From NCBI GenBank assembly GCA_016782425.1, contig JADHYN010000008.1, forward strand, positions 1-43,652: a DNA stretch of 43,652 nt, written 5' to 3'. This document shows positions 1 through 43,652 of the stretch, in pieces; positions within the stretch are counted from its first letter, which is position 1, and every line of letters starts with the position of its first letter. The DNA is from Candidatus Omnitrophota bacterium (GTDB lineage Bacteria > Omnitrophota > Gorgyraeia > JABMRN01 > RBG-13-46-9). The position numbers were made by a program, and so were the translations under genes. A model generated the notes under the pieces. The model had not been told where the DNA came from and did no database searches. It worked only from the letters and a program-made list of their open reading frames with translations.

Positions 1-43
1 TAGCGCTTGCTAAACTACTTGCCAAATATATCACTTAAAGATA

Positions 44-2275
44 ATGATACAATTATACGGTCTATCAAACCTAATTGGCGCTGTAACTAATTCAACCATA
101 GCTTTATTTGTTTATTTTAAAGGGCGCCATAGTAAGCTTTCTAAAATATGGGCGTTTTTTACTTTTTGCGTTGCCATCTATGGATTTGGCGCATATATGG
201 CGGTTACAGCGCAGAATTATGATTCGGCGTTTTTCTGGTGGCAGGTATCATATGTAGGCGTTATTCTTTTACCAGCTCTTTTCCTGCACTTTGTCCTTTC
301 CTTTCTCGAAATAAAAAAACCGATTCTGCTTAATGTAGTTTACGTAATTACATTTTTGATTTGGATAGCAAACATAGTTAGCAAAAATTTATTCATAGGA
401 CACGTAAGTTTGCTTTTTACCGATTCTAGAATTTATAAACCTGCTTGGTGGGTTTACCCTCCAGGACCACTTCATATTTTTCATACCCTCATACTTTATT
501 TTGGATTATTAACTTATGCAATGATTCTTTTAATAAAATCTTATCGTAGTGCAAGTCGATTTAAACAAAACCAAATTAAATATTTCTCTATCGCAATGAT
601 CTTGGGATTTGCTGGAGGAGGGACATCGTATTTACCTTGCTTTGGCATAAATCTATATCCAGTTTTCAATATAACGGTACCGCTGTATACATTTATAATT
701 GCCTATACTATTATTCGCCACCAACTTATGGATATATCTGTAGTCATAAAGAAGACTCTCGTTTTTGCGAGCCTGTTTGCAATAGTCTTAGGAATATTTA
801 TCGGTATAACACTAATAACTCAAGAATTGATCGTAGGTGGTAAGATTTTAGGTTTGGCGATAAGTTCAATAATTATCATTTTTGCCGTGCGACCGCTGGA
901 AGATTTTCTTGTAAAAGTAACCGATAAGTATCTGTTCCAAAAAAAGTATGATTATAAACAGATTCTCAAATCCTTTATTGATGAAGTTATTACCGTATTA
1001 AGCCTTGACAGAATACTTGAGAGCACAATCGATTTGCTTAACAAAACGCTTCATCCGAAAAACGTAGACATTCTACTTTTTAATAAACATGAGGATAAAT
1101 ATGTTTCATATAAGGCTATCAAACGCAACGAAATTCTTACAGTGGGAAACGATGCGCAGCTTATACTGCTTCTAAAGTCTACAAATGAGATTATATCTAT
1201 GGAGAGTAGTGAATATCTTAGCAATAAGAGCTTAACAAAAGAAATGGAGAAACTGAAAGCCGAACTTATTATTCCACTAACGCTAAATGATGACTTAATT
1301 GGAGTTATGATTTTAGGTAAGAAAAAATCAGATGAAGAGTATAATAAAGAAGATATCGATATATTAACTGACCTTGCGCGTACGGAAGCTATTGCTATAA
1401 AAAATTCCCAAGTGCTAAACGAGCTAGCCGAACAAAAAAAAGTAGCTGATCTGGGGAAGATGATGTCTTTTCTGAGCCATAATATTAATAATCATCTGGG
1501 AAGAGCGCGTAACAGACTCCAAACAATTATGTATACGGAAGATGTTGTTAATAAATTGAAAGACGAAAACCTTTCCTATGACAAACGGAAAGATATTGCT
1601 GAAAAACTATCGCAGCATCTGGATTTAGTAGATAAATATATAGAAGCTAGCGCCTCTGTCGTTAAAAAAGCTAGGGATTTCGCGAAGCCTTCCCAAGGCG
1701 CTTTTGCCTCACTTAACGTAGAAAAGTCTCTTAATACGGCTATAGATATGGTTAAGGAGCTTAAATACAAAAAAAGCGTACGACAGATACCCATTTATCT
1801 TGAAATCGAAAAAGGAATTCCTGGAGCCAATGCGAAAGAAGAAGATTTAAGAGAGGTTACTATAGCAATTCTCGATAATGCGATGGATGCAATAAGGATG
1901 AAAGAGCTTCAATTGGGAAAAGATGAGTCCGATAATGTAAAGGTAAAAGTGGCACATTTAAAAAACGCAAACCAAATAGAGATAAGATTTATAGATACCG
2001 GCATAGGCATTAAACCCGAAGATAAAGAATCTATATTTTTGCCTTATTTTACAACCAAAGGATCCAGCGCTCTTTATGAAAGTTTTGCCAGAAGAAAAGA
2101 AATCGAAAGCGGTAATAGCCAGGAAGATAAGGTAGTAGGCACCGGCCTGGGCCTCGATCTTGTAAAAAACCTTGTAGAAAATCTCATGAAAGGTTCAATG
2201 CGGATCGAAAGCGAATATAAAAAAGGAGCTACTTTTATAGTTAATATTCCGGTATGGTCGGAGACAAGAATATGA
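44..2275 (+). CDS. Membrane sensor histidine kinase (HisKA_7TM-like N-terminus, GAF-like region, DHp, HATPase_c)
   Basis: ~290-aa multi-TM N-terminus; GAF-like LIIPL..LIGVMILGKKKS..YNKEDIDIL; H-box LSHNINNHL; N-box ILDNAMDA; G1 DTGIGI; F-box FLPYFTTK; G2 GTGLGL. Confidence 0.95.
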   Translation: MIQLYGLSNLIGAVTNSTIALFVYFKGRHSKLSKIWAFFTFCVAIYGFGAYMAVTAQNYDSAFFWWQVSYVGVILLPALFLHFVLSFLEIKKPILLNVVYVITFLIWIANIVSKNLFIGHVSLLFTDSRIYKPAWWVYPPGPLHIFHTLILYFGLLTYAMILLIKSYRSASRFKQNQIKYFSIAMILGFAGGGTSYLPCFGINLYPVFNITVPLYTFIIAYTIIRHQLMDISVVIKKTLVFASLFAIVLGIFIGITLITQELIVGGKILGLAISSIIIIFAVRPLEDFLVKVTDKYLFQKKYDYKQILKSFIDEVITVLSLDRILESTIDLLNKTLHPKNVDILLFNKHEDKYVSYKAIKRNEILTVGNDAQLILLLKSTNEIISMESSEYLSNKSLTKEMEKLKAELIIPLTLNDDLIGVMILGKKKSDEEYNKEDIDILTDLARTEAIAIKNSQVLNELAEQKKVADLGKMMSFLSHNINNHLGRARNRLQTIMYTEDVVNKLKDENLSYDKRKDIAEKLSQHLDLVDKYIEASASVVKKARDFAKPSQGAFASLNVEKSLNTAIDMVKELKYKKSVRQIPIYLEIEKGIPGANAKEEDLREVTIAILDNAMDAIRMKELQLGKDESDNVKVKVAHLKNANQIEIRFIDTGIGIKPEDKESIFLPYFTTKGSSALYESFARRKEIESGNSQEDKVVGTGLGLDLVKNLVENLMKGSMRIESEYKKGATFIVNIPVWSETRI

Positions 2276-2637
2276 TAAAAGTACTACTTGTAGATGACGA
2301 TCCAGAAATGAGAACCTGCGTAGGCGGGTTTCTTAAATCAAGAGGCTTTCAAGTAAGTGATGCCAAAACAGGGGAAGAAGCTATTAAATTGGTAAAAGAA
2401 GAGTCCCCTGATAGCGTACTTCTTGATATACATCTATCACAGGGCATAAGCGGAATAGATGTACTTAAACAAATAAAAGAAATCAATCAAAATATAAAAG
2501 TTTTGATGGTTACGGGATTTATAGATCACGAAAAAGAAGCCGAATGTATGAACCTTGGCGCGAACGGATATATAATGAAGCCGATAAACTTCCCCGAATT
2601 AGACAATACGTTGAGAAACAGTATAGGTAAACGCTAA
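2272..2637 (+). CDS. Single-domain response regulator (receiver only)
   Basis: KVLLVDDD, LLDIHL..SG, VTG, KP; ATG at 2272 overlaps the kinase stop (ATGA). Confidence 0.93.
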   Translation: MIKVLLVDDDPEMRTCVGGFLKSRGFQVSDAKTGEEAIKLVKEESPDSVLLDIHLSQGISGIDVLKQIKEINQNIKVLMVTGFIDHEKEAECMNLGANGYIMKPINFPELDNTLRNSIGKR

Positions 2638-3104
2638 TGGCAGACTTAGAAAGACTATCTCCGATTCGCGAATTGTTCCATACGTTTATAAGTAAAGTAA
2701 CAAGCCTACAAACTGTTGCATATTTTTTTGCGTATCAACTCAAGGAAGTCTTACGTAATGGTAAAGTTAGCCAACACGTCAACAAAGACATAAAAACAAC
2801 GTTAGACAAGATAGAGAATTACTCCGTGCTGGCTAGAGGTATAATGAAAGAAATCAAAGGGGAGATAGCAAAGATGAGCATCTCCGACCGATGTAAACCT
2901 TTTATCGATTCGATTGAGGAAGCTATAAATAATATTTCTACTCAGATTAAGTGTATTAAAGACACTTATGACAAAACACAGGATTTTGAACATAAAGCCA
3001 ACATTGAGGCTATTGTAGATGAATTCGAAAAGATAGACCCATATTGTCTTACGATCGCGAGTATTTATAGAGACATGAAAGATAAATCCGTTCTGGAGAA
3101 ATAA
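2637..3104 (+). CDS. Hypothetical all-helical protein, possible stand-alone DHp/phosphotransfer protein
   Basis: 155-aa ORF coupled by TAATG; RELFHTFISKVTSL resembles an H-box helix; amphipathic helices; function inferred. Confidence 0.6.
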   Translation: MADLERLSPIRELFHTFISKVTSLQTVAYFFAYQLKEVLRNGKVSQHVNKDIKTTLDKIENYSVLARGIMKEIKGEIAKMSISDRCKPFIDSIEEAINNISTQIKCIKDTYDKTQDFEHKANIEAIVDEFEKIDPYCLTIASIYRDMKDKSVLEK

Positions 3105-3117
3105 GAGGATAAAAACT

Positions 3118-3492
3118 ATGGCAAAAATATTTATAGCCGATAACGAACCCGAAATAAACAGGTCGTTAAAAAGCTTTTTTGGACACCTAGGATATGATAC
3201 TGAAGCTGCGAAAGAGATAAAAAACGCCGATAGCATAGTGAAAGAAGCAAGGCTTTTCAACCCGGATATGGCACTTTTAGACGTCAGAATTAATAAGGTG
3301 CTAAATTTGGAGGTGATAAAACAGATAAAAAATGCAAATAAAGCCATCAAGATAATAGTGATGAGCTCATATATGGGCGATAGCGAAAAAGATACAATAC
3401 ATGAGATATTAACTCACGGAGCAGATAATTATCTTGCAAAACCAATCGACTTAAATGAGCTCATGAATATTGTAAAAGAAAGTTTGGTGTAA
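3118..3492 (+). CDS. Single-domain response regulator, atypical
   Basis: IFIADNE, LLDVRI (phospho-Asp kept, usual MP..DG loop absent), MSS, KP; RBS GAGGA. Confidence 0.9.
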   Translation: MAKIFIADNEPEINRSLKSFFGHLGYDTEAAKEIKNADSIVKEARLFNPDMALLDVRINKVLNLEVIKQIKNANKAIKIIVMSSYMGDSEKDTIHEILTHGADNYLAKPIDLNELMNIVKESLV

Positions 3493-3493
3493 A

Positions 3494-3871
3494 ATGATTA
3501 AAATACTACTTGTAGACGACGAAAAGGGCATAACGGAGGCGTTGCAGGGATTTTTTAAGCAAAGGGGTTTTGCGACAAAAACAGCTAATAGCGGAGAAGA
3601 GGCCCTAAAATCGGTAAAGACCGACAAGCCGGACATCGTGTTTCTTGATATAAGGATGAAGGGCGCGAACGGTCTTGATGTACTCGAACAAATTAAGAAA
3701 ATAGACAATAATATAAAGGTAATAATGCTTACCATTCACGAGGAAAAAGAGATGGTCGAAAAAGCATCTGCTTTAGGCGCCGATGAATACATAACAAAGC
3801 CATTCAGGATAGGGTATTTGGAAGAAGTGGTAATCAAAAAAATACAGGAATTAATGAAGGATAAAAAATGA
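3494..3871 (+). CDS. Single-domain response regulator
   Basis: ILLVDDE, FLDIRMKGANG, MLT, ITKPF. Confidence 0.95.
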   Translation: MIKILLVDDEKGITEALQGFFKQRGFATKTANSGEEALKSVKTDKPDIVFLDIRMKGANGLDVLEQIKKIDNNIKVIMLTIHEEKEMVEKASALGADEYITKPFRIGYLEEVVIKKIQELMKDKK

Positions 3872-4260
3872 CAAAACCGGTTATACTAGTCGTAGACGAC
3901 GAAAAAGACGCGCGTTCAACGATAATCAACTTTCTGGATCAAAGGTATGATTGTGATTTTAAAGAAGCGAATGACGGCGATGAGGCAGTGGCCTTTGTTA
4001 AAGACAAGCCGTGCGACGTTATGTTGCTTGATATCAAAATGCCTAAAAAAAGCGGCATGACTGTCGTTAAAGAAGCAAAGGAGATCAATCCAGAGATCGA
4101 TATATTAATAATATCAGCTTGGGTAAGCGAGGATGTGGCGGAAGAAGCCATGAAATTAGGCGCTACAGATTACGCTATAAAGCCGTTGGATCTCAAAGCC
4201 ATATCATTGAAGTTCGAGAATATATTGAAGAAACGAGGGCAGTGTATCAGTAAGATTTAG
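3868..4260 (+). CDS. Single-domain response regulator
   Basis: ILVVDDE, LLDIKMPKKSG, IISA, IKPL. Confidence 0.95.
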   Translation: MTKPVILVVDDEKDARSTIINFLDQRYDCDFKEANDGDEAVAFVKDKPCDVMLLDIKMPKKSGMTVVKEAKEINPEIDILIISAWVSEDVAEEAMKLGATDYAIKPLDLKAISLKFENILKKRGQCISKI

Positions 4261-4837
4261 GATTCTGTATTATTATCGCGCGCGATTTAATCTTCTTTGA
4301 AGGGTTTTCGAAATGATGGGGGATATTGCTGGCAAAAGATAGCGTATCTCCCTTTTTTATAAGATGTTTTTCCTGCCCAATATGGCATAAAACCTCACCC
4401 TGCAATACAATAACGAGTTTTTCAAATCTGTCGATTCCTACAGGGTCTTCCTCCAGTTTTGTAGCTCCTCCCGGTGTAAGGCCAAGTTCCATAGTTAAGA
4501 ATTTTATATTTGACGAGCTTAAAATCTCGGCAATAGCTTTTTCATTATAAAAATACCGGTTCTCCGCTCTCTCTGAATTCTTTATAATTGTAACGATTTT
4601 CGACTCTTCCTGATCCGTGCCCTCTTTTAGTTCTTTAAGCGATATTCCAAGGCCCGTACAAATCTGATATAGGCTTGTTAACCGGATATCCGACCGATAG
4701 CCTTTTTCAAGACGACACAGGCTATAGTAGGTGAGAGCCTTATCTCCGAATATATCGACAAGCTTTTTATGAAACTCTCTCATGCTCAATTTGGCTACGC
4801 GCTTGCGGTAATCGCGGATTTTTTCATACAACTTCAT
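4247..4837 (-). CDS. XRE-family HTH transcriptional regulator with C-terminal cupin domain
   Basis: N-terminal KIRDYRK..SLCRLEKG..SLYQICTGLGISL; C-terminal VLQGEV..IKKGDTLSFASNIPHHFENP. Confidence 0.9.
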   Translation of the reverse strand: MKLYEKIRDYRKRVAKLSMREFHKKLVDIFGDKALTYYSLCRLEKGYRSDIRLTSLYQICTGLGISLKELKEGTDQEESKIVTIIKNSERAENRYFYNEKAIAEILSSSNIKFLTMELGLTPGGATKLEEDPVGIDRFEKLVIVLQGEVLCHIGQEKHLIKKGDTLSFASNIPHHFENPSKKIKSRAIIIQNPKSY

Positions 4838-4863
4838 TTAAAAACGCCCCTTTCTCATATGTA

Positions 4864-4892
4864 AGTTTACCAGATGAATGAATATTTGTCAA
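4864..4892 (-). promoter_or_regulatory. Sigma70-type promoter for the XRE gene
   Basis: Minus strand TTGACA-17 nt-TAAACT, ending 27 nt upstream of the start codon. Confidence 0.6.
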
Positions 4893-5042
4893 TAGAAAAT
4901 TGCCTTTTATATATTAAAAATAAAAAACAAGAGCAAATATGCTGACTATTTTATATCTTAATATAAGAGCATAACTCTTTATATTGCAAGTAGTTACGTA
5001 TATTAACTGAATATAATGATTGACCTTTTGCTTTAAGTAAAC

Positions 5043-5070
5043 TTGACAAAAGTCAATTATATGATATACT
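5043..5070 (+). promoter_or_regulatory. Sigma70-type promoter with palindromic operator over the -35
   Basis: TTGACA-16 nt-TATACT with extended -10 TG; perfect inverted repeat TTGAC-AAAA-GTCAA at 5043-5056. Confidence 0.65.
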
Positions 5071-5093
5071 TGATAGTGAAAGGAGAAAAGATC

Positions 5094-5276
5094 ATGGATA
5101 TTCTCGATAACCTCTATATTGTAAGCGTAAAAAATAAACATTTTTTACCACACGCTGTTTTGTTTGTAATCGGAATGATAGCTAAAAGGACGATCAGAGA
5201 GCATGAAAAGGAAGTTGTTAAATACCTTGGAGACAATATACCTTTGAATCTTCTCGATAGGATCAAGAATGTATAG
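5094..5276 (+). CDS. Small hypothetical protein (60 aa)
   Basis: Strong RBS AAAGGAG before ATG 5094, directly downstream of the promoter. Confidence 0.6.
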   Translation: MDILDNLYIVSVKNKHFLPHAVLFVIGMIAKRTIREHEKEVVKYLGDNIPLNLLDRIKNV

Positions 5277-5295
5277 CGATAGGCAGGTGAGCATC

Positions 5296-5499
5296 ATGGA
5301 AAAGGTTAAATGTACAAAATGTGGAAGCATAGGATATACAGCTTCTCCCGGAAGCGTGCGATGCTCAAAATGCGGTGGCCAACACGAGGTCGTAATAATG
5401 ACAAAAGAAAATAATAAACCTATAAAGACCGAATCAATTTCTTACCTGCAGAGCTTATCTGTGGGTAATGAAAACCCGGGCACTTTCTGCCGAGATTAG
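5296..5499 (+). CDS. Small zinc-ribbon protein
   Basis: CTKC..CSKC motif pair; RBS-like AGGTGA; alternative start at 5269. Confidence 0.7.
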   Translation: MEKVKCTKCGSIGYTASPGSVRCSKCGGQHEVVIMTKENNKPIKTESISYLQSLSVGNENPGTFCRD

Positions 5500-5534
5500 T
5501 GCCCGGACCTATATATATGATAAAGAGGTGTGAC

Positions 5535-5783
5535 ATGAAAGTGCTTATAAAAATACGAAACAGCCCCGAGCAGATTTTTCTGGTGGACCTCAAGGGCAAG
5601 ACCCTGATCAAGGATATTAAGGGATATGTTAATGCGAAAAAACTTGATAAGGCAATAGTAGAGACATTGTCTCGGGGAAGATTTGAAAAAGAACTTCGGC
5701 ATGACGAACTGCTATCAGCCAATGCTGATCTGGTCCTTACAAAAAATAATGCTCGCTGGGATATTGTAAAAAACTCAAAGTAA
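5535..5783 (+). CDS. Small basic hypothetical protein (82 aa)
   Basis: RBS GAGGTG before ATG 5535; third gene of an apparent operon. Confidence 0.65.
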   Translation: MKVLIKIRNSPEQIFLVDLKGKTLIKDIKGYVNAKKLDKAIVETLSRGRFEKELRHDELLSANADLVLTKNNARWDIVKNSK

Positions 5784-5785
5784 TA

Positions 5786-5814
5786 TTGTAAAATGATGAA
5801 TCTTCTGGTATACT
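5786..5814 (+). promoter_or_regulatory. Sigma70-type promoter for a leader RNA
   Basis: TTGTAA-17 nt-TATACT with extended -10 TG; predicted start near 5821. Confidence 0.55.
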
Positions 5815-5854
5815 TATAGTGTAAAGCAAGCCACGTGATTGCGGAAACATATAC

Positions 5855-5913
5855 CCAAGACAATATCGACAAAGGGTATGGAAAATGTCGATAAAGTGTC
5901 TTGGTTTTTTTTT
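5855..5913 (+). terminator. Intrinsic terminator in a 5' leader (attenuator-like)
   Basis: CCAAGACA/TGTCTTGG and TATCGACA/TGTCGATA stems followed by T9; lies between promoter and RBS. Confidence 0.75.
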
Positions 5914-5934
5914 GTTTTCAAAGGAGGGTTTTGT

Positions 5935-6003
5935 ATGGGATTAGAGATGTTTTACGCGCTATTACCGTATTTCGGTGTCAAAAATAGGGACACATCCTAT
6001 TAA
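5935..6003 (+). CDS. 22-aa ORF MGLEMFYALLPYFGVKNRDTSY (small peptide or 5' stump of an interrupted gene)
   Basis: Consensus RBS AAGGAGG at 5921-5927; translated by hand; 3' third overlaps the presumed element end. Confidence 0.4.
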   Translation: MGLEMFYALLPYFGVKNRDTSY

Positions 6004-6155
6004 AACTAAAAACTACTCACTTTTTTCTTTCCGGCCGGTATACGCACTGTCCGTCGAGGATTCGCATCATTAAACCCACCCGACGCAACTTTTTTAAAAA
6101 ATAATGCAGCAAAACGGCATTTTCTGCGTCTATATATATGAAGGGGGGTGATTTT

Positions 6156-6521
6156 ATGACCGAAAGCGAATTCTGGTTATTCTTAGAACTTTCAAGAGCG
6201 GGCCGGCAAATTCCGGTTGTTTCAGGTTATGTTGACAGCAATGATGAATCGGTCCAAAAAGCCGGTAAATACATCGGAGGCCATTCGGTATTATTCAAAG
6301 GCCACGATAAATTGCCCATCAATGTGATACATGACATGGGCGGGCTTCTTTTGGCAAGACAAACTTCACACAAAGCAAAAGAAGCTATTTTGATAATACT
6401 TGCTCATCATCCTACGGTAGAGGCTCTTGATATCCTGAAAAGGTACAATCAAAATCCGGACCCCGCGCTGAAGTACATGGCGTACTTCGCCCTGGATGAG
6501 TGCCTAATGTGGAATGAGTAA
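6156..6521 (+). CDS. Hypothetical protein with HEAT-like helical C-terminus
   Basis: RBS GGGGGTGA; KEAILIILAHHPTVEALDILKRY..DPALKYMAYFAL resembles a HEAT/PBS repeat. Confidence 0.65.
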   Translation: MTESEFWLFLELSRAGRQIPVVSGYVDSNDESVQKAGKYIGGHSVLFKGHDKLPINVIHDMGGLLLARQTSHKAKEAILIILAHHPTVEALDILKRYNQNPDPALKYMAYFALDECLMWNE

Positions 6522-6543
6522 CCGATAACAAGAAATAGCATAT

Positions 6544-7503
6544 ATGGCCAGGCCGTTGAGAATAGAATATCCGCATGCCTTTTATCATGTGATACAACGC
6601 GGAATAGAAAGGAAGAGTATCTTTGTTTCTGATAGAGATAAAGAGAAATTCCTTTCTTATATTGAGTCTGCAAATAAATCGCACGCCGCGCTCGTCCATA
6701 CTTATGTGCTGATGAACAATCATTATCACCTTATCCTTGAAACACCCAGGGCTAATCTAGTAAAAATAATGCACTACATTAACGCAAGTTATGCCATTTA
6801 TTTCAATGTTAAACGGAAAAGAATGGGGCCTTTATATCAGGGAAGATATAAGGCGATTCTCGTTCAGGAGGAAGAATATCTTCACCATTTATCTCGATAC
6901 ATTCATCTAAATCCCGTAAGGGCAAAAATCGTAAAAGACCCTATTGATTATAAGTGGAGTAGCTATAAATATTTTGTATCAAATGCTCTCCCGCCTAAAT
7001 GGCTTGTAACAGAACCTATTCTTTCAACGTTTAACGCAAATCCAGGCAAAGCAAAAGCTCTATACAGGGATTTTGTGATCTTTGGCATAGAAGAAGAAAA
7101 ATATAACTTTTTGGATAATTTACGAGAAGGTTACGTATTAGGAAATAGTGACTTTTTTGAAAACATAAAAAGAAAAGTATCGTACCGGAAAGATGAGCCC
7201 GAAATACCTGTTATGCGCAAGATAAAACAGCGTGGTCAACCAAGCCTTGGAAACATCCTAGATATAGTAAAAAATATGGCCGCGGAGAATGCTCGCCTGG
7301 AGAGAAAGCTCGTAATATATCTTGCTAAAACGTACACTGATAATTCATTGCGTAATATTGCGTCTTTTTATGGAAATTTAAAATATAAGACTGTCAGCAA
7401 AATATGTGAGCGTATAAAAAAGTTAAGGCAAAAAGATAAGAAGTTCGATGCCCTGTTAAATCAGATGGAAAAAGCCATAGAAATGTCGAATGTCGAGACC
7501 TGA
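6544..7503 (+). CDS. REP-associated tyrosine transposase (Y1_Tnp, HUH) with C-terminal HTH
   Basis: MARPLRIEYPHAFYHVIQRG, YVLMNNHYHL (HUH), QGRYKA, RYIHLNPVRA, YKWSSY; C-terminal SLRNIASFYG HTH. Confidence 0.93.
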   Translation: MARPLRIEYPHAFYHVIQRGIERKSIFVSDRDKEKFLSYIESANKSHAALVHTYVLMNNHYHLILETPRANLVKIMHYINASYAIYFNVKRKRMGPLYQGRYKAILVQEEEYLHHLSRYIHLNPVRAKIVKDPIDYKWSSYKYFVSNALPPKWLVTEPILSTFNANPGKAKALYRDFVIFGIEEEKYNFLDNLREGYVLGNSDFFENIKRKVSYRKDEPEIPVMRKIKQRGQPSLGNILDIVKNMAAENARLERKLVIYLAKTYTDNSLRNIASFYGNLKYKTVSKICERIKKLRQKDKKFDALLNQMEKAIEMSNVET

Positions 7504-7520
7504 CCCCTTATTCCTCCTTG

Positions 7521-7578
7521 AGGCGGTTTTGTTCCGCCTACGCCAAAGATGAACTTCAAGTAGTTCTGCTTCGGCGGA
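7521..7578. repeat. Nested REP-like palindrome downstream of the RAYT gene
   Basis: TCCGCC(7533)/GGCGGA(7578) outer stem, inner GAACT/AGTTC hairpin, competing AGGCGG/CCGCCT hairpin at 7521-7539. Confidence 0.5.
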
Positions 7579-7642
7579 TATCGCAAAACTTCTTTTCTCG
7601 AGCTCCATTTAGAGGTATAATAAACAACAAAGGGAGCGTTAT

Positions 7643-8041
7643 ATGCCATCTGACGTAACAGGCAAAAAAGCTAAAATCGCTATTATAGATGATGAAAAAG
7701 CTTTAGTCGAAACTCTAAAATCCTTTTTAGAAGAAAGGGGTTTTTCTGTAATTAGCGCATATGACGGCGCAAGCGGCCTCGAATTAATAAAAAGAGAAAA
7801 ACCAGATATCATTATATTGGACATTACTATGCCGGAATTGGATGGCAGAGATGTCTTGATACAATTGAAAAAGAACGAAGATACAAAAAGCATTCCCGTT
7901 ATAATGCAAACCGTAAAAAACGAGCCGTTTGACGTGGATTACGGGATGGAATTAGGTGCGGATGACTACCTGCCTAAGCCGTGCGAGGTACACCGTTTAT
8001 TAAAACACATTGACGCTATCCTGGAAAAGAGAAAAGGATGA
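7643..8041 (+). CDS. Single-domain response regulator
   Basis: IAIIDDE, ILDITMPELDG, MQT, LPKP. Confidence 0.95.
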   Translation: MPSDVTGKKAKIAIIDDEKALVETLKSFLEERGFSVISAYDGASGLELIKREKPDIIILDITMPELDGRDVLIQLKKNEDTKSIPVIMQTVKNEPFDVDYGMELGADDYLPKPCEVHRLLKHIDAILEKRKG

Positions 8042-8047
8042 CCGCCC

Positions 8048-8440
8048 ATGAGTCATAACGAAGAAGTATCATATGGTGGATCCGAAAGAAGGCAATGTAA
8101 AAGAATCAGAAAGTCTTTTGTCATGCGCTTCCGCCAAAAAGATGATGCGGAAGGCGGCTGGAGCATGGTGACGACGAAAAACTTAAGCGCAAAAGGAGCG
8201 ATGTTTACTTACAATAAACCCCTGCCCAAGGACAGCTTTTTGGACCTGAAGATAAACTTTCCCAATATAAACGGACCCATAGAATGCATGGCTAAAATAC
8301 TGCGTTTTGAAAAATATCCGAACAGCTTGCTTTTTAACACTGCTGTTACGTTTACGGATATCGCTGAGAGCGCGAAAAATATAATCAACGAGACAGCTGA
8401 ATCATTCTATCTGCGAAAGGCGGATAGAATCGAACCGTGA
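8048..8440 (+). CDS. PilZ-domain protein (candidate c-di-GMP receptor)
   Basis: ERRQCKR (RxxxR) and NLSAKG (D/NxSxxG) motifs. Confidence 0.85.
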   Translation: MSHNEEVSYGGSERRQCKRIRKSFVMRFRQKDDAEGGWSMVTTKNLSAKGAMFTYNKPLPKDSFLDLKINFPNINGPIECMAKILRFEKYPNSLLFNTAVTFTDIAESAKNIINETAESFYLRKADRIEP

Positions 8441-8477
8441 AGTAGCCCTAAAACGTGTTAAAATTATAGCAATATAG

Positions 8478-8669
8478 ATGATAAAGACTATAATAAGGGA
8501 AGTACTGATATTGCTCGCCTTTGTCCTTCTGGGCATAGCCGGATACAAGATCACCATTTTTGCAAACATATACCTACCGCTTTCAATTACGGGAATTACC
8601 ATGCTCGGAGTGGCTGTAATCGGATACCCGTTATTTTTATTGATCCGTATCATATGGCCCAAGAAATGA
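8478..8669 (+). CDS. Small two-TM membrane protein
   Basis: 63 aa, two hydrophobic helices, basic C-terminus. Confidence 0.55.
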   Translation: MIKTIIREVLILLAFVLLGIAGYKITIFANIYLPLSITGITMLGVAVIGYPLFLLIRIIWPKK

Positions 8670-8768
8670 AAATAGCAACGTTCTGGCCCAGCCGGTAGTA
8701 AAACGGGTGCGCTGGATATGCGAGTTGCCTTACAAGGATTAAAAAATTTGGGAATGTCTTAAAGAAAA

Positions 8769-8806
8769 ATAAGGGTGAATAAGGGGAGATAAGGGTTGAT
8801 AAGGGG
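8769..8806 (+). repeat. 10-bp period ATAAGGG tandem repeat (4 copies)
   Basis: ATAAGGG at 8769, 8779, 8789, 8799. Confidence 0.85.
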
Positions 8807-8826
8807 CAGGCTTAAGCCTGCCCTAC
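8804..8826 (-). repeat. GTAG-type REP-like palindrome
   Basis: Perfect 20-bp palindrome GGGCAGGCTTAAGCCTGCCC; minus strand reads GTAG-GGCAGGC-TTAA-GCCTGCC. Confidence 0.7.
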
Positions 8827-8848
8827 TGTTTTATGGGACGGGAATTGG

Positions 8849-8898
8849 TTGCCTTTTCGAAAAACACCGTGTTATAATCACTATTCATAAGGAGTTAG
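8849..8898 (+). promoter_or_regulatory. Sigma70 promoter plus RBS module (copy 1)
   Basis: TTGCCT-18 nt-TATAAT with extended TG, then ATAAGGAGTTAG. Confidence 0.6.
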
Positions 8899-8901
8899 GA
8901 C

Positions 8902-9777
8902 ATGAAACGGATCAGGCATTTTATTGAGTATATTCTTTTACGCGCAATGATGGCGCTCGTCAATTTTTTCCCTATCACTATTTCTACCTGGATATCAAGA
9001 AGAATGGGAGATGTTCTTTTTTTGATATTATCGAGTAGAAGAAAAGTTGCCCTTAACAATCTTACCATTGCTTTCTGTAATACCAAATCTGATAGGGAAA
9101 AAAGAAAAATTGCCTTAGAATCTTTTCGTCATTTGATGACTTGCTACATGGAGCTTTTCAGGTTGCCTAAATTCGTAAAAGTGTCAGACAAACACGTCCA
9201 TCTTAATAATTCCGAACTTATTGACGAAGCTTTAGCCAGGGGTAAGGGGATAGTTCTTGTCTTGACGCATCTCGGCTCATGGGAATATCTTTCGTTTCTC
9301 GCGAAACAAAAGAAAAGCCCTGCTACCATATTGGGCAGGATTATCAGAAATCCTTATATCTACAAATGGGTCGAATCGTTAAGAAAAATAGGGGATTTGA
9401 GATATAAGAACAAAGACATTGGTATAAGGTGGATTTTTTCAGAGCTTAAACAAAATCACATGGTAGGTATTGTGATTGATCAATGGGCAGGTAACGAAGG
9501 GCTATGGATCGACTTCTTTTCCAGGCCAACTTCGACAACCTCTCTCCCGGCACGCATGGCAAAACATACAGGAGCTGCCCTTATTCTTGCATATTGCGTT
9601 AGGGTAGCAAGCGGAGAATACGAAATTTACGTAGAACCTGAAATACCTGTTAACAAAGACGATGATAACTGGGTAGAAAACACAACGAAAGAGCTCAACC
9701 GTATTGTGGAGCGCAAAATTCGCGCCTTTCCGGAACAATGGATGTGGATGCATAAACGCTGGAAAAATAAAGGATAA
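8902..9777 (+). CDS. Lipid A late acyltransferase (LpxL/HtrB family)
   Basis: THLGSWE (H-x4-E), IDQ, FFSRPT, PEQWMWMHKRWK. Confidence 0.92.
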   Translation: MKRIRHFIEYILLRAMMALVNFFPITISTWISRRMGDVLFLILSSRRKVALNNLTIAFCNTKSDREKRKIALESFRHLMTCYMELFRLPKFVKVSDKHVHLNNSELIDEALARGKGIVLVLTHLGSWEYLSFLAKQKKSPATILGRIIRNPYIYKWVESLRKIGDLRYKNKDIGIRWIFSELKQNHMVGIVIDQWAGNEGLWIDFFSRPTSTTSLPARMAKHTGAALILAYCVRVASGEYEIYVEPEIPVNKDDDNWVENTTKELNRIVERKIRAFPEQWMWMHKRWKNKG

Positions 9778-9789
9778 AAGGAGGGCGCA

Positions 9790-10284
9790 GTGGAGATATT
9801 TGATGCTATAGCAAAAAGGGCAAGCGTGAGAGAGTATAAAGGCGAACCCGTAGATAAGGCGCTTCTTGAAAAACTCGTGGATGCCGGCCGGCGCGCGCCC
9901 AGCGCAAGAAAAGTAGAGCCATGGGAATTTATTGTTGTAACGGATCAGAAGGCACTCAAGGAGCTGGGCCGTATAGCGAATACAGGTTCTTTCATAAAGG
10001 ACGCCGCAGCTTGCATTGTTGTATACTCAAGCGATACTAAATACTATCTTGAAGACGGCGCAGCGGCTACGGAGAATGTACTCATTGCGGTCTCGGGCCT
10101 GGGCCTTGGGGCGTGCTGGGTCGCGGGGGATAAGAAACCCTACGCGAGCGAAGTGTCTGCACTTTTAGGCGTGCCGAAGGAGTTCAAGCTGATAAGCCTC
10201 ATTCCGGTAGGATGGCCGCTTAAAGAACCCTGCCAGGAAAAGAAAAGAAGCCTCGCGGATGTCCTGCACCGGGAAAAATTCTAA
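9790..10284 (+). CDS. Nitroreductase family protein
   Basis: IAKRASVREY, APSA..EPWEFIVV, GLGACWV, IPVGWP; GTG start. Confidence 0.93.
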   Translation: MEIFDAIAKRASVREYKGEPVDKALLEKLVDAGRRAPSARKVEPWEFIVVTDQKALKELGRIANTGSFIKDAAACIVVYSSDTKYYLEDGAAATENVLIAVSGLGLGACWVAGDKKPYASEVSALLGVPKEFKLISLIPVGWPLKEPCQEKKRSLADVLHREKF

Positions 10285-10288
10285 TAAA

Positions 10289-10912
10289 ATGCCCGGACAA
10301 AGCTTGAAGGAAATATGCGAGACTGCCATGGAGGCCGGAAGAAGAATAGATCTCTCTGACTGTCATTATGGTGAAACAACCGGAGCGTGCGCTTTTCTCA
10401 AGCGGCCGACCAGTTACTATTTTTTCCTCGCCGGACTGGCCGGATCACAAAATCTTACCCGCACTCTTGAGATAGGGACAAACTCAGGCGGTTCTATCAT
10501 GTCAATTAGTAAGGGCCTCGATAAGCATGGCGTTATAAAGAGTCAACTCGTAACAGTGGATATTGTCCGTAAGAATGAAGAGGGGTTCGTGAAATATCCT
10601 CATGTAAGAAGAATAATAGGCGATTCGCTGAATGAGAAAGTTATAGAAGAAGCAGTCGCTTTGTTTGATGAGGAAATAGACCTTCTTTATCTCGACGCAG
10701 TGCATGAGTACGAACATACGAAGAAGAATATGGATATTTATGCCGGGAGGCTAAATCCGCGTTATGTGGTTCTCGACGATATCAGGCAATGCGATGATAT
10801 GAGGAAATTGTGGGGCGACCTAAAAGTGGAATTTAAAGACAGGGCCTTCGATGCTTCGGATATCAGCGGAAGAAAGGGCGCCGGATTCGGCGTTATAAGG
10901 CGAAGGGCGTAA
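10289..10912 (+). CDS. Class I SAM-dependent methyltransferase (Methyltransf_24-like)
   Basis: LEIGTNSGGS, VTVDI, GDS, DLLYLDAVHEY, VLDD. Confidence 0.85.
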   Translation: MPGQSLKEICETAMEAGRRIDLSDCHYGETTGACAFLKRPTSYYFFLAGLAGSQNLTRTLEIGTNSGGSIMSISKGLDKHGVIKSQLVTVDIVRKNEEGFVKYPHVRRIIGDSLNEKVIEEAVALFDEEIDLLYLDAVHEYEHTKKNMDIYAGRLNPRYVVLDDIRQCDDMRKLWGDLKVEFKDRAFDASDISGRKGAGFGVIRRRA

Positions 10913-10922
10913 AAGGGGAATT

Positions 10923-11582
10923 ATGCGATACGTTAGTGCAGAAAAGATGCGGAAGATCGACAAGGAGGCCCAGGAGAAATTCGGCATGCCCTCTGTAATC
11001 CTTATGGAGAATGCGGGGAGAGCTGTATATGAAGAGGCGCGGCGAATGCTCGGCGGTTCGAAGAATAAGAAAGTAATTTGCATTTCCGGCAAAGGAAATA
11101 ACGGCGGCGACGGTTTTGTGGCCGCAAGGCACCTCTTGAACAATGGCTTCAAAACAGAAATTTTCATGATAGGCAACCCACAAGAGCTAAAAGGCGACGC
11201 GAAAATTAATTACGAGATACTTCGCAAAATGAAAATCAGAATAAGGCCCTTGAAAAAAGATCCTGCCCTCTTCAACTTCAAAAAACAGTTAAAAAGCGCG
11301 AGCCTTTTGATCGACGCACTGCTTGGGACGGGTATTTCAGGGGAAGTAAAAGAGCCATATGCGAGCGTGATAGAACTCATAAACAGTTCAGAAAAGCCCA
11401 TACTCGCCGTAGATATTCCATCGGGGCTTAACGCGACAGATGGAAGGGCGCCCGGAAGCTGCATAAAAGCCACGAAGACGATTACTTTTGGATTTCCGAA
11501 GACGGGATTTATCAAAAATAACGGCCCGAAGAAAACAGGAAAACTAGTGGTAGCGGATATTTCACTTCCGCGATATAATTGA
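10923..11582 (+). CDS. nnrE: NAD(P)H-hydrate epimerase (stand-alone YjeF_N)
   Basis: [30 protein letters not shown]. Confidence 0.93.
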
Positions 11583-11587
11583 ATTAT

Positions 11588-12007
<420 letters not shown>

Positions 12008-12014
12008 AGCTGAT

Positions 12015-12065
12015 TTGCTTTTTGGAAAACCCCGTGTTATAATTAGCTTATATATAAGGAGTTAG
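12015..12065 (+). promoter_or_regulatory. Sigma70 promoter plus RBS module (copy 2)
   Basis: TTGCTT-17 nt-TATAAT; shares CCGTGTTATAAT and ATAAGGAGTTAG with the 8849 copy. Confidence 0.6.
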
Positions 12066-12112
12066 AATAAAGTGAAACGTCCCCTTACAATTAGGGACGA
12101 TAAGGGAAAATA

Positions 12113-12946
12113 ATGGAAAGAAAAGCAGTGAAAAAGGCTTGTATTTTTTTATTTGCATTTTTGGTGTTTTGCAGCGCATTTTTACCGGATGTGGCTGCGG
12201 AGACAGCCGCGGAGACGATTACGGAGACGGCCGTGGCGCCGGCTCCGGAGGCGATTCCGGAAATCCTTTACGCGACTTCTTACGAATGCCGTGATCTTAA
12301 TGGGGACTTAAGATGGCGGGCCTCGTATGAGCTGAAGCATAAAGAGGGAAATATTTATAGCGTAACTGAAAATGGTAAGGGGGTTTATTCCGGTTTTAGA
12401 GGAAAGGTATCATGGATAGCGGAAATGGAATTCAACGATTCCGGAGTCATCATGAGGCCAATATGGACGAAAAGGCGCGTTTTCAACGAAGCCGGAAAAG
12501 AGATTGCTGTCCAGACGCAGGATTTTGATTTTAACAAAAGAATCGTTACCTGTAGAAAAGAAGACCTTATCGGGAACAAATCCGTAGAGAAAAAGTTTGC
12601 ATTTACAAAGAACGTTATAACCCGCCTTCTTCAAGGGGTTTATACCCGGAGATTTATCGAAAGCGGAGAACCCTCAAGAGATATTCAGCTGGTGAGCCCG
12701 GAGCCTGCACTTTATAACCTTAAGCTTAAGAGGCTGGGGACAGAGGAAATAGAAATAAACGGCCGCAAAAGGAAGGCCTACAAAGTATGCCTGGATCCTC
12801 AATTAGGGGCCCTGAGTTTTATAAAAATCTTTTTACCAAAGGCCTACACCTGGCACTTTGCCAAGCCCAGATTCGAATGGTTAAAATATGAAGGCGTTGA
12901 GAACAGCATAAAATCCCCGATAGTAGAAATAACAATCCTGGATTAA
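12113..12946 (+). CDS. Secreted beta-rich hypothetical protein (DUF3108-like)
   Basis: Signal peptide, short E-T-A-rich linker, C-terminal GTEEIEINGRKRKAYKV pattern. Confidence 0.65.
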   Translation: MERKAVKKACIFLFAFLVFCSAFLPDVAAETAAETITETAVAPAPEAIPEILYATSYECRDLNGDLRWRASYELKHKEGNIYSVTENGKGVYSGFRGKVSWIAEMEFNDSGVIMRPIWTKRRVFNEAGKEIAVQTQDFDFNKRIVTCRKEDLIGNKSVEKKFAFTKNVITRLLQGVYTRRFIESGEPSRDIQLVSPEPALYNLKLKRLGTEEIEINGRKRKAYKVCLDPQLGALSFIKIFLPKAYTWHFAKPRFEWLKYEGVENSIKSPIVEITILD

Positions 12947-12955
12947 TAATCTAAT

Positions 12956-13927
12956 ATGATTCCAATACAACGTTTGCGGATAGCGACGCCCTATGGCGTG
13001 GCTGAAAGCATTAACTGGCTCATAAAAAATGCCCTGGGTCTCAGCAAAAAAAATGCCGGAATTGTTAAAGAAATCCCAAACACCTCTATTTTAAACGAAA
13101 ACACCAGATTCGAATGTAAGCTCGCTTTTATAGGGGACATAATGACCGCTGAAAATAGCTCTGTAAAGATTTCAGACGGGATGAAGGAATTCTTGAGCGA
13201 CGCTGATTATCTCGTAGGGAACTTTGAGGGAGTAATTACTAAAGAGCGAAAAGCGATTCAACCGTTTGCCTTTGATCAGCGGCACGACGAAAATATTATC
13301 GAAATGTTAACGGATCTTTTCGAGCCGCGAAAAACCTATCTTTCCCTTTCTAATAATCACGCCGGAGATTTTGGCGAGGAGGAGTTTTTAAAGTCGGCGA
13401 AGATGCTGGAGACGCGAAATTTCAACGTATTCGGCTGGCGCAAGAAGCCATTTTTTGATATTAATGATAGCATAAGGCTTATTTCGGGTACAATGTGGTC
13501 GAACCGAAACTGTAACTTTATATCGAGGCTCGAAAACGCAAAAAACCACATCAAGCAAGGGGCCTTTAATTTCTTTTACCCCCATTTTGGATATGAGCTT
13601 GAACTTTACCCGCGTCCTGGGATAGTTAAAATGGCAAGAGGCCTGATCCGGGAATTTGATGCTATAATAGGACATCATCCTCATTGCCCGCAACCTGTAA
13701 CAACCGAAGAATTCTCCGGAATCAATAAGCTTCTCGCGTATTCTCTGGGGGATTTTTGCGGCGTCTTAACAACGAAAAAGTATCAATACGGAATCTTGGT
13801 GAAAGCGGAATTGGCCAGGGATGAAAAGAAGAGAATGCTCATCGGTAAAGTCGAATGGCGCTTAACAAAGTGCAGTTCTCTCGGAGACGGAAATTTTATT
13901 GTGAGCTTAAGCGACGACCGCATTTAG
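12956..13927 (+). CDS. CapA/PGA_cap family metallophosphoesterase
   Basis: GDIM, GNFEG, NNHAGDFG, HFGYE, GHHPH, YSLGDF. Confidence 0.88.
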   Translation: MIPIQRLRIATPYGVAESINWLIKNALGLSKKNAGIVKEIPNTSILNENTRFECKLAFIGDIMTAENSSVKISDGMKEFLSDADYLVGNFEGVITKERKAIQPFAFDQRHDENIIEMLTDLFEPRKTYLSLSNNHAGDFGEEEFLKSAKMLETRNFNVFGWRKKPFFDINDSIRLISGTMWSNRNCNFISRLENAKNHIKQGAFNFFYPHFGYELELYPRPGIVKMARGLIREFDAIIGHHPHCPQPVTTEEFSGINKLLAYSLGDFCGVLTTKKYQYGILVKAELARDEKKRMLIGKVEWRLTKCSSLGDGNFIVSLSDDRI

Positions 13928-14035
13928 ACCACTATCAGAATTAAGAAAAAAATAGTCAGCTCCCTTATTACGCTGCTGTGACACAAGGCACAGGGGTTTG
14001 TGATAAAATACCTTCTTATTACAAGGAGGGTGACT

Positions 14036-14923
14036 ATGGAAACAAAAATAGAAGTAATGCAAAATATGACACCGGTTGAAAGATTAAAGGGCCACGTATA
14101 CAAACTGTCTCACGAGATAGGGGAAAGGAATATCTACAAGTATGGAAATTTGAATGAGGCGGCGGAATACATCATAGAAAAGTTCAAATCCTTCGGCTAC
14201 GAACCTGAGTTTCAATCTTACAGCGCTTGCGGCAAAATCTTTAAAAATATAATAGTCACAAAACCGGGTGATGAAGAACCCGGCAAAACACTCATTCTCG
14301 GCGCTCACTACGATAGCCACAAAAGTCCGGGCGCAGACGATAACGCGAGTTCTGTCGCGGGCCTTTTAGAGGTAGCGAGAAACCTCCGCGATAAAAAGTC
14401 GGCCTGCACCATAAAGTTTATCGCTTTTGCCAACGAAGAGCCCCCGTTTTTTAAAACGAAAAACATGGGAAGTAGGGTCTATACGAAGGCTGCAAAGGAA
14501 AAAGGTGAAAACATAAAAGGGGCGCTTATACTCGAGATGATAGGGTACTATTCTGATAAGCCGAGATCCCAGCACTATCCGCCGATTTTTAACTTTTTTT
14601 ACCCGAGCGCCGGTAATTTTATAGGCGTTGTCGGAAATTTCAGGTCCAAAGGATTCGTGAAAAATATAGTTTCGTCCTTCAAAACGGGCACGGATTTTCC
14701 GATTGAATGGGTCCTCGGCCCGAGCATTTTACCCGGTATTGATTATTCTGATAACTGGTCCTTCTGGAAAGAGGGATACCCTGCCGTCATGATAACGGAT
14801 ACGGCCTTTTATAGAAACCCGCATTATCACAAAGCGTCAGACACTTACGAAACCTTAAACTACGAAGGCATTTCCGAGGTAGTGAAGGGCCTTACAGCGT
14901 CATTGGCTCAGCTCGCGAATTAA
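14036..14923 (+). CDS. M28 family peptidase
   Basis: GAHYDS, PGADDNAS, NEEPP, YSDNWSFW, YHKASDT; RBS AAGGAGG. Confidence 0.92.
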   Translation: METKIEVMQNMTPVERLKGHVYKLSHEIGERNIYKYGNLNEAAEYIIEKFKSFGYEPEFQSYSACGKIFKNIIVTKPGDEEPGKTLILGAHYDSHKSPGADDNASSVAGLLEVARNLRDKKSACTIKFIAFANEEPPFFKTKNMGSRVYTKAAKEKGENIKGALILEMIGYYSDKPRSQHYPPIFNFFYPSAGNFIGVVGNFRSKGFVKNIVSSFKTGTDFPIEWVLGPSILPGIDYSDNWSFWKEGYPAVMITDTAFYRNPHYHKASDTYETLNYEGISEVVKGLTASLAQLAN

Positions 14924-14981
14924 AAAAATTTTGCAATTATAAATACCTTAAGTATACTTTATATTAGGAAAAAGAAACAAT

Positions 14982-16904
14982 ATGGATAGGAATATTTGTA
15001 AAGTTTTCGCGGAAAGAGTGCTCAAGCATCCTCAGAGCATTGCCATAGAGTGGAAAAAGGACAACCGCTGGGTAAGGATATCTTACGGCGAGCTCTATAA
15101 GAGTATAAAGGTATTAAGCGCTGCTATATCGGGCCTTTACGGAATTAAAAAGGGCGAGAAGGCCGCTATCTTAATAAGCAACCGGCCCGAGTGGCCGGTA
15201 GTTTTTTTTGCTTTGCTTTATGCGGGTGCTATACCTGTACCGATCAACCAGCATGGCGTTTTTGGAGAAATCGAGAATATCCTGGCGGATTCAGAATGTA
15301 AAATCGCGTTCACAGAAGGCAAAATCCCAAACATAAAGATTAAGACCGTAGAGATAGATTCAAGCGAATTTAAACACGCATTTGACTTGTTCCCGGAAGG
15401 CGACAGCGTCACGGAGGCTGATATGACAAGCGACGCCTGCATTATGTATACCTCCGGAACCACCTCAAGCCCCAAAGGCGTAGTGCTTTCACACGGGAAC
15501 CTCTTATCGAATAGCGATTCGCTTTACAAGCTTGGGCTCATGAAGCCGGGGGATGGCGTTGTAGCGGTTCTCCCGCTTTATCACACTTACGCGCTGGTTG
15601 TTACTACTCTTGCCCCGCTTCTTTACGGCGGCAGAGTGATATATCCGGGCAGCATGCGCAGCGAAGAGGTTCTACTTTCCATCAAGGAAGCGCGCGGAGC
15701 TATTTTTATAGGCGTGCCGCTTATTTTTAACGCTTTTCACAAGGCCCTAAAGGATTCGCTTAAAAAGATGCCCGGCTTGGTTCGTTTTTTGATTGGAAAA
15801 ATAGCGGATCTTTTATACGCAGTGCGAAAAGAAACAGGTATAAATCTCTCGAGATATTTCTTTTACAGCGTTCACCAGCGCTTCGGGAAGCATATGTACA
15901 TATTGCTAAGCGGCGGCTCAAAGCTCAAAAAAGAAATTGAAATCGAAATGACCAAATTCGGTTTTACTATACTGAACGGCTACGGCCTTACCGAGACCTC
16001 ACCCGTTTTAACGATGACCCCGCTTAAAAAACCGAAAATCGGATCCGTAGGCATTCCTATAGAAAATGTCGAACTTAAAATAGGACCTAAGAACAAGAAG
16101 GGAACCGGAGAAATACTTGTTCGCGGGCCGAATGTCATGAAAGGATATCATAAAAAAGAAGAGCTGACACGCCAGGTCATGGAGAATGGGTGGTTTAAGA
16201 CGGGGGATATCGGATACCGAGACGAAGAAGGGTATTTATTTCTTACAGGAAGGATGAACGATCTCATTACTCTGGAACTGGGATTAAACATATATCCGGA
16301 TGAGATAGAGAGCGTTTATTCGGCCGGGGTTCCGCTTAAAGAGATATGCGTTTTTGACGCCCCTTCCGAGAGAGGCGTGAAAAAAACGCCTGTTCTCTGG
16401 GCCGTTGCGGTTCCTGATATGGAATTTTTTAAAAAGAAAGGCATAATTAACCCGTATGACACAATAAGAGAGGCGTTTAAAAAGGCTTCGAGAGGATTGA
16501 GCATTCCCGAGAGGCTCATGGGATTTTCGCTGACTCTTGAGGTATTGCCGCGCACGCTTTTGGGAAAAGTTAAAAGGCGCGAGGTTAAGAAGCTTCACGT
16601 CTCCGGCGGAATCAAGGAAACCTTTCCTGTGTCCGAGAAGCCTGTCATGGCGGAAGACCTGGAGATATTAGAGCATCCGGAAGCCGGAAAGATAATAGAC
16701 TGCTTGAAGAACCAGACGAAGGTCAAAGAAATAACCCCGCGCGATTCTTTCGAACTGGACCTGGGTATTGATTTACTCGGGAGAGAGGAACTTGCCTTTG
16801 AACTCGAGAAAAAGATTGGCCTCGTGATAGAAGAGAAAGAGATGATCTCTATCTTTACGGTCGGGGAATTGATAGAGCACGCCCGGAAAGCGAAAAAAGA
16901 TTAA
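14982..16904 (+). CDS. Long-chain acyl-CoA/ACP ligase (AMP-binding) with degenerate C-terminal carrier domain
   Basis: YTSGTTSSPKG, GYGLTET, WFKTGD, LPRTLLGK; C-terminal DLGIDLL in place of DLGxDSL. Confidence 0.9.
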   Translation: MDRNICKVFAERVLKHPQSIAIEWKKDNRWVRISYGELYKSIKVLSAAISGLYGIKKGEKAAILISNRPEWPVVFFALLYAGAIPVPINQHGVFGEIENILADSECKIAFTEGKIPNIKIKTVEIDSSEFKHAFDLFPEGDSVTEADMTSDACIMYTSGTTSSPKGVVLSHGNLLSNSDSLYKLGLMKPGDGVVAVLPLYHTYALVVTTLAPLLYGGRVIYPGSMRSEEVLLSIKEARGAIFIGVPLIFNAFHKALKDSLKKMPGLVRFLIGKIADLLYAVRKETGINLSRYFFYSVHQRFGKHMYILLSGGSKLKKEIEIEMTKFGFTILNGYGLTETSPVLTMTPLKKPKIGSVGIPIENVELKIGPKNKKGTGEILVRGPNVMKGYHKKEELTRQVMENGWFKTGDIGYRDEEGYLFLTGRMNDLITLELGLNIYPDEIESVYSAGVPLKEICVFDAPSERGVKKTPVLWAVAVPDMEFFKKKGIINPYDTIREAFKKASRGLSIPERLMGFSLTLEVLPRTLLGKVKRREVKKLHVSGGIKETFPVSEKPVMAEDLEILEHPEAGKIIDCLKNQTKVKEITPRDSFELDLGIDLLGREELAFELEKKIGLVIEEKEMISIFTVGELIEHARKAKKD

Positions 16905-16927
16905 TAAATAGTGATCAACCGAAAAAT

Positions 16928-16964
16928 GCCGCCTCGAGGAAAACCCTTGAGGCGGCTTTGTTTT
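16928..16964 (+). terminator. Intrinsic terminator
   Basis: 12-bp stem GCCGCCTCGAGG/CCTTGAGGCGGC (one G-U) followed by TTTGTTTT. Confidence 0.75.
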
Positions 16965-16997
16965 GCAGGTATAATTAAGACATAAACGAAAGTAAAT

Positions 16998-17777
16998 ATG
17001 AAAAAATTTATTATTATTATAATTCTACTTGCCGTGGGATTAGTGTTATATTTCATGCAGCAGGCGAAAGGGGAATATAAAGGGAAAGAAGGGGTGATAG
17101 GGGAAGATAAAGGGAAAAAAGAGAAAATATGGGAAAATAAGGGGAAAGAGGGGATAATAGGGGAAAATAAAGGTAAAGAAGAAAGTAACATAGTAAATTT
17201 TTACGGCACGATAAAACGCTATTCTGACAGAGGAGGTTTTTACGGCATAGTAGGCGATGACGGAAAAAGCTACAAGCCCATAAACCTTTCCTCCGGCTAT
17301 AAAATTGAGGGCTTGAAAGTGAAGGTAAAGGGAAGAATGGTCAAAAAGGGGCTGCTTTTCAGCCCGCCCTGCAAGTCCATGGAAATAATCGAGATAGAGA
17401 GAGCCAAGCGCGGAGACGTGGCAGGGAACAAGGTTTTTTCGGATCCCGGGCAAACCATTAACATAAGACCGGACGAAACTTTTGTAATTGAACTTGAGGC
17501 AAATCATACTACCGGCTATATCTGGCAACTCGCGACGCCGGTTAATAAAAATATTGTTGAGCCGGTAGATCTTCATTATATAACCAGACAGGATACAGGC
17601 CTTGTTCTCATGGGAGAGGCGGGCAGAGAACGATGGATTTTCAAGGCAGTGGGTCCGGGAGAGGCAGAGATCAAGCTTAAATACGTGCGGCCCTGGGAGA
17701 AGGACAAGCTTCCGGTCAGGGAAGAGACTTTTAGGATAAAAGTAGGTAGAGCACGAAAGGATTCGAGTAATTTGTAA
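16998..17777 (+). CDS. Membrane-anchored protein with OB-like domain and C-terminal chagasin/I42 protease-inhibitor domain
   Basis: N-terminal TM; LEANHTTGYIW and LKYVRPWE are I42 signatures; GGFYGIVGDDGKSYKPINL domain; repeat-derived linker. Confidence 0.8.
   Translation: MKKFIIIIILLAVGLVLYFMQQAKGEYKGKEGVIGEDKGKKEKIWENKGKEGIIGENKGKEESNIVNFYGTIKRYSDRGGFYGIVGDDGKSYKPINLSSGYKIEGLKVKVKGRMVKKGLLFSPPCKSMEIIEIERAKRGDVAGNKVFSDPGQTINIRPDETFVIELEANHTTGYIWQLATPVNKNIVEPVDLHYITRQDTGLVLMGEAGRERWIFKAVGPGEAEIKLKYVRPWEKDKLPVREETFRIKVGRARKDSSNL
17071..17180 (+). repeat. In-frame purine-rich 10-bp tandem repeat (~11 degenerate units, 30-nt higher order)
   Basis: GGGAAAATAA-like units encoding GE.KGKEG.I repeats. 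Confidence 0.85.
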
Positions 17778-17789
17778 TTGGTAATTTGT
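17762..17789 (+). repeat. GTAATTK heptamer junction repeat, copy 1
   Basis: TTCGAGTAATTTGTAATTGGTAATTTGT; supplies the TAA stop at 17775-17777. Confidence 0.9.
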
Positions 17790-17807
17790 GGGAGCGAGCT
17801 GGATAAC

Positions 17808-18251
17808 ATGAAATATACTAAAGGTACGCTTGGGAGGGTGTTCGTGCTTAAATTCGATAACAGAGATATATTTCTCGATGAGCTCAAAAACTTTGCGCGA
17901 AAAGAGCGTGTAAAATCAGCTGTAATGGTTTTTCTCGGGGCGCTTAAAAAAGGTGACATTGTTACGGGCCCTAAAAAAACCAACATACCCCCGAAGCCGA
18001 ACTGGACTTCATTTAAGAACGGGTGGGAAGTGTTTGGGGTAGCTACGATTTTTGCGGGTTCCAAGGGGCCGGAACTTCATGTACACAGCGCCCTCGGGAA
18101 AAAACTTAAAACACTTGCAGGGTGCGTGCGTAAAAATTCCGAAGTTTTTCTTGTGATAGAAGCGGTTGTGTTTGAGCTTAAAGGAGTAAAGGCGTCTAAA
18201 GGCTTTGACCCGCGAACAGGGCTTAACCTTCTTAAGATAATGGGGAAATAA
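17808..18251 (+). CDS. PPC/DUF296 domain protein
   Basis: GRVFVLKF, FLGAL, LHVHSALG, IEAVVFEL. Confidence 0.85.
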   Translation: MKYTKGTLGRVFVLKFDNRDIFLDELKNFARKERVKSAVMVFLGALKKGDIVTGPKKTNIPPKPNWTSFKNGWEVFGVATIFAGSKGPELHVHSALGKKLKTLAGCVRKNSEVFLVIEAVVFELKGVKASKGFDPRTGLNLLKIMGK

Positions 18252-18272
18252 GAGTAGATAAGGAGGAAGAAG

Positions 18273-18698
18273 ATGAAGAAGATAATTTTTGTAATTCTAA
18301 TTTTATTGTTTTCCGTTAACTGTTACGCGGTGACCAAAGAAGCGGCAGACGATATAAAGGCCTACCTTTTTATACAGGGGAAAACCGCAGAGAAGATGAA
18401 CAAACTGTTTGAAGATCTGGGTGAAGAATCCGTATCCGCAAACTTTGCCCTGGATAAGGTTATAAACTGGAAAATTCGGTACGAGGGAGAAACCGAACCT
18501 CCCCCAGGTGAGGTGAAAGAACTGGACCGGCTCATGAACGATTATTTTTCATTGATGCAGGAATACGTAAGCGCGTGTAAAGCCGAGGACGAGAGAGCCA
18601 AGATGCCTCTAAAACGAAAGATAAGAGAGCTTTACCTGGAGATAACAAGAGAAGAGAGGCAACTTAAGATTAAGATAGGGGGAGGTACGGGGGGATGA
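18273..18698 (+). CDS. Secreted helical hypothetical protein
   Basis: Signal peptide MKKIIFVILILLFSVNCYA; RBS AGGAGG. Confidence 0.7.
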   Translation: MKKIIFVILILLFSVNCYAVTKEAADDIKAYLFIQGKTAEKMNKLFEDLGEESVSANFALDKVINWKIRYEGETEPPPGEVKELDRLMNDYFSLMQEYVSACKAEDERAKMPLKRKIRELYLEITREERQLKIKIGGGTGG

Positions 18699-18763
18699 GT
18701 TCCGAAAGGACGAAAGCCTGCCTGCCGGATAGGCAGGGACGAAGGGACGAAAGGACGATAAGG
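18690..18763 (+). repeat. AAAGGACG octamer junction module, copy 1, with a 21-nt palindromic insert
   Basis: GGGGGATGAGTTCCG-(octamer)4-ATAAGG; second unit split by CCTGCCTGCCGGATAGGCAGG (18717-18737). Confidence 0.85.
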
Positions 18764-19687
18764 GGAACGAGGGGGATACTCGCGGCAATTTTTATCACGC
18801 TTTTATTGAGTCACCCTGCCTGCTTGCTCGCCGGTGAAATCACTGAGGGTGAAGTTTTAACCGAAGACAATGTATCAATAGCCTACAGCCACTATAAAAA
18901 CGGTTTTAAAAACGTCGTTATAGTCTGCCCGGGATTTTACAACAGCAAGAAAAACAGATGGATGAAGAAAACGGTAAAGATGCTTTCTTCGGAATACGAC
19001 GTCATAATCTTTGATTTCAGGGGACACGGAGAAAGCAGCGGAAAATTCACATGGGCGGCCCTGGAGGACAGGGACGTAAACGCTATTGTTGATTACGCAA
19101 AGAGAGATGGATATGAAAAAATCGGGATCCTCGGATTTTCTCTGGGAGGAAGCTCCGCTATAAACGCTGCGTCGAAAAGAGAGCGCGACATAACTACAAT
19201 GGTTCTTATAAGCACTCCCACTAGTTTTAAAGCGATAGATTTTCATTTTTGGGAACTAGGCATGTTTGATGACCTATTTGATAATATATCCTGCGGCTGG
19301 GAGGGGAAGGGCGCGAAAACAACGAATAAATTCAAGCCGGAAATAACCCCGATAGAATCAATAAAGAAAATAAAAAGCACCCCAATGCTTTTTATACACG
19401 GTAAAAATGACTGGGTAGTAAAAAGGAAACACTCGGAGGAACTTTTTGCTGCGGCTAACGAGCCGAAAAAGCTCGTGATAATAAAAAAAGACGCTCATGC
19501 CGAAAGGCTCATACAGAAAAGATATGAAGAGATGCGAGAGCTTATACTGGGCTGGTTCGGGGACACTATGAGGGGGGATGGAGTTCCGAAAGGACGAAAA
19601 GACGAAAGGACGAGAGGACGAGAGGACGAAAGGACGAGAGGACGAGAGGACGAAAGGACGAAAGGACGAGAGGACGATAAGGAATAA
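18695..19687 (+). CDS. Alpha/beta-fold hydrolase, exported; both termini repeat-derived
   Basis: FDFRGHGES, GFSLG nucleophile elbow, IHGKNDWVV, DAHAE; start codon uncertain. Confidence 0.88.
   Translation: MSSERTKACLPDRQGRRDERTIRGTRGILAAIFITLLLSHPACLLAGEITEGEVLTEDNVSIAYSHYKNGFKNVVIVCPGFYNSKKNRWMKKTVKMLSSEYDVIIFDFRGHGESSGKFTWAALEDRDVNAIVDYAKRDGYEKIGILGFSLGGSSAINAASKRERDITTMVLISTPTSFKAIDFHFWELGMFDDLFDNISCGWEGKGAKTTNKFKPEITPIESIKKIKSTPMLFIHGKNDWVVKRKHSEELFAAANEPKKLVIIKKDAHAERLIQKRYEEMRELILGWFGDTMRGDGVPKGRKDERTRGREDERTRGREDERTKGREDDKE
19574..19682 (+). repeat. ARAGGACG octamer junction module, copy 2 (11 units, 19589-19676)
   Basis: GGGGGATGGAGTTCCG-(octamer)11-ATAAGG; translated as GREDERTR repeats. 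Confidence 0.92.
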
Positions 19688-19691
19688 GTGG

Positions 19692-19724
19692 TTCGAGTAA
19701 TTTGTAATTGGTAATTTGTAATTT
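19692..19724 (+). repeat. GTAATTK heptamer junction repeat, copy 2
   Basis: First 28 nt identical to 17762-17789; four units. Confidence 0.9.
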
Positions 19725-19744
19725 ATAGGATATAATATTACGAA

Positions 19745-20968
19745 ATGAACAGTTTATTGCGCTTAGGGCTTATTATTTTTATAGGATTTGTGCTCGGGCA
19801 GGAGCTCAAGAGGTTAAAATTCCCCAAGATAGTAGGCTATATTATTGCCGGGGTTATCCTGAACCCGAACATATGCCCTTTTGTTCCGATAGATATCACT
19901 GATCGGACAGACGTTATAGAAAACATGGCCATAGCATTTATTGCGTTTGCCGTTGGTGGAACCATAGTAATCCCGGAAATAAAAAAGCTCGGTAAGGGCA
20001 TACTCTATATTACCCTCTGCGAGGCGGAGATGGCCTTTATTTTTCTCCTGACAGGATTTCTTATAGTTCTTCCTTTCATCATACCGGCGGCGAAAGGCGC
20101 ATGGGCAGCAAGCATTATTCCCTTCAGCCTCATAATCGGGTGCATAGGCTCGCCCACGGACCCGTCAGTAGCGCTTGCGGTTACGCATGAGTATAAAGCC
20201 AAGGGCGAGGTTGCCTCTACCATGCTTACTGTAGCCGCGTTCGACGACGTTTTGGGGATAGTAAACTATAGCGTTGCCATAGTAATTGCAAAAACGCTAA
20301 TCTCGCATGCCTCTTTCAGCATTTACAAGACATTGTTAACGCCCGCTCTTATAATAGCCGGTTCAGTGGCGCTGGGCGCGGGGCTCGGCGTAGTCTTTAA
20401 TTTCATTACAAAAAGGCTTAAGGACATGCACGAGGGATCGCTTTTTGTGCTTATCTTGAGCCTAATCGCTCTTTGCTGGGGCCTGGCAACGTTTACGGGC
20501 GCGGAAGAAATACTATCAATAATGATAATGGCCATAGTCGTTACAAATTTCAATCCGCACGCAAAGCAGATTTTCAGCATGCTTTCAAAGTATTTTGAAG
20601 AGCTCATATTTCTTATATTCTTTGTTCTTAGCGGGATGCATCTTACATTTTCAGGCGCCTGGATCGCTGTCGGGCTTTTGGTGTGTTTTGTCATATTCAG
20701 GATAGCCGGGAAATTTATAGGAACCGCACTTGGCGCGAGCCTTGCGAATGCCTCGCCGAACGTGAAAAAATATACTGCAACGGGCCTCATACCCTTCGGG
20801 GGAATCGTCATTGGCCTTGCGCTTATTACGCAGCAGGACCCTGTATTCAAGGATATATCCGGGTACCTGGTAAACCTGGTGGTCGCCGCGACAATCGTAA
20901 ACGAGATAATAGGGCCATTTTTTGTGAAAAAAGCGCTTAAGGGCTCGGGGGAAATCGTAAAATCATGA
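19745..20968 (+). CDS. Cation:proton antiporter (Na_H_Exchanger family)
   Basis: ~12 TM helices; PKIVGYIIAGVILNP, SPTDPS, AAFDD, RIAGK, NEIIGP. Confidence 0.9.
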   Translation: MNSLLRLGLIIFIGFVLGQELKRLKFPKIVGYIIAGVILNPNICPFVPIDITDRTDVIENMAIAFIAFAVGGTIVIPEIKKLGKGILYITLCEAEMAFIFLLTGFLIVLPFIIPAAKGAWAASIIPFSLIIGCIGSPTDPSVALAVTHEYKAKGEVASTMLTVAAFDDVLGIVNYSVAIVIAKTLISHASFSIYKTLLTPALIIAGSVALGAGLGVVFNFITKRLKDMHEGSLFVLILSLIALCWGLATFTGAEEILSIMIMAIVVTNFNPHAKQIFSMLSKYFEELIFLIFFVLSGMHLTFSGAWIAVGLLVCFVIFRIAGKFIGTALGASLANASPNVKKYTATGLIPFGGIVIGLALITQQDPVFKDISGYLVNLVVAATIVNEIIGPFFVKKALKGSGEIVKS

Positions 20969-21660
20969 AATTAAAGATTATTATTTTAAGCGCAATACTT
21001 TTATTATACGGGCACGCATCTCTTCACGCTGCGCCGTCGAACGGAACAAGAATACCCCCGGCCTGGAAATTCGAGACAGGCTATGAATACAATAATATGT
21101 TCAAAAGTGAGCTCGCTCGCTCTTATGGTAACATAAGGACCCAGGATCATTTTTTTACGCTTTCAATAGGAATATTAGACTGGCTTTCGCTAGACGGTAA
21201 GATAGGCGTGGGAAACTTAACGCAAAAAGGCGGGATACACTTTCCCAAAATTGAATACAACACGAGCTTTGCCGGAGGCTACGGGTTCAGAATCAAGGCC
21301 TTTGAATATGAAAAGCTTGGCTTTCAGCTCACGGTCGGGGCCCAGCACATATGCGTTCACCCGCAGGATAGGCATATCAATGATAATAAATTCGGATCTA
21401 TTTTAGACGACTGGCAAGTATCGGCGCTCGCGTCAAAAGATATAAAGTTCGTAAGGCCGTATGTAGGTATTAAGCTTTCGGACTGCGAGCTCATTTATGA
21501 GATTAACGACCATGATAAAAAACGCCGCTTTGCCCGCAACCACGTGGGCCTTATAACAGGAGCGGAAATTTTTCTTCTCAAGAAGAAACTCAAGGCTACT
21601 ATCGAGGGAAGGTTTTTTGACGAAACGGCTTTGTCGGCCGGAATTTCTTACCTTTTTTAA
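20965..21660 (+). CDS. Putative outer-membrane beta-barrel protein
   Basis: Signal peptide, alternating beta pattern, RPYVG, terminal GISYLF. Confidence 0.7.
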   Translation: MKLKIIILSAILLLYGHASLHAAPSNGTRIPPAWKFETGYEYNNMFKSELARSYGNIRTQDHFFTLSIGILDWLSLDGKIGVGNLTQKGGIHFPKIEYNTSFAGGYGFRIKAFEYEKLGFQLTVGAQHICVHPQDRHINDNKFGSILDDWQVSALASKDIKFVRPYVGIKLSDCELIYEINDHDKKRRFARNHVGLITGAEIFLLKKKLKATIEGRFFDETALSAGISYLF

Positions 21661-21674
21661 AAAGGAGGTGCAGT

Positions 21675-21926
21675 GTGGTTTTAACCGTAATAAATCTGGC
21701 GCTTTGCGTAATCGTAGTGGGGCTCGGGTACCTGGCGCATAAAAAGCACAAGGATATGCTTTCGGCTTTTACCGCGGTCGGATTCGCCCTTTTCGGGATA
21801 TCACACGCTGTGACGCTTATAGGCCTGGGGGGAAAGTTTGTTAACTTCTTAATCATTATAAGGATACTCGCCTATCTTCTCATCGCGTTCGCATTGTTCA
21901 TGACCATCAGCGAAAAAAATAGCTGA
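21675..21926 (+). CDS. Small three-TM membrane protein
   Basis: RBS AAGGAGGT, GTG start, hydrophobic helices. Confidence 0.7.
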   Translation: MVLTVINLALCVIVVGLGYLAHKKHKDMLSAFTAVGFALFGISHAVTLIGLGGKFVNFLIIIRILAYLLIAFALFMTISEKNS

Positions 21927-21946
21927 TTAATATTAAGGAGGGTTTT

Positions 21947-22108
21947 ATGCAGGCCGGAAACGTAGTTAATTCTGTTTTATTGGGCGTAGGCCTTCTTTTA
22001 CTTCTCGCGGCCGCATTTGACATAACGCCGCATATGGACAATGTGCTCGTATTTTTAGGTATAGCGTGCTTTATAATAGCGGGCGTAGCAAGGAGGATCA
22101 TGAAATGA
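21947..22108 (+). CDS. 53-aa two-TM membrane protein (below ORF-track cutoff)
   Basis: RBS AAGGAGG; MQAGNVVNSVLLGVGLLLLLAAAF...FIIAGVARRIMK; ATGA overlap with the next gene. Confidence 0.7.
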   Translation: MQAGNVVNSVLLGVGLLLLLAAAFDITPHMDNVLVFLGIACFIIAGVARRIMK

Positions 22109-22377
22109 GGATTTTTATATTTCTTTTAATCGCGGGATTTCTTTTTTCCGGATTAGCCCGGGCAGAGTCTGGTGACGATAGCGTAACGGGCCTGAAGGAT
22201 GAAAGTGAATTTGTCCACGGAGATGTCTCAATACAAAAAGGTTACGGAGACGGGTATGTTACAGGCGACGACGGCCAGACGCATTCTGTGATGGACGTTG
22301 AAGAAACCGGCAACGGTTCTTACGAGGGCTACGACGCAGAAGGTGATTCTTACGGCCTCGAGTCTGACAAAGATTAA
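22105..22377 (+). CDS. Small secreted acidic protein
   Basis: RBS AAGGAGG; signal peptide ending ARA; D/E/G-rich mature part. Confidence 0.7.
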   Translation: MRIFIFLLIAGFLFSGLARAESGDDSVTGLKDESEFVHGDVSIQKGYGDGYVTGDDGQTHSVMDVEETGNGSYEGYDAEGDSYGLESDKD

Positions 22378-22385
22378 GAAAAAAT

Positions 22386-23504
22386 TTATTTCCTGCCGCA
22401 AGTTCCTGAGACGTGCTGGCCTTCAGCCGAACCATAGCCGCTACTGCCTTGCGACATTTGAGCGGCCACAGCGCCTGCCAATGCGCCCATCATCTGCATA
22501 CTTTGTCTGGATGCCTGCTGTTGTTGCTGCTGCTTTAGCTGGCTTGCCCGATAATCAACCGTAGATGGTATTCTGGTGACAAAAATAGACGGCCGGTATA
22601 TCTGGCCGGGAGGCCGTATACCACCCGGGCTCCTATAGCCGCGATACCAATTTCTTGCGATTCTTTGATTCTGGTATTTAAGGCAGGCATCCATTTTATA
22701 TCCTATACCATAACTCGGATCATTAATAATACGATTTAATTCAGCCTCTGTCATCATGGGGTCTGTCGCTGCGCGCACCCAGTTAGACGGATTTGACCGG
22801 CGTACTCTATTCCGAAGGATATTTACAACAGTAGGGTTTACAGTTTGAAAAGCTGCCGGGTCATAGAAATCAATAACGCCCATGTTGGTAAAAGTTTCTG
22901 CGTAAGGACTTGATTCCGTACCATACTTCTCTTTATATGCTTCGTGTTTTGCCCTGTCCTTCGGGTCAACAGTGTAAATATTTCCTCCGTGAACAGCACC
23001 GTCCAGAACTCCCATAACAGCAACAGGGGACTCAACCGCGTATTCCCAACTACCCGGCGAAACTGAGGAGGCTATTGGCGGTTTTGCGGGAGTTGTGACA
23101 GGTGTTTTATCAGGAAGAGGCTCTATAATTTTTGGCGGGGGATCGCGGACAACGTTAACGTCTACTTCTCCAGGACTCATGCGCGCTCCGCGATTGGGTC
23201 GAGGAACACCGGAGGATGGAGCATCTCTTAGCCCGTGCGGGTCAGGGCTTCCCTTTGCATCGTCTCCCTCTAAAGTGCTTTGTTCGGGAGTCACAGTCTG
23301 ATGATAAGGGGTTTTGGCTTTCATTTCCTCTTTTGTGGTTGGCATCCCAAGAATAGTTCTTATCCTGTCTGTGGTGGTAGCATCCAAAGTTTTGCTCTCG
23401 GTACTGCCGCCGCCACCTCCGGCATCGTCCGCAGCTTTTGAAATTACAATTGCAGTCATGTAAATCACAAAAAATACCACACAAAATATTATTTTTTTCT
23501 TCAT
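22386..23504 (-). CDS. Secreted low-complexity hypothetical protein
   Basis: Signal peptide MKKKIIFCVVFF..SKA; Gly, Pro and Gln tracts; RBS GGAG. Confidence 0.7.
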   Translation of the reverse strand: MKKKIIFCVVFFVIYMTAIVISKAADDAGGGGGSTESKTLDATTTDRIRTILGMPTTKEEMKAKTPYHQTVTPEQSTLEGDDAKGSPDPHGLRDAPSSGVPRPNRGARMSPGEVDVNVVRDPPPKIIEPLPDKTPVTTPAKPPIASSVSPGSWEYAVESPVAVMGVLDGAVHGGNIYTVDPKDRAKHEAYKEKYGTESSPYAETFTNMGVIDFYDPAAFQTVNPTVVNILRNRVRRSNPSNWVRAATDPMMTEAELNRIINDPSYGIGYKMDACLKYQNQRIARNWYRGYRSPGGIRPPGQIYRPSIFVTRIPSTVDYRASQLKQQQQQQASRQSMQMMGALAGAVAAQMSQGSSGYGSAEGQHVSGTCGRK

Positions 23505-23508
23505 TTTG

Positions 23509-24753
23509 TTATTCTCCAATCTTGTTAATGTTCTGCCGTACAGATTGGGCAAGGTTCGCAATATTTGCTAAAAACTCCTCGAGTGATTCATTCATAGGAT
23601 ACCGCTGGGCAGTTTCCAGGTCTTCCATGCAGGCGTTAAGCCGGTCATTTAGCGCTTCTTTATTCTGCCTTATCCATTCAGGGTCTTTATCCATGTGCTC
23701 CAGAACGTAGTTAAGGTAAAGATAAGATCTGAAAAGATAACTGATCCCGACAGCGTTTTTACTTTCATTTGTGTCAAGTTTTTTTAGAAGCGCGAGGCGT
23801 TTATTCACGAATTCCGGAACAGCTTCATATTTGCCCGTATTTATCATTGTATTTAATACATCAAGATCGACTACGCATTGCGTTTCGATTTTCATATTTT
23901 TCAGGTAGTTACGCCCTTCATAGTCTACCCGTAGGATATATTTTTTAACTACTTTCAACAATTTGTCATCGAGAGCAACATAACTTTTTAATAGTTCCTG
24001 CTGCCGGGGAGTAGTAAGATAATCCTTGGCGCGCGCATAATAATTGGCAGCATATGAAAGTGGATGGTACGCTCGCCTGAACCACTCCATTACAGTATAA
24101 TTGGAATCGTTTGACTTGATCTTTTGCGCGTATTGTTTTCCTATTATGAAGTAGCTCAACCCTTTAGCCATGTATAAAAAACCGGTTGTTTGCTTTTCGC
24201 CCGGATTCAACGATAGAGCGGTATCGAAAAGGACAACGGTAAGCTGCAGGTTTTCTCTGGCTGCATCAAGATCATTTTTATTATAAAGCGCTATACCCTT
24301 ATCAAAGTATTCTATGCCTCTCTGAAAAAACACAGCACTTTCTGATATGGTAGATTGTTCATTTTGCTGCTCAAGAGTTTCTGCCATTGTTTTAAGGCGG
24401 TAATAGGCCAGGCTTCCGACCTCTCCGGAGGGATCAAGAGTAATAGTTTGCGCGTAATTATCAGAGGCTTCATTGTATTCCCCGAGTTTTTCATATATCC
24501 TACCGCGGTTTTGATAAAGTATGGCGCTGTCAGGGAATCGTTCGAGTGCCCTGTCAATCTCTGTCAACGCGCCCTCGTAATCACCCTCACCGGCCAATTT
24601 GAGAGCAAGTTCGTTAAAATGCGGAGCCGGTCTATCTACGTCGGTATAACCTCGCCAGAACTCGTTTGCAAAATCCGTAAGAGGTAGCCAGAAAATAAAA
24701 AGTAACCCGATAATGATTACGATAGGAATTGCTATATATGCCACCTTTTTCAT
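23509..24753 (-). CDS. Membrane-anchored tetratricopeptide repeat protein
   Basis: N-terminal TM; YQNRGRIYEKLGEYNEASDNYAQTITLDP. Confidence 0.85.
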   Translation of the reverse strand: MKKVAYIAIPIVIIIGLLFIFWLPLTDFANEFWRGYTDVDRPAPHFNELALKLAGEGDYEGALTEIDRALERFPDSAILYQNRGRIYEKLGEYNEASDNYAQTITLDPSGEVGSLAYYRLKTMAETLEQQNEQSTISESAVFFQRGIEYFDKGIALYNKNDLDAARENLQLTVVLFDTALSLNPGEKQTTGFLYMAKGLSYFIIGKQYAQKIKSNDSNYTVMEWFRRAYHPLSYAANYYARAKDYLTTPRQQELLKSYVALDDKLLKVVKKYILRVDYEGRNYLKNMKIETQCVVDLDVLNTMINTGKYEAVPEFVNKRLALLKKLDTNESKNAVGISYLFRSYLYLNYVLEHMDKDPEWIRQNKEALNDRLNACMEDLETAQRYPMNESLEEFLANIANLAQSVRQNINKIGE

Positions 24754-24754
24754 G

Positions 24755-25396
24755 TTACCTCTCGCTTCCCAATGTCTTAAGATTCTCGCGTGCCATTTTC
24801 CCTATTTTGCTTTCGGGATCAAGCTCACAGGTTTTTTTCCAATCCTTCTCTGCCATATCGTCATTACCTATCTTATAATAAGTAATACCGCGGTAAAAAT
24901 ACGCGTCTGCAAAACGCGGATTTATTTTAATAGCGCTTGTCAGGTCCTTAATTGCTTCATCAAATTTACCGAAATAATAATAGGCCTTAGCTCTGAAATA
25001 ATAATCTTCAGCCGTTGATTTTGCGTTAGGGGCTTCATTTATGTTTTTTGTTGCTGCATCTATGACTTGTGTATATTTTTCATCAAGGTCTGCTATTTGA
25101 GCGCTAATTTTAGTTTCAGCTTCTTTTGAAGTAGGCCCTTTTTCTAAGCGTCTTATGCGTTCCTGGGTTTCTTTCATGGATTTTTTAGCGTACTCGCTTG
25201 CAACGCGCGTCTCTCTTAGATTTTTTAAAATCCACAAAAAACCCAGAATAAACAAAATTGCCACGATCACAACCCCAATTCGTACTGATTCTTTCCTGTT
25301 TTTTATAAATACAATCGTCAGGATAACCGGAACCGAAACCAGTATCAAATATCGCGAAAATATCCCAAACATATAGCTAAAAGAGTGACTTTCCAT
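24755..25396 (-). CDS. Two-TM tetratricopeptide repeat protein
   Basis: YYFRAKAYYYFGKFDEAIKDLTSAIKINP, AYFYRGITYY. Confidence 0.88.
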   Translation of the reverse strand: MESHSFSYMFGIFSRYLILVSVPVILTIVFIKNRKESVRIGVVIVAILFILGFLWILKNLRETRVASEYAKKSMKETQERIRRLEKGPTSKEAETKISAQIADLDEKYTQVIDAATKNINEAPNAKSTAEDYYFRAKAYYYFGKFDEAIKDLTSAIKINPRFADAYFYRGITYYKIGNDDMAEKDWKKTCELDPESKIGKMARENLKTLGSER

Positions 25397-25515
25397 GCGA
25401 AATCTCCTTTCTGTGTGTCAAAAACAAGTTTAGCATAATTACGGATTATGGCAAGGGCAGGGCGCATATTTTTGCTTGCAAGGGCTTTATAAGAGGAAGT
25501 ATAATCTATAGCAAT

Positions 25516-26301
25516 ATGGAGCCTTCTATAATAGATACTCACGCGCACCTGAATGATATGGCTGATCTCGCGAACGTTCTTGCCAGGGCAAAGGCGGCCG
25601 GTATTCGGGCCATAGTCGCTGTCGGCGTAAACCATGATTCCGATAAAAAGACCCTGGAAATCGTAAGTCGCTTCAATAACCCGGAAATTTACCCTCCCAT
25701 ATATCCGGCGATAGGACTTCATCCGGGAGATATAAATACTTCTGAGCCAGAAGGCTTATTTGACTTTATAGAGGAAAATATTGATAAAATTGTTGCCATA
25801 GGCGAAAGCGGGCTTGATTACTGGTACAAAGAAGCGCGCAAAGATGGCCCTGCCAGAGAGCTTCAAGGCCGTGTTTTTGCAAAGCAGGTTGATATCGCAA
25901 AGCGACATGATAAACCCATAGTCATACATTCACGCGGGGCATGGAAAGAATGCCTTAAAAAGACAAAAGAAGCCGGGATAAAAAGAGCCGTGTTCCACTG
26001 GTATAGCGGGCCGGAAGACGTGTTGCGGGAAATACTCGCCGAAGGGTATTTTATGTCTGCCGCGCCTTCCTGCGAATACAGCCCGGAGCACAGGAAGGCT
26101 ATAGAAACCGCGCCTCTTGAGAGAATGCTGCTTGAGACAGATTCGCCCGTAGTCTACAAACCTGCTTCGGGCAGGTATAAATCAGAACCGAAAGACGTTG
26201 CGCGGGTGCTTAAAGAAGTCGCGAAGATAAAAAACGTACCTGAAGAAGAGGTTGCTGTTATGACAACCCGAAATGCAGGGGCATTTTTTAATCTGTCATG
26301 A
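25516..26301 (+). CDS. tatD: TatD family hydrolase
   Basis: IDTHAHL, GLHP, IGESGLDY, IHSR, FHWYSG, LLETDSP. Confidence 0.93.
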   Translation: MEPSIIDTHAHLNDMADLANVLARAKAAGIRAIVAVGVNHDSDKKTLEIVSRFNNPEIYPPIYPAIGLHPGDINTSEPEGLFDFIEENIDKIVAIGESGLDYWYKEARKDGPARELQGRVFAKQVDIAKRHDKPIVIHSRGAWKECLKKTKEAGIKRAVFHWYSGPEDVLREILAEGYFMSAAPSCEYSPEHRKAIETAPLERMLLETDSPVVYKPASGRYKSEPKDVARVLKEVAKIKNVPEEEVAVMTTRNAGAFFNLS

Positions 26302-27335
26302 AAAAACAAGATATAAAAAACTTAACACCCGATGAGCTAAAAAAAGAAATTGTTGCTCTCGGAGAAAAGCCTTACAGGGCCAGCCAGATCCTAACATGGA
26401 TTTACGGAAAGAGAGTTTTTTCTTTTGACAGGATGAAAAATATTCCCGGCTCGCTCAAAGATAAATTAAAGGAACGCTATTTGTTGGGTGGCCTTACTCT
26501 TCTGGATAGCCCGGAATCTAAAGACGGGACCCTAAAATTTCTGTTTGAACTTGAAGACGGAAGAAGAATCGAAAGCGTTCTCATACCTTCCGGCGGACGC
26601 TCGACGCTTTGTCTTTCTGCACAGGTCGGATGCAAGTTTGCCTGCAATTTCTGCGCAAGCGGAATAAGGGGCTTTGTAAGGAACCTTGAAACATGCGAAA
26701 TCCTGAACCAGATAGTTTTTGTAGAAAATAATGTAAATAATAAAGCGACGAACTACGTCTTTATGGGTATGGGAGAGCCGCTTGATAATTACGAAAATGT
26801 AATAAAAGCCATAAGGATAATGAATTCCCCGGAATGCATGAATATAGGCTCAAGGCGCATAACGCTCTCGACATGCGGTATTGTTACCGGCATAGAGAGA
26901 CTGAAAGATGAAAACCTCAAGATTAATCTCTCACTGTCAATTCACGCGGCCAATGACCCGCTAAGGAGTTCGCTCATGCCGGTAAATAAAAAATACCCCC
27001 TTCCCGAACTTCTTATTGCCTGCGGGAATTTTCTGTCCGGAGGCGGGAGAATGCTAACTCTTGAATACGTTATTATAGGGGGGATAAACGATTCCTTGAA
27101 AGACGCAGACGAATTTTCAAAGATAGCCCGGTCGCTCAAAGCGAAAGTAAATCTCATACCTTACAGTCCCGTGTCTTCTTTAAAATACAAAGCGCCTTCA
27201 GGGGAAAGTGTAAGAGCATTCATGGATGAACTTAACAGGAAGCGCGTTACGGCAACATTGCGGGCATCTAAAGGTAAAGATATTAACGCAGGCTGCGGTC
27301 AGCTTGTGTTGCGGAATGCAGAAAAAATGATATAA
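26298..27335 (+). CDS. rlmN: 23S rRNA m2A2503/tRNA methyltransferase RlmN (radical SAM)
   Basis: CLSAQVGCKFACNFC, FMGMGEPLDN, DINAGCGQL. Confidence 0.95.
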   Translation: MKKQDIKNLTPDELKKEIVALGEKPYRASQILTWIYGKRVFSFDRMKNIPGSLKDKLKERYLLGGLTLLDSPESKDGTLKFLFELEDGRRIESVLIPSGGRSTLCLSAQVGCKFACNFCASGIRGFVRNLETCEILNQIVFVENNVNNKATNYVFMGMGEPLDNYENVIKAIRIMNSPECMNIGSRRITLSTCGIVTGIERLKDENLKINLSLSIHAANDPLRSSLMPVNKKYPLPELLIACGNFLSGGGRMLTLEYVIIGGINDSLKDADEFSKIARSLKAKVNLIPYSPVSSLKYKAPSGESVRAFMDELNRKRVTATLRASKGKDINAGCGQLVLRNAEKMI

Positions 27336-27354
27336 TATAAAATAAGGAGAAAAA

Positions 27355-27717
27355 GTGACGAAGCGCTTTATGTTATATCTTTTTAGATGGCAACTTAGCA
27401 CACCTATATTATGGCTTGTGGTCAGGCACCTGGGCGCGGGCATAGGCGCTACAATTATAGCTAACCTTATAGGAGGCAGTATTTTTTTCTGGGTAGACAG
27501 GTTTATTTTTACCTCAAAAGCAGTGGAGCTGTGGCATTTTAAAGAAAAAGGCGTTTGCGATAGCTGCGGTAAGGAAACTAGCCTTTGGCGGCTTGCAATG
27601 GCGCCTAATTACGATCGCCGCGACGCAAATCCGAAATTCTACTGTTTTAAATGTTCGAAAAAAAGAACCGATGAGCTGAGGCAACAGGGCATAAAAATAA
27701 GAGGAAGATCAAGATAA
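27355..27717 (+). CDS. Membrane protein with GtrA-like N-terminus and C-terminal zinc finger
   Basis: ANLIGGSIFFWVDRFIF; CDSC..CFKC; RBS AAGGAG, GTG start. Confidence 0.65.
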   Translation: MTKRFMLYLFRWQLSTPILWLVVRHLGAGIGATIIANLIGGSIFFWVDRFIFTSKAVELWHFKEKGVCDSCGKETSLWRLAMAPNYDRRDANPKFYCFKCSKKRTDELRQQGIKIRGRSR

Positions 27718-27732
27718 AGAAAAGAGGCATAG

Positions 27733-28002
27733 ATGACGGAAAAAATAGCTTTTATCGCGGCAATAGTACTTCCTTTCTGGAACATACCCCTTATTATCAG
27801 GATTGTTAAACGTAAGTCCTCAAAAGATATCAGCCTTTATTGGGCGCTCGGGGTATGGACGTGTTTTCTCTTGATGGCGCCGGAAGCCTTTCGTTCAGAC
27901 GATGTAGTGTGGCGCACATTTAATATCGTGAATTTGGTCTTCTTTACCGGCGTTGTAGTTACAGTAATAGCGTATAGGGTAGGAAACAGGGGTAAGGGGT
28001 AG
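27733..28002 (+). CDS. PQ-loop/SemiSWEET-like three-TM protein
   Basis: NIPLIIRIVKRKSSKDISL pattern. Confidence 0.75.
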   Translation: MTEKIAFIAAIVLPFWNIPLIIRIVKRKSSKDISLYWALGVWTCFLLMAPEAFRSDDVVWRTFNIVNLVFFTGVVVTVIAYRVGNRGKG

Positions 28003-28703
28003 TGAATAGAGTTCACGTAATACAAGAGCTTATAGACCGGAAAAAAGCTGAAACGTATCTCGAAATAGGCTTTGGTTACGGGGACGCCTTCCTTAATATA
28101 AAGGCCCCGCGCAAAATCGTAGTTGACCCGAAGTTTGTAATACTCAAAAAAAGGGTACTCAAGTATTTTGCAAAAAATATCTCGAAAAACATACCCAACC
28201 GTTATCACAGGATGACAAGCGATTATTTCTTCGAGAGAAAGCAGCACATCCTGCGCCGGTTTCCGCCGGATGTTATTTTTGTAGACGGCCTGCACACCCA
28301 CGAACAATCCTTAAAAGATGTCTTTAACGCGCTCAAGTTCCTTAATAAAAACGGCATTATCGTCCTTCATGACTGTAACCCGCTTTCGGAAGCGGTGGCG
28401 TATCCGGCGCGCTCGTACAGGGAGGCAAAAGATGCCTGTCCTTCCGGCTGGAACGGATTCTGGAGCGGTGACGTTTGGAAAACAGCCGTCTACGTAAGGT
28501 CAAAAATGACGGATCTGGAGATGTTTGTTCTGGATTTTGACACGGGCCTCGGAATAATCACAAGAAAAAAAGAAAATAATCCGCTAGAGTTTTCTGAAGA
28601 AAAAATAGAAAGGCTTTCCTACGCTGATCTTGAAAAGGATCGCGCGAGGCTCCTTAACGTAAAAGATGAAGAATATTTCAGGGAATTCGTAAAAACGCTG
28701 TGA
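28002..28703 (+). CDS. Class I SAM-dependent methyltransferase (Methyltransf_24-like)
   Basis: YLEIG, TSDYFF, IFVDGLHT, IVLHDCNP, WSGDVWK. Confidence 0.88.
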   Translation: MNRVHVIQELIDRKKAETYLEIGFGYGDAFLNIKAPRKIVVDPKFVILKKRVLKYFAKNISKNIPNRYHRMTSDYFFERKQHILRRFPPDVIFVDGLHTHEQSLKDVFNALKFLNKNGIIVLHDCNPLSEAVAYPARSYREAKDACPSGWNGFWSGDVWKTAVYVRSKMTDLEMFVLDFDTGLGIITRKKENNPLEFSEEKIERLSYADLEKDRARLLNVKDEEYFREFVKTL

Positions 28704-30271
28704 GGAAAAACAATAAAAGACAGAGCTGGGGCTCACAGATCGGCATAATCCTCGCAGTAGCCGGTTCAGCCGTGGGCCTGGGAAATTTCCTAAGGTTTCC
28801 CGTGCAGGCGGCATCAAACGGCGGCGGGGCCTTTATGATACCCTATTTTGTAGCGCTTTTTCTTGTGGGGCTACCTCTCATGTGGGTTGAGTGGACGCTC
28901 GGCCGTTTCGGCGGCGGTTTCGGGCATTCAACCGCGCCAGGGGTATTCCATACCGTATGGAGAAAAAATCGTTTTATAAAATACTTCGGCGTTATCGGGA
29001 TATTCGGGCCCCTCATCATCTTTATTTACTATACCTACATAGAATCCTGGACGCTCGCATACAGCTTTTTCGCTCTTTTAGATAAATATTCCGGTGCTAC
29101 GACCCAGGGAGCCATGCAGAGTTTTCTGAGGGGGTTTCAGGGGCTTGAAAAAAATAGCTTTTTTACAAGCATGATCCCTGCTTACATATTTTTTCTCATT
29201 GCATTTACCTTAAACATGAGCGTTCTTTACCATGGCATAAAAGGCGGGATAGAGCGTCTTGTAAAGATCGCTATGCCGATTCTTTTCATCTGTGCGGTTG
29301 CTTTGGTTATACGCGTTTTAATGCTGGGGGCGCCTAACGCTTCAAAACCAACCTGGAACTTGCTTAACGGCATGGGGTTTTTGTGGAACCCGCAATTCGA
29401 GGCATTGAAATCGGCCAGGGTGTGGCTTGCCGCTACGGGGCAGATATTTTTTACCTTGAGCGTGGGCATAGGCGTAATCCTGACCTACGCCAGCTATCTT
29501 TCCAAGACGGACGACGTTGCGCTTTCGGGACTTTCGGCCGTAAGCGTAAACGAATTTGTGGAAATCATCCTGGGCGCGAGCATTGTAATCCCGGCAGCGT
29601 TTGTATTTTTTGGCCCGGGACAGGTTACCGAGGTTGCAAAGTCAGGCGCATTCAATCTAAGCTTTGTTACGATGCCCCTCATATTCGAACAGATACCATG
29701 GTCCGCGCTTTTCGGATTCGTATGGTTTTTTCTTTTATTTGTCGCTGGGATCACCTCGTCGGTCAGCCTGGCCCAGCCTGCCATAGCTTTTCTCGAGGAT
29801 GAATTTAATATTAGCAGGAAAAAGGCAATGTGGATTTTCGGACTGGCCACCTTTATATTGTGTCAGCCGGCCATATTTTTTCTGGGCCATGGCGTAGTGG
29901 ACGAACTGGACTTCTGGGGAGGGACATTCTGCCTGGTTGTTTTCGCGACCGTCGAGATAATCCTTTTCGGCTGGGTATTCGGCATGGACAAGGCCTGGGA
30001 GGAAATACACCGCGGCGCTGACATGAGGGTGCCAAAAATATACAAATTCATAATAAAATACGTGACACCTTCGTTTCTAATTACTCTGCTTACCGTATGG
30101 TTTTGGCAGGAATGGCTCCCGATAATTTCAATGCAGAACGTAGCGCCTCAGGATAAACCCTATGTGCTGGGGACGCGCATACTGCTTTTAAGCATATTTC
30201 TTATTTTAAGTTTTCTTGTAAGGGCGGCATGGAAAAAGAGGCGCACCGGTAAACAGGAAGTTGTGGCATGA
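28700..30271 (+). CDS. Sodium-dependent transporter, NSS/SNF (LeuT-like) family
   Basis: GSAVGLGNFLRFP, GGGAFMIPY, QIFFTLSVG, YASY. Confidence 0.95.
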   Translation: MRKNNKRQSWGSQIGIILAVAGSAVGLGNFLRFPVQAASNGGGAFMIPYFVALFLVGLPLMWVEWTLGRFGGGFGHSTAPGVFHTVWRKNRFIKYFGVIGIFGPLIIFIYYTYIESWTLAYSFFALLDKYSGATTQGAMQSFLRGFQGLEKNSFFTSMIPAYIFFLIAFTLNMSVLYHGIKGGIERLVKIAMPILFICAVALVIRVLMLGAPNASKPTWNLLNGMGFLWNPQFEALKSARVWLAATGQIFFTLSVGIGVILTYASYLSKTDDVALSGLSAVSVNEFVEIILGASIVIPAAFVFFGPGQVTEVAKSGAFNLSFVTMPLIFEQIPWSALFGFVWFFLLFVAGITSSVSLAQPAIAFLEDEFNISRKKAMWIFGLATFILCQPAIFFLGHGVVDELDFWGGTFCLVVFATVEIILFGWVFGMDKAWEEIHRGADMRVPKIYKFIIKYVTPSFLITLLTVWFWQEWLPIISMQNVAPQDKPYVLGTRILLLSIFLILSFLVRAAWKKRRTGKQEVVA

Positions 30272-30363
30272 ATAAATCCGGGTGGATTTTTTTAATTACA
30301 TGCTGGAGTTCCATTATTTTGCTTATGATATTTTGTTTTTATAAGATTTTTACAAAAAAATAG
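30268..30363 (+). CDS. 31-aa single-TM protein, MetS-like NSS transporter small subunit
   Basis: MNKSGWIFLITCWSSIILLMIFCFYKIFTKK; ATGA-coupled to the transporter stop. Confidence 0.7.
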   Translation: MNKSGWIFLITCWSSIILLMIFCFYKIFTKK

Positions 30364-30380
30364 TAAAGAAAGGAGCTCTT

Positions 30381-30773
30381 ATGAAATGCGCATTTTTAGT
30401 CTGTATGTTTATTTTTCTGACAACGACATGTTTATTCGCGGGGTCGGCAACTGACGCGACCATAGCGGCTACAGCGCCTCAGGAATATTCGTCGCAAACA
30501 ATAGCAGGCGATTTTGACAAGTCCGACGCAAGGCAATACGATAAAGTCGGCAAGGTCCAGTGGGAGGGGAAGGAACTTGTTGGGCCGGGCTATGCTTTTC
30601 CCACGAGCGACAAATTGCTTGAGCAGGAAGCAAAAGCCTTTGGCATTTCGCAGGATGAAGTAGGCGATTACGTCATGGAGGTAAAAGCCATGAACATGGA
30701 TTATACTGCCGGCGGCCTCACGAAGACCGAGTATGTGCAAAGGAAGAGAGAGCTTCTAAGCTTACTCAAGTAA
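30381..30773 (+). CDS. Secreted hypothetical protein (SHOCT-like C-terminus)
   Basis: Signal peptide; GGLTKTEYVQRKRELL; RBS AAGGAG. Confidence 0.7.
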   Translation: MKCAFLVCMFIFLTTTCLFAGSATDATIAATAPQEYSSQTIAGDFDKSDARQYDKVGKVQWEGKELVGPGYAFPTSDKLLEQEAKAFGISQDEVGDYVMEVKAMNMDYTAGGLTKTEYVQRKRELLSLLK

Positions 30774-30776
30774 GAA

Positions 30777-32138
30777 ATGGATTTTCCGAAGGACTTTACA
30801 TGGGGGGCGGCAACGTCTGCCTATCAGATAGAAGGCGCCTGGAACGAAGATGGCAGGGGTGCGTCGATCTGGGACACGTTCACCCGCCAAAAGGGACGAA
30901 TTGAAGATTCTTCAAACGGTGACGTAGCGTGCGATCACTACCACCGTTTTAAGGAAGACGTCTCTTTAATGAAAGAGATTGGCGTCAAGGCCTATCGTTT
31001 TTCCGTATCATGGAGCAGGATCTTACCGCTCGGACGCGGCAAAATAAATCCGAAGGGGCTTGATTTTTACAAGAGACTTGTCGACGAGCTGCTTAAAAAC
31101 GGGATCATCCCGTTCGCAACGCTTTACCACTGGGATCTTCCGCAGGCACTGGAAGATGAGGGTGGTTGGCGCTCGCGCGAGACAGCTTTTGCTTTTTCAG
31201 AGTACGCAGATGTATTAAGCCGCTCTTTAGGCGACAGGATAAAACACTGGATAACTCATAACGAGCCGTCCGTGGCTGCGTTTTCAGGCTATCAATACGG
31301 CGATCATGCCCCCGGCGTAAAGGATCTTAAGGCCGCGCTTCGAGTGTCGCACCATCTTTTACTATCACACGGCTTAGCCGTACCCATCCTTAAAAAAAAT
31401 TCACCTGATTCAGAAATAGGAATTACTCTTGTTAATATTCCGGCAGAACCGGCTTCAAAAAGCGCCAAGGACCGTGAAGCGGTAAGAAGCTTCGACGGTT
31501 ATTATAACAGATGGTTTTTAGATCCTTTGTATGGACGGGGATATCCTGAGGATAAGCTGGGAGAATATATTCAGAGCGGTGATTTGCCGGAAAGAGAAAA
31601 GAGTTTTATAAAAAAAGATGATCTTGAGAAAATCGCGTCGCCTTTTAATTTTCTCGGGATTAATTATTACTTCCGTCTATTAATAAAAAATGAAATATTA
31701 CCAAACGGAGAAAAGCATTTTGCAAGCGTTCCGCCTAAAGGGAAGGCCGGATACACGGAAATGGGCTGGGAGGTTTATCCCGCGGGATTGTATAATGCAT
31801 TGAAGAGAGTTTCCGCGGATTATAACCCGGCAAAAATATACATTACAGAAAACGGGGTGAGCTATTCCGACGGGCCGGGAAAAGACGGGAAGGTTCATGA
31901 TGCAAAGCGGATAGAGTACTTAAAAAATCATTTTTTAGAAGCTTACCGCGCGTTCAAAGAGGGAGTTCCGTTAAAAGGTTATTTTGTCTGGTCGCTTCTC
32001 GATAATTTCGAATGGGCAAAGGGCTTTAGTCAGCGGTTTGGAATAATTTGGGTGGATTATAAAACCCAAAAGCGTATAATAAAGGACAGCGGATTATGGT
32101 ATCGTAAAGTAATAGAAGGAGAGAAGGGATTAGAGTAA
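30777..32138 (+). CDS. Beta-glucosidase, glycoside hydrolase family 1
   Basis: WGAATSAYQIEG, YHWDLPQ, THNEP (acid/base), ITENG (nucleophile), DNFEW. Confidence 0.96.
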   Translation: MDFPKDFTWGAATSAYQIEGAWNEDGRGASIWDTFTRQKGRIEDSSNGDVACDHYHRFKEDVSLMKEIGVKAYRFSVSWSRILPLGRGKINPKGLDFYKRLVDELLKNGIIPFATLYHWDLPQALEDEGGWRSRETAFAFSEYADVLSRSLGDRIKHWITHNEPSVAAFSGYQYGDHAPGVKDLKAALRVSHHLLLSHGLAVPILKKNSPDSEIGITLVNIPAEPASKSAKDREAVRSFDGYYNRWFLDPLYGRGYPEDKLGEYIQSGDLPEREKSFIKKDDLEKIASPFNFLGINYYFRLLIKNEILPNGEKHFASVPPKGKAGYTEMGWEVYPAGLYNALKRVSADYNPAKIYITENGVSYSDGPGKDGKVHDAKRIEYLKNHFLEAYRAFKEGVPLKGYFVWSLLDNFEWAKGFSQRFGIIWVDYKTQKRIIKDSGLWYRKVIEGEKGLE

Positions 32139-32164
32139 TTTGTAATTGGTAATTTGTAATTTGT
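32133..32164 (+). repeat. GTAATTK heptamer junction repeat, copy 3
   Basis: GAGTAATTTGTAATTGGTAATTTGT identical to the other copies; supplies the GH1 TAA stop. Confidence 0.9.
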
Positions 32165-32177
32165 AGAGGGGGGATAT

Positions 32178-33347
32178 ATGCGTTTAAGATTTAGGATCGC
32201 GGTAATTTGCGGGGTTCTGTTTTTAGCAGGGTGTAGTTCCGTTCCGATACGATTATCCGAATCATACCTGACGACGCACCTTTACAAACGCATACCCTAC
32301 AAAACCGAAGGAAAATACAGGGTCGTTGATATTTTTTACGCGACTTCAAGAGACGTGAAGCCGGAAGAAAATACCCTGGATTACTTCGCGCCAAAGATCG
32401 GACAGAATACTTCGTATGGATACGTAGAGGCAAAAATAGACCCGCGCCTCACGATCGGAAAGATGCTTCCGGCCTGGTATAAAAGGCATAGCGTTGTCGG
32501 GGTGCAGAAATTTGTGCCACTCGAGAAAGAAACATTCCTTTCATCGCTTTCAAGCGTGGTAAAAGATTCACCGCACAAATCCGTGCTTGTTCTTGTATTT
32601 GGCTATAAAGACAGTTTTGAATATACCGCGATAAAAGCCGCTTATTACAGCTACCTCCTGGATATAAATACTCCGATCGTGCTTTTTGACTGGCCCGGCG
32701 ATCAGCCGGTAAGTATAGGAGGTTATTCAAAAGCCAGGAAGTACGCGATTGATTCCGGTGCGCATCTTGCCGCCGTGTTATGTGGAATTATACGGGAGGT
32801 CAAGCCAAAAAGGTTGTGGATAGAATCATCTAGCCTTGGATGCCAGGTCGTATGCAGCGCCTTTGAACAAATGTGCAAAGATAGTACTTTTGCCGATAGT
32901 GACACGGAAATCGAGCATGTTATACTTTCAGCGCCTGACGTATCTGATAAGGAATTTAACGAGGAGTTTAAAAAAGAAATAACAGCGCTTTCAAAAAGAA
33001 TAACCACGTATGTTTCTTCAAACGACGAGGCGCTTCTTTTGACCGGGTTTTTAGACGGCGAAAAGAAACTTGGCCGCGAGACAGTGCGCAAGATCGACCC
33101 AGAACAAATAGCCGAGGCAAAGGATATACTTTATATCAAGTCTCTTATCCCGGACAAGGTGGCGCTTGTAGACGTAACGCACGTAAACAAAGCGTCCTAT
33201 AAACACGGGTATTACCTTGAGAGTCCGGAATATTTTGATGATCTCTATCTTCGCATATTAGAAGAACCGCCGCATAAAAATAGGCGGTTATACCTTTTGA
33301 AGTATAAAGGAGACACGGATTATTGGGTGTTGAAAGGGGATAGCTAA
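32178..33347 (+). CDS. DUF900-like alpha/beta hydrolase lipoprotein
   Basis: Lipobox LAGC; IFYATSR, FDWPG, SSSLG, SAPDV, HGYY. Confidence 0.8.
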   Translation: MRLRFRIAVICGVLFLAGCSSVPIRLSESYLTTHLYKRIPYKTEGKYRVVDIFYATSRDVKPEENTLDYFAPKIGQNTSYGYVEAKIDPRLTIGKMLPAWYKRHSVVGVQKFVPLEKETFLSSLSSVVKDSPHKSVLVLVFGYKDSFEYTAIKAAYYSYLLDINTPIVLFDWPGDQPVSIGGYSKARKYAIDSGAHLAAVLCGIIREVKPKRLWIESSSLGCQVVCSAFEQMCKDSTFADSDTEIEHVILSAPDVSDKEFNEEFKKEITALSKRITTYVSSNDEALLLTGFLDGEKKLGRETVRKIDPEQIAEAKDILYIKSLIPDKVALVDVTHVNKASYKHGYYLESPEYFDDLYLRILEEPPHKNRRLYLLKYKGDTDYWVLKGDS

Positions 33348-33349
33348 AA

Positions 33350-34138
33350 ATGAAAACATGGAGTAAATTTTACTGCGGAATGATCGATAGAAACATAGGC
33401 GTGCTTTCGAGCGAGGAACAGGAGAAGTTAAGAAAAAGCTGTGTCGTCGTAGCGGGCTGCGGGGGTATGGGCGGCGTTTCCGCAAAACAGCTCGTGAGGC
33501 TTGGCGTAGGGCACGTGAAAATAGCGGATTTTGACTCGTTCGCGATACATAATTTAAGCCGCCAGTGCGGCTCGACGTCATTGAACCTCGGAAAAAATAA
33601 AGCAGAGGTTCTCTCCGGGTATTTTAAAAGCATAAATCCTGAATTAAAGCTGGATGTTTTTAATAAAGGCGTTACATTGGAGAACGTTCAGGAATTTGTT
33701 CAGGGCGCGTCTATTGTAATAGATGGGACGGATTATTCACGTATCATGGATACAGTGGCCATGTATAGGGCAGCGCGCGCTCTCGGAATATGCGTCATAA
33801 GTCCGCAGGCGATAGGCTTTGGCGCGAGTGTCCTTGTTTTCGGGCCCGAGACAGTTTCTTTTGAAGAATATATCGGGCTTTCGCCGGACCCTTCAAAGGT
33901 AGCGATCGAGAAGCTGGCGCCCTATATCCCAACATACGCTGATAAAGAAATCGTGAAAAAAGCTATCATGAAAGAGATTAATATCCCGAACCTTATCATG
34001 CAGCAGCACCTGGGGACGTCAATAGCTGTTTCCGAGGCGGCAATGCTTATACTGGGAAGAATAAGCCGGCCAAAAGGGCCGAATCCGAGAATTTTCATCG
34101 TCGATTTACAGGACCGTAAATTCGAAGTAAGAGATTAA
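33350..34138 (+). CDS. ThiF-family adenylyltransferase
   Basis: RNIGVLSSEEQEKL, GCGGMG, DFDSFAIHNLSRQ, IDGTD. Confidence 0.9.
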   Translation: MKTWSKFYCGMIDRNIGVLSSEEQEKLRKSCVVVAGCGGMGGVSAKQLVRLGVGHVKIADFDSFAIHNLSRQCGSTSLNLGKNKAEVLSGYFKSINPELKLDVFNKGVTLENVQEFVQGASIVIDGTDYSRIMDTVAMYRAARALGICVISPQAIGFGASVLVFGPETVSFEEYIGLSPDPSKVAIEKLAPYIPTYADKEIVKKAIMKEINIPNLIMQQHLGTSIAVSEAAMLILGRISRPKGPNPRIFIVDLQDRKFEVRD

Positions 34139-34668
34139 ATCGCGGCGGCGGCGATCGTGGCTGCTATGCCGATAAGGTTCATGAGAATCTCGCGGCTTGT
34201 ATCAATCAGGTTTCGCTTCCCGAGCTCTTTCCGGATGGCTTTTGTCGAGGTAGCGTAGATAATTCTGTAGCCTTCTTCATCTTCCGAGAGTTCAATATCC
34301 CGCACGCCTTCATAGGTGCCGAGCCGCGAGGCGTAAAGCTCGTGAAGCTTAAGAAGCTCGGCGTTCGGCAAGCTGCTAATCTTAACGGGCTCATACTTAA
34401 GGTCAAATATTCCGGATCCGCGTACCAGCTTTGAGCGCTTGCGTTTTAATTTCTTCAGGTATTCACCAAAAGCTATATTTTTTGCCATTTCACCTTCGTA
34501 ATCCTGCGGTGATAAATTGTAAATAATAGTTCCGAAGCGAAGCGCCTCTCCGTCTTTTGCGCCTTTCATCCTGGAAGATATATCATAGACGGGCTCAGAA
34601 GAGCCTTTCGGCACCGTGGCGCAACCTGTTAATGAAAAACACAATAATATCGCAATAATTTTCCGCAT
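34135..34668 (-). CDS. Hypothetical lipoprotein
   Basis: MRKIIAILLCFSLTGC lipobox; hydrophobic C-terminal helix. Confidence 0.75.
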   Translation of the reverse strand: MRKIIAILLCFSLTGCATVPKGSSEPVYDISSRMKGAKDGEALRFGTIIYNLSPQDYEGEMAKNIAFGEYLKKLKRKRSKLVRGSGIFDLKYEPVKISSLPNAELLKLHELYASRLGTYEGVRDIELSEDEEGYRIIYATSTKAIRKELGKRNLIDTSREILMNLIGIAATIAAAAI

Positions 34669-34721
34669 ACGAGAATTATACACCCTATCGAGCGTTGTCA
34701 CAAGTTAAGAAAAGATAAGGC

Positions 34722-34750
34722 TTGAGGCGTATAAGTTTTAAGGGTATAAT
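34722..34750 (+). promoter_or_regulatory. Promoter placed for a leaderless transcript
   Basis: TTGAGG-17 nt-TATAAT, 7 nt before ATG 34758, no RBS. Confidence 0.5.
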
Positions 34751-34757
34751 TTAATTC

Positions 34758-36065
34758 ATGAAAAATCAAAACTATAAAGAAATAATAAACCTCTCCTGGC
34801 AACGCACTCTCACGGTTCTCTTCAGGCCCTTTCGCCTTAAAAAATGGATGTTTTTAGGACTTATTGTCATATTCGCCGGGCAGCTCGGAGGCTTTAATTT
34901 TAACTTTAATCTTAAAGGCGCCGACAAAATTAACATGCAGTTTAACGCCATCCCGGAGGTGATCAGCCAGAATTTCGCACTGGTATTTCTTATATTGCTG
35001 GCCGCCATAGCTATTCTTGCAATAATACTTTTATGGATCTTCATAAAATCCGTCTTTTCATTCATATTTATCGAATCCCTGAGAAAAGACGAAGCCTCTA
35101 TTCGTATACCTTTTCACAGAAACAAGGCGCTCGGCGCCTCGTACTACCGATTTAGCGTGGGATTTTTCCTGGCGATAGTGTTTTTAATGGGCGCGCTCGC
35201 AGCCGGCGCTTTTTTTACCAAAATATTTTTCCCCTTCATACTGGCAGCTATCATAGCATTTATTTTTATTGTAATTATAAGTGTTTTCGTGGAAGATTTT
35301 CTACTCGTCATAATGTATTCAGAGAACACGGGCATAAAAAGCGCATGGCAAAAATTCCTGCCTCTTTTGGCTCAAAATGCCGGAAGCTTTTTTTCGTATC
35401 TTCTTATCAAGCTCCTGCTCGGAATAGCCGCGCTTATTATAGGTATAGCGCTTACGATTCTCGGCGTTATCGCGCTTATTCTTATAGGCGGCGGAATAGG
35501 CCTTATAGGATTTCTTATTTATTCGATAATTCCGGCCGGTCTTGTTAAGCTTGTAGCTTTGTGGATACTTGTGGTAGTTGCAGTGCCCATTATCTCATTT
35601 CTTGCATTTTTAGCGCGCCTTATAGTTCTTCCGATAGGTGTATTTTTCCGGCTTTTCTCCATATTTTTCCTGGGAAGCGTTAGTCTCGAGTACGACATTT
35701 TTGCCAAAGAGCCGGCGAAAGAGGACCCCCAAAAATATAAAAAATCCATGGCGATAGTATGGCTCGCGATTTTCGCGCCTCTGGTGCCGATCGCTTTAAT
35801 AATAGGCGCTATTTTTCTCGTAGTGCCTGATATGGCGAAGGCGTCTTTAGAAAAGACCGGCCAGCCGAACATACAGAGTGTTATTATGCAAAAAGTTCAG
35901 CCCCTGAAGCAGAATTTAATAGTGGTCCATCTTAAGAACGGCCGCAAAATTGAAGCGAGCCTGGAGAGAGAGGATGCCGAATCCGTTACCCTTAGCGTAA
36001 AAGGCGGCACGTTTACATTTAATAGAAGGGATATAGAGAAAATTGAAAGGACGAAGGGACGATAG
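34758..36065 (+). CDS. Multi-pass membrane protein of unknown function with small C-terminal beta domain
   Basis: About eight hydrophobic helices; C-terminal VHLKNGRKIEA..RRDIEKIE. Confidence 0.8.
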   Translation: MKNQNYKEIINLSWQRTLTVLFRPFRLKKWMFLGLIVIFAGQLGGFNFNFNLKGADKINMQFNAIPEVISQNFALVFLILLAAIAILAIILLWIFIKSVFSFIFIESLRKDEASIRIPFHRNKALGASYYRFSVGFFLAIVFLMGALAAGAFFTKIFFPFILAAIIAFIFIVIISVFVEDFLLVIMYSENTGIKSAWQKFLPLLAQNAGSFFSYLLIKLLLGIAALIIGIALTILGVIALILIGGGIGLIGFLIYSIIPAGLVKLVALWILVVVAVPIISFLAFLARLIVLPIGVFFRLFSIFFLGSVSLEYDIFAKEPAKEDPQKYKKSMAIVWLAIFAPLVPIALIIGAIFLVVPDMAKASLEKTGQPNIQSVIMQKVQPLKQNLIVVHLKNGRKIEASLEREDAESVTLSVKGGTFTFNRRDIEKIERTKGR

Positions 36066-36082
36066 GACGAAAGGACGAAGGG
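36046..36082 (+). repeat. Octamer junction module, copy 3 (4 units)
   Basis: AAAGGACG AAGGGACG ATAGGACG AAAGGACG; supplies the TAG stop at 36063-36065. Confidence 0.88.
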
Positions 36083-36092
36083 AAAAAGAGGG

Positions 36093-37124
36093 ATGAGAAT
36101 AAAAAGGTTGATTGTAAATATTGTTGTTCTTTGTATAAGCTGCGTTATTGCTTTGCTTCTGGTTGAAATAGGATTGAGAATATTTTCCCCTGATAAGGGC
36201 GGTGAGCTGATAGTCATCACCTTTTCTGAGGATTTTGCCAAAAAGGACGAGGCCCTTGGCTTTAAAGGTATTCCTTTTGCGCAAGGAGTAAGCTATAACT
36301 GCGAGACAAAGGTTCGCTATAAGCATAATTCACGGGGCTGGCGCGACACTGAACATGCAGTAGAAAAGACAAGCGGAATTTACAGAGCGCTTATGCTTGG
36401 CGATTCCTTCGTCTGGGGCGTAGGCGTCGGCCAGGAGAATATCCTTACGTACGTTCTGGAGGATATCGGCGATAACTTAGAGGTGATAAACGTTTCGTTT
36501 CCGCGCTGGGCCACGGTGAACGAATACCGGTATTTCGAGACAGAGGGAATTCATTATAAGCCTGACATGCTCCTTGTTATGTTTTTTGTGGGCAATGACC
36601 TTATTGGCAACGGTGCCTACGAAAAAGCAGGCTACGAAGGCTGGGAGCCACCGACAAGCGAAAAAAAAGAATATACCTTTCTTAGTTATAAATACATCCA
36701 GGACCACTCCCGTATTTACCGCAGGTGGAAGCGCAAGCGCCGTGACCTGAAAATGAAATGGGGGCTCAAGCCGATTTTTACTGAATACGATAAGAATTCC
36801 CCGGAATGGAAAGCGACAACCGGATGGATAGACAGGTTCAGGGCCCTCGCTGATAAGGAAGGAGTAAAACTTGTTTTTGTGCTGGCGCCCGAAAAGGAGC
36901 AGTTTTTTATTTCAAAAGGGCGCTATAAACCGCAAGAGATGCTTATAGATTATATGAAAAAGAATGGCGTCGCATATCTTGACCTTTTGCCGGCATTTGA
37001 GAAGAGGTGCGGAAAAAACGGGCAGAACCGGGGTTACTTCAGGTATGACGGGCACTGGAACGAGCTTGGACATCGCGTAGCGGCAGAAGAAATTTATAAA
37101 TTTATAGAAAAGGAGAGGCCATGA
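36093..37124 (+). CDS. Membrane-anchored SGNH/GDSL hydrolase (AlgX/AlgJ-like)
   Basis: LGDSFVWG, GND, DGHWNELGH. Confidence 0.88.
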   Translation: MRIKRLIVNIVVLCISCVIALLLVEIGLRIFSPDKGGELIVITFSEDFAKKDEALGFKGIPFAQGVSYNCETKVRYKHNSRGWRDTEHAVEKTSGIYRALMLGDSFVWGVGVGQENILTYVLEDIGDNLEVINVSFPRWATVNEYRYFETEGIHYKPDMLLVMFFVGNDLIGNGAYEKAGYEGWEPPTSEKKEYTFLSYKYIQDHSRIYRRWKRKRRDLKMKWGLKPIFTEYDKNSPEWKATTGWIDRFRALADKEGVKLVFVLAPEKEQFFISKGRYKPQEMLIDYMKKNGVAYLDLLPAFEKRCGKNGQNRGYFRYDGHWNELGHRVAAEEIYKFIEKERP

Positions 37125-38308
37125 GGCGCATGATACGCTTGCTTATCGTGATATGTATCATACTCGGGTTAGTTCTCGCGGTGGGTGAGATTTACACGCA
37201 AAAAAAATACAAAAGGCCCTATTTAACCGGTTTCATGGAGGCGCACCCTGTTTTCCACCACTTGCCGCAGGCGAATTACCGCGGCGAGATGAAAAGCGAG
37301 GGTGATTTTGATTTTGAGTTCACCACTAATAACAGGGGCATGCGCGGCCCGGGAGATTACGTTTACGAAAAGCCGGAGGGCGTGTTTCGTATCGCGGTTT
37401 TGGGTGATTCCTTCGTATTCGGCGTGGGCGTAGGCGAAGAGAAAACAGCCGTATTTTTACTTGAGGAGCTTTTAAACAAAACGAAACCCGGCGGCGCGAG
37501 CTACGAGGTTCACAACTTTGGCGTCAACAGTTTTTCCCCGGTTCTCGAGTACATATATTTAAAGGAAGAGGTTGTTAAATACAAGCCGGACCTTGTTGTG
37601 CTTATGCTTGACGCCTGCGACATTCAGGATGATTACTTTTACGAACCCCGTCTTGTTTACGACGAAAGCGGAAATATTACCGGGTGTGATCCCCTGAAAA
37701 TAAACGGAAAATCCGACATTTACGCGTTTCTTCTTAAGCATTCAAGCTTTTTGAACACGCTGGACCATAAGCTTATAGAATCATTCAGAAAAATGAAGGC
37801 CATAGGACTTAAAAGGTATTTCTCTAATAAGATCAACGGAATAAGGAACAAGACGGATATTCTTACCGTGAGGGACCGCGATAATATTTATTTTGACCGA
37901 TTTCTCATGTTCCGGGAAGACAAAGACATCGATATCGTTATGAAACACTGGCAGAGAACAGAGCGTTTCCTGATGCTTATAAAAAAGTTTCTCGATAAGC
38001 GTGAGATACCGCTTGTCATGGTGCTGTACCCGTACGGGCATCAGGTTGGCCAGAGGCAGTGGTCGAAGGGGAGATCCTATTGGGCCTTTGACAGAAACCG
38101 GGTGTATTACCCGCACTGGGGATTTTCCGTAATAGAGGAATTTGCCGGGAACAGGGATATAAATGTTATAAACCTCTATGAAAGGTTCAGGGACAGGAAG
38201 CATGAGAAGCTCTATTATAATAACGACGGGCACTGGACCGAAGAGGGGCAGCGCATAGCGGCAGAAGGCATTTTCAATTCCGATATCTTCCAGAAAGCGC
38301 TAAAGTAG
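37121..38308 (+). CDS. Membrane-anchored SGNH/GDSL hydrolase
   Basis: LGDSFVFG, NFGV, DGHWTEEG. Confidence 0.88.
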   Translation: MRRMIRLLIVICIILGLVLAVGEIYTQKKYKRPYLTGFMEAHPVFHHLPQANYRGEMKSEGDFDFEFTTNNRGMRGPGDYVYEKPEGVFRIAVLGDSFVFGVGVGEEKTAVFLLEELLNKTKPGGASYEVHNFGVNSFSPVLEYIYLKEEVVKYKPDLVVLMLDACDIQDDYFYEPRLVYDESGNITGCDPLKINGKSDIYAFLLKHSSFLNTLDHKLIESFRKMKAIGLKRYFSNKINGIRNKTDILTVRDRDNIYFDRFLMFREDKDIDIVMKHWQRTERFLMLIKKFLDKREIPLVMVLYPYGHQVGQRQWSKGRSYWAFDRNRVYYPHWGFSVIEEFAGNRDINVINLYERFRDRKHEKLYYNNDGHWTEEGQRIAAEGIFNSDIFQKALK

Positions 38309-38445
38309 GCTATACTTAAAAGTGATTATGCAGATTGTTTGCTCAAAAAATTGTGCAACAAAGATTACACAGATTTTAGTTAATATCTCTGTAATCTAGG
38401 TTGCGTATTATTATAAGCAAAAAATCCGTGTAATCATAATAAAAA

Positions 38446-39342
38446 ATGAATAAAAAGACTAAAATCCTTGTATGCGATGACGAGAAGAGCATACGCAGCG
38501 TGCTGAAGGTTATTCTCGAGTCCGAAGGGTACGAGGTCATAATCGCCTCGACCGGCAGGGAGGCCGTAGAGATTTTCAAGAAAGACCCACCGTCTCTCAT
38601 TCTCCTGGATGTATCTATGCCCGGGATGACCGGTTTTGAGGTCATGGACAATATAAAGGAATATTTCGGAGAAAACTACATACCTATATTGTTTCTTACA
38701 GCGAGTATAAAAATAGACGATAAGCTCAGGGCCCTTCACCGAGGAGCAGTGGATTACCTGGTAAAGCCGGTGTCGCCAAAAGAGCTTATCCTGCGTATAC
38801 AGAATTTCCTTGAAATAAAGGCAAAACATGATGAGCTTAAAAAAGAAGCCACTTTCGACTGGATGACAGGGGCCCTGAACCGCGCCCACTTCATAAGGCA
38901 GGCTCGCGAAGAGCTCGACAAGGCCCTGAGGAATAACTTTTCGGTAGCTATCATTCTTCTGGATATAGATAATTTTAAAGAGATAAACGACACGAAAGGC
39001 CACGCTGCGGGGGATAGGGTCATAAGGGAGTTCGCTGACAGAATAAAGAAGCTTATTCGGAAAATAGACCTTTTCGGCCGTTTCGGCGGGGACGAATTCA
39101 TAATAATGCTTTCTCACAAGACCGAAGAAGAGGCTAAAAGCGTCTCAGAAAGGCTTCTTAGCATGTTGAGTAAGCCCATTGTCTTTGAAAAGGAGAAGAT
39201 ACGGGCAACCGCTAGCATAGGCATATCGCAAAAAGAGGTTGGAAGCGCTCCATCTGACCTTGAAAAGCTTACCCAGCTTGCTGATCAGGGCCTCTATGCT
39301 GCCAAATCCAAAGGCGGCAATACCTATATTGTTAAATCCTAA
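38446..39342 (+). CDS. REC-GGDEF diguanylate cyclase (WspR/PleD-like)
   Basis: Receiver LLDVSMPG; DWMTGALNR, DIDNFKEINDTKGHAAGD, I-site RKID, intact GGDEF. Confidence 0.95.
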   Translation: MNKKTKILVCDDEKSIRSVLKVILESEGYEVIIASTGREAVEIFKKDPPSLILLDVSMPGMTGFEVMDNIKEYFGENYIPILFLTASIKIDDKLRALHRGAVDYLVKPVSPKELILRIQNFLEIKAKHDELKKEATFDWMTGALNRAHFIRQAREELDKALRNNFSVAIILLDIDNFKEINDTKGHAAGDRVIREFADRIKKLIRKIDLFGRFGGDEFIIMLSHKTEEEAKSVSERLLSMLSKPIVFEKEKIRATASIGISQKEVGSAPSDLEKLTQLADQGLYAAKSKGGNTYIVKS

Positions 39343-39375
39343 CGTATAACTTATCTTGCTAACTCGTCATTCGTC

Positions 39376-39495
39376 AATCGGTTGCGGTTGTGTCGCGAGA
39401 AACGGTTGCGTCTATGGGTTGCGAGGCTAAAACGCACGCAACCGAACGACGATCGACGTTTCGCGAGACGCGACCGATTAACACAACCGCAGCCG
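39376..39495. other. GC-rich self-complementary intergenic element (candidate ncRNA or non-autonomous mobile element)
   Basis: 15-bp stem 39379-39393/39481-39495 enclosing a perfect 9-bp stem 39403-39411/39436-39444. Confidence 0.55.
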
Positions 39496-39528
39496 GGCCT
39501 TATATGGTCTACTTTAAGCCTACCACCC

Positions 39529-39556
39529 TTGACAAATCCGGTTTCCTCATTATACT
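39529..39556 (+). promoter_or_regulatory. Sigma70 promoter of the HTH-KS operon
   Basis: TTGACA-16 nt-TATACT. Confidence 0.65.
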
Positions 39557-39569
39557 TAATAGCACCCCT

Positions 39570-39638
39570 TAGTATTATATATTAACGCGTATTAACGCAT
39601 AGTAATATATATTAAGCTGTATAACCATATATAATTAA
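39570..39638 (+). promoter_or_regulatory. 10-bp phased direct repeats, candidate operator
   Basis: TAGTATT, TATTAAC, TATTAAC, TAGTAAT, TATTAAG at 39570-39610 in 10-bp steps; TAGTAWTATATATTAA twice, 30 bp apart. Confidence 0.55.
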
Positions 39639-39655
39639 AGGAGAGGTGTCTCAAA

Positions 39656-39850
39656 ATGACAAATAGTAATAAGCCAAGTCTCATGACGATCGACGAGGTC
39701 GCGAAGTATCTGCGCCTTAAGAAGGTAACTATTTACAAGCACGTGCAGGACAGGAAGATTCCGGGCTTCAAGGTCGGATCAGCGTGGCGGTTCAAAAAAA
39801 CATCCGTAGATAAGTGGATCACGGACAAAGAACACAAAAATAACAAGTAA
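39656..39850 (+). CDS. Small HTH_17 (excisionase/BldC-like) DNA-binding protein
   Basis: LMTIDEVAKYLRLKKVTIYK..IPGFKVGSAWRF..VDKWI. Confidence 0.92.
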   Translation: MTNSNKPSLMTIDEVAKYLRLKKVTIYKHVQDRKIPGFKVGSAWRFKKTSVDKWITDKEHKNNK

Positions 39851-39886
39851 GCAGGCCGCGATATTTTTTTCAGGACATTTTTAACT

Positions 39887-41125
39887 ATGGAAAAAAGAAT
39901 TGTTATTACAGGAATAGGCGTATTAGCGCCGAACGGGATCGGGAAAAATGCGTTCTGGAAGGCGCTCAAAGAAGGCGTATCCGGAATAAAGCCTGTTACG
40001 CTTTTCAATATGTCTAATTTACGGACAAAATTAGGCGGGGAGATAAGCGATTTGAACCCGGAAGCAATGCTTGGGCCAAAGGGGCTGCGTAATTTAGACA
40101 GGACCACAATTCTTGCACTAGCAGCTTCAAAGCTGGCGTTAGAAGATTCAAAGCTTACATTCCCTATACCTGAAGATGATACTGATAGCTATGGCGTTTC
40201 CCTTGGGTCTACCCTTGGAAGCGTACGCTCAATAAGCGAATTCGACAAAGAGTCACTTCGGGAAGGGCCACGCGCAGTAAATCCGGCACTTTTCCCTAAC
40301 ACGGTTATAAATTCTCCGGCAAGCCATATAGCGATACGATTTAATATACAGGGGTTCAACAGCACCATTGCGACAGGATTCTGCTCGAGCCTGGACGCTA
40401 TTTATTACGCGCTTAACATGATGAAGCTTTATGATTATTCTGTCGTGCTAGCGGGAGGCGTGGAGGAGATGTGCGAGCAGACTTACAAAGGGTTTTATAA
40501 ATTAGGCGAGCTTTCCGGATCGAAGGCGGGAAGAGAAGAAATAAACTGCCCTTATGATAGAAGAAGAAACGGCATCATGTTCGGAGAGGGGGCTTCACTC
40601 ATTATTCTGGAAGAGCTGAATCACGCCAAAGACAGGGGCGCGAAGATTTACGCGGAGATTCTTGGATATGGCACTTCTTTTGACCCTAAAAGCCAAAACA
40701 TTTGTAACCCCAAAGCCGAGGGCGCTACCGAGGCGATGAAGAATTGCATACACGACGCCGGTATGCAGGGCGAAGATATAGATTACATAAGTTCAACCGG
40801 CAATTCTACGCTTGATTGTGATGTCATGGAAACAAGGGCGATAAAAAATGTGTTCAATAAGCGCGCCAAGGAAATTCCGGCAAGCGCCATAAAATCAATG
40901 ATAGGAGACAGTTTTTCAGCAGGCGGGGCGATGAACCTGGCCGCTTCGATTGGCGCGCTTTCCGAGAGCTTCATGCCGCCCACGATAAATTACGAAGAGC
41001 CGGACCGGCGATGCGACCTGGATTACGTGCCGAATGAATCGCGGGAAGCGAAAGTTGATAAAGTTCTTATTAATTCGTTCAGTCCTACGGGGAATAATTC
41101 GAGCCTGATCATCGGAGCGATATAA
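39887..41125 (+). CDS. Ketosynthase homolog lacking the catalytic triad (chain-length-factor-like)
   Basis: KS fold (IVITGIG, FGEGA, PPTIN); TGFCSS, YISSTGNST and KSMIGDS in place of TACA, HGTGT and KSMxGH. Confidence 0.88.
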   Translation: MEKRIVITGIGVLAPNGIGKNAFWKALKEGVSGIKPVTLFNMSNLRTKLGGEISDLNPEAMLGPKGLRNLDRTTILALAASKLALEDSKLTFPIPEDDTDSYGVSLGSTLGSVRSISEFDKESLREGPRAVNPALFPNTVINSPASHIAIRFNIQGFNSTIATGFCSSLDAIYYALNMMKLYDYSVVLAGGVEEMCEQTYKGFYKLGELSGSKAGREEINCPYDRRRNGIMFGEGASLIILEELNHAKDRGAKIYAEILGYGTSFDPKSQNICNPKAEGATEAMKNCIHDAGMQGEDIDYISSTGNSTLDCDVMETRAIKNVFNKRAKEIPASAIKSMIGDSFSAGGAMNLAASIGALSESFMPPTINYEEPDRRCDLDYVPNESREAKVDKVLINSFSPTGNNSSLIIGAI

Positions 41126-41868
41126 TGTTATTAAAGGATAAAGTAGCTATAGTTACAGGCGGATCGCGTGGCATAGGGCGCGCTATTGTAGAGGAATTTG
41201 TGAGGGAAGGCGCTAATGTCGCTTTTAATTTTTTAAAAAGCGAAGAAAAAGCGCTCGAGCTGAAAAAAGAAATTGAGAAAAAAGGGCGTAAGGCCCTTAT
41301 CTTTCGCCAGGATGTCAAAGACTACGAGGCTATAAAAGTAATGGTGGAAGGCATAAGAAGCGAATTCGGGCGACTTGATATTATCGTGAATAATGCAGGG
41401 ATTCTTCGCGATAAAGCCCTGATGCTAATGGAGGAGCAGGACTGGGAGGACGTGATAGCTACCAACCTGTCCGGCGCGTTCAATCTTATACGGGCCTCAA
41501 TAGTTACGTTTATGAAGCAAAAAAGCGGGAACATCATAAACCTGACTTCTGTAGCCGGTATTAAAGGTATGCCGAGGCAGGTCAATTATTCTGCCAGTAA
41601 GGCAGGGATCATAGGCCTTACGAAGTCGCTCGCGCGGGAAGTGGGCTCCTATAATATAAGGGTCAACGCTATCGCGCCGGGTTACATAGATACGGATATG
41701 GTGAAGGATTTGAAAGAGAACTTTAAGAAGGAGATCCTTAAGGCTATTCCCTTGGGGAGATTTGGACGGAGTGAGGAAGTCGCACGCGTCGCGTCATTTC
41801 TCGCTTCGGATCAGGCTAAATACGTCACCGGTCAGGTGATAACCATTGACGGGGGTTTGGCTATGTAA
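41125..41868 (+). CDS. fabG: 3-oxoacyl-ACP reductase
   Basis: TGGSRGIG, NNAG, YSASK, IAPGYIDTDM. Confidence 0.92.
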   Translation: MLLKDKVAIVTGGSRGIGRAIVEEFVREGANVAFNFLKSEEKALELKKEIEKKGRKALIFRQDVKDYEAIKVMVEGIRSEFGRLDIIVNNAGILRDKALMLMEEQDWEDVIATNLSGAFNLIRASIVTFMKQKSGNIINLTSVAGIKGMPRQVNYSASKAGIIGLTKSLAREVGSYNIRVNAIAPGYIDTDMVKDLKENFKKEILKAIPLGRFGRSEEVARVASFLASDQAKYVTGQVITIDGGLAM

Positions 41869-41896
41869 ACGGGGGTGTAATATGCCCGAGGTAATT

Positions 41897-42139
41897 ATGG
41901 AAAATTTAGAAAAAGAACTAAGAAGTATAATAGCGGAGATTACGGAGATAGAGCCGGAAAAGATTACCATGGAGGCGCGCTTTGTGGAGGACCTTGGCAT
42001 GGACTCCATGATGGCTCTCGAAATCCTGGCTTCGATCGAGAAGAAGTATAAGATTCAAATTCCGGAAAGCAAGCTCATGTCTTTGCTTAGTTTGAAAGAC
42101 ACAGTAAATCTGACTACCGAATACCTTAAGCAGGGGTGA
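41897..42139 (+). CDS. Acyl carrier protein
   Basis: FVEDLGMDSMMALE phosphopantetheine site; RBS GAGGT; alternative start at 41882. Confidence 0.92.
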   Translation: MENLEKELRSIIAEITEIEPEKITMEARFVEDLGMDSMMALEILASIEKKYKIQIPESKLMSLLSLKDTVNLTTEYLKQG

Positions 42140-42140
42140 T

Positions 42141-42563
42141 ATGATTACTATAGAAGAAATTAAAAAACTTATTCCGCAGAGATACCCTTTTTTAATGATC
42201 GACAGGGTTATGGAACTCGAAACGGAAAAGTCCATAACAGCGTATAAAAACATATCAGCAAATGAATCGTTTTTTAACGGGCATTTTCCGGATAATCCCA
42301 TTTTCCCCGGAGCGTTCACCGCTGAAGCAATGGCGCAGGCAGCTTGTGTGTTACTCAAGAAAAGCATCCCGGATCTGGAAGCGAAGGCTTTTTATGTAAC
42401 AAATATAAAAATACGGTTTTCAAAAGTCGTAATTCCCGGTGACCAACTAAAAGTAATTATAAAAACAGTCAAGATGACGCGCATGGGCGGCGTATTTGAG
42501 ACAGAAGCAAAAGTTAATAACGATACCGTAGCAAAAGGAGAAATGACCTTTGCGTGTAAATAG
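42141..42563 (+). CDS. fabZ: 3-hydroxyacyl-ACP dehydratase
   Basis: IPQRYPFLMIDRV, FNGHFP..PIFPG..EAMAQ. Confidence 0.9.
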   Translation: MITIEEIKKLIPQRYPFLMIDRVMELETEKSITAYKNISANESFFNGHFPDNPIFPGAFTAEAMAQAACVLLKKSIPDLEAKAFYVTNIKIRFSKVVIPGDQLKVIIKTVKMTRMGGVFETEAKVNNDTVAKGEMTFACK

Positions 42564-43652
42564 AAGAGTCGTGATAACAGGTTTAGGCGCTGTTACGTCC
42601 ATCGGGATAGGAAAGGATGATTTCTGGAAGAACCTTATTTCCGGCACATCCGGTATAAGCGAGATAGAACGGTTTGATACCTCAAAATTTGGTATTAAAC
42701 GCGGTGGAGAAGTAAAAAATTTCAAACCGGAAAACTTTATGTCTAAATCGACTGCAAAAAAAATAGGCCGTGGTTCACAACTGGCAATAGCGGCTACAAA
42801 ACTTGCCCTTGAAGACGCGGATATCAATTTAAAAAAACATAAAGCAAAAGATCTGGGTATTATCATAGGAAGCACAATGGGCGAGTCGCCTTATATAGAA
42901 CTTATTGACAGATTTTGGATACAAAAAGGTGAAGAGGGAGTTTATTCTTCCAACGTAGCCAAATTTCCGGTTAATAATCTTTCAGATAACGTAGGGTATT
43001 GCTTTGGCATAACAGGTGATAATTGCGTGATACCTACAGCTTGCGCGGCCGGCAATTATTCTATAGGATTTGCCTTTGACCTTATACGCACCGGCAGGCG
43101 TGAAATGATGCTTGCAGGTGGTGCTGATCCTCTTTCCAGGCTTGCCTTTACCGGTTTTCAGAGGCTCTTTGCCATGGCGCCTGAAAAATGCCAGCCATTT
43201 GATAAGAATAGAAAAGGAATGATAGTCGGCGAAGGCGCTGCTATTCTGGTTCTCGAGCCGATAGAGGATGCACTTAAGAGAAAAGCCTTTATATATGCTG
43301 AAATTTTAGGCTATGGTTTAAGCTGTGACGCGTTCAACATGACGATACCCAGCAAAAAAGGAATAAGAAAAGTTATAGAAAAGGGTTTAAAAAATAGCAG
43401 TGTAAAAAAAGAAGAGGTGGATTACATATCTGCCCATGGGACCGGAACCGGGCCGAACGATAAAACAGAGACAGCATCCATAAAAGACGTATTCGGAACT
43501 CTTGCCGGAAGCATACCTATAAGCTCGATAAAGTCAATGCTGGGGCACACTATGGGAACAGCAAGTGCGCTGGAGGCAATAACCTGTTCTCTGGTTATTT
43601 CCAATAGCGTTATTCCCCCCACCATGAATTATGAAACGCCTGATCCGGAATG
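42550..43652 (+). CDS. Beta-ketoacyl-ACP synthase (FabF-like, intact triad), truncated by the window end
   Basis: Hand-translated in part from TTG 42550 (RBS AAGGAG): RRVVITGLG, PTACAAGN, YISAHGTGT, KSMLGHT, IPPTMNY; absent from the ORF track, presumably because no stop lies in the window. Confidence 0.92.
   Translation, partial: MRVNRRVVITGLGAVTSIGIGKDDFWKNLISGTSGISEIERFDTSKFGIKRGGEVKNFKPENFMSKSTAKKIGRGSQLAIAATKLALEDADINLKKHKAKDLGIIIGSTMGESPYIELIDRFWIQKGEEGVYSSNVAKFPVNNLSDNVGYCFGITGDNCVIPTACAAGNYSIGFAFDLIRTGRREMMLAGGADPLSRLAFTGFQRLFAMAPEKCQPFDKNRKGMIVGEGAAILVLEPIEDALKRKAFIYAEILGYGLSCDAFNMTIPSKKGIRKVIEKGLKNSSVKKEEVDYISAHGTGTGPNDKTETASIKDVFGTLAGSIPISSIKSMLGHTMGTASALEAITCSLVISNSVIPPTMNYETPDPE

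Follow-up and report, generated by a model that had tools for sequence, protein, structure and literature searches.

A predicted free-standing DHp protein and a possible linear phosphorelay in an Omnitrophota bacterium

A 155-amino acid protein that Pfam, NCBIfam and PDB sequence searches place in no family is a free-standing DHp-like domain and likely hands phosphate on within a multi-step relay. Its gene (2637–3104, forward strand) lies in a signaling operon at the start of the window, the 43,652-nucleotide stretch of Candidatus Omnitrophota DNA that we analyzed (contig JADHYN010000008.1). On balance, we consider it probable that this relay is linear, running from the sensor kinase through the first receiver (REC1) and the free DHp protein to the last two receivers (REC3 and REC4). 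A sequence-only reading had proposed a branched relay to all receivers, which is unsupported because the genes for receivers and histidine-bearing proteins alternate in related loci as in a linear chain. In the proposed chain, phosphate would pass between the 7TM kinase and REC1, then between REC1 and His15 of the free DHp protein, and finally between this protein and REC3, REC4 or both. The phosphate on His15, the succession and direction of the steps, the fatty-acyl ligand and the output are all inferred. Because the components of the relay are small and soluble, in vitro tests would need no culture of the organism.

The phosphotransferases characterized to date are either HPt bundles or dimers of the DHp type, of which Spo0B and ChpT are examples. 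A Pfam-invisible family of bare DHp hairpins would, if real, be a minimal further design, and possibly a snapshot of a dimeric DHp turning into a monomeric carrier. It would also give a role to many ‘hypothetical’ genes of 75–160 amino acids and to lone receivers in an uncultured phylum. A broader and more doubtful generalization is that Omnitrophota use four- to six-step phosphorelays made wholly of free receivers and free DHp hairpins, which would couple interchangeable sensors of lipid signals to c-di-GMP turnover and to an XRE-cupin switch that regulates itself, with no DNA-binding response regulator involved. The hairpins (single, tandem single-chain and REC-fused) would then form an undescribed CA-less phosphotransferase class, whose tandem form turns the dimeric DHp into an HPt-like monomer. 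The literature searched, mostly open-access main texts, contained no paper on these loci or on a characterized DHp-only carrier, and no earlier mention of a free DHp relay or of an XRE operator that co-varies with a helix. Omnitrophota have been described as host-dependent nanobacteria, and the main text of the principal genomic survey of the phylum contains zero occurrences of ‘two-component’, ‘quorum’, ‘signal’ and ‘di-GMP’ (PMC10066038).

Operon structure and receivers

The run comprises genes for the kinase, REC1, the 155-amino acid protein, REC2, REC3 and REC4, converges on an XRE-cupin gene, and has all its open reading frames. REC1 has its ATG at 2272, which makes a 4-nt overlap with the kinase stop (the alternative start is the in-frame ATG at 2254), REC1 and the free DHp gene overlap by 1 nt, the next two gaps (free DHp/REC2 and REC2/REC3) measure 13 and 1 nt, and the REC3/REC4 and convergent REC4/XRE-cupin overlaps are 4 and 14 nt. 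Together with the Pfam domains, these junctions confirm the tightly coupled run that had been read from the sequence. Mis-assembly is excluded because single contigs from two studies, one of which may come from the source sample, cover 1286–4328 and 1226–4077 unbroken. The operon is AT-rich (GC 0.33–0.41 versus 0.45).

Each of the four Response_reg genes encodes a single domain by Pfam, which bears out the claim that the receivers lack output domains. The acidic pair, phospho-Asp, Thr/Ser and Lys are complete in REC1 (2272–2637), REC3 (3494–3871) and REC4 (3868–4260), all on the forward strand. REC1 is of the receiver type found 3' of the kinase in relatives and is predicted to be a relay intermediate; REC3 is the conserved partner of REC4 and is fused to it in some relatives; and REC4, which abuts the XRE-cupin gene, is the predicted terminal receiver. 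REC2 (3118–3492, forward strand) is also a lone receiver and carries Asn for the second acidic-pocket Asp. Its only close homolog, in the relative G007, is 49% identical, truncated and changed from Asp to Cys. These lesions argue against REC2 as a working branch, and it is likely a pseudo-receiver, decaying or a dead or modulatory leftover.

The bacterium’s own genome, which is 82% complete, contains neither a CheW match nor an Hpt match that could mark an Hpt-bearing CheA, in agreement with the earlier view that che genes are absent. A fifth lone receiver (REC5, 7643–8041) and a PilZ gene (8048–8440), both assigned by Pfam, are present where they had been reported, but their membership in the system did not hold. 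A REP-associated tyrosine transposase and other genes separate them from the operon, none of 170 fetched loci has a match to PilZ, and REC5 has its closest paralog (70%) in an unrelated context.

The free DHp protein

The protein consists of a hairpin that bears His15 (codon 2679–2681) followed by a second hairpin without a His, and its model, computed as a monomer, is an all-helical four-helix bundle (pLDDT 89.7). The N-terminal half matches the kinase DHp with a probability of 96.4 (E 1e-9), aligning His on His, and the probability stays at 95.9 when the window and G007 kinases are left out. As controls, the reversed sequence gave 0.5, and the best of 30 block shuffles reached 27.8 versus 48.7 for the true sequence. 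The C-terminal half matches with a probability of 45 and a score of 23.6 versus 15.4 for the best shuffle, which weakly supports its reading as a degenerate second DHp.

A profile of short homologs also matches the free DHp protein. Of its 55 rows, 26 are frames of 278–772 amino acids, nine of which we opened and read as 7TM/GAF kinases; seven further short-frame matches have no loci, and another profile (A1) gave three weak matches in frames of about 300 amino acids. The atlas neighbors of the free DHp protein are proteins of 78–86 amino acids, one of them named as a histidine-kinase family, and the nearest Pfam-bearing cluster is HisKA at 18%. The His is invariant in all 13 long homologs and present in 85 of 87 short ones, the other two being fragments; one homolog, at locus L082, lacks it. 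Taken with the modeled fold and the gene order, this homology and conservation support the earlier proposal that the unknown gene encodes a candidate phosphotransferase.

The protein gives no hit at the curated cut-off of Pfam HisKA (PF00512), below which the window kinase’s own DHp also scores. An Hpt profile (PF01627) matched none of 20 proteins including this one at E up to 1. Foldseek and VIA-align returned generic four-helix bundles for the model, with HPt and DHp absent among the matches listed, an outcome compatible with either fold. Metagenome scans found 0 loci with a single protein query and one with a five-sequence alignment, and no RNA holder of the sequence was listed. A second His protein family (‘type B’) was rejected as a homolog (probability 0.3 against the free DHp protein and 7.6 against the kinase DHp) and is treated as an analog only.

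DHp-type phosphotransferases are known from the Bacillus KinA-Spo0F-Spo0B-Spo0A relay and from Caulobacter and Brucella ChpT (PMC3433190, PMC5231405). The present system resembles them in pairing a free receiver with a carrier whose conserved His sits in a hairpin of kinase-DHp descent, and the hydrophobic H+2 of the free DHp protein recalls ChpT (His33, Phe35). ChpT, however, forms homodimers and carries a degenerate, ATPase-like domain at its C-terminus, and two Spo0B subunits together make up one bundle, whereas the 155-residue model is all-helical, lacks a C-terminal α/β pseudo-ATPase domain and is expected to form the whole bundle from a single chain. A further difference from the Spo0B and ChpT relays is that the terminal receivers have no output domain. 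The predicted monomeric four-helix bundle with one His would be a feature in common with HPt proteins (PF01627; LuxU and YPD1 types), but the His lies in helix 1 within a DHp-type H-box, and the protein is homologous to kinase DHp and has no Hpt match. Annotation classes already include the idea of a HisKA-only protein that shuttles between two receivers. The present family differs from that class in occurring as single, tandem and REC-fused versions with a constant gene order, and it scores below Pfam HisKA, so that HisKA-based annotation pipelines would miss it.

The sensor kinase and the direction of flow

The kinase (44–2275, forward strand; 743 amino acids) has a 7TM-GAF-DHp-CA architecture (HisKA_7TM, GAF and HATPase_c by Pfam). 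Like a Class I HisKA autokinase it has the His (His479, codon 1478–1480) and intact N, G1, F and G2 boxes, with a long ATP-lid insertion, but it carries Asn instead of an acidic residue at H+1, and Asn at H+4. CrdS, HK853 and two others depend on an acidic H+1 for their kinase activity (PMC3510030). The Asn counts against the relay, and a kinase of this kind may drain phosphate instead of relaying it. Gln or Asn occupies H+1 in 14 of 19 kinases that precede a free DHp gene and in 12 of 24 that do not.

An unlikely alternative is a phosphatase-biased receptor, with the free DHp protein draining or dephosphorylating receivers loaded by another kinase. Changing H+1 while keeping H+4 Asn fits the kinase/phosphatase residue split in PMC3510030, all 85 full-length short DHps have Asn at H+4 and acidic residues are never among the commonest at H+1, DHp-type relay steps are reversible (PMC5231405), and the genome encodes other kinases. 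Against it, the window protein and its four closest homologs have Ser at H+4, the kinase’s ATP-binding boxes are intact, and kinases that have no DHp neighbor can also lack an acidic H+1. Moreover, an invariant His is what a carrier requires; a phosphatase need not have kept it.

Gene order in relatives

The loci counted below are kin-related, and some of them had already served to build several of the profiles. The order kinase-REC-DHp occurs at 18 of 27 loci with long or short homologs, a receiver flanks the free DHp gene on both sides at 14 of 27, and the long form lies 3' of kinase-REC at 7 of 8. At three loci (L079, L084 and L091), receiver genes alternate with two different His proteins. 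The XRE-cupin gene converges on REC4 at 23 of 32 XRE-anchored loci, seven of which, from several lineages, have the full core of kinase, REC, His protein, REC3 and REC4. The core with the XRE gene thus recurs in relatives, but the exact four-receiver order does so at 0 of the 32. Counting against the relay, a same-strand receiver is missing near 5 of the 27 free DHp genes, and at 4 of the 32 XRE loci kinase and receivers occur without a His protein.

The latter loci are what one would expect if one kinase loaded several receivers directly and the free DHp protein, without catalysis of its own, modulated the system by binding the kinase or sequestering receivers. RetS sets a precedent in inhibiting GacS autophosphorylation via its catalytic core (PMC5992135), and short forms could pair with the kinase DHp. 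We regard this as quite unlikely, given the invariant His, the alternation of His proteins and receivers, a helix 1 in the free DHp protein that is unlike the kinase’s own, and a long form that, as a complete single-chain bundle in the model, would offer no open dimer face. Least probable is a partly decaying mosaic in which recombination joined two modules, kinase-REC1-DHp-REC2 and REC3-REC4-XRE, that exchange no signals: G007 has the first without REC3/REC4, G017 the second without DHp, REC2 is degenerate, the base composition deviates and a 97%-complete same-genus genome has no match to the free DHp protein, the XRE or a close kinase core, but the joined core spans several lineages and every frame in the window is intact and tightly coupled.

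A predicted lipid-like signal

The sensor is 63–66% identical to four relatives, whose DHp is only 10–30% identical. A GMC gene lies directly 5' of 7 of the 8 closest sensors (at least 44% identity) versus 2 of 21 weaker ones. In the window, the contig start cuts the gene upstream of the sensor, leaving 11 codons and a stop (3–38, forward strand) whose translation resembles GMC C-termini; from these 11 residues it is likely the end of a GMC oxidoreductase, and its remainder is on no contig of the genome, while a contig of run X3 reaches about 870 bases past the contig start. Enzymes paired with sensors include GMC oxidoreductase, aldehyde dehydrogenase and acyl-ACP/acyl-CoA reductase-like proteins. 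What the relay senses is predicted to be a lipid-like signal that the cell itself makes from fatty acyl groups.

The Vibrio CqsA/CqsS-LuxU-LuxO and Ralstonia phcBSR systems are quorum circuits. Like them, the relatives’ loci place a lipid-type enzyme gene beside a multi-TM kinase, with the enzyme varying with the sensor domain, as expected of a quorum-sensing synthase and receptor, and the kinase would feed a multi-step relay. Unlike in those circuits, the receiver is not fused to the kinase, the locus has no sigma-54 or LysR output, and the signal is only predicted.

Output and the XRE-cupin gene

Of the 13 receiver domains over the cut-off in the genome, ten are lone and three are REC-GGDEF; a REC-GGDEF gene lies at 38446–39342 in the window (Pfam). 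Because the assembled genome has no REC-fused DNA-binding domain, the relay most likely acts by protein contact, either with the XRE-cupin regulator or with c-di-GMP enzymes. The proposed link to c-di-GMP is plausible, as the run ends in GAF-HD-GYP in relatives and GGDEF domains are the genome’s only REC-fused outputs.

The XRE-cupin gene (4247–4837, reverse strand) has a cupin by Pfam and a weak PuuR match; its XRE-type HTH was read from the sequence, Pfam giving no HTH hit. Its predicted promoter (4864–4907, reverse strand) has a −35 at 4892–4887 and a third operator-like half-site at 4899–4907. A predicted divergent promoter (5019–5070, forward strand; −35 at 5043–5048, −10 at 5065–5070) contains inverted 9-bp half-sites at 5019–5027 and 5049–5057, the only such pair in the genome, although promoter and terminator counts overall are near chance. 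The half-sites are matched at 7 or more of 9 positions in 22 of 28 homologous promoters (null 2.6%) and likely form the XRE operator, which co-varies with a helix of the XRE protein. Two small open reading frames 3' of the divergent promoter (5269–5783, forward strand), encoding a 76-amino acid two-CxxC protein and an 82–94-amino acid protein, recur beside the XRE gene in relatives.

A predicted stand-alone DHp-like protein in an intact gene run

The gene run is real and its core is conserved, with an identifiable relay component. Window open reading frames and Pfam matches show that its six forward-strand genes, encoding the kinase (44..2275), REC1, a 155-aa protein (2637..3104; hereafter the 155-aa protein), REC2, REC3 and REC4, are all intact and tightly coupled, and contigs of two studies span the run in one piece from the kinase GAF region into REC4, confirming the arrangement proposed in the sequence-only reading. 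That reading saw no che genes in the run, and the source genome (1.3 Mb, 82% complete; the window is one entire contig) contains no match to CheW, nor any to Hpt, and at this completeness none of its receivers carries a DNA-binding domain. Lone receivers are no peculiarity of the run: they make up 10 of the 13 receiver domains over the cut-off in the genome, the other three being REC-GGDEF. In REC2, Asn occupies the second acidic position; its one close homologue, a truncated protein, carries Cys at that site. The core order recurs in relatives, whereas the exact window order was absent from all other loci examined. REC5 (7643-8041), PilZ (8048-8440) and REC-GGDEF (38446-39342) show no link to the run apart from the shared contig.

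The 155-aa protein matched no family in Pfam, NCBIfam or PDB sequence searches, and separate searches for homologues returned two proteins, seven representatives and 15 of 401 genomes. Phe14 and His15 are the only invariant columns in a 13-sequence alignment. Weak matches led to a 75-90-aa family that corresponds to its N-half (probability 96.9) and whose profile matches 48 of 401 genomes, in 29 short frames and 26 times in long frames (55 rows); the nine long frames that we opened all read as 7TM/GAF kinases. When kinase DHp domains are aligned with the N-half, His falls on His (probability 96.4, E 1e-9; probability 95.9 without the kinases of the window and of the relative G007), and reversed and block-shuffled controls fail. 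The Atlas comparison also points toward kinase DHp domains, and the His is kept in 85 of 87 short homologues, the other two being fragments. AlphaFold predicts a four-helix bundle (pLDDT 89.7), for which fold searches gave no informative match. This homology, the invariant His15, the modeled fold and the gene order described below support the proposed candidate phosphotransferase. The C-half has a weak DHp likeness with the His absent (probability 45), and a relative's locus, L055, encodes a clear tandem of two short DHp units; we infer that the 155-aa protein is a single-chain DHp pseudo-dimer. Orphan short DHp genes at three loci (L049, L052, L053) lie in housekeeping context with no receiver nearby.

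Gene order around free DHp proteins

Among 27 loci with a free DHp (long or short, without an ATPase domain), 18 display the order kinase-REC-DHp, although in one of them a gene is inserted and in another a second short DHp intervenes; six of these loci come from one family and are therefore not independent. Receivers flank the DHp on both sides in 14, lie only downstream in four and are missing from the same strand in five. The downstream partners are either REC3-REC4 or a REC fusion with GAF-HD-GYP behind it. The slot between receivers is also filled by type B, a second helical family with an invariant His (26 of 401 genomes) and without significant homology to the 155-aa protein; its members are often in tandem or joined to an acyl carrier domain. 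Single or tandem examples occur at L006:8823-9317, L095:10350-11141, L148, L150 and L152. At L079, L084 and L091 receivers and the two kinds of His protein take turns along the run, the pattern expected of a six-step chain. On balance, we lean slightly toward a linear phosphorelay through the free DHp and the receivers. The type B helical unit also forms the N-terminal part of proteins of 794-935 aa that contain PAS-like repeats.

The kinase

The kinase retains intact ATP-binding boxes, and its His479 is followed by Asn. In four HisKA proteins, an acidic residue after the His is needed for kinase activity and Thr/Asn at H+4 for phosphatase activity (PMC3510030). Of 19 kinases that precede a free DHp, 14 have Gln or Asn after the His, as do 12 of the 24 that lack a free DHp and 0 of the 8 that precede type B; together with the Asn after His479, these counts would allow phosphate to flow in either direction. 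The gene is a mosaic: four relatives share 63-66% identity with it over the 7TM domain but only 10-30% over the DHp, which is shared with G007 at 81% identity. Sequencing runs X1-X4 contain, over window 37-1414, a second sensor gene ~81% identical across 37-1137 and then diverging, with variant alleles around 1050-1390; these fit exchange near the GAF domain and may come from other organisms.

Comparison with known systems

Vibrio and Ralstonia circuits serve as comparison systems. Judged from its genes and the model, the run would work like the Spo0F-Spo0B and CckA-ChpT relays (PMC3433190, PMC5231405, PMC12471899). Spo0B/ChpT carriers possess a pseudo-ATPase domain, whereas the 155-aa protein has none and so falls outside their group; nor does it match Hpt. 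Other publications list HisKA-only shuttles as a database class (PMC3013651, PMC4618731, PMC9953108), so the free-DHp concept is not categorically new, and describe RetS as a precedent for inhibiting a kinase through a kinase core (PMC5992135) and archaea as also rich in lone receivers (PMC5847659). Literature searches excluding supplements found no published account of the free-DHp family or the XRE operator.

The XRE-cupin gene and its predicted operator

The XRE-cupin gene (4247..4837, reverse strand) is convergent with REC4, the two genes overlapping by 14 nt. With XRE-cupin as anchor we compared 32 loci, six of which supplied the query. REC4 is directly convergent in 23 (18 of 26 without those six), REC3 and REC4 lie beside it in 18, and a convergent receiver is absent from eight. 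The anchored run includes a 7TM/GAF kinase in 11 and a free His-helical protein in 10 (7 of 26 without the query sources); the full kinase-REC-His protein-REC3-REC4 set occurs in seven, and kinase and receivers without the His protein in four. Regulation of XRE-cupin by REC4 is suggested by this linkage.

Of 28 homologues, 22 have inverted 9-bp half-sites on either side of the -35 box of the XRE-divergent promoter, against a null of 2.6%; comparison of the 28 loci predicts them, with the promoter, at window 4899-5070, the only such pair in the genome. Half-sites co-vary with the putative recognition helix (where helices are alike, a mean of 6.9 of 9 positions are identical, against 3.6 elsewhere, although kin are not independent). 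XRE-cupin is therefore likely to regulate its own gene as well as the small divergent operon; in relatives, this operon contains additional REC or DHp genes. Behind this promoter, L088:7522-8154, L091:2504-3202, L093:3116-3751 and L094:4083-4709 encode REC-DHp fusions that lack an ATPase domain, possibly a feedback arm. A 127-aa protein of no known family (window 6138-6521) has a 41% homologue that also follows a DHp-REC operon behind XRE in a relative (G354, locus L025). Between the locus and REC5-PilZ lies a REP-associated tyrosine transposase-like gene (6544-7503) with a DnaA-type C-terminal helix-turn-helix.

Lipid-type enzymes beside the sensors

The opening 36 bases of the window encode what resembles the C-terminal tail of a GMC oxidoreductase. 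GMC directly precedes seven of the eight closest sensors, and the eighth has it one gene farther off; of 21 weaker matches, 2 show the direct arrangement. Aldehyde dehydrogenase, NAD_binding_4 reductase, acyl-ACP-reductase-like proteins and ketosynthases also neighbor related sensors. The sensor may respond to a fatty-acyl-derived signal. The paralogous locus on contig C35 of the same genome (L003:4704-17163), where no free DHp was detected, encodes a reductase, GMC, nitroreductase and FAD oxidoreductase, followed by a 7TM-GAF kinase, two receivers and GAF-HD-GYP; this run faces XRE-cupin, a receiver and two 7TM kinases. At L036:4558-5757, a PLP-dependent aminotransferase-class enzyme, which we take to resemble alpha-oxoamine synthases, lies two genes before a 7TM-GAF kinase. 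At L006:3896-5611, a fusion of a receiver with a beta-ketoacyl synthase precedes the genes for ACP, thioesterase and the 7TM kinase, possibly placing the lipid pathway itself under phospho-control.
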